Source of the DNA: a virus
Taxonomy: Duplodnaviria > Caudoviricetes
Length of the DNA stretch: 35,281 nucleotides
Reading direction: 5' to 3' (one strand)
Virus record (IMG/VR): IMGVR_UViG_3300032212_000691
Location: 1 to 35,281 of that record
A program made the translations under genes and the position numbers. This document shows, piece after piece, positions 1 to 35,281 of the stretch. The notes beneath the pieces are model-generated. The model worked only from the letters and a program-made list of their open reading frames with translations. It was not told where the DNA came from and made no database searches. Position 1 is the first letter of the stretch. Each line of letters starts with the position of its first letter.

Positions 1-681
1 TCCTTTATCAATTAATAGTTTTTGTAGCTTCAAAACATTTAAAGCTATTGAAGCTACGGCATTAGTATTATTTAGAGCATTAAACACATCTTGAACCTCC
101 TGAGTTGATAAATTTGTGGCATTAGAAATTAAAGTTTGAATTGCTGTTTTTTCATTTTCAATAGCAGTTAATTTATTCGTAAGGTCTAAACTAAGTGTAT
201 TAGCTTCTGTCTTAGATGGTATTGTGGAGACTAAATGTTCAATGTCATCTTTTACTTGAGTCTCTTTTAAAGATATATTTGAAAGTGCGTCATTTTTTGC
301 CACGCTAATTACATCAAATGAATTTGTCTCTTGTAATTGAAGGTTGTCTAAGGCATTTTGAGCAATCCCAGATATATTTGAGCTTGCATTTGCTATTGCT
401 TCTAGTGCGGATATTTTGGCTTGATCTATTAAGTTAAGTGCATCATTTTTTAAAGTGCTGATCTCATCTTTAATTGTTGTTTGAAAATTATCTACCAATT
501 GTGTTAAATTGTCTTTTATGCCGATTATAATGTTTTCTAAATCATTTAACTGAGTTATACTAATATTAAACTGTTGTAAAAAAATAGCAAACTGAGAAAA
601 CCATGTGTTTATCTTAGATCTAAAATCAGCATCTGGTTTGCTTGGAACAACTGTTATTTCATCTACTTTATCTATTGCCAT
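1..681 (-). CDS. Distal tail/tail-fibre-associated protein, partial (runs off window edge)
   Basis: ATG at 681 after an AAGGA SD; frame reads MAIDKVDEITVVPSKP... and is open at position 1; helical/coiled-coil composition; downstream of tail genes; absent from the ORF track. Confidence 0.65.
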   Translation of the reverse strand, partial: MAIDKVDEITVVPSKPDADFRSKINTWFSQFAIFLQQFNISITQLNDLENIIIGIKDNLTQLVDNFQTTIKDEISTLKNDALNLIDQAKISALEAIANASSNISGIAQNALDNLQLQETNSFDVISVAKNDALSNISLKETQVKDDIEHLVSTIPSKTEANTLSLDLTNKLTAIENEKTAIQTLISNATNLSTQEVQDVFNALNNTNAVASIALNVLKLQKLLIDKG

Positions 682-696
682 ATTTTTCCTTATCTG

Positions 697-1635
697 TTAA
701 ATTAAACCGTTTATCTTCAATAATACTCTTGACGTTGTATCATTGTCTAAAATAGGTAATGCAGATTTTAAATTTCCATATACCCATGTAGCTTCTTGAC
801 CATCTTCGAGAGCATCGCCTAAAAAAAGAGTAGGACTATCTAGTAAGTCATCTAGTTGCCTATTTATAATGCTAAATTCAGCAGATGGTATAAGACAATC
901 AACTTTCATCGTTTTTGCTTTTTTACCAGTAATGAATGTACTTATTCCAAATTCATCATCTATTCTTTTTCCATAATTTTTTTTCGGGGTTTCAATTTGC
1001 CATTTAGAATGACCAATATTTAAAGTTTTTCCACAAAGAACAATTCCTACTTTAGCGACACCTATCTGTTTACGAAGCGAAATTTGAACAGTTGCCAAAT
1101 ATGTTCTAGGAAGATAAACAAGATAATTGTTTTTTAATTTGTCAGTTTCATTAAAAATATAGTCAACCATATCAAGGTCAGAGTTTATTATCAAATCTTT
1201 TGTCTGCTGTTTTAAAATTGTTACACCATCGTTAGCTATATATTTCATCTCTATAGTGTCAGCTTCAATATTTAAAAGCGCAAAAGCATCTATTGAATCT
1301 ACACTAACATCAAAGCTAATGCTTCCATTATTTATGTTTTTATCACCAACTGTTTGAGAGTGCAAAAAATCATCTGTTAATCTGCTTGGGTTTGTTGCTC
1401 CGTCTTTAACCCATCTTTTTGTTTCAATTCCAAGCAAAGAGTTCGCAATATTAACTGATGGCGTACTTCCAGCTGTATTATTGTTAATCAGAGATTTATA
1501 TACTGAATTTTCTGAAGCTACTTGTACGCTCTGTCCTAATGAATATACACTATTTGGACTAAACTCACTAGAGGAATCAGCAGCACAAATCATATTTGAT
1601 ATAGTAAAATTTGCTGGAATAATTGCTTTTGCCAT
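697..1635 (-). CDS. Minor tail protein
   Basis: 312 aa, TAATG-coupled to the tape measure gene; position typical of siphovirus distal tail genes. Confidence 0.65.
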   Translation of the reverse strand: MAKAIIPANFTISNMICAADSSSEFSPNSVYSLGQSVQVASENSVYKSLINNNTAGSTPSVNIANSLLGIETKRWVKDGATNPSRLTDDFLHSQTVGDKNINNGSISFDVSVDSIDAFALLNIEADTIEMKYIANDGVTILKQQTKDLIINSDLDMVDYIFNETDKLKNNYLVYLPRTYLATVQISLRKQIGVAKVGIVLCGKTLNIGHSKWQIETPKKNYGKRIDDEFGISTFITGKKAKTMKVDCLIPSAEFSIINRQLDDLLDSPTLFLGDALEDGQEATWVYGNLKSALPILDNDTTSRVLLKINGLI

Positions 1636-4600
1636 TACACTGCTGCCTTTATTTTAAGTCCATCTATATCCCAATCTTCAAAAATATCTAATATCTCTTT
1701 TTGTGTTTTTAATTGCTCAAGTAACATTGCATTTTGTTCTTTTAAGATAATATTTTGTTCTTTTAAGTCTTCATTATTTTTGAATGTAGGGATATTTAAA
1801 GAATTTCCATTTTGTCCTTTTCTTTGTGCTTCGAGTCTTGCCAGTATGTCGCGGTTAATCGGGTTATGTACCTGTTTACTAGTTAGTACATACTCATCTT
1901 TATGCACTGAACCAGCTAAGGCATTACTGTTTCCAAAGCCTGTATAACCGCCACCTTTAAAACCCTCATTTGAGAGCCAGTCATCAACAATTGCGTAACC
2001 AGCTGGATTATTTTCAGCAAGTGCAGCAACACGAAGTTGTGATGCGAAAGTGTCAGTTAGATCATCACTTGTTTTTCCAGCTATTAAGTCTGAGTAAGAT
2101 GCTCCTGAATATGTACTTGGAGTACTTGGAGCTATAGCAACATTATTACTTTGAACAGTTGCTTCAGTTCGTACACCATTTACATAAATTACTGGAGATA
2201 CGTTAATTGTAGGGTCAAAGCTTTTTTGATTTATTAGGTTTTGTAGCCCTAAAAGTTCATCTTTAGCAATACTTGCTAACTCTTCAGTACTTTTTGCAAT
2301 GGTTGGATCATATGAGAGTATCGCTGCTTGAATGTCTGACATGTAGCGATTGGTCTCAACTGTTAGCTCCTCTTGTGTCTTTTGCGCTTTTGAAAGTCCA
2401 CCAACACCTTTTAATTGCGCTGATATTCTTGCAAATTCAAATTTATAATTAGATGCATCTGAGTACTCTTTTAGATTTGTTAAATATGCTTTTGAATTTT
2501 CAACAACACGGCTTAAATATAGAGATGTATCATCGCTATTACCTGAGTTCATAGCACTTTGTAAACTAGTAAATGCTGTTTTATACTCAGATAGTGCAAC
2601 ACTTGCACGGTCTTGGTAACTTAAATAACTAATGGAATCATCTAAGCTCATACTTATAACTGAGTCATGTAAGCTATTTGTAACGCTCTCAATGTTTGCA
2701 ACAATACTTGTCTGCTCATCTAGTGTGCTTTTGTAACTAGAGAGCATAGAGTTAAATGTATTAATCTCTTTTTTAATATCTTTGCCACTTTTAATAACTG
2801 CTAGTTGATTATCTAGGTCTTTCTTGGTATAGCTTTTATTATTAACACTTAGTCCATCATAGATGCCTTTTAGTTCAGTAGTTCCTTGATACCACTTCAT
2901 TATGTCATTTTGCATACCTGTAGCATCTGCTAAAAATGTCTCATTACTAGAATGTGCCAAATTGCTTGAGATATTTTTAACGTCTGAATATTTAAATGTT
3001 TTAGATGTAAGAGAACCAATACTATCTTGTACAGATGAACTAAGTGAACCTAACGCATTTTTAAAGTTATTAAGTGAAGTGATTGCAACATTTAAGAATG
3101 TAGTTGTACTTTTTAAAATGTCGCCAGATTTATCAAGTTCTGGATTATTAATAAGTGTATCTTTTATAGTATTTGCAGTATTTTTAATTCCATCTGCTCC
3201 CACCTTTAAAGCCCACGCAGAAGCTTTACCAATATCTACCCATTCATTGCCATCAATATATAACATTTGAGGATTTAGTATCTGATCAAATGTTGAATTA
3301 ACTGCTATTGTATATGCTTTTAAGTCACCACTTTTTTGCTCTTCTTCTTGTTTTAACTGCTTTGCACGTTGGTTCTCTAAAGTTGCTAATTTTTCAAGTC
3401 CATCACCAATAGAGATTATTGTCTTTAAATTCTCAGGAGTGAAGTAACTATTTTTTATTAGTTCGTCTGAAATTGATGTAAATGCTTTAAAGTCTAAATT
3501 ATCTAGTGCAGTTTGTAAGCCATCTACTTGTGGTAAAAGTGAGCCATAAATTGAGACTTGATTAGTTAGCTGTTTTTTAGATACGTTTATGTCATAATCT
3601 AAAATGTCCTCACCACTAATTTGTGCGTTTGTTCTTTTCCAGCCATCTTGTGTTGTTATAAATTCATTTACAGATTCAGTTAATGCTTGTGTTACAGTTT
3701 TGTCAACACTTTTAGCATATTCACTCCAAACATCATAAATCTTATCTAGTTCGCTATCTCCAATGGTTGTCGGGATATTACTTAGTCCAGTAAATGACTG
3801 TATAAAAGCTTTAGGCAATGCGGTATCGAGTAAAGTTGTACCACTATACATACCAGCTTGTACAACAATATCTTTATTATCAGTCAATGTGTCAAGCAGA
3901 TACTCATATGTTCCAAACAGCGCATTTATTTGAGACTTCTCTTGTGAGCTTAGTTCATTAACATCAGTCCAGCTCTTATCGTTAAACCAGCTATTTTTCT
4001 CAAAGCTTGAATAGCCTTGAATATCTGAAACATCACCATAACTGGCTGTTGATTGCAAGTTAAGCCCTGAGCCTACTTGTTTGGTTTTGCCAAACATTCC
4101 GCCAATTACAGAGCCAAGCAGTGAACCGATTGCAATTCCTATTGGACCACCTAGTGAGCCTATAGCTCCACCAATTGCCCCATAGCTTCCAGCTTTAGTG
4201 TCTACTCCTAAAAGTTTATCACCTAGTGAACCTACAACATAGCCACCCATAGCACCAAGTGCTATACCACCTAACGTTTGCCCGTAAATAATAGCACTTT
4301 CGCCAGTTGTTGCTAACCCTTGTGTAAATGGATTTGCAAGACCATAACCAAAGCCACCAACTGAATTTGCAACACTTGTGAAACCAAGAGAGTTAAGTCC
4401 GCCAGCTATTGTTTGAGAACCGCTTATTATTGAGCCACTTATTCCACTTGTTGCTAAACCATACGCACTTTTTAATCCACTTGCGTAATTTAATGTAGAA
4501 GATAAATCACTATTTCCTGAAATTAAACTAGCACCTTGAAGAACTTGACCTGCGCTATCAACCACTATTTGGTTATCAGTACCACCAACCCAATTAGCAC

Positions 4601-6143
4601 TTTTTTCATCTTTGTTAAAACCTTTATCTTTAAGAAGTCCTGTACTAACTGTCGCAAAGGTTGAACTCTTTCCTAAGAACGAGCTGCTTAATTGTTTTGC
4701 AAAAGGATTAAATATATCGCTTCCTAAATCACTAAATGTAGTTTTTAGAAATGATTTAAAGTCTGTGAATTTACCTGTAATTGTATCAAAAAAGTTATTT
4801 TCAAAAGTTTCACTCATGGATGAAGTTAGGTTTTCCATAACCCCCTCAACCTCTTTAGCTGAAGTTTTTGCAGTTTTTCCAAATCCTCCAAAAGTTCCAT
4901 CCATAGCATTTTTAACGCTATCTTTTTTTGTTGGTGAGGCTATTGTTTCGCCAAGTTCTAGGAATGTTTTGTTTGTCTCTTCTACTAAGTTTCTAGCTAA
5001 CGCTTCATAGTCCGTTAAATCGTCGAATGCACCATTAATTGATTTAATTCTTGCATCAATGCCAACACCTGCGCGTTTAGCAATTTCTTTACTCCAGCTA
5101 TTATCAATGTCTATAAAAGGCAAAGAATTTAATGCATCTGTTATTCCAGCTACACCACTTGCTATTACACCAGTAAAGACATGCCATCCAGCTACTAAAG
5201 TATCCCATGCAACACTTCCAGCTATTGCAATGCCCTCAAATGCATTTGCAAGTTTTCCTACTCCTATGATAGTTCCATTAACCGCACCAATAAGACCTTG
5301 TGTAAAAACATCTGTATTTTCTAAGGTGTTCTTATAAAAAGCATTAAATTGATCACTCACTGTTTTAACTAGAGCTTTAACATAGTCAAACGCACCATCA
5401 TCCATGAGCTCTTTTTTAAAAATTGTCCAGTTATCGCTCATATTTGAAACCATGCCAGCGAATGTTTTACTTTGTCCTTGCATTGCACCTGCGTATTTAC
5501 TGTTAAAAATAGCGGTTAATGTGCTTTGAATAACTTCTGAATTATTGTCTACTATTATGTGTTTAGCTTTTCCACTTGCGGTAGTCCATGAGTATGCAAC
5601 TTTATCTCCTTGTTGCGAGGCACGCAGTCCAAACTCTTTTAAACGTTCATTTTCACCAACAACAGCATCTGCCATTGCCTCAACTGCCTGCATTAATGGT
5701 TTTTTCATACCAGCTGCTGTATCGCCCAATGATTCTAAAGAACCACCAATAGGGTCAAGACCATAAGACTTTAATTGTGTAAATGATTCAGTGATTTTAT
5801 TTATCTCAAAAGGAGTCTCTTTTGCAAAAGTTGTAATCCAGGACATAGATTTTGCAGCTTTTTGAGATGATCCCTCTATAGTTGTTAATACAGCATCAAA
5901 ACCCTCAAATTGTGACGATGTGTCTACTAAAGCTTTTACAGAACCTGTAAGTAAATCTACAGCTTTATTGACACCATAGACTGCAACCGCAGTATGTGCC
6001 ATAGAAGCTACACGTTTATTAAACTTATCTGTATAAGACTCTGTTTTTTTAAAAGATTTGCCTAAGCCATCAACATTTTTCTTAGTGACAAGAAGTTCGC
6101 CTGTATCACCATCAACTTTGATTTTAATACGTAAGTCAGACAT
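1635..6143 (-). CDS. Tape measure protein
   Basis: About 1500 aa; tape-measure N-terminal motif (FAKETPFEI...LGDTAA), Gly/Ala-rich middle, C-terminal GGYTG...VHKDEYV; likely start ATG 6143 (MSDLRIKIKVDG) rather than 6191. Confidence 0.92.
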   Translation of the reverse strand: MSDLRIKIKVDGDTGELLVTKKNVDGLGKSFKKTESYTDKFNKRVASMAHTAVAVYGVNKAVDLLTGSVKALVDTSSQFEGFDAVLTTIEGSSQKAAKSMSWITTFAKETPFEINKITESFTQLKSYGLDPIGGSLESLGDTAAGMKKPLMQAVEAMADAVVGENERLKEFGLRASQQGDKVAYSWTTASGKAKHIIVDNNSEVIQSTLTAIFNSKYAGAMQGQSKTFAGMVSNMSDNWTIFKKELMDDGAFDYVKALVKTVSDQFNAFYKNTLENTDVFTQGLIGAVNGTIIGVGKLANAFEGIAIAGSVAWDTLVAGWHVFTGVIASGVAGITDALNSLPFIDIDNSWSKEIAKRAGVGIDARIKSINGAFDDLTDYEALARNLVEETNKTFLELGETIASPTKKDSVKNAMDGTFGGFGKTAKTSAKEVEGVMENLTSSMSETFENNFFDTITGKFTDFKSFLKTTFSDLGSDIFNPFAKQLSSSFLGKSSTFATVSTGLLKDKGFNKDEKSANWVGGTDNQIVVDSAGQVLQGASLISGNSDLSSTLNYASGLKSAYGLATSGISGSIISGSQTIAGGLNSLGFTSVANSVGGFGYGLANPFTQGLATTGESAIIYGQTLGGIALGAMGGYVVGSLGDKLLGVDTKAGSYGAIGGAIGSLGGPIGIAIGSLLGSVIGGMFGKTKQVGSGLNLQSTASYGDVSDIQGYSSFEKNSWFNDKSWTDVNELSSQEKSQINALFGTYEYLLDTLTDNKDIVVQAGMYSGTTLLDTALPKAFIQSFTGLSNIPTTIGDSELDKIYDVWSEYAKSVDKTVTQALTESVNEFITTQDGWKRTNAQISGEDILDYDINVSKKQLTNQVSIYGSLLPQVDGLQTALDNLDFKAFTSISDELIKNSYFTPENLKTIISIGDGLEKLATLENQRAKQLKQEEEQKSGDLKAYTIAVNSTFDQILNPQMLYIDGNEWVDIGKASAWALKVGADGIKNTANTIKDTLINNPELDKSGDILKSTTTFLNVAITSLNNFKNALGSLSSSVQDSIGSLTSKTFKYSDVKNISSNLAHSSNETFLADATGMQNDIMKWYQGTTELKGIYDGLSVNNKSYTKKDLDNQLAVIKSGKDIKKEINTFNSMLSSYKSTLDEQTSIVANIESVTNSLHDSVISMSLDDSISYLSYQDRASVALSEYKTAFTSLQSAMNSGNSDDTSLYLSRVVENSKAYLTNLKEYSDASNYKFEFARISAQLKGVGGLSKAQKTQEELTVETNRYMSDIQAAILSYDPTIAKSTEELASIAKDELLGLQNLINQKSFDPTINVSPVIYVNGVRTEATVQSNNVAIAPSTPSTYSGASYSDLIAGKTSDDLTDTFASQLRVAALAENNPAGYAIVDDWLSNEGFKGGGYTGFGNSNALAGSVHKDEYVLTSKQVHNPINRDILARLEAQRKGQNGNSLNIPTFKNNEDLKEQNIILKEQNAMLLEQLKTQKEILDIFEDWDIDGLKIKAAV

Positions 6144-6172
6144 TGTGGCACACCATATGGTATAATCTAACC

Positions 6173-6307
6173 ATGGAATTACTATTAACATTGCTCATAA
6201 CTTTTGTTTCGGTCATATTAGCTGTTGTCAACGTTAATCCCTATTGGCTTCTTTTGATACCTGCAAGGCTTTATTGGGTATATAAAAGCGACCGCATAAT
6301 TATCTAA
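6173..6307 (+). CDS. 44-aa hydrophobic membrane peptide, leaderless, antisense to the tail operon
   Basis: TGGTATAAT at 6158-6166, ATG 6 nt later; MELLLTLLITFVSVILAVVNVNPYWLLLIPARLYWVYKSDRIII. Confidence 0.7.
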   Translation: MELLLTLLITFVSVILAVVNVNPYWLLLIPARLYWVYKSDRIII

Positions 6308-6324
6308 ATTATTTACGTCCACTT

Positions 6325-6576
6325 CTAATCCTTTAATTCACTCGCAACATATTGAACAAACTCATACATTTCTAAAGCACTTGTTGATATTTCATTTTGT
6401 GTGCAATAGTCTTGTAAAACATCATATTTAACTTCAATTCCAAATCCGTTATTCGTAACACTTAGTTTGACTAAACGATACAATGCTTTTTCCCAATCAC
6501 ATGCTAATTCATAGGCGAAAATACCGTTTTGTTTACCTTCAGTTTTTAAATACGCAATAACGTTTTTTACTTTTTT
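6325..6576 (-). CDS. Frameshift extension of the tail assembly chaperone (gpT-like)
   Basis: A AAA AAG slippery heptamer at 6576-6570; the -1 frame is open for 81 codons to TAG at 6327-6325. Confidence 0.8.
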   Translation of the reverse strand, partial: KKVKNVIAYLKTEGKQNGIFAYELACDWEKALYRLVKLSVTNNGFGIEVKYDVLQDYCTQNEISTSALEMYEFVQYVASELKD

Positions 6577-7046
6577 GAGCCATCCTTGCTCGTTAACTCT
6601 GCTATTTCATTAAAGATAAGTGCATAGTTAATATCTTGAATTTCAATGAACTCTTTTAAAGCATTAGAATCATCACCACTTACAAGTAAATCAAAACGTA
6701 ATTCATACGTCTCTTTTTCTCCTGTTGTTGTATCTTCAAGATTTTCATTCCATTCTTCAATCTCATCTTGTAAGGCGCTTATCTCATCACCAAGTTCTAT
6801 TTGCTTTCTGATAATTGTTTTATCACCATCTTCTATGAGCATTTTGTTAAGCGTATATAAATCAGTTAGTTTTCCAAGTTTTTGGTTTAACTTGTTGGCT
6901 TTTTTTCTTACTTTATTGAACTCTTTAGAATAACTCTTAGCGCACTCTTTTAGTTCATCTTTTTGTTTTTTAGTAGGTTCACAGATAGTTACTTTAAAGC
7001 TCTTATCTCCAATATCTACAGTTACGTTATATTTAAGCTCTATCAT
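6567..7046 (-). CDS. Tail assembly chaperone (gpG-like)
   Basis: 159 aa between tail tube and tape measure genes; ends at the slippery site. Confidence 0.8.
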   Translation of the reverse strand: MIELKYNVTVDIGDKSFKVTICEPTKKQKDELKECAKSYSKEFNKVRKKANKLNQKLGKLTDLYTLNKMLIEDGDKTIIRKQIELGDEISALQDEIEEWNENLEDTTTGEKETYELRFDLLVSGDDSNALKEFIEIQDINYALIFNEIAELTSKDGSKK

Positions 7047-7049
7047 AAT

Positions 7050-7613
7050 CTACACCACTGGAATCAGATACTCTTTAAAGTATCCATCTGTATCATGTTT
7101 TAAAACTTCACCATCAAATTTTAAACTTGCAAAATCTTCACTCATAAAAGCTACTGAATCATTTGAACTTACAACAGCAATTGGAATTTCAAGAACTGGT
7201 TGGTTAGCACCTGCTGCAACTTCAGCTACAAATTTAAACTTACCTTTTAAAAGAGCTTGTTCACCACCTTTAATTACATCTAGTGTAGTATCTGCTGCTG
7301 CAATAGATCCATTTGGTAATGTTGCACCTAAAAGAAAAATTTCAGTTACTAGTGTTGCATTTAAAGCCATTGCTAGATTTTCTTTATTCAATCTAATAGT
7401 GCTAAAACTTAGAGTTGAACTAAAGCTTGTTGCAACTTTGTCAGACTTAACAGGAAGCGCACCATCTTTATTCATAGCTTCTGCAAAGTCAGTATTTGTT
7501 TGTAAACTTACATCTTGAACTTCACCAATCTCACGTTCTGCTACATAAGTAGCACCATCAGCATTTAACTGACTAAAGTAAAGTTTTCCACCTGCTATGT
7601 ATCTATCGCTCAT
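7050..7613 (-). CDS. Major tail (tube) protein
   Basis: 187 aa, YIAGGKLYF...EIGEV, beta-rich; synteny. Confidence 0.75.
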   Translation of the reverse strand: MSDRYIAGGKLYFSQLNADGATYVAEREIGEVQDVSLQTNTDFAEAMNKDGALPVKSDKVATSFSSTLSFSTIRLNKENLAMALNATLVTEIFLLGATLPNGSIAAADTTLDVIKGGEQALLKGKFKFVAEVAAGANQPVLEIPIAVVSSNDSVAFMSEDFASLKFDGEVLKHDTDGYFKEYLIPVV

Positions 7614-7744
7614 TTGCTATCCTTTAGCTTTACGGCATTTATTTTTAAAAGTGATTTTGCATCTTCATCACTTAACTCAATCTCTTCACCTACCTTTACA
7701 GGCTTACCTTTATGCAACTTTTTTAGTGCAATATATGTCTTCAT
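7610..7744 (-). CDS. Small virion-module protein, 44 aa
   Basis: MKTYIALKKLHKGKPVKVGEEIELSDEDAKSLLKINAVKLKDSK; start/stop overlaps with both neighbours. Confidence 0.7.
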   Translation of the reverse strand: MKTYIALKKLHKGKPVKVGEEIELSDEDAKSLLKINAVKLKDSK

Positions 7745-8028
7745 TAATACCCCTTTATTAAAGTACTTACTTGAAAGATTTCTGTTTTAAAATCATCAAA
7801 ATCTAGCTTCGAACCTTCAAAACTAAAATCAGGTTCACCTGCACTTAATTTTAAAAGTGCTTTACGAATTTCTTCGCCCTTTTTTTCATGTTTTACAATG
7901 ACTCCAATAACTGCAAAGTAATCTAGACGACTTCCATCGTTTGGCCGTGAGCCAATAACTTTTACATCTGATACTGCAAAAGCCTCAACTACTACTTTTA
8001 CTATATTTATGGCTTCTATTTCTGTCAT
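7744..8028 (-). CDS. Putative tail completion protein
   Basis: 94 aa; called by synteny only. Confidence 0.45.
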   Translation of the reverse strand: MTEIEAINIVKVVVEAFAVSDVKVIGSRPNDGSRLDYFAVIGVIVKHEKKGEEIRKALLKLSAGEPDFSFEGSKLDFDDFKTEIFQVSTLIKGY

Positions 8029-8303
8029 GCTTCGCTCAATGCAATAATTGTTTCTAATTCATCATCTGTTGAATTAAAGTTTAAAACTTTATAAATAACT
8101 GCATCAATAGTTATTTGATCACCAAGCGCTATTAAACTAACATCAGATGTCATTGCTTTTATTACCTTGCTACTCATGTTGTCAATTCCATAATCATCTG
8201 CATAAAAGACATTAATATCAACTGTTTTATACGTTGCTATTGCATCTGCTAATTCTGTATAGATGTTTGGCAAGTCTGCTAATAGTGATGTTCTAATGCT
8301 CAT
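8025..8303 (-). CDS. Head-tail joining protein (gpFII-like)
   Basis: 92 aa with GDQITIDAVIYKV pattern; synteny. Confidence 0.65.
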   Translation of the reverse strand: MSIRTSLLADLPNIYTELADAIATYKTVDINVFYADDYGIDNMSSKVIKAMTSDVSLIALGDQITIDAVIYKVLNFNSTDDELETIIALSEA

Positions 8304-8485
8304 TACTTAGCTTTCTTTACTGTTTTCTTTTTCATTCCTTTAACCTCTTCAATTTCACCTGAAAAATTTTCAGCTTCTGAATTTAGAAACATTTTGTTGG
8401 CTAAACCATCAGGAACATCTAAGACATCCCCTTTTTTATAGCTTGCCCCTCGAAAGTCAATATCTACAAGTAGTTTGACTTTCAT
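8303..8485 (-). CDS. Small head-module protein
   Basis: 60 aa, YKKGDVLDV motif, basic tail; coupled to the next gene. Confidence 0.6.
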   Translation of the reverse strand: MKVKLLVDIDFRGASYKKGDVLDVPDGLANKMFLNSEAENFSGEIEEVKGMKKKTVKKAK

Positions 8486-8488
8486 CTG

Positions 8489-8821
8489 TTACCCAATCTT
8501 CACGTATACAGAACCAGAAGTTGCGCCAGCTTTTGTACTCATGGCGTGACCAGCTAATGTATTTGCTGTTGCTGTTGTGGTAACTGTTCGAGCTGTTGTA
8601 TCAAAATAAAGAACATCCCCAAATGCGATTGCATCTAATGTTGTTGCGGTAATTTCAAAGACACCCTCAAGTTCAAGACTGATAACGTCACCTGACACCG
8701 CATCATCTAGCGCAATACCGATACTGTCTGCCAATGGAACTACATCACCATTTGCAATAGTTGCAGTAGCTGTATAATCTACCACCGCGCCCTGTTGAAT
8801 TTTTGTTGCTTCTTTTGGCAT
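8489..8821 (-). CDS. Capsid cement/decoration protein (DUF2190-like)
   Basis: 110 aa, IQQG...EGVFE...GDVLYFD, directly after the capsid gene. Confidence 0.8.
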   Translation of the reverse strand: MPKEATKIQQGAVVDYTATATIANGDVVPLADSIGIALDDAVSGDVISLELEGVFEITATTLDAIAFGDVLYFDTTARTVTTTATANTLAGHAMSTKAGATSGSVYVKIG

Positions 8822-8848
8822 TGTTTTTTCCTTATATTAAGATGCTAA

Positions 8849-10753
8849 TTAAGCACCTGGATTTTTGTAAAGTGATTTGTAATCTTCTGCAACCACACCA
8901 AAATCAAATATACCTTGGAATATAGTCTTAGTCAGACTCTGAGAGTCCATTTGAACAATTGGTCTGCGACCTGTTCCAGCTAAATAACCAGCTTTGATTG
9001 TTCTTCTATCGCCCGCGATATACCAAGCACCAGCGGCAAGTTCCGCATCAACAATAATTGTCATCATGTTATAGAATGGGTTGATTACACCAGCGTTTGT
9101 GTTTGCTTCTGTACTAGCCATTGAAGATAGAAGTGTGCGAGCTGTGATTTCTTGCTCTGTTGCCACAATTAAGAACATTGGTAAAATATTTAGTGCGTTT
9201 TTGCCATCTTTTGACTTTTGGCGCATCATTGAAGTTCTTGCAGCTTCAAGAGTTGTTGCAGAAAGTGATGCACCAGTACTAGCTAAGTTGCTATGGCCTG
9301 CGTGAAAAATTGCAATACCATCTTTCATTGTGTAAGATGTATAATCATTTTTGGATTGAAGTAAATCATAAACAATACCGTTTGCAGTACGTTTAGCCAT
9401 TGTTCCAAACTCACCAAGAATGTTTGTAAATGCAGATAAATCATCATTTATAATCATTTGGCGTGTTAATGTAAACTCTGCACCAAAACTTTCAATCTTC
9501 CAATCTTCCGATGCTTCACCAAGTTGCTTCTCTTTTAACTCACCATTTTCTTTAAGTTTAGAAAGACGACCTGAATCGCCAAGTGTAATATCAGTTTGAT
9601 TTTTAAAATCAGGTACATCCACCTCTTTAACCCATGCTTGATAAGAACCATTTTGTTCTTCATAAGCTTGTTCTAGCACACGATTACCTGAATTTACTAA
9701 AAGAAGTGGAAAGTCAGCAGATACCATTGCACGTGAGGCAATTTCTTGACGGTTATAACCACTTATACCTGTAACTCTTTTTGCAATATCGATTAATGAT
9801 GCACCGCGAAATTCGTTTACATCAGCATGAGGTTTATCTAGTTTAACACCAGCTTTTATAGCTACTGCATCACGAATAGCACCCATCATTGATTCGCGTG
9901 TACTGTCATCTTTTGGCTGTGCTGGCATTGATGGCTGAGCATCTTTTCTTTCGTCAAGAATATCTTTCATCAGGTCTGCGCTTGTTCCATTTTGAGCATA
10001 TTTTGTTCTTAGTGCATCACTTGCGCCATAAACAGCAACAATATTAAGGACATCAGCTTTTCTTTCAGCTTCAAATTTGTCAACTCTTAGTGTTTCAATT
10101 TCATCCGCTTGCGCTTTTGAAATATCAGCACGAATTTTCATTAATTCCAAATCTTGGTCTTTGTCACGTTGTGCCATAGATTCAAGTGATTTTAATCGTT
10201 CTTGTAACTCTTTTAACATTTGTACATCTCCTTTATTATTTAAATCACTTTCGCGACCTTTATGTTTTGCTCCACTATCGAAACCAATTCCTACTGCTGA
10301 GAGTTCAATAATCTCAAAATCTGTAACAGTAACTATGTCGGGTTCTCTATTTCGTTCTTCAACCTCATACTTATTGATTCTGTAACCAATAGATACATCT
10401 GTAAGCGTTCCATTTTCATATTTGCGCTTTACATCTGCACCTGACTCATCAAAAACCACATCAGTAACCAAAGATGCCCCATCCATTCGTTTGTTTTCAA
10501 TCCGACCTATCGCGTCGTCTACATCTCTGTTATGGTTTTTGAAAAAGGTGTTAAGTGAGTCCATATTTGCACCGTTAATATCAAGACGTTCAATGTATGT
10601 ATCACCACTCCACCAATCATGACGCAACCCCTCATTATTATCTGAGACAATGACAAATGACAAAGCCCCTGTTTCTGTCTTTTTAGTTGAAACTGTTGCA
10701 GCTCTTGTTTGGCTTGTACCAACTAACGCGCTACGCTTTTGTAGATCAGGCAC
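8849..10753 (-). CDS. Fused prohead protease-scaffold-major capsid protein
   Basis: N-terminal HK97-type protease motifs (NH...IGRI, DVSIGY, ELSAVGIGFD); C-terminal capsid motifs (SADFPLLL, IINDDLSAF, DFGV). Confidence 0.9.
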   Translation of the reverse strand: MPDLQKRSALVGTSQTRAATVSTKKTETGALSFVIVSDNNEGLRHDWWSGDTYIERLDINGANMDSLNTFFKNHNRDVDDAIGRIENKRMDGASLVTDVVFDESGADVKRKYENGTLTDVSIGYRINKYEVEERNREPDIVTVTDFEIIELSAVGIGFDSGAKHKGRESDLNNKGDVQMLKELQERLKSLESMAQRDKDQDLELMKIRADISKAQADEIETLRVDKFEAERKADVLNIVAVYGASDALRTKYAQNGTSADLMKDILDERKDAQPSMPAQPKDDSTRESMMGAIRDAVAIKAGVKLDKPHADVNEFRGASLIDIAKRVTGISGYNRQEIASRAMVSADFPLLLVNSGNRVLEQAYEEQNGSYQAWVKEVDVPDFKNQTDITLGDSGRLSKLKENGELKEKQLGEASEDWKIESFGAEFTLTRQMIINDDLSAFTNILGEFGTMAKRTANGIVYDLLQSKNDYTSYTMKDGIAIFHAGHSNLASTGASLSATTLEAARTSMMRQKSKDGKNALNILPMFLIVATEQEITARTLLSSMASTEANTNAGVINPFYNMMTIIVDAELAAGAWYIAGDRRTIKAGYLAGTGRRPIVQMDSQSLTKTIFQGIFDFGVVAEDYKSLYKNPGA

Positions 10754-12086
10754 TCTTAACCTCCTGTGGTATTGGTTCTTCTATTAATCCGTATTTCAGC
10801 AATAACTCTTTTTCTTTTTGTTTTGTTTTTAAAATCTCTTCAAAGTCACGACCTCTTTCATGTGCTAAATCTGTCATAGTTGTAAGATTTAATTCGATCT
10901 CTTTTTCAATGGCTTTCATATCTTGTTGAGGGTTTACCCATTCACGTTTCGGGTAGCTCCATTTTGGAGCGTAGAATTTTGATTTATCGTTCGCGTACTT
11001 AGCTGGATTTATTGGTAACGTGCCTTGCATAACTTCTATTTCTAACCATTCAGTAAAAATATTGTCTAGCACATAGTCAGTTATGTGTTTTTGTTCTTTG
11101 TCAAAGCGTTTATTGTCTTGGATTAATGAAGCTCTTGAAGATGCAAAATTAACTTTTGTATAATCCCTAAAAGCTAATTCATAAGAGATTTTTCTTGCAA
11201 CCGAGATTGTTCGTACAGTATGAGTAATAAATTCACCGTAACCAGCACTCCCAGCATCATTTGTATGTTTTGAGATTTTTTCACCACCTTTTAGGTAATA
11301 AACCATCAAACCATTAATGTCTTGGATTTCTCCGTCTATTGTAGTCTGAGTTCCAAACACATCCGCATCACGATCAGACTCAATAACGTAAGCAATCTCT
11401 GCGTTAGCTCTTGCACTTTTAACTGTTGCTGATTGATACGCTGAAAAATTCTTAATGTCTAAGATGGCTTGTTTGTATTCTGTAACACCTCTGTATTGCG
11501 ATGGTCTCTCTATTTTGAAATAATTCACAATATTGTTTGCTGGAATTACGATATTGCTATTTTTTGTTTTAAAGTTGTACTCTGTGACTCTTCCTGATTC
11601 GTCAAGTGTTAGCCCACTTGTACCTTTAGATTCATCAAGGCTATCTGCTTCTATTAGTTGAAGCTTTAATCCCTCATCTGTTATTTTTTTATATATAAAA
11701 ATTTCACCATCTACCATTCTATTTTCTAAAACAAGAGTTTGGATGTCTGTAAAATTTAATCTTCCTGTAATGTCACAATTTTTAGCCCATTGTTTAAATC
11801 TTTTTTCAATAGCATCATCAATGTTTTTTTTACCTGTTTTTGATTGCAACTCAATACCGCGACCTATTACGTTATTGACAATAGCATCATCTATGTTTGC
11901 CATAATTGGATTGTTCGCACGCAACCATCTAGCACGTGCGCGCATTGTGCTACGGTCTGCGCTTGCTGTTTCTTCAAAGGGACTATTTGCATTCCAAAAA
12001 TCACGGTTTACAAGTGTCTTTTTACCACCCTCATAAAAACCACGTTTGTTAGTGATTAAAGAATGTACACTACGAGAACGAGACAT
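10746..12086 (-). CDS. Portal protein, lambda family
   Basis: RARARWLRANNP, DGEIF, RPSQYRGV, VNFASSRA, WVNPQQD motifs. Confidence 0.92.
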   Translation of the reverse strand: MSRSRSVHSLITNKRGFYEGGKKTLVNRDFWNANSPFEETASADRSTMRARARWLRANNPIMANIDDAIVNNVIGRGIELQSKTGKKNIDDAIEKRFKQWAKNCDITGRLNFTDIQTLVLENRMVDGEIFIYKKITDEGLKLQLIEADSLDESKGTSGLTLDESGRVTEYNFKTKNSNIVIPANNIVNYFKIERPSQYRGVTEYKQAILDIKNFSAYQSATVKSARANAEIAYVIESDRDADVFGTQTTIDGEIQDINGLMVYYLKGGEKISKHTNDAGSAGYGEFITHTVRTISVARKISYELAFRDYTKVNFASSRASLIQDNKRFDKEQKHITDYVLDNIFTEWLEIEVMQGTLPINPAKYANDKSKFYAPKWSYPKREWVNPQQDMKAIEKEIELNLTTMTDLAHERGRDFEEILKTKQKEKELLLKYGLIEEPIPQEVKSA

Positions 12087-12297
12087 TACTTACAGCCTTT
12101 CGTGGTGTTGTTGTTTGACCCTCGATAAAATTACGACCATGTGTTGCTATTTTCGTGAGAATTTCATTTTTTTCTTTTAGGATTAGTAAATAAGAACGGT
12201 GGACTTCTTTGTCAGCAGATTTATATGAGATTGCTTTTCGTGCAGCAGATAGAGAAACATCTATTTCATCAAGTATTTGACCAAGAGTCTGTGCCAC
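12070..12297 (-). CDS. Head-tail adaptor (gpW-like)
   Basis: 75 aa immediately upstream of and overlapping the portal gene. Confidence 0.6.
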   Translation of the reverse strand: MAQTLGQILDEIDVSLSAARKAISYKSADKEVHRSYLLILKEKNEILTKIATHGRNFIEGQTTTPRKAVSNVSFS

Positions 12298-12487
12298 TAC
12301 ACGCCTTTATATAAGTAAGTGGCATATTTTGACGGATTTATTGTTGTGGTGGTATGGGTACTAAAAAATAATTAGGGTGCTTATTTTAAGAAGAGAGCTG
12401 TATCTTTATATTTTAGAGTAATACACACGATGTGTCATAATACTTTAAGCACTTAGTGTGTATAATGTGTATAGAAAAGGAGATATA

Positions 12488-12679
12488 ATGAACGCTAAAG
12501 AGATAATCAAAAAACTTGAAAAAGCTGGTTTTTACAGAAAGTCTCAAAAAGGTTCTCATATCAAAATGACAAATAATGAGGCTATTGTTACAGTTCCTTT
12601 TCATGGTGCAAAAGATGTACCTATTGGAACTGTAAAGAGTATAGAAAAATCTACGGGCATAAAGCTCTTAAAGGACTAA
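12488..12679 (+). CDS. hicA: HicA mRNA interferase toxin
   Basis: KLEKAGF...QKGSHIKM...VTVPFHG..DVPIGT; ATG 12488 with AAAGGAG SD; TATAAT at 12461. Confidence 0.93.
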   Translation: MNAKEIIKKLEKAGFYRKSQKGSHIKMTNNEAIVTVPFHGAKDVPIGTVKSIEKSTGIKLLKD

Positions 12680-12681
12680 GA

Positions 12682-13077
12682 ATGAAATATATCGCTTTTA
12701 TACACCAAGATGAGGAAGATAATACAGCTTTTAATGCAATAGTTCCTGACTTAAAAGGGTGCGTATCTTACGGAAAGAGTTTTGAAAAAGCTTGTGAAAT
12801 GGTTCAAGAAGCTGCAGAGTTATGGCTTGAAGATGAGAAATTTCCAAAAGCCAATAACTTTGCGTATTTTACAAATAAAGTTAGGAAAGAATTTAATATA
12901 CCTAAAAATGCTCTCACTTACATTGTCGATGTTAAGCAAGATAGCAATGTTCGAATAAATGTGATGATTGGATCATCTTTACTTAAAGAGGTTGATGAAA
13001 AAGCAAAACTAAAATTTAATTCCAATAGAAGTGCTTATTTTCAAGAGTTGGCTAAGAGGGATTTGAATTTGGCATAG
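12682..13077 (+). CDS. hicB: HicB antitoxin with C-terminal RHH
   Basis: VPDLKGCVSYGKSFEKA; C-terminal VRINV...NRSAYF. Confidence 0.93.
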   Translation: MKYIAFIHQDEEDNTAFNAIVPDLKGCVSYGKSFEKACEMVQEAAELWLEDEKFPKANNFAYFTNKVRKEFNIPKNALTYIVDVKQDSNVRINVMIGSSLLKEVDEKAKLKFNSNRSAYFQELAKRDLNLA

Positions 13078-13146
13078 TGTATATTTTTATCGTATTATCA
13101 ACGGCTCGTTCTAATCTCTTCTCAATATCTTCTTTTTCGAAGCTTT

Positions 13147-13332
13147 TTAGGAAGTCGTAGAGGGTTTTTCTTTTACTGCTCTTGCAGATAATAACAACAT
13201 TGTGCAAACTGCGTGTAATTTAGGATGAATTTTTTCTAAATCTTCTTGGTATTTTGCTAAAGTTGCTATATCTTCCTTTGCGTCTGCATTTAACTCGTCA
13301 AAAAGTTTATCTATTACATTCGTTTCTTGCAT
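13147..13332 (-). CDS. Hypothetical protein, 61 aa
   Basis: AAAGG upstream; last gene of the accessory operon. Confidence 0.55.
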   Translation of the reverse strand: MQETNVIDKLFDELNADAKEDIATLAKYQEDLEKIHPKLHAVCTMLLLSARAVKEKPSTTS

Positions 13333-13345
13333 CTCTTTGCCTTTT

Positions 13346-13441
13346 TCAATGATGGTGTGTAGTTGTTTTTTTATTTAATAAAACTAAAGCAATTACGCCA
13401 ATAACAGAACCGATTATAAAAACTATTGACATTGATGTCAT
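13346..13441 (-). CDS. 31-aa single-pass membrane peptide
   Basis: MTSMSIVFIIGSVIGVIALVLLNKKTTTHHH; AAGGA SD; ATGA overlap with the upstream gene. Confidence 0.7.
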   Translation of the reverse strand: MTSMSIVFIIGSVIGVIALVLLNKKTTTHHH

Positions 13442-13626
13442 AATAAATCCTTTTCAGTTTTTTTAATTAGAGTGTAACCGACACTATACAAGAGTATAGA
13501 GAATATAATCCCTGTTCCTAATTCTATCCAATTTTGAGTTAAAGAAAATTCTTTAAAAAATATTAAAACAAGTGTTAAATTTGCAAGAGCTATTAAACCT
13601 TTACCGACTTCCTCAATGGATTTCAC
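13438..13626 (-). CDS. 62-aa two-TM membrane protein (DUF6722-like by eye)
   Basis: Two hydrophobic segments; GTG start with AAAGGGA SD. Confidence 0.7.
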   Translation of the reverse strand: MKSIEEVGKGLIALANLTLVLIFFKEFSLTQNWIELGTGIIFSILLYSVGYTLIKKTEKDLL

Positions 13627-13685
13627 TTTATCCCTTTAAGTAACTTAATAGCCTCAACTTTCTTTGAAAGTTCTTCTTTATCCAT
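13623..13685 (-). CDS. 20-aa leader ORF, possible remnant of an RHH gene copy
   Basis: MDKEELSKKVEAIKLLKGIK; first 15 nt identical to the start of the RHH gene at 14193. Confidence 0.4.
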   Translation of the reverse strand: MDKEELSKKVEAIKLLKGIK

Positions 13686-13690
13686 GTTTT

Positions 13691-14035
13691 TCAAGAGAAA
13701 TCCTCTTCTATCTTGTCTATAACTAACTGCGCTATAGGCACTCTACCACTTCCTCTAGCAAGTAAATAAGCTGTATTTTTAACAGAAATCATATAATCTG
13801 GCTCAATTTTTGAGATATTTTCAGTGTACTCTTTCTCGTCTCTGTCAACCCAAACTTTCTTAAAAACATAGTTAATTAATTCTTCATCACTATACTTATC
13901 AGTATCTTGTGTATTTTCTCTAATAAAACCAACGAATGGCTTAAAATACTTTCTTGCTAACTTAGTCGGTCGAATAAATAAATAAAATATTTTCAATGCC
14001 CTGACTGCTGGCAATAAAGACGTTATCTCTTGCAT
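13691..14035 (-). CDS. Hypothetical protein, 114 aa
   Basis: TAATG-coupled to RHH copy B. Confidence 0.7.
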   Translation of the reverse strand: MQEITSLLPAVRALKIFYLFIRPTKLARKYFKPFVGFIRENTQDTDKYSDEELINYVFKKVWVDRDEKEYTENISKIEPDYMISVKNTAYLLARGSGRVPIAQLVIDKIEEDFS

Positions 14036-14193
14036 TACTTTTCTTCTTCAACTTTCTTAAAGAAGTCTTTTAGTGCGGTTTCAATCACCCATTTTTTTGT
14101 ACGACCCTCATCTTTACTATATTTATCAAGCTTCTCAACTAATTCTTCATCTAGTTTGGTGCTAATTTTTTTAGTAAATTCTTCTTTATCCAT
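14035..14193 (-). CDS. Ribbon-helix-helix (CopG-like) regulator, copy B
   Basis: MDKEEFTKKISTKLDEELVEKLDKYSKDEGRTKKWVIETALKDFFKKVEEEK. Confidence 0.8.
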   Translation of the reverse strand: MDKEEFTKKISTKLDEELVEKLDKYSKDEGRTKKWVIETALKDFFKKVEEEK

Positions 14194-14198
14194 ATTTT

Positions 14199-14531
14199 TT
14201 AATTATACATAGCACTTGCAAGTGCTTTTTTAGATTTTGATAATTCTTTTTTAATTCTCTCTGCCTCTACTTCTAGTATTCTTACTTCTTTCATGGCTAT
14301 CTCTACATCTGAACCATCAAGCCAAAGAGAAACCTCTTCTACTTCTTTTGCGTTGTCACTTACTATTGCATCAATATCACCGTTTAAAATACTAAATCTA
14401 TGTTTACAATATTGTTTTTTTATACCAGCGGGACAAGAACAATGAGCAGTTAAATTATTGTCTTCTTTAAAAAATTCTACCTTATAAGGCTCTTTAGCTG
14501 AGCCTTGCACTAAAAATTCAATTTTTTTCAT
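14199..14531 (-). CDS. SWIM zinc-finger protein
   Basis: QGSAKEPYKV...HCSCPAG....YCKH, then a coiled coil. Confidence 0.85.
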   Translation of the reverse strand: MKKIEFLVQGSAKEPYKVEFFKEDNNLTAHCSCPAGIKKQYCKHRFSILNGDIDAIVSDNAKEVEEVSLWLDGSDVEIAMKEVRILEVEAERIKKELSKSKKALASAMYN

Positions 14532-14982
14532 TTTTCAGCCCATACTTTAAAATATTTACAAATTCTACTGCCGTAACTGCTCTATTCTCTTCATTTAGAA
14601 AGTTATTTCTCGAAGCGTATATGTCAAATTTAGCGAATTGAATACCACCACTTTTAAATCTATAGCCCTCTACAGCATTTTCTATTACTTCGTCATACCC
14701 ACTTGGGGAGGAAAACTGTACTTGTATTGAATATTTATAAGTTCCATCCTCGTAATAATTAAACGTATCGCCAATATCAAAGGCAAATACCCATCCCTGA
14801 GTCCATTGTTTATGCTTAATTTTATCAACAACCTTGTCTGTTTCTTTAATATCTAATGCACTCTTAAACGCTTTTACTACTTTGAAAACCCATCCATCCG
14901 CAACCCCATTTGGGAAAGCAGCTATAAGTTCAGTGCTTCTATTTCTCTTTTTTGTTGTAAACTCAGTTGATATTTCCAGCAT
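14518..14982 (-). CDS. Hypothetical protein, 154 aa
   Basis: TAATG-coupled to RHH copy A. Confidence 0.7.
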   Translation of the reverse strand: MLEISTEFTTKKRNRSTELIAAFPNGVADGWVFKVVKAFKSALDIKETDKVVDKIKHKQWTQGWVFAFDIGDTFNYYEDGTYKYSIQVQFSSPSGYDEVIENAVEGYRFKSGGIQFAKFDIYASRNNFLNEENRAVTAVEFVNILKYGLKNEKN

Positions 14983-15128
14983 TACTTTTCTGATTCCACT
15001 TTTACAAAGAAGTCTTTTAATGCGGTCTCAAGTACCCATTTTTTAGTACGACCCTCATCTTTACTATATTTATCAAGCTTCTCAACTAATTCTTCATCTA
15101 ATTTAGTGCTTATCATTTTGTCAGCCAT
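14982..15128 (-). CDS. Ribbon-helix-helix regulator, copy A
   Basis: MADKMISTKLDEELVEKLDKYSKDEGRTKKWVLETALKDFFVKVESEK; AAAGG SD. Confidence 0.85.
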   Translation of the reverse strand: MADKMISTKLDEELVEKLDKYSKDEGRTKKWVLETALKDFFVKVESEK

Positions 15129-15195
15129 GACTTACCTTTATTGTATATATTCGTATATTACAATAAATAAAAGGATTTGTCTATATATATTAGTA

Positions 15196-15224
15196 TTGAC
15201 AAATATATATAAATATATTATAGT
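15196..15224 (+). promoter_or_regulatory. Sigma70 promoter of antirepressor-like gene 1
   Basis: TTGACA-17-TATAGT; inverted repeat ATTTGTC/GACAAAT overlaps the -35 box. Confidence 0.75.
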
Positions 15225-15266
15225 GTCATTGTTGCATCTAAGGGGTGTAATCAAAAAGGATTTAAG

Positions 15267-15875
15267 ATGAGAATGGAATTTATATCAGTCGTGGGGACTG
15301 AATTAATGACGGCAATGGATGATAATAGCGTGGTTTATGTAGCTATGAAACCATTAATTAATGGAATGGGCTTAGATTTGAATAGCCAATTTGAGAAGTT
15401 GAAAAATGATAGTAGATTTAACTATGGGGTTATCCCTATGGTTGGCTTAGATGGGAAAACTAGGGAGATGGGTTCGTTGGCGCTTGACCATCTCCCAGCA
15501 TTTCTCTACTCAATCAATCCTAACAAAGTTAGAAAAGATTTGAGAGAAACAATTATAGCATTTCAGAATGAGACTTTTGCGGTCATTAATGCTTATTGGC
15601 GTGGTAAGCAAAAACCAAATTCAGAGCTAGAAGATATAATTATGGCGCAAAATGCAACAATTGCGAATCAGCAAAGGCAGTTAAGCCAAGTTCCAAGGAT
15701 TGAACATAAGAATAGTTGTGTGAATAAGGCTGACATCATACAAATGATTGCTGAGAAGAAACATCATGTTGAGGAGCAAGTCGACATTATTATGAAAAAT
15801 GCACTTGCTAATATTAGAGGAGTATTAGATACATGCTCTATCTCATCACGCATGGAAATTCAAGAGTTAAAATAG
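15267..15875 (+). CDS. Antirepressor-like protein, P22 Ant N-terminal domain
   Basis: VYVAMKPLINGMGLD..SQFEKL...LPAFLYSINPNKVR. Confidence 0.88.
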   Translation: MRMEFISVVGTELMTAMDDNSVVYVAMKPLINGMGLDLNSQFEKLKNDSRFNYGVIPMVGLDGKTREMGSLALDHLPAFLYSINPNKVRKDLRETIIAFQNETFAVINAYWRGKQKPNSELEDIIMAQNATIANQQRQLSQVPRIEHKNSCVNKADIIQMIAEKKHHVEEQVDIIMKNALANIRGVLDTCSISSRMEIQELK

Positions 15876-15892
15876 AGGGCTTCGGCTCTCTA
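15873..15892. terminator. Hairpin between convergent genes
   Basis: TAGAGGGC-TTCG-GCTCTCTA. Confidence 0.7.
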
Positions 15893-16108
15893 TAAAGACT
15901 CTTTAAAATCTTCAATATCTTTTTTAAACCACTCAGAACCATCAGCTAAAGCTTTAAGTGATTCATTAAAATCTTTAGAGCCTAGTAGCATTTGCTCTAC
16001 TGCTTTTCCAAAACTTATTTCTCTACTTTCTGCATAATGATAAATTGCACGTATAGCTGTATAGTCAATTGTGCTTCTTGGCAGGTATGATCTTTTTTGT
16101 AGTGCCAT
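15890..16108 (-). CDS. Small putative DNA-binding protein after terL
   Basis: 72 aa with an RHH-like pattern; AGGAG SD inside the end of terL. Confidence 0.6.
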   Translation of the reverse strand: MALQKRSYLPRSTIDYTAIRAIYHYAESREISFGKAVEQMLLGSKDFNESLKALADGSEWFKKDIEDFKESL

Positions 16109-16110
16109 TT

Positions 16111-17982
16111 TTAAAACTCCTCTAAATAATCAGTTGGTTTTGGTTTCTTTTTTCTAGGTGCTTCCACTACTATAAAAAGTGGTCCTCTTAATGCTAACAG
16201 TTCTAAATCTACACCAGCAACAAATAAAACTGAATACCCATACACTCTTACATCTAATGCTTCATTTCTTGCCCGTGTTTTTATCCATCGTCCATCTTTG
16301 CCCCTCTTTTCTGCTGTTAATTGTTTAAAATACTCCACTGAATACTCTTGCTCTGCTGGAAAGTGCATGTACCCAGCTCCTACAACTTCAGTCAATATGT
16401 GAGAATGTATTACGTTTTTTGCAGTATTTACTCCTATTTGGTACAAAGGTACATTGCCTTTATTCTTTCGTGAGGCTAATCGTGGAGCGATTGGAGCATC
16501 TACTACATTTGAACCTTTAAAAGCAAATATTCTGCGCGAGAATCTACTCTTACAGAATGCGTATGCTTGTTTTGCTCTGTGACCTTGTGTATCTAAGCCA
16601 GTGCAATATATTTTCATTAATGAACCACTCTCATGTGTGAAACTCTTTAATAAAAATTCATCGAATCTTTGCCATACTTCAGGCTTTGACGTATCCCCAT
16701 GAAATATTTTATAGTAAATGCTCCAACTTTCCTCAGCTTTCCCCCAACCTACAACTTCACACTCTATGCGATCATCTTGCGTATCTGCACCAGCTGTTAG
16801 AATTAGTACACCTTCAGGAACTTCTGCTGTGTATGGCTCTTTTCTTGCTTCATGATCACTAATGTTAATCTTTTCATAATCCTCCTCCCATGTTCGCGCA
16901 AGAACTTCGCTATAAAAAGCTTTTAATTTCAATCTGTCATTTTTGGCTGATAGAAATTCTCTTACTATGTCCGCCCATGTTACATTTGGAGAGTATGATA
17001 AAAAAGCCCATATGTGAGCTGATCTAATTCCCTCTTTTAAAGCTTTTGGATTTTCTGCTACCCATTTGCCTTTTTTATCCATTTCTCTTTTGTGTTTGTC
17101 ATAAATTTTAAAATTACATTTAGCACAACAAAAATAAGCAGTTTCAGGGTGGTGCATAATTGTTTTATCATTTTCATCTTTGTCTTTATCCCAGCGCATA
17201 TTTTCAAATTCAAACTTTTGATAAAAATTACATTTAGGACATGGTAAGTGTCTATACTCTTGTGTACCTCGTTTGAACCAATAGTCAACGATTGATATGC
17301 CATCCATTGAGTTTTCATCTATTTCAGGCGTAAACTCTCCACCAACTGGCTTCCCACCTAGGATATTTTTTCTATCCCAAAAATCAGAAGTACGCCTCAT
17401 CATTGTTGTAACTGTATCACCAGCTTTTCCAGCTTCTTTTTTCCAAGTGTCAAGCTCATCACCTGAAACTACTCTTGCAGTTCTTCTATTAAAATTTCTA
17501 TCTGATTCCGCTCCAAGAAATTCAGCGTATCCACCAGGATAAAGTTTCTTAATAGTTTTCTCTTTTTTAACGCGACCTCTCATGTTTGGAGTTTCAACTA
17601 AATCAGAAATAGCTTTGTTATCTCTAATCATTGGTTCAAACTCATCTTCCGCAAAACCTTTAGCCTCATCAGCGTTTGGTTGGTAGTGAAGTTGAACAGA
17701 CGGACGTTGATGAATAAAGTAAGCGGCAGCAATATTAATCATCTTTGTGTAACCCACACGGGTAGGCTTCATAAAAACGAATACTGGTGTTTTTTGGTCG
17801 GTCATTGCATCTAATAAGTCCTTTTGCCACGGTCTTGTTTTCCATTTACCAGGTGAAGATGATGATTCAGCAGATAAATAAAAATATTCATCCGCCCACT
17901 CTGAGCCTGTTAGCTTAGGTTTTGGCTTTAAAATATTTATGCCATATTGGATAATGGCTAATTGTTGTGGTACTAATCCCAC
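16111..17982 (-). CDS. terL: Terminase large subunit, gpA family
   Basis: KPTRVGYT Walker A variant, GDELD, CPKC, GADTQDDRIE, RNEALDVRVY. Confidence 0.95.
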   Translation of the reverse strand: MGLVPQQLAIIQYGINILKPKPKLTGSEWADEYFYLSAESSSSPGKWKTRPWQKDLLDAMTDQKTPVFVFMKPTRVGYTKMINIAAAYFIHQRPSVQLHYQPNADEAKGFAEDEFEPMIRDNKAISDLVETPNMRGRVKKEKTIKKLYPGGYAEFLGAESDRNFNRRTARVVSGDELDTWKKEAGKAGDTVTTMMRRTSDFWDRKNILGGKPVGGEFTPEIDENSMDGISIVDYWFKRGTQEYRHLPCPKCNFYQKFEFENMRWDKDKDENDKTIMHHPETAYFCCAKCNFKIYDKHKREMDKKGKWVAENPKALKEGIRSAHIWAFLSYSPNVTWADIVREFLSAKNDRLKLKAFYSEVLARTWEEDYEKINISDHEARKEPYTAEVPEGVLILTAGADTQDDRIECEVVGWGKAEESWSIYYKIFHGDTSKPEVWQRFDEFLLKSFTHESGSLMKIYCTGLDTQGHRAKQAYAFCKSRFSRRIFAFKGSNVVDAPIAPRLASRKNKGNVPLYQIGVNTAKNVIHSHILTEVVGAGYMHFPAEQEYSVEYFKQLTAEKRGKDGRWIKTRARNEALDVRVYGYSVLFVAGVDLELLALRGPLFIVVEAPRKKKPKPTDYLEEF

Positions 17983-18518
17983 TTAATTACCCTTAGCTGC
18001 TCTTTTTGTCTATTATTTTCAGCATCAATCCATTCCACTACCTCATTTGGTAAATCAGGAAAATTATTTTTTAAGTGGTTTCCTTGATCATTCATATATT
18101 GATTTAATGGAGATAGTAGAGCATCGATAGCAACCTTTGCACCTTGTACGGTTATTAACTCACCCTCATTCTCCAAAAACTTCTGTCTATTTATTTTGCC
18201 TATCCAAAAATCTTTTATAATTTGGACCTTTTGCGACGGACTTTGTGCATCTTCTAGAAGCTTTTTAAGTTCGTCTTGTGTTTCTTCATTATCAAGTGAT
18301 TCATTATTTTTAATTTCTCTTGGAATAGTGCTTTTTACTAACAGATTAGTATCTTTTGTTTTTGAGAGTGCAATTGCTTGTATTGCTTTCTCTAAAATTA
18401 ACTTTTTACCATTTGGAGAAAAACATTTATCGAGTATCCCTGATTTGACATGCTTCGATACCATTGCCTGACTAACGCCTAAATGCTTTGCTAATTCACT
18501 TTTGCTAACTTCTGTCAA
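17973..18518 (-). CDS. terS: Terminase small subunit
   Basis: N-terminal HTH (SKSELAKHLGVSQAMVSK), GELI motif, overlaps terL. Confidence 0.8.
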   Translation of the reverse strand: MTEVSKSELAKHLGVSQAMVSKHVKSGILDKCFSPNGKKLILEKAIQAIALSKTKDTNLLVKSTIPREIKNNESLDNEETQDELKKLLEDAQSPSQKVQIIKDFWIGKINRQKFLENEGELITVQGAKVAIDALLSPLNQYMNDQGNHLKNNFPDLPNEVVEWIDAENNRQKEQLRVIKWD

Positions 18519-18537
18519 AATTTGCCTTTCTTCTGAT

Positions 18538-18698
18538 TTACTTAACCACTTTCTTAACCTTGGTTAAGTTTTGCACATAATGTATGTCGAAACAATTACT
18601 TAACCTACTTTCAAAAACTAATAAATAGTGAGTTTACGAGCTTCGCTTTACCCTCATAGGTTAAATTTTTTAAGGAGAACCTAAGTTTTATTTTAACC
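18538..18698 (-). other. Putative cos packaging site
   Basis: Minus strand AGGTTCTCC...GGGTAAAGCGAAGCTCG...CTATTTAT resembles the lambda cosQ/cosN context; repeated TTAACC/GGTTAA motifs upstream of terS. Confidence 0.65.
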
Positions 18699-18699
18699 A

Positions 18700-19362
18700 C
18701 TATCTTGCCTTTATCATCGCATAAGCCATTGCATTATCAAAATTCTTGTCAAATGTGCGTTCGAATACCTTAGATGTAATATCTTCAAACATTAGCATTA
18801 CTTTCTCTTGTACCCCTTGTCGTTTGATTATAAACAATGGAATAGCACTACGATTTAGTATTTTGTTCGTACTTTTTAATTTCTTACCAGTTTTCTTACT
18901 TATCTTATGAGTTCTTCCCGCTTGCTTGCCTTTTACCCTCTGCATGATATATTCATCACCTTTGATTGTTCCTTTGAATGTATTCTTTAAGTTTTTTAAC
19001 TTTTTTTTAATTGCTTTATTCTTCTTTAGTCCGTATGTTTGAGTAAAGTATTTAGTAGGTATCAGCTGTGTTCCAGTTCTAAAGTCTCCCTCTTCAAAGT
19101 CCTCTAACCAGTAGGCATCCGTGTATATCTCTACTTGTGAATTTCTCTTGGTAGCGTTCTTACGTTTAACACCAAACTTAGTATTAGGCTTAAACCAATT
19201 AGAGCCTGTATTAAATGTATTTAATATATGGTTAGAAATACTTACTTGTGTCCCCATAGCTGTATCATTTAGGGCTTTGCTTATAGCGAATGGCAATTGT
19301 TTCTTTTCAAAATCATTTAAGCCTTTAAGTACATCTTTGAAGTTAGATTCAATCTTTATCAT
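18700..19362 (-). CDS. gpZ/HK97-gp10-like protein
   Basis: KQLPFAISKALNDTA motif, very basic, directly before the cos-like site. Confidence 0.6.
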   Translation of the reverse strand: MIKIESNFKDVLKGLNDFEKKQLPFAISKALNDTAMGTQVSISNHILNTFNTGSNWFKPNTKFGVKRKNATKRNSQVEIYTDAYWLEDFEEGDFRTGTQLIPTKYFTQTYGLKKNKAIKKKLKNLKNTFKGTIKGDEYIMQRVKGKQAGRTHKISKKTGKKLKSTNKILNRSAIPLFIIKRQGVQEKVMLMFEDITSKVFERTFDKNFDNAMAYAMIKAR

Positions 19363-19572
19363 CTAAGTATCCTTTCATCTCTAATCTAATTAATAACCAA
19401 ACCCCTAAATTAAGGGGTTCTATCCGCTTTGTATTATTCCCTATAGTAACATTCCATTTAATATTAATAAATATGAGTTTAACCTCGTTATCAACGGCTC
19501 TCATAGCTATTACACATTGCTTACAACTTTGCATTTTTTGCCACCTATTTGCCCCCTTAGCTAAAATCATTT

Positions 19573-20661
19573 TCAAGATACACTTTCATATAGGTTTTCA
19601 ACGTATTCCATGCCACTATCAGAGCTTAGTTTTGCATACTTTTCTGTCTGTTTTATATCTTTATGATTCATTAGTTTTTGTATCTTCTGGATGGAAACAT
19701 CAGCAATAGCTAAATGACTCGCAAACGTATGACGAAGTGTATGAATTACAACACGGTTTGCTGCATCTTTTTTATCTAAACCATTATTGAAGTATTCAAA
19801 TATTTGAGAGAGTTTTCTATAAACTTTAGAGGAACTCATAGGTTTGCCATTCTCATTTATTACGTGTTGATGATTAGCTAAGTTCCTACTATGCTTGACT
19901 ATTAGTTCAAATAGTTTTTTATTTAATTTACTTGTATATTTATTGTCTCTTTTAAAGTCATTTAAAATAATTGTTTGTGTTTCAAAGTTAATATCCATCT
20001 TTCGTATAGCTAAGATACTTGTTTTTCTAGCACCAGTACCAAGTGCCAATCTAACAAATAAATTTAACTGAATATCATCACTAACAAATGCAAGTAGTTG
20101 TTTAATCTCTTCATTAGTTAAATATCTCTGTCTTGAATTATAGTTATGAAATAGTTTTATATTTACGAATGGGTTAAAAGGAATAAGCTTACTATTAACA
20201 CCATAGTTTGATATGCGTCTGATTAGTTTAACAATAATATCAACCGTGCCTTTTTTAAACCCATCAGATATTTTTAGTTCCTGTAATTCATTAACTAAAC
20301 TATCATCAAGCCTAGCAATAGTTAAGTCACCAAAGCTAGGCTGGATATGATTCTTATACATCTGCCTAGATGCTCTATTACTACTATTGTGGGCCTCTCT
20401 ACTATCAAAATAAGCACTAGCAAGAGCATCAAATGTTAAATATCTATAACCTTTTTTACTTAGGTCAACACCATGCCTAGCTTCACTTAGTATCGTATTT
20501 CTGCACTCTATTACATTGCTCTCAGTAATCCCCTCAGACTTCTTTCCAACTCTAGTACGATGTTTTTTATTACCTAATTTATAGCAAGCGTAATAGCTAA
20601 TATCACCGTTTTTCAACCGGTTTAATTGAACCCTACCACCATACCGCTTGCTGTTTTTCAT
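19573..20661 (-). CDS. Tyrosine recombinase (second, internal)
   Basis: TGAR, HTLRH, MNH and KY catalytic residues present. Confidence 0.92.
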   Translation of the reverse strand: MKNSKRYGGRVQLNRLKNGDISYYACYKLGNKKHRTRVGKKSEGITESNVIECRNTILSEARHGVDLSKKGYRYLTFDALASAYFDSREAHNSSNRASRQMYKNHIQPSFGDLTIARLDDSLVNELQELKISDGFKKGTVDIIVKLIRRISNYGVNSKLIPFNPFVNIKLFHNYNSRQRYLTNEEIKQLLAFVSDDIQLNLFVRLALGTGARKTSILAIRKMDINFETQTIILNDFKRDNKYTSKLNKKLFELIVKHSRNLANHQHVINENGKPMSSSKVYRKLSQIFEYFNNGLDKKDAANRVVIHTLRHTFASHLAIADVSIQKIQKLMNHKDIKQTEKYAKLSSDSGMEYVENLYESVS

Positions 20662-21323
20662 CAGCTTACATCTTCCATAAAATCAAATAAACTCCCAGTT
20701 GATTCTGCACTCTTTGCTTTCTCTATTTGGTTTAAAATCATTTCTAAAATATTTACACTCATAGAATTACCTGCTTGTTTGTACATTTGACTATTTGAAA
20801 CAACTTGTTTAAATGTGTCAGGAAAATCTTGCAGACGTAAACACTCTCTTGGAGTTAATTTTCTAATTCTGTATGGTTCTACAACATTTCGCCCTCTAAT
20901 TGCTCCAATTTTAGGCTCAACCACCGCTTGATTACAAGCACAATCTAAAGTCTGCGCTACTTGTTTGCCAACTCGTCCACGTCTTATTTTACTTTCAGGG
21001 AATGTTAGGTTAACAGTTGCTTCTTCATAACCTTTTGTTTCTGAGTTCACTTGTATTTTAGGTTCATGTCCTCCGCCTGAAACTGCTGTAATAGTTCTAC
21101 ATATTCCATCGGTGCTATAAACTCGTCTTAATAAATATTGTTTACCATCTATATCGTTTATATCAACATGGAAATGCTCTTGTGCTATGTCGTAGTTAAT
21201 CTCATAACTTTGTCTTGCGTATTTATCAAACTCACATGCAAATACATTTTTTACATTGTCGTAAACTCTTAATGCCCCTTGCTCTGGTCCGCCAATTCCG
21301 CTAAATAGTGTACCTAAATTCAT
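20661..21323 (-). CDS. C5-cytosine methyltransferase lacking its catalytic core (in-frame deletion)
   Basis: Motifs I (FSGIGG), II, III, IX (RKLTPRECLRLQDFP) and X (YKQAGNSM) present; PC, ENV and QxRxR motifs absent. Confidence 0.85.
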   Translation of the reverse strand: MNLGTLFSGIGGPEQGALRVYDNVKNVFACEFDKYARQSYEINYDIAQEHFHVDINDIDGKQYLLRRVYSTDGICRTITAVSGGGHEPKIQVNSETKGYEEATVNLTFPESKIRRGRVGKQVAQTLDCACNQAVVEPKIGAIRGRNVVEPYRIRKLTPRECLRLQDFPDTFKQVVSNSQMYKQAGNSMSVNILEMILNQIEKAKSAESTGSLFDFMEDVS

Positions 21324-22105
21324 GCAGGCACCCCAATATCAATAAATTTTAAATTACCACTAGAATGAAGTTCATTAAAACGTTCAATCGTTAATTTCAT
21401 CTCTTTACCGTCATCAGTTATAAACGTTTCAGCTTCTTTAGAAAATAAACCTTTTAATACGCCATCTTCTCTTCTGATTTCTAAGCGTTTAGGCATATAC
21501 GAAAGATAAACACCTTCTTTAATGAAGTTTGCAAAATTAAAATATTTACCGTCAATCTCTTTATCAGTTAGATATTTAATTATTGCCTCTAAAAAGATAT
21601 TTGTATCTATTGAATCTTTTATTGTCAAATATTCTTCATATGCTTTATCTCTATCCCCAGCAAATTTATAAAGTTCTCTATATCTGTTGTAAAGTCTTAA
21701 AAAATTTTTATCTAAGAAGACGTTGCTTTTGTTGTTATTTATATTAAGAGCTTTGTTCGGTAAGCGTTCTATATGGCTTGTTTGAATGCCTGATTTTAGG
21801 TCTTTTGAAGCGTTCGTTTCGTTCGGTTGTCGTTCGGCTTGATTTTTTACGTAGCTATAGTGTTGGTTGTTTCGTATTGTCCAATGAGCTAAAAACCTTT
21901 CTATCTCATCATTAAATTCTTTAATGTATCCATGAGCTGTACTCTTAGATACCTCCCAGCTCTTAGCGTAAAACCCAAATGAATTATGCTCGCTTTGTTC
22001 CATGTCATCCCAGTACTCTAAAAAACAACGAGACTTTTTACGTTTGCCTTGATTTTTCAATTCTTGAATATAATCAATAGGATAGATTTTATAGTTTTGT
22101 CTCAT
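21320..22105 (-). CDS. Putative replication initiator
   Basis: N-terminal HTH-like YAKSWEVSKSTAH; internal CGTTCG repeats; adjacent to the helicase. Confidence 0.6.
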   Translation of the reverse strand: MRQNYKIYPIDYIQELKNQGKRKKSRCFLEYWDDMEQSEHNSFGFYAKSWEVSKSTAHGYIKEFNDEIERFLAHWTIRNNQHYSYVKNQAERQPNETNASKDLKSGIQTSHIERLPNKALNINNNKSNVFLDKNFLRLYNRYRELYKFAGDRDKAYEEYLTIKDSIDTNIFLEAIIKYLTDKEIDGKYFNFANFIKEGVYLSYMPKRLEIRREDGVLKGLFSKEAETFITDDGKEMKLTIERFNELHSSGNLKFIDIGVPA

Positions 22106-22108
22106 GAT

Positions 22109-23320
22109 TTACACCACAGACATTAAGTACTGTTCATGAACAACATTAGGTACAAATTCATCAACAAACTGCAAAACTTCTTTGTCTAACCAAATCTCTG
22201 TCTTATAATTTTTGATGTCCTGACGGTTCTTCTCTATCTTTAAAATACGTTTATTACTCTCTTTATCAGGATAATCAATTAATATCTTCATATCACTTTC
22301 GTAGTCTGTTAAAGCAGACCCATAACCACTCATTGTGCCGTTTTTTTGATCTTCTTTACTAAGTTGTGTAATCAAAAATATTATGATGTCTAGCTCTTGC
22401 GTGACTCTTGCTAAGCGTGCGTGCATATCTCCTAATAAATCTGCTTTATTAGTGCCTTTAAATGTTTTATTTGTAAGTTTCATCTCACTGTCTGCAGCAA
22501 CAAACTTAATTCCATGCTTACGATGCATTTCCTTAATTTTACGAACAACATCTACAACATCAGTACCCATCAGTCGAGTATCTGCTATGAAAAAGTTATC
22601 TGTTTTCCAGTCTTGGTTATAGCGGTCAAAACGCTTTGCTATCTTTTTACGAGGCACTTCAAAACTAAAAAACAATGATTTAAAATCAAGTGATACATTT
22701 CTAAGAACTTGTTGCAAGAACATTGTTTTGCCAGCCCCACTTTTACCGCCAATTAAAACCAGTTGAGAGCTTTCAATCCCACCATTTAAAGCATTGTCAA
22801 AAACAGTTATTCCAGTTGTGATTTTTGGTATTGTTGGACTGTTCTTATAATCTTCCATAACTTTAGTCATTGTCAGTGGCTCTTTGATGTTATCTGAAAT
22901 GTCTAATTCAGTTAAAAAGTTTTCAATATTATCAATGACATCTGCTGTTGGTGCATCATCTTCAATTATTTTTGATTTTAGATTTGTAGCTAGATTTAGT
23001 ATATGCCTCTTAATAGATAAATCTCTAAGTTCCTGGATATAATTAGATATATTTGATATTGGATTAGCAGATATTATTTCAATAAAAGCAACTTCATCAT
23101 AACGATTTTTGCTCTTTAATCTACTTATTATAAACGCTTCATCAATTGGCTTTTGCTCTTCATATAGCTCTTTTGCTACATTATATAAATCTTCGTGCGC
23201 TGCTAAGTAGAAATATTCAGACTTTAAATGCAAAAACATATAATCGCTATCTTCGTCTAAGCTCATAAGTGTAGATAATAGAGTCCGCTCCATTGATAGA
23301 TTATAGATCTTGTCAATCAT
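22109..23320 (-). CDS. dnaB: DnaB-like replicative helicase
   Basis: DnaB N-terminal domain; GKSGAGKT Walker A, FSFE, ITQLS, IEKNR. Confidence 0.9.
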   Translation of the reverse strand: MIDKIYNLSMERTLLSTLMSLDEDSDYMFLHLKSEYFYLAAHEDLYNVAKELYEEQKPIDEAFIISRLKSKNRYDEVAFIEIISANPISNISNYIQELRDLSIKRHILNLATNLKSKIIEDDAPTADVIDNIENFLTELDISDNIKEPLTMTKVMEDYKNSPTIPKITTGITVFDNALNGGIESSQLVLIGGKSGAGKTMFLQQVLRNVSLDFKSLFFSFEVPRKKIAKRFDRYNQDWKTDNFFIADTRLMGTDVVDVVRKIKEMHRKHGIKFVAADSEMKLTNKTFKGTNKADLLGDMHARLARVTQELDIIIFLITQLSKEDQKNGTMSGYGSALTDYESDMKILIDYPDKESNKRILKIEKNRQDIKNYKTEIWLDKEVLQFVDEFVPNVVHEQYLMSVV

Positions 23321-23457
23321 AATTTATCACCTATATAGCCACTATTCTTTAAATAGCTCATAATGTTTTGTCTAAAAAGAATCTTCTTGTCTAAAGCAAT
23401 AGGTACTCTCATAAGTATCTTGTTTAATGAAGTTGCAATTTTATGTTTTAATTTCAT
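23317..23457 (-). CDS. 46-aa ORF coupled to the helicase gene
   Basis: AGGAGG-6-ATG; MKLKHKIATSLNKILMRVP...; ATGA overlap with dnaB. Confidence 0.7.
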   Translation of the reverse strand: MKLKHKIATSLNKILMRVPIALDKKILFRQNIMSYLKNSGYIGDKL

Positions 23458-23709
23458 GCAGTGCCTCCTACGGCATAACTCTCTTATAAAGCAGACTCAT
23501 TCTTAAAACCGTAGGAGGCAAAGAATAAGAGTGAGCCTTATAAAAGTTCTTAATAGGCACTTTGGTACAATTAGGGGTTGTACTTAGTGCAACTTTTGTT
23601 TAAGAGGGTAGAGAGCTATCCGCTAAGATTGAACTCTCTATCCACTCTAATATGCCCTTGTGATATAATCTATTCGTCAAAACAAAATCACACACAAGGA
23701 CACATTACA

Positions 23710-23844
23710 ATGGGTAATGCAAAAAATTTTAAAGGTCACGACTTAGACAAATATTTCAATGAATATTTCAAAAAAAATAATCTTAAATATAAAATTCAAG
23801 ATGATATGTATATTTTTACCTACATCACTCCTCCAACCACTTAA
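23710..23844 (+). CDS. 44-aa antisense moron ORF
   Basis: TGATATAAT at 23661-23669, AAGGA SD, MGNAKNFKGHDLDKYF... Confidence 0.55.
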   Translation: MGNAKNFKGHDLDKYFNEYFKKNNLKYKIQDDMYIFTYITPPTT

Positions 23845-24025
23845 CACCACTCTCAATAAAGGCTGGTTTCATATATTTTAAGAGTTCATCCTTTGTCATA
23901 TTAGTCAAATGTTTTTGAGTTTTATTTACAACATCTGCTAATTTCTGACAAAGCACATCACTATCATGTAATGGCTTACCATCTATGTAATAAAAATATT
24001 TGTCAATCTCTATTTTTTCATTCAT
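23825..24025 (-). CDS. Hypothetical protein, 66 aa
   Basis: GAGGGG SD; lies in the Cro operon. Confidence 0.65.
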   Translation of the reverse strand: MNEKIEIDKYFYYIDGKPLHDSDVLCQKLADVVNKTQKHLTNMTKDELLKYMKPAFIESGVKWLEE

Positions 24026-24075
24026 AACCCCTCTTTTTGCTGTAAAAGCTTAATTTGTAGTACTTTATTAATCGA

Positions 24076-24567
24076 CTACTCAACCTGTTCATTATCATTA
24101 CCCAGCATCAATTCAATTTTACGTTGATTAGTCGCAAGAGCTGTTAATAATTTGCTTATTAAATCTTTTTCTTTTCCATCAATAACACCATCTTCACTAG
24201 CTACTTTTGATTCATTAGCAAGCTTACCAGCTAAATAATTGATTTCAAGAACACCCATTAGTAAGGCATTTACTATATCACCACCATCTGCCATTGCTTC
24301 AATTGGATCAAAGACTGTAAGACCACGTTCATTACACATTGCTTTTAGAATTGAGTCGTCATTTGTCAGCTCACATAATTTCAATGTTTCTTCAACAGTG
24401 AAACAATTATCAGGCATTGACGGTTTCAACTTATTGTCAAGCGTTCCTTTTTTAATCCCTAAAGCCGTTGCAACATCTTCACGGTCTTGGTGATTTTTAA
24501 GGCAGAATTCATTAATTATATTCTTCGCCGCTTTTGTTACTTTTGTATTTTTGCCTAAGTACATCAT
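24076..24567 (-). CDS. CII-like regulatory protein (186/CP76 type)
   Basis: VATALGIKKGTLDNKLKP; EDGVIDGKE; directly after cro. Confidence 0.8.
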   Translation of the reverse strand: MMYLGKNTKVTKAAKNIINEFCLKNHQDREDVATALGIKKGTLDNKLKPSMPDNCFTVEETLKLCELTNDDSILKAMCNERGLTVFDPIEAMADGGDIVNALLMGVLEINYLAGKLANESKVASEDGVIDGKEKDLISKLLTALATNQRKIELMLGNDNEQVE

Positions 24568-24791
24568 AAAGCCTTTTGTAATTGTTTTTCAGTTGTAGAA
24601 CTGTTACTATTCAACCATGGCAAATCAATCCAAATATTTGGATCTAATTGATGTTTATTTCTAAGTATTCTTTGCTTTGAAGCACTTGGAAGCATTCTTC
24701 CACTCATAATAGATTTAATTGAATCTGTTTCATAGAGTTTGGATTTTTCCAAAGTACTTTTGACAAATTGTCTATATTTATTGTTGTTCAT
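24564..24791 (-). CDS. Cro-like repressor, probably leaderless
   Basis: Divergent from cI; SIMSGRMLPS; TACACT 6 nt before ATG 24791. Confidence 0.65.
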   Translation of the reverse strand: MNNNKYRQFVKSTLEKSKLYETDSIKSIMSGRMLPSASKQRILRNKHQLDPNIWIDLPWLNSNSSTTEKQLQKAL

Positions 24792-24796
24792 ATTCG

Positions 24797-24877
24797 AAGT
24801 GTATAACACTTACACTTTAAACTTTCTTAAAAAGTGTGAACTACATACACTAATAAACGTGTATAATATATACACAG
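24797..24877. promoter_or_regulatory. OR-like region with three 21-bp operators
   Basis: AAGTGTA-N7-TACACTT (24797), AAGTGTG-N7-TACACTA (24832), ACGTGTA-N7-TACACAG (24857). Confidence 0.85.
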
Positions 24878-24889
24878 AAAAGGAAAATA

Positions 24890-25579
24890 ATGGCACGTAT
24901 TTTTAATGTAGATTTAATGTATGAGAAATTAAAGGCAAAAGGTAAAATGCAAAAAGATGTTCCTGAAATTTTATTACATATGGGTATAAAAACTGGAATA
25001 GATACAGTAAAGTCGTGGTCCAGAGGTGATAACCCAACCAATCCTACACTAGAACGTGTTGTAGCTTTAGCAAAATATTTAGATATTGATTTTACAGAGC
25101 TATTAAACATTGAAAGAAAAACTCAGCATCAAGCAAATAATACTGAAGCAATACCAATTCCTATTATTAGCAATATAAAAGCTGGTGCAGGAGCTGAGGG
25201 AATATTGCCTGACTTTATAGATGAATCAGAAACAATTGCATTTGCTCCAAAATTTCTAAATGGTGCAAATCCTAAAAACTTGCGCATCATCCAAGTTGCA
25301 AGCGATAGTATGTCTCCAACAATAAAACCTGATGAGTGGCTTATATTTGACATGTTGTTTGGCAGAAGTATTGAGTATATTGATGGAATCTATCTAATTA
25401 ATCGTGATGGCTCTATTCAAGTGAAACGCTTAGAGTTTCAAGGAACTAAAGGAATTGACATTATCAGCGATAACCCTACTTATGCAGTTAAAAATACAGT
25501 TAAAGATAGTATTGAGTTAGAAATCATCGGTAAATTGTACAAGCACGTAGTTAGTTATGGTGCTGTGGTTGAGAAATAA
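24890..25579 (+). CDS. cI: CI-like repressor (HTH + S24 peptidase)
   Basis: N-terminal HTH, KAGAG cleavage region, SDSMSP and VKRL catalytic motifs. Confidence 0.92.
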   Translation: MARIFNVDLMYEKLKAKGKMQKDVPEILLHMGIKTGIDTVKSWSRGDNPTNPTLERVVALAKYLDIDFTELLNIERKTQHQANNTEAIPIPIISNIKAGAGAEGILPDFIDESETIAFAPKFLNGANPKNLRIIQVASDSMSPTIKPDEWLIFDMLFGRSIEYIDGIYLINRDGSIQVKRLEFQGTKGIDIISDNPTYAVKNTVKDSIELEIIGKLYKHVVSYGAVVEK

Positions 25580-25596
25580 AAACGGAGGGTATTAAT

Positions 25597-26148
25597 ATAA
25601 ATCATCATCACATATTAAACATTTATGATTTTGATTCTTTCGCATGTGAGCTTGTCAACAAAGATGAGCATCATCCTGATGGACAAAGATTATTATTAAA
25701 GATATTAAAAGATGATAATCAAATAACTATTGATGGTAAAGAAACTGAATGGATTCTAAGCGGACTTGTCGCACATCTTGCATATATAGGATTTGATGAG
25801 GAATTCAAACATGATGGAATTCTTCAGTTAATACATGAAAATTGTATAAGAATACTAAGATTTAGTGCTTTCAATGAAATTACTTTAAAACCTCTATTAG
25901 ACGTTGTCACGCTTTGGCTTTACCTTGGTTTTGAATTTAAAAAGTCAATAGAAAGAAGCACTTTTATAGCTACTTTAATTAACTGGATTGATGAATATGA
26001 TATTGAATATAACATTAATGACATAGAAAATGATACAATGACAGTTACAATTAGTAATTTAAAAGAAGATATTCAAAAATATAAATTTCCTGATTTTCTT
26101 AAAACAAGCAACTACTATATATTAAATCTATACAAAGATGTAGCATGA
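25597..26148 (+). CDS. GNAT-fold-like protein with non-canonical (ATA or ATT) start
   Basis: Frame open from 25573 to 26148 with no ATG/GTG/TTG until 26038; GGAGG at 25584; LAYIGFDEEFKHDGIL...ITLKP...LWLYLGF; ATGA overlap with the next gene. Confidence 0.7.
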   Translation: MNHHHILNIYDFDSFACELVNKDEHHPDGQRLLLKILKDDNQITIDGKETEWILSGLVAHLAYIGFDEEFKHDGILQLIHENCIRILRFSAFNEITLKPLLDVVTLWLYLGFEFKKSIERSTFIATLINWIDEYDIEYNINDIENDTMTVTISNLKEDIQKYKFPDFLKTSNYYILNLYKDVA

Positions 26149-26936
26149 AAAGACTTCTTATATATACAAATAAAAATAAAAAAAGACTTGCTTTTGATGG
26201 TATTATCACAAGAAAGAATGAGTTATTTTTTACTAAATTTTGTTTAATTGATAGCTATAAGGAGATAGTACTGTCTATACTAGATAAGAGTTTTACTATG
26301 GAATTTAAAGACAGAAATTTCACAGTAAATGATATAGAAGATACTTTTGAAAGATTTGATACTGTTGAACAAGAGACTAATTTAATTCACAAAAACATAC
26401 AAACTGTCTCCCCTGACTATATATTAGATATTATTTATCCAGATGGTATAGAAAAGCCTATAAATGTAAATAAAATATGTAATTTTTTTAATGTAAATAT
26501 TGAACAAGACAATCAGTTAGAATATGATGGGTTAGCAATATCTGACGTAAATACTTATACTATTAAATATAGAAAAGGACAGTATGGAGATGTTAAAGAT
26601 AGATTTACCATAGGGCATGAACTAGGTCATATCTTTTTGCATTTTCCATCAAACAAAGCATCTTTCATGGATAAGGGCGATGATTTACGAATGGTCGCTA
26701 GAGGTGCAACATCAAGTAGCTATAAAGATTTTAAGTTAGAAATGGAAGCTGAAAGGTTTGCTGCCGAACTACTAATGCCTAAAAATGAAATTGAAATTTT
26801 TTTATTAGGGGCCAATAGAAGTGTCTATATGTCAGAATTAAGAAGAATGTTTAATGTCTCTAACGGTGCTATTTATAAAGCATTAAATACATACGGTCTT
26901 TTATCGAAAGTTATAGATGATTGCAGGTCATGGTAA
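26145..26936 (+). CDS. ImmA/IrrE-family zinc metallopeptidase
   Basis: RFTIGHELGH and EMEAERFAAELLMP; N-terminal extension of about 90 aa. Confidence 0.92.
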   Translation: MKRLLIYTNKNKKRLAFDGIITRKNELFFTKFCLIDSYKEIVLSILDKSFTMEFKDRNFTVNDIEDTFERFDTVEQETNLIHKNIQTVSPDYILDIIYPDGIEKPINVNKICNFFNVNIEQDNQLEYDGLAISDVNTYTIKYRKGQYGDVKDRFTIGHELGHIFLHFPSNKASFMDKGDDLRMVARGATSSSYKDFKLEMEAERFAAELLMPKNEIEIFLLGANRSVYMSELRRMFNVSNGAIYKALNTYGLLSKVIDDCRSW

Positions 26937-27129
26937 TCACTTAAGCACCGCCCTCAACTTAACACTCCCAATAAAAGTTCCATAATCAATAACAATACGA
27001 AGACCCCTTTTTCTACAAACAAATATACTTCTTATTAGTTTATAATAATTTTATCTAACTGCTGTCTTACTTTAATATATATACATATTCCTATTAATCT
27101 TTTAAAAAGAAAAATCATAGTTTTACACT

Positions 27130-27186
27130 AAGTGTATTTAAAATACATTATTTTAAGAATTCTATAAGTGTATTCTTGTTACACTT
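27130..27186. promoter_or_regulatory. OL-like region: two operators, one overlapping a TGT-TACACT promoter
   Basis: AAGTGTA-N7-TACATTA (27130) and AAGTGTA-N7-TACACTT (27166). Confidence 0.85.
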
Positions 27187-27395
27187 CTATCATGCAAACA
27201 AAACGAAGCTCTCAAAGTTTGAGAATGATTTGTTTGTGGCTGATACCCTAAGACCCCGCGGGAGAGTCCGTGACTGAGTGATGATGAATATCTATCTTGT
27301 TGAAGATGCCCTGACTGTAGCTAAGTAAAATAAAGCAGTTTTAATGAGCGCACGTATATACCTAACGTGCGATAAATAAATATAAGGTATGAACA

Positions 27396-27479
27396 TTTAC
27401 ATTCACTCAACCGCCTTAAACAACTAAAAATCCAACACTAAGGTTACATTTCACTCTCAGGTGGTTGATTGAGTGTAAA
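27396..27479 (+). repeat. Long RNA hairpin, copy 1
   Basis: TTTACATTCACTCAACCGCC ... GGTGGTTGATTGAGTGTAAA. Confidence 0.85.
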
Positions 27480-27498
27480 ACTCAGATAAGGAGACTCT

Positions 27499-27813
27499 AT
27501 GTCGTTAGAAGTAAGTGAACCAAGTATTGACCAATTTATTAATGCACTACGTTCATTAGATGGTGGAACAGTTGCTAGTCATGCAGCAGATGGTTTAAGT
27601 GAATGTATCAAAGCAACAATGATTGAAAATAAAAAATCAACACTGTCCATAAAATTTTCAATTGGAAAAATGGCAGAAGATCAGGTCGTTATGTCAGCAG
27701 TTGTTGCGACAAAAACACCTAAACCAGTTATTAAGACAGGCTTTTTCGTAACTCAGCATTATTTGCCAACACGAAATAGATCAGACCAAGGCGTACTGCC
27801 ATTTTCAAAATAA
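27499..27813 (+). CDS. YfdP-like phage protein
   Basis: LDGG...KKSTLSIKF...FF...LPTRN..Q pattern; precedes the YfdQ-like gene. Confidence 0.65.
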   Translation: MSLEVSEPSIDQFINALRSLDGGTVASHAADGLSECIKATMIENKKSTLSIKFSIGKMAEDQVVMSAVVATKTPKPVIKTGFFVTQHYLPTRNRSDQGVLPFSK

Positions 27814-27822
27814 GGAGATTAA

Positions 27823-28581
27823 ATGCTAAATGATTTTTTAAAGCGTTTTCAAAAACCAAGTGAAAAGATAGATGGTGGTGTAGTTGTACATAATGACTAT
27901 AGAGCAAACATGGACACTCACTATAAACCGCCAATTTCACGCCATGTACTAAGCCAAGGCATTGTAAATAAAAATGATTTCATTGCTTTTACAAATGAGT
28001 ATAAAACAGAACAAACAAAACTGTTTTATACAGACCAACGTATTAATGCTGTTTTTAACTACTCACTAAAAAATAAAGCAGATTATGGTGATTCCATTTG
28101 TTCAATGGATTTAGAACAAAATTTAGATTACAAATATTTTAATTATGCACTAGGTTCACCAATAGGGCAAAAAGACTTCATTAGACTACTCAAACGCCTA
28201 GAACCATACATAGTTGCTCTTGATGGTAGAAAGTCAGACGATATGGACATTATCGATATGGCTGAAAACTTACGAAGTGTAAAGCAGATTGATAGCATTG
28301 TGAGAAATACATCACAACAGTTTTCAGTTAATGCAGAAGTTACAACTGGTAAAAAAGATTTTGTAATACCACGTAAAATTACTTTTAAATTTCCAATTTT
28401 CAAAAATGATATGGAACTTGAAACGCCATTCGAAGTAGAGCTGTTTTTAAACGCAGATGATGGTGCATTTAGTGCAGAACTTGCCTGTTACAACATTGAC
28501 CAACTTTATGATGAAACAGTTAGAGAACTTACAGCAAGTATTCTTGCAGAAATTGAAGATGTTAGTGCATTTCAGTCTTAG
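27823..28581 (+). CDS. YfdQ/DUF2303-like protein
   Basis: AVFNY, QKDFIRLL, IPRKITFKFPIF; paired with the upstream gene. Confidence 0.7.
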   Translation: MLNDFLKRFQKPSEKIDGGVVVHNDYRANMDTHYKPPISRHVLSQGIVNKNDFIAFTNEYKTEQTKLFYTDQRINAVFNYSLKNKADYGDSICSMDLEQNLDYKYFNYALGSPIGQKDFIRLLKRLEPYIVALDGRKSDDMDIIDMAENLRSVKQIDSIVRNTSQQFSVNAEVTTGKKDFVIPRKITFKFPIFKNDMELETPFEVELFLNADDGAFSAELACYNIDQLYDETVRELTASILAEIEDVSAFQS

Positions 28582-28597
28582 GACTGAGTGTAAAACA

Positions 28598-28690
28598 TTA
28601 CATTCACCCAACCGCCGAAGCAATCCCCTTATTGCTTTTACTCCCTTAAAAAGAAAACTTCTCATTTTCACGGCGGTTGCGTGAGTGTAA
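28598..28690 (+). repeat. Long RNA hairpin, copy 2
   Basis: TTACATTCACCCAACCGCCG ... CGGCGGTTGCGTGAGTGTAA. Confidence 0.85.
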
Positions 28691-28720
28691 AAATATAAAT
28701 CTATATATAAAGGATAACTA

Positions 28721-28879
28721 TTGCATCCAAAACTAGGAAAACCAAACGCACATTTTAGAAGAAAACTAACACCTGTTAAGCGAAAAATCTCTTTATTTGA
28801 AGCTGTAAATAGAGAAAAAATATACACTGTTAGATTTGTAAAATCTAATAGCACTAGATATGGTGATACAGTACGATGA
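28721..28879 (+). CDS. 52-aa basic protein
   Basis: AAGGA SD, TTG start, MHPKLGKPNAHFRRKL... Confidence 0.55.
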   Translation: MHPKLGKPNAHFRRKLTPVKRKISLFEAVNREKIYTVRFVKSNSTRYGDTVR

Positions 28880-28899
28880 TATTTTAGATATTATTTTGA

Positions 28900-29010
28900 A
28901 GTTAAAGGGAGGCAAGGGAAAACCCTTGCTTAAGCTAATGTAACTTAAGTGCAAAAATGCAGATAAGTACGATTGTGAAGATAAGCTTTTGCATAAAACC
29001 TCCCTTGTTT
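28900..29010 (+). ncRNA. Candidate Sib-like cis-antisense RNA (boundaries approximate)
   Basis: 5' AAGGGAGG, hairpin GCAAGGG-AAAA-CCCTTGC, antisense of the ORF, closing CCTCCCTT; promoter not certain. Confidence 0.45.
28935..28994 (-). CDS. 19-aa hydrophobic peptide, Ibs-like type I toxin candidate
   Basis: AAGGGAGG SD; MQKLIFTIVLICIFALKLH; own promoter TGCTATAAT at 29111-29103. Confidence 0.75.
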   Translation of the reverse strand: MQKLIFTIVLICIFALKLH

Positions 29011-29123
29011 AGTCTTAGGGTTGGCATAAAAAAAGGTCTACTAGGAGCTACCCAGCAGACCTCACCAACCCATTAGACTAAACAAGTTATCTTCACATAA
29101 GAATTATAGCACAAAAGGATTTT

Positions 29124-29291
29124 ATGATGGCGGAAGAGAAGAAAACGGGTGTAAATAAAGTACAACTGACTTTAAGCGACCAATTAAAAGAAAAGCTTGA
29201 AAGTAGAGCCGATGAAGTTGGCATACCACTAACTCAATATATTATGAACTTAATAGTAAATGATGTAAAAGCACCAATTCATAAAGATTGA
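29124..29291 (+). CDS. RHH/CopG-like regulator, 55 aa
   Basis: KVQLTLSDQLKEKLESRADEVGIPLTQYIMNLI; AAGGA SD. Confidence 0.8.
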   Translation: MMAEEKKTGVNKVQLTLSDQLKEKLESRADEVGIPLTQYIMNLIVNDVKAPIHKD

Positions 29292-29347
29292 CTTTACGGA
29301 TATTAAATCCGATAAGTACTAAAACTATACGATAAGTGTATAAGCAC

Positions 29348-29376
29348 TTGACAATATTACATTTTTAATATACAAT
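29348..29376 (+). promoter_or_regulatory. Sigma70 promoter of the Rha-like gene
   Basis: TTGACA-17-TACAAT. Confidence 0.75.
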
Positions 29377-29409
29377 TGCTCTCATATAATACATTTATTG
29401 GAGAGCATT

Positions 29410-30018
29410 ATGACAGCTTTAGTAGAAAAACATAACGGTGAATTAGTTACAACACTTCAAAAAGTTGCAGAAATATCTGCTAACGACGTTCCATCTTTAC
29501 AAAGATTAATGAGAACACATAAGCAACAACTTGAAAAATTTGGGAATCTTGAATTTGAGACTATAAAAACAAGTGGACGACCTCTAAAGCAATACTATTT
29601 AAATGAACAACAATCATATCTCTTTATAACATTCTTAAAGAATAGTGAAGAAGTTATAGAGTTTAAAATTAAATTGATTGAAGAATTCTTTAAAATGAAG
29701 CAAGAACTTCACGCTCAAGACACCGACTATAAAAAACTAGTCCTAACCCAAAACACAACAATAGCAATGCTCCAAAAGCAGTTGGAATCTAAACCAAAAC
29801 AGATTGAAGCGAAGCCAAAAAAACACCCAATGTCTTACCTTTCACCAGTTGAACATAACACTTTTTTAGAGCTTGTGTTCCAGATGATAGAACAAAAAAG
29901 AGACATTGCTAAATTCAAAAAAACATTAACTCAACGTGAAAACAACATGCAAAACTTTCTAAATAGTTTTGAAAACCGCTATCCAGAAGTTAAAAGCTAC
30001 ATTGAAAAATACAATTAA
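29410..30018 (+). CDS. Rha-family regulatory/antirepressor-like protein
   Basis: GRPLKQYYLNEQQSYLFITFLKNSEEVIEFKIKLIEEF; ATG 29410 with GGAG SD. Confidence 0.85.
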   Translation: MTALVEKHNGELVTTLQKVAEISANDVPSLQRLMRTHKQQLEKFGNLEFETIKTSGRPLKQYYLNEQQSYLFITFLKNSEEVIEFKIKLIEEFFKMKQELHAQDTDYKKLVLTQNTTIAMLQKQLESKPKQIEAKPKKHPMSYLSPVEHNTFLELVFQMIEQKRDIAKFKKTLTQRENNMQNFLNSFENRYPEVKSYIEKYN

Positions 30019-30027
30019 GGATAAACA

Positions 30028-30189
30028 ATGGACGGAATCGTATGGTACTACCTAGCAAAAGGTGAAAACGGCGAAGAGATAGAAGAGACGTTTGAAACAA
30101 TGGAAGCTGCAACGCAAGCAAAAAGTAAAGATACAAGAGAGACGTCTTGCATCGGCAATAAAACGGAGAACGCAAAAAATGAGCGATAA
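30028..30189 (+). CDS. Hypothetical protein, 53 aa
   Basis: AAGGA SD; MDGIVWYYLAKGENG... Confidence 0.6.
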   Translation: MDGIVWYYLAKGENGEEIEETFETMEAATQAKSKDTRETSCIGNKTENAKNER

Positions 30190-30352
30190 AGTTGTAGAAC
30201 CTAAAAGCTACAAAATTTCAAAATCTAAAAATGGCTTTTGGTTTGTCTATGAGTTTGAAAAAGTAGGCGAAGAAGTAATTGTACAGCTCTGCCACACATA
30301 CGATAAAGCTATTGACTACATAGAGTTTATAACTAACCCAGAAAACTTTTAA
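30179..30352 (+). CDS. Hypothetical protein, 57 aa
   Basis: GGAG SD; MSDKVVEPK... Confidence 0.55.
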   Translation: MSDKVVEPKSYKISKSKNGFWFVYEFEKVGEEVIVQLCHTYDKAIDYIEFITNPENF

Positions 30353-30361
30353 AGGCTAAAA

Positions 30362-30661
30362 TTGAAAACTTTTGAAGAGTACCAAAAAGAGAATGCTTTT
30401 GAAAAAACAGTTTTATATAAAAAATTAACTGGACGTAATCCATCAAAAGAAGAGCTAATCGAGTTCTTGCATAGTGAGTATGGCGAATGGATTATTATAA
30501 ATCAAGCTACTGCTTTTAGCGAAGTAAATACAATGAATAAGCTTGAAGCATATGAACAAGAACTCGCACACAAAAAATGTGATGAATTTATGTTGCTATA
30601 CAAACGAGAACCAAAATCGATTGAAGAGCTTAAAGCGTTTATGTATTTGGATGAGAAATGA
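30362..30661 (+). CDS. Hypothetical protein, 99 aa
   Basis: AAGG SD, TTG start; internal repeat YKKLTGRNPSKEEL / YKREPKSIEEL. Confidence 0.65.
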   Translation: MKTFEEYQKENAFEKTVLYKKLTGRNPSKEELIEFLHSEYGEWIIINQATAFSEVNTMNKLEAYEQELAHKKCDEFMLLYKREPKSIEELKAFMYLDEK

Positions 30662-31248
30662 GCATTAAACCAATACTATTTAATACTGAAATGGTGAGAG
30701 CTATTTTAGATGGACGTAAAACGCAGACACGCAGAGTTATTAAATCTAAAACAGTTAGAGCAAGTCCTTTTACTCCTAGTGGACTTGAAGATAGACATGG
30801 CGCAGAGATAAAAGCTAAGTATGAAGTTGATGATACTCTTTGGGTTAGAGAGCCTTCAAGAGTGGTTGAAAATAACTACTTAACTTTTGATGCACAATAC
30901 TTAGCAGATAAAGAATTTATGTGGGGGCTTGCAGTTCCAGAAAGGTTTATAAGCGATAATGGTGATTTTCCCAAGTGGTTAACCAAATGTCAAGGCATCC
31001 CGAACGGTTGTATCAAAGAAATGGCTCGTATTTTTCTAAAAGTTACTGACGTTAGGGTTGAACGGTTGCAGGACATCTCACATGATGATGTTTATGCAGA
31101 GGGTTTTCCGATTGATTATTATGAAAAAGGTGGTGAAAATTTTAGGCATTGGTGGATAGACCTTTGGAACTCGACCAGTAAAGATGGTTACAAATGGGAA
31201 GATAATCCATACGTGTTTGTTTATGAATTTGAGAGGGTTGAGAAATGA
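30658..31248 (+). CDS. ASCH/PUA-like phage protein
   Basis: PILFNTEMVRAILDGRKTQTRR...VRVERLQDIS...WEDNPYVFVYEF. Confidence 0.8.
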   Translation: MSIKPILFNTEMVRAILDGRKTQTRRVIKSKTVRASPFTPSGLEDRHGAEIKAKYEVDDTLWVREPSRVVENNYLTFDAQYLADKEFMWGLAVPERFISDNGDFPKWLTKCQGIPNGCIKEMARIFLKVTDVRVERLQDISHDDVYAEGFPIDYYEKGGENFRHWWIDLWNSTSKDGYKWEDNPYVFVYEFERVEK

Positions 31249-31670
31249 TTAAATGCCTTACATGCGGAAAGATTTTTGAAACTGGTTTAAATTGTGATTG
31301 TGAAGATTTAAGACATAGACAGTGGAAGCCTTGGGGCGATAAGGAGGTTGAAAGTGGTTTTTTAGATAACTCACATGAAAATATGCTAATTGGTGAGCTG
31401 ACGCCTAATTGTTCTATTATGCCTATTGGTAAATCAGCATTAGAAACATCAATTGAAGCATTGAATTTATTAAGAGAACAAATTAACAGTACGTGTAGAT
31501 TGTCTCCAATGCTTATTAATACTTTTTTAAATACTAAATTTGCACTAAATATTCCTATAGTAGAACATATAGACTTAATTAAAAAAATTAATGAATTTAA
31601 TAAATCATTAGATGAGTATGAACGAGTGAGGTCTATTGTAGGTATACGTAAATTTAGAAGTAAAAAATGA
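31245..31670 (+). CDS. Hypothetical protein with N-terminal Cys cluster
   Basis: CLTC...CDC; ATGA overlap with the upstream gene. Confidence 0.65.
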   Translation: MIKCLTCGKIFETGLNCDCEDLRHRQWKPWGDKEVESGFLDNSHENMLIGELTPNCSIMPIGKSALETSIEALNLLREQINSTCRLSPMLINTFLNTKFALNIPIVEHIDLIKKINEFNKSLDEYERVRSIVGIRKFRSKK

Positions 31671-31789
31671 CAGGTATATATATAATTCTAATTGGTTTTT
31701 CATTCGTATTAGGTGGTGTTCGTGTAATGCAAATTTGTACCTCTACAATGGATCGTGAAAGAAAATACCAAACAGAACCAAAACCATAA
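31667..31789 (+). CDS. 40-aa membrane peptide
   Basis: MTGIYIILIGFSFVLGGVRV...; ATGA overlap with the upstream gene. Confidence 0.55.
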   Translation: MTGIYIILIGFSFVLGGVRVMQICTSTMDRERKYQTEPKP

Positions 31790-31900
31790 TTTACAACTTC
31801 ATTAATACTATATTATATTTAGCTAAAATTACAATAAATTTATAATAAATCAAAACTTAATAGTAAGTACTATGAAATTTAACTCATAAAAGGATTTATA

Positions 31901-32200
31901 ATGAAAGACAATGAAAACATAGTCAAAAGACTTGGAATCAACTCAGAAGAACATGGAGATAGGATGTTAGCAACACTAAATGGATTAGCCTCTCTTCATA
32001 GTGATGTTAAAATGATGTTATTTAAGTTTGATAAAGTCTTACTCAATACAGATAATGAAATTTACACTACACTAACCAAGTTAGACAAACAACTAGATCC
32101 GATTATGACTCAACATCGTCACAATCGTTTAGCCACCCTTATTTTGTTAGGAAAAAAGAACGAGCCTCACCAGTCTGAGAATAAAATGACTCACACGTGA
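31901..32200 (+). CDS. Hypothetical protein, 99 aa
   Basis: AAAGGA SD. Confidence 0.6.
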   Translation: MKDNENIVKRLGINSEEHGDRMLATLNGLASLHSDVKMMLFKFDKVLLNTDNEIYTTLTKLDKQLDPIMTQHRHNRLATLILLGKKNEPHQSENKMTHT

Positions 32201-32382
32201 TGTCAACTCTATTGCTTAAAATAATGTGCTTAACGTCAAGCACGATGAATTCACGAGTATTATCAAGCTTTTTACCAATGATAATAATTTCTCCAGCTCT
32301 TGGAATTGCGTCTAACTGCACATTAAACGTTTCCATATAAAGAAGCTGAGTGATTGTAGACATTAACGGTTACATTTGACAA
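32139..32382 (-). pseudogene. Apparently frameshifted small antisense gene
   Basis: TATAAT promoter, AAAGGAG and TTG (32382) open only a 19-codon frame; the protein-like IPRAGE...VLDVKH sequence is in another frame. Confidence 0.5.
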
Positions 32383-32435
32383 ATAAATCTCCTTTCACAA
32401 AGAGAGGCTTAGAATTATACTAAAAAGGAAAAATA

Positions 32436-32954
32436 GTGAATAATGAATATTATAACTATTGGTACAAACATTATTGTCGTTTTTATCATATACTAGATGA
32501 GATTCTAAAACAAGAAGATATGGGTATCACTATAAGCCAGCAAAAAGCGTTTTTAGACTTTGAATATTGGCTTAAACATGTAAATGAAAATGATTTAATA
32601 AAGAACAGCGATATTGTGTCTGAATGGTTTTTTAATTATGCTATTTCTGATGGTAGAGATTTGTTTAAAAAAGGTTATTTTCCAATTTACAGTGATGATA
32701 TTAAACAAACTTGTAACAATATCGTAAAAAAAACTTGTAAAGAACTAGGGTTTACTTATAAACAGCTTGGTGATGCGATTGGAGTAAGTGAAGATACAAT
32801 CAAACGCTCTGCATCAACTGATAAGATAAGTCAACAAGTAGAAGTTGCTATAAAGTTATTATTAGAAAACAATGAACTAAAAGCTGAACTAAAAACTGTT
32901 GAAGACTTTAGAGCCAATATGCAGGACTTCTTAAAGGGTGGGATAACCCACTGA
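32436..32954 (+). CDS. XRE-type HTH regulator with N-terminal extension
   Basis: NIVKKTCKELGFTYKQLGDAIGVSEDTIKR. Confidence 0.8.
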   Translation: MNNEYYNYWYKHYCRFYHILDEILKQEDMGITISQQKAFLDFEYWLKHVNENDLIKNSDIVSEWFFNYAISDGRDLFKKGYFPIYSDDIKQTCNNIVKKTCKELGFTYKQLGDAIGVSEDTIKRSASTDKISQQVEVAIKLLLENNELKAELKTVEDFRANMQDFLKGGITH

Positions 32955-32964
32955 TTAAAATAAA

Positions 32965-33051
32965 TAGGTGTTAATTTAACACCTATAATCTTCAAATGTA
33001 CTAATATCTACACTAATCACCTTGACAAAGGCTTCATAAATACACTATACT
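32965..33051 (+). promoter_or_regulatory. Palindrome and promoter of antirepressor-like gene 3
   Basis: ATAGGTGTTAA-T-TTAACACCTAT; TTGACA-18-TATACT. Confidence 0.7.
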
Positions 33052-33090
33052 TTCCTTAATAGTTTAAAATTTCAACTAAAAGGGCAAGTA

Positions 33091-33768
33091 ATGAAGTTAG
33101 TAAGTGTAGATTTTAAAAAAGACACTATAGAAACAATACTATATGAGAATATTGAATATGTTTCAATTAGAAAAATTTGTGAGAACTTAGGCATAGATAG
33201 AGCTAGTCAAGTTTCTAAAGTTAAATCAGAAGAAGCATATCAAACCAAAGTAATAAACATACAAACATCACAAGGTAATAGAGATACTCTTTGTATTCCT
33301 TTGGATAAATTAAATGGATGGTTGTTTTCTATAAGTTCTCATAAAGTAAAGCCAGAAGTTCGAAAAAAACTAATCGAATACAAAAACGAAGCTTTCAAAG
33401 TTCTACACGATTATTTTAATAAAGGCTACGCAATTAAGCCTGAAGTTAAAGCAGAGCTTGAGAGAATCATTGAAGATAAAAATCATCTTGTAATGACCCA
33501 AAACACCACAATCGCAAATCTACAAAAGCAATTGGAATCTAAACCAAAACAAATCGAAGAAAAACCAAAAAAACACCCAATGTCTTACCTCTCACCAGTT
33601 GAACATAACACTTTTTTAGAGCTTGTGTTCCAGATGATAGAGCAAAAAAGAGACATTTCAAATTTCAAAAAAGTTCTAACTAAGCGTGAAAACAACATGC
33701 AAAACTTCTTAAATAGTTTTGAAAACCGCTATCCAGAAGTTAAAAGCTACATTGAAAAATACAATTAA
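33091..33768 (+). CDS. Antirepressor-like protein, P22 Ant N-terminal domain
   Basis: YVSIRKICENLGID..SQ...CIPLDKLNGWLFSISSHKVKPEVR. Confidence 0.9.
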   Translation: MKLVSVDFKKDTIETILYENIEYVSIRKICENLGIDRASQVSKVKSEEAYQTKVINIQTSQGNRDTLCIPLDKLNGWLFSISSHKVKPEVRKKLIEYKNEAFKVLHDYFNKGYAIKPEVKAELERIIEDKNHLVMTQNTTIANLQKQLESKPKQIEEKPKKHPMSYLSPVEHNTFLELVFQMIEQKRDISNFKKVLTKRENNMQNFLNSFENRYPEVKSYIEKYN

Positions 33769-33904
33769 CTCTTCAAATATAGAAGTTTATTGTCACCATT
33801 GCGAATATGAGTTTATGGTTGATTGTGAGTATTAAAAACTACAGAACTAGGTATTACTGGAAATATTAGTTAAATTTTAAAATATCATAAATAAAGGATG
33901 TCTC

Positions 33905-34141
33905 ATGAGTATACTAGATTCCATTAATGTAAAGTTAGATGAACTACTCGCTATACACCGTGCTTTACCTGAATGGACTCCGCTATCTCGTGAGTATGCA
34001 CTAGAATGTGGCTATCAAACTCTTGATGGTCTTCGTAAGTGGTGCTATAACAATTTACCTCCTGATGAATTTGAAAAACGCGGTAAAAATTGGTATGTTA
34101 AAAGGTCATCACTTCATCTTTTAAAGAGACGCACCGCGTAG
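33905..34141 (+). CDS. Putative excisionase/DNA-binding protein
   Basis: 78 aa, wHTH-like (GLRKWC...KRGKNWYV), immediately upstream of int. Confidence 0.6.
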   Translation: MSILDSINVKLDELLAIHRALPEWTPLSREYALECGYQTLDGLRKWCYNNLPPDEFEKRGKNWYVKRSSLHLLKRRTA

Positions 34142-34192
34142 TGTGCTAAAATATTGCCGTCAATAGTCGGCTTTTATATTAAAGGTCTTAAT

Positions 34193-35281
34193 ATGAGTCG
34201 AGTATATAAGAACAAACAAGGCTATTTAGCATTAGATAGCGACATGTACGGAAGTAGAAAACGGCTATCAACAGGTAAAAAATATGATGCTCGTTTGAAA
34301 AATTGGTATGAAAAGAATTTTGAAGATGAGTACAAAAAAATCTATGAAATAAAATTCAAAATTAAGTCAGACAGCACATTGACATTTAAAGAGTACGGAA
34401 TTGAAGTGCTTGATGCAACTAGAAAACGTCGAACTGCAAAATCACAACAAACGGCTGTTAGAAAGTTTTATGTTTTATGTGATTTTTTCGGAGAATTTGA
34501 TTTGAAAAATATTACACGTCTAAAATGTGCGCAATGGCAATCAGAGCAGTTGGAAGAATTAGCACCAAAAACTGTAACAGATTACCGCTCCATATTATAC
34601 ACAGTTCTTGACTTTGCGATGGAAGATGGGATTATATCAAAAAATCCATTGTCGAAACTTGATTCTCCTAAACGAGCCAAAGATGGTAAAAAGACAGCAT
34701 TAGAAGAGAAACGAACGCCAGTATATTACAGTGCGTCTCAGTTAATGACAATCATTAATAATGCAAAAGGTGCGCATAAAAATTTGTATCAATTTGCTGC
34801 ATTTGGTGGAATGCGTGGAGGTGAGCTTATTGCTCTTAGGTGGGAGAATGTAGATTTTGAAAAAAACAAAATTAAAATCTCTGAGTCTGTTCTAGATTAT
34901 TTGATTTCTACGCCAAAAAATGGAAAGACAAGAGTTATAGATATGTTACCACCGGCAAAAGAAGCTTTACTGGCGCAAAGAAAAAGAACTGGATTAAGTG
35001 AGTATGTTTTTTTAACTCAATATGGGAAAAGATATAAAAATCCTGATTCCATTTCTGATCATATGAAAAAGCTTACTTCCTCCATAAATTTAGAGCCTGG
35101 AACATTACATGATTTAAGAAGAAGTTGCAACACAATGTTAAAACAAATGGGATACCCAAGTGATTATGTTCTACAGTTTATAGGGCATGAGAATGAAAAA
35201 GTAAATAGAGAACACTACACCGGTTCAATACGAATAAATATAGCTGATTTCAATGCAAGATTTAAATATGCAAACGCATAA
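34193..35281 (+). CDS. int: Phage integrase (tyrosine recombinase)
   Basis: GMRGGEL, TPKN, HDLRR, IGH, HY; own promoter TGCTAAAAT at 34144; likely start ATG 34193. Confidence 0.93.
   Translation: MSRVYKNKQGYLALDSDMYGSRKRLSTGKKYDARLKNWYEKNFEDEYKKIYEIKFKIKSDSTLTFKEYGIEVLDATRKRRTAKSQQTAVRKFYVLCDFFGEFDLKNITRLKCAQWQSEQLEELAPKTVTDYRSILYTVLDFAMEDGIISKNPLSKLDSPKRAKDGKKTALEEKRTPVYYSASQLMTIINNAKGAHKNLYQFAAFGGMRGGELIALRWENVDFEKNKIKISESVLDYLISTPKNGKTRVIDMLPPAKEALLAQRKRTGLSEYVFLTQYGKRYKNPDSISDHMKKLTSSINLEPGTLHDLRRSCNTMLKQMGYPSDYVLQFIGHENEKVNREHYTGSIRINIADFNARFKYANA

Follow-up and report, generated by a model that had tools for sequence, protein, structure and literature searches.

What is encoded in the gap that gene callers leave between the repressor gene of this phage DNA and the left operators beyond it, and what might the product do in a lysogen? 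A sequence-only reading of the window, meaning the whole stretch of 35,281 nucleotides analysed here, had placed an open reading frame of about 183 aa in the gap and taken it for a GNAT-like toxin, throttled by a weak start codon and paired with an IrrE-type peptidase. The reading frame proves to be a gene, the pairing stands in altered form and the throttle does not. Comparison of family loci points to a new two-gene family, in which a predicted GNAT acetyltransferase is followed by a partner that joins a putative docking domain to exchangeable cargo, and to an ATA start that is private to the window.

Table 1. Features of the cassette and its surroundings, in window coordinates
Feature	Position	Strand	Details
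OR-like palindromes x3, GTGTA-N7-TACAC	24799..24875	.	starts 24799, 24834, 24859, between cro-like gene and cI
cI-like repressor	24890..25579	+	229 aa, HTH and S24 autoproteolytic domain; Peptidase_S24 E 1.2e-13 (Pfam), phrog_4 E 5e-27
Shine-Dalgarno (SD) GGAGG	25584..25588	+	8 nt before ATA
Divergent gene of predicted GNAT fold	25597..26148	+	183 aa; homologues, AF2 model, Foldseek and VIA-align matches
ATA start	25597..25599	+	at start-Met position of closest homologues
Motif-A-like acetyl-CoA loop	25783..25836	+	residues 63-80; window FKHDG
Strand-helix segment ITLKP...LWLYLGF, conserved	25879..25932	+	residues 95-112; alignments
ATGA stop/start overlap, GNAT/peptidase	26145..26148	+	SD upstream nearly absent
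N-terminal 'docking' domain (putative)	26145..26405	+	about 85 aa, beta-rich (AF2), no known family, common to non-peptidase partners
M78/IrrE-type Zn peptidase domain and HTH-like linker	26406..26936	+	HELGH 26616-26630; Peptidase_M78 PF06114 E 1e-9, above cut-off
OL-like palindromes x2, GTGTA-N7-TACAC	27132..27184	.	downstream of cassette

The frame behind cI is free of stops from 25573 to 26148 (191 codons, or 183 aa counted from ATA 25597), and 2000 base-shuffled versions of this segment never attained the observed open length of 188 codons (mean 56, maximum 186). The nearest protein homologue (181 aa, 55% identity over 97% of its length) aligns its first Met to the ATA, and profile searches with the hidden GNAT returned 8 representatives and then 12 proteins. 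By itself the window GNAT has no significant match in Pfam, PHROGs, PADLOC, NCBIfam or PDB sequences. The other features first read from the letters are confirmed as well: the GGAGG ahead of the ATA, the lack of a standard start before 26038 (codon 156 is the first in-frame ATG, GTG or TTG) and the ATGA overlap with a HExxH peptidase, of 263 aa. A sequencing error at the ATA was considered and is ruled against by a public-run contig with a word depth of about 94, which is identical at every base of 24500-27500; this contig possibly comes from the source sample, so that a base-calling slip is excluded, yet it is not an independent isolate.

The cassette sits in a lambdoid immunity module, with a cII-like gene (Pfam CP76, E 4.6e-19) and a small cro-like ORF, minus strand. 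The palindrome GTGTA-N7-TACAC has 6 matches in the window against a chance mean of 0.98, and 6 were reached in 0 of 100 shuffles. With three copies before cI and two after the peptidase gene, the suggested slot between cI and OL holds, and the palindromes would mark OR and OL and serve cI as operators. The repressor does keep an S24 domain of its own, as had been noted. The window is identical to a 189,579-base contig across the stretch compared, which is consistent with an integrated prophage. A sixth operator-like palindrome, with one mismatch, lies at 29149-29165, upstream of the Rha-like gene region. A promoter and terminator scan of the window stayed at chance level and an Rfam search gave no match above gathering scores; an imperfect hairpin at 23645-23710, in the space that precedes the DnaB-like gene, has Rfam matches below them.

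The GNAT-like nature of the hidden protein is borne out by its predicted fold. An AlphaFold2 model built from an 11-row alignment (pLDDT 89.5) has the GNAT alpha/beta arrangement, with an extra helical C-terminal region at residues 117-170. The Foldseek matches listed are GNAT-fold proteins, with a modest best E of 4e-4, and so are the 50 rows listed by VIA-align, again modest (best Z 8.6, rmsd 4.2, 127 aligned). The toxins TacT2 (Z 7.3) and AtaT (Z 7.1) fall within this list, which spans Z 7.0-8.6, and are near-tied with unrelated GNATs. The segment ITLKP...LWLYLGF is presumably motif-B-like. The acetyl-CoA loop, for which PMC7180214 gives the motif R/Q-x-x-G-x-G/A, is canonical as R/Q-x-x-G-x-A in the distant members L094, L096 and L093; it is degenerate in the window (KHDGIL), where the alignments show it to resemble the loop of intact close relatives. 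Distant family members have weak Pfam Acetyltransf matches, and the invariant GNAT columns are kept in the window copy, a strongly acidic protein (pI 4.8, net charge -14). Among viral structures in BFVD, its best matches (TM 0.56-0.61) are for the most part large proteins of phages, one of which has a head-morphogenesis domain. ESM Atlas holds nameless look-alike clusters of 228-268 aa in other phyla (scores 0.92-0.94); as leads, they suggest that the GNAT family reaches beyond Campylobacterota.

The DNA of 17 other family loci was gathered, to make 18 with the window, including the near-identical sets L083/84/85 and L088/92. Left out before counting were L097 (a 100-aa generic GNAT with a partial match), the window's own contig L079, and the repeats L091, L098-L105 and L114-L120, with L087 repeating L086 and L106 repeating L094; L121 was judged a false positive. 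A partner gene follows the GNAT gene directly in all 18 loci, through 14 ATGA overlaps, three one-base overlaps and one gap of 10 nt. The partner is an M78 peptidase in nine (the window, L080-L086 and L090) and carries other cargo in the remaining nine (L088, L092, L089, L093, L094, L095, L096, L122 and L123). Thus the proposed module of GNAT and peptidase survives as a constant downstream pairing, and its peptidase part does not: that domain is replaced in half the loci, and the constant part is the N-terminal domain (N-domain) of the partner.

The family is rare and patchy, with 7 members in 401 genomes sampled from one Campylobacterota order, and the relatives suggest that the host of the window belongs to that phylum. 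As a converse check, these 401 genomes were searched with an N-domain profile. It matched the 7 GNAT-adjacent genes (six of which were in the profile, the seventh being near-identical to one) and gave one weak match in a pilus-like operon, so it found no convincing copy of the domain away from a GNAT gene. No GNAT relative was found by tblastn with three different GNAT queries in phage and plasmid collections, nor among 78 distant peptidase loci, and scans of viral contigs returned either nothing or the L094 prophage itself.

The N-domains of the two partner types align with hhalign at 94.4% (E 9.1e-8); the real score is 44.0, 200 column shuffles reach 20.3 at most, and reversed or other slices score near zero. 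A profile from six non-peptidase partners matches residues 6-69 of the window peptidase (E 1.9e-6), and the held-out locus L122 matches the N-domain profile at E 5.6e-13. A first HMM test with a peptidase-only profile was negative (7.8 bits against shuffles of up to 9.1), and the shared domain became significant only after more non-peptidase sequences were added. L123 is negative with the N-domain profile; its match (40%, E 3e-4) comes from the full non-peptidase profile alone. Atlas gave no feature match for the N-domain above 0.83, and no structural match was obtained for the N-domain of the peptidase as folded within the whole protein.

Behind this domain, the window partner carries an intact zinc site, with H158, E159, H162 and E201 of HExxH...E invariant in 18 sequences. 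The model has an IrrE-like fold there and superimposes on CapP (7t5t, Z 16.1, rmsd 3.7, 159 aligned, model residues 88-263) and PprI (Z 11.3). PADLOC assigns the protein to capP at E 1.2e-17; the RmrA models of PADLOC match it at E 1.6e-11 and weaker, mainly in the C-terminal part. A GAF domain is absent, since the protein ends at residue 263 after the HTH-like linker, and the conserved partner gave no RHH or HTH family match. The peptidase C-terminus (26919-26933) has the tail V-I-D-D-C-R-x-W, in which D258, D259 and R261 are invariant in 18 sequences and the Cys is replaced in five; it recalls the CapP 'cysteine switch' of one Cys and two acidic residues described in 10.64898/2026.05.16.725639. 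The non-peptidase partners are 313-513 aa long; HExxH is absent in the seven checked, and none of six scanned has a family match. Their cargo of about 230-430 aa (L095:491-1495 and relatives) falls into at least two subtypes, has no match in Pfam, PHROGs, NCBIfam, PADLOC or PDB sequences, and is a candidate new effector or sensor domain.

The translation signals of the window copy are unusual at both genes. Two other near-cognate codons are in frame with the hidden gene (ATT 25591 and ATA 25612), and ATA 25597 is preferred because its SD spacing is normal and the closest homologues align their first Met to this codon. The start codons of the relatives come from six-frame DNA searches and are therefore free of gene-caller bias. 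They are ATG in 15 of the 17 other loci, GTG in L086, TTG in L093 and ATA in none, so ATA as a conserved throttle is rejected, and ATG in homologues is an outcome that the sequence-only reading had itself named as refuting; as far as the aligned loci tell, ATA is a lineage-specific replacement of ATG in the window prophage. AUA initiation in E. coli reaches about 1-2% of AUG (10.1101/063800). The SD of the window peptidase, at -1.1 kcal/mol, is also the weakest of 18 partners (-3.4 to -12.3 in the 17 relatives), because a conserved Lys codon that forms the partner's SD as AAG in 13 of 15 relatives is AAA here. The window partner would then depend on coupling, and both genes would drop together. 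The two changes thus likely turn the whole cassette down rather than tune a toxin:antitoxin ratio. The relatives have no consistent antitoxin-over-toxin bias, the partner SD being stronger than the GNAT SD in 9 of 17. The Lys itself is near-invariant at the GNAT C-terminus (window 26131-26148) in the relatives examined, and since its codon makes the SD, its conservation may act at the RNA level.

The window copy could also have been silenced altogether. If the loss of the ATG and of the partner SD were early decay, no useful protein would be made here, whatever the role of the family, and we give this a little under an even chance. Two separate translation signals are weakened in one copy, in a form of start seen in none of the other loci, and no standard start occurs inside the gene ahead of codon 156. 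Against decay, both frames are intact, with the invariant GNAT columns and HExxH...E kept, and among the 18 GNAT starts and the 24 window genes tested no SD is stronger than the one before the ATA (-10.0 kcal/mol, generic anti-SD), as expected if a weak start were compensated. This SD is compatible with low-level use; it is not decisive, because the SD of L096 is nearly equal (-9.3) with an ATG.

For the family as a whole, the sequence evidence makes a defence or toxin-antitoxin (TA) cassette, of either polarity, the probable reading. How it would work is more tentative, and the arrangement we prefer, held with less than even confidence, is that of a GNAT effector restrained by a docking domain, to which a variable sensor is joined. 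The cassette would be a mobile, likely translationally coupled two-gene unit with the predicted acetyltransferase as its likely effector. The N-terminal domain of the partner would keep the GNAT inactive by docking. The GNAT would be set free when the exchangeable rear domain, in the window an IrrE-type peptidase, detects infection or stress. From its place behind cI, the unit would be transcribed during lysogeny and guard the lysogen against other phages; chromosomal copies sit in restriction-modification (RM) islands. Binding, polarity, trigger and defence function are what we infer. The GNAT is favoured as effector because GNATs are established TA toxins (PMC7180214) and the M78 peptidases characterised in the cited papers, ImmA, IrrE, CapP and RmrA, are regulators or antitoxins (10.64898/2026.05.16.725639; 10.1101/2022.04.27.489752; PMC10440598). 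The closest viral folds, mostly large phage proteins, and the confinement of non-ATG starts to the GNAT gene (3 of 18 GNATs against 0 of 18 partners) point the same way. The acidic pI of the window GNAT is, by inference, unlike that of a tRNA-binding toxin; together with the other acidic members and a structural ranking that is flat, it speaks against a tRNA-acetylating toxin of the AtaT type, and therefore a protein target is more likely. GNAT domains in polyvalent proteins of phages and plasmids are predicted to modify proteins (PMC5512222).

The GNAT and the N-domain appear to travel together. Their trees are congruent (Mantel r 0.90, 14 pairs). Counting against the preferred arrangement, they require one cargo swap only. 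The net charge of the GNAT, which ranges from -19 to +12, is anticorrelated with that of the N-domain (rho -0.77, p 0.002, 13 non-redundant pairs) and not with that of the rest of the partner (rho +0.08). In the held-out L122 (GNAT -9, N-domain +3), both signs are flipped relative to its nearest relative L096 (+12, -8); L123 is uninformative. Within clades, p is 0.07-0.08, and six close-pair contrasts give four opposite, one same and one zero. The anticorrelation is a hint of direct binding and no proof, because kinship inflates it.

A close rival turns the polarity around. The partner would be the effector and the GNAT an enzymatic antitoxin that binds and acetylates the N-domain, until infection removes the mark or the enzyme; we consider this rather unlikely. 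It accounts for the constancy of the docking domain under variable cargo, and the free drift of charge is explained better than with a GNAT effector, since a GNAT that tracks the docking domain is easier to understand if the partner is its only substrate. The GNAT gene also comes first in the operon, the lost partner SD with coupling would hold the window partner at or below the GNAT level, and COG2856 peptidases have been predicted as toxins (PMC2701414). The weak start codons, found on the GNAT only, speak against it, as does the regulator or antitoxin role of the characterised M78 peptidases. We know of no acetylating antitoxin, and none was found in literature searches. In a related and still less probable proposal, the acetyltransferase would fit its cognate docking domain as lock and key, and the two would make a chassis onto which different effector domains are grafted and silenced by acetylation, reused in Campylobacterota prophage cI operons.

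In its proposed action the cassette would resemble lysogen defence of the TA or Rex type, and it shares some features with several known systems. Like lambda rexAB, the cassette consists of two genes between cI and OL, and by analogy expression in the lysogen would be expected; rexAB protects the lysogen against other phages, RexB is a membrane protein, and no relation to rexAB in sequence or fold is apparent. RosmerTA is also a two-gene module with an M78 peptidase, in which the ImmA-type protease RmrA is the antitoxin of variable RmrT toxins; members encoded by phages give protection against phages (PMC10440598). The fixed part of RosmerTA is the protease, in many cases headed by an HTH, and the toxin is what changes, whereas the present family keeps the GNAT and a beta-rich N-domain that is no HTH, and 9 of its 18 loci lack the peptidase. 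AtaRT, TacAT and ItaRT share the GNAT fold and the two-gene operon, and TacT and AtaT are among the structural matches. The present family differs in having no RHH or Xre antitoxin, its neighbour in the 18 loci being the N-domain partner; the pairings given in PMC2701414 are GNAT with RHH or Xre and COG2856 with Xre, PIN or RelE. Its GNAT also comes first, is acidic in many members, has the extra helical C-terminal region and resembles other GNATs in structure as much as it does these toxins.

The peptidase with its HTH-like linker superimposes on CapP and PprI and so recalls CapP-CapH, IrrE-DdrO and ImmA-ImmR. It has an added N-terminal domain and lacks the C-terminal GAF domain described for CapP (10.64898/2026.05.16.725639; 10.1101/2022.04.27.489752), which CapP and IrrE use for sensing ssDNA (10.64898/2026.05.16.725639). 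Unlike in CapP-CapH and ImmA-ImmR, no dedicated HTH substrate is adjacent; a cI-like gene is near 3 of 9 peptidase-type loci, and two of these repressors are self-cleaving. The modelled likeness to large phage proteins recalls the polyvalent-protein GNATs treated in PMC5512222, whereas the present GNAT stands alone, in an immunity operon or a defence island. No description of a pair of GNAT and M78 peptidase, or of GNAT and N-domain, was found in the literature; supplements of defence screens may hold one.

Apart from the generic peptidase domain, this candidate defence or TA family is absent from Pfam, PHROGs, NCBIfam and PADLOC, and it occurs in Campylobacterota, a phylum in which few systems have been characterised. 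A GNAT that acts as effector would be a toxin outside the tRNA-acetylating group, with an antitoxin fused to a sensor; a GNAT that acts as regulator would be an antitoxin working by acetylation. The ATA start is a lesson for annotation, a real gene being invisible to callers, and not a conserved mechanism.

The suggested defence-type neighbourhood is upheld by the genomic contexts. Prophage-like cI operons hold 5 of the 18 loci (the window, L081, L094, which is also an IMG/VR viral contig, L096 and L090), and RM genes adjoin or enclose another five (L083-85, L089, L095), with neighbours that include AbiE, TIR-like and ParE/Phd genes. Of the other copies, L088 belongs to an integrase island, L123 precedes an ORF read from the sequence as ATPase-like, and L082, L093 and L122 have mainly housekeeping genes around them. 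Because such contexts away from cI occur, the cassette is independent of the repressor. The same data bear on a mobile module without a defence role, in which a regulator, or an acetyltransferase of small molecules, has a sensor as its partner and the pair is carried along at the same insertion hot spots. The loci among housekeeping genes, the generic structural matches with their diverse substrates, and the lack of a PADLOC match for the GNAT and the non-peptidase partners would suit it. It is improbable in view of the patchy distribution, of captures behind cI that recur across different prophages, and of one copy that has entered a type I RM operon next to AbiE genes. That the peptidase is an ImmA-type antirepressor cleaving cI, with the GNAT as passenger, is very improbable, in line with the doubt voiced in the sequence-only reading: the M78 family and three of nine peptidase-type loci in cI operons allow it, and L081, whose repressor has no S24 match, is the one locus that would fit, but the other two of the three cI proteins have their own S24/UmuD-like domain, no cI lies upstream in L080 and L083-85 (upstream sequence is missing for L082 and L086), and the cI-operon loci L094 and L096 pair the GNAT with a partner that is not a peptidase, which argues against an ImmA role.

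Several neighbouring genes are of separate interest. In L083, and also in L084 and L085, a 299-aa gene (L083:7061-7960) lies between a fused RM gene and the cassette; it has weak winged-helix and TIR/nucleoside-deoxyribosyltransferase-like parts and matches PADLOC Effector/TIR at E 9.7e-17. In the prophage-like locus L113, a trio of an anti-sigma/HATPase-like, a small and a PIN-like gene (1787-3430) lies between cI and the cassette. In L107, with a prophage gene content similar to that of the window, an endonuclease gene (7613-8728; phrog_4225, E 1.8e-124) is convergent on the cassette.
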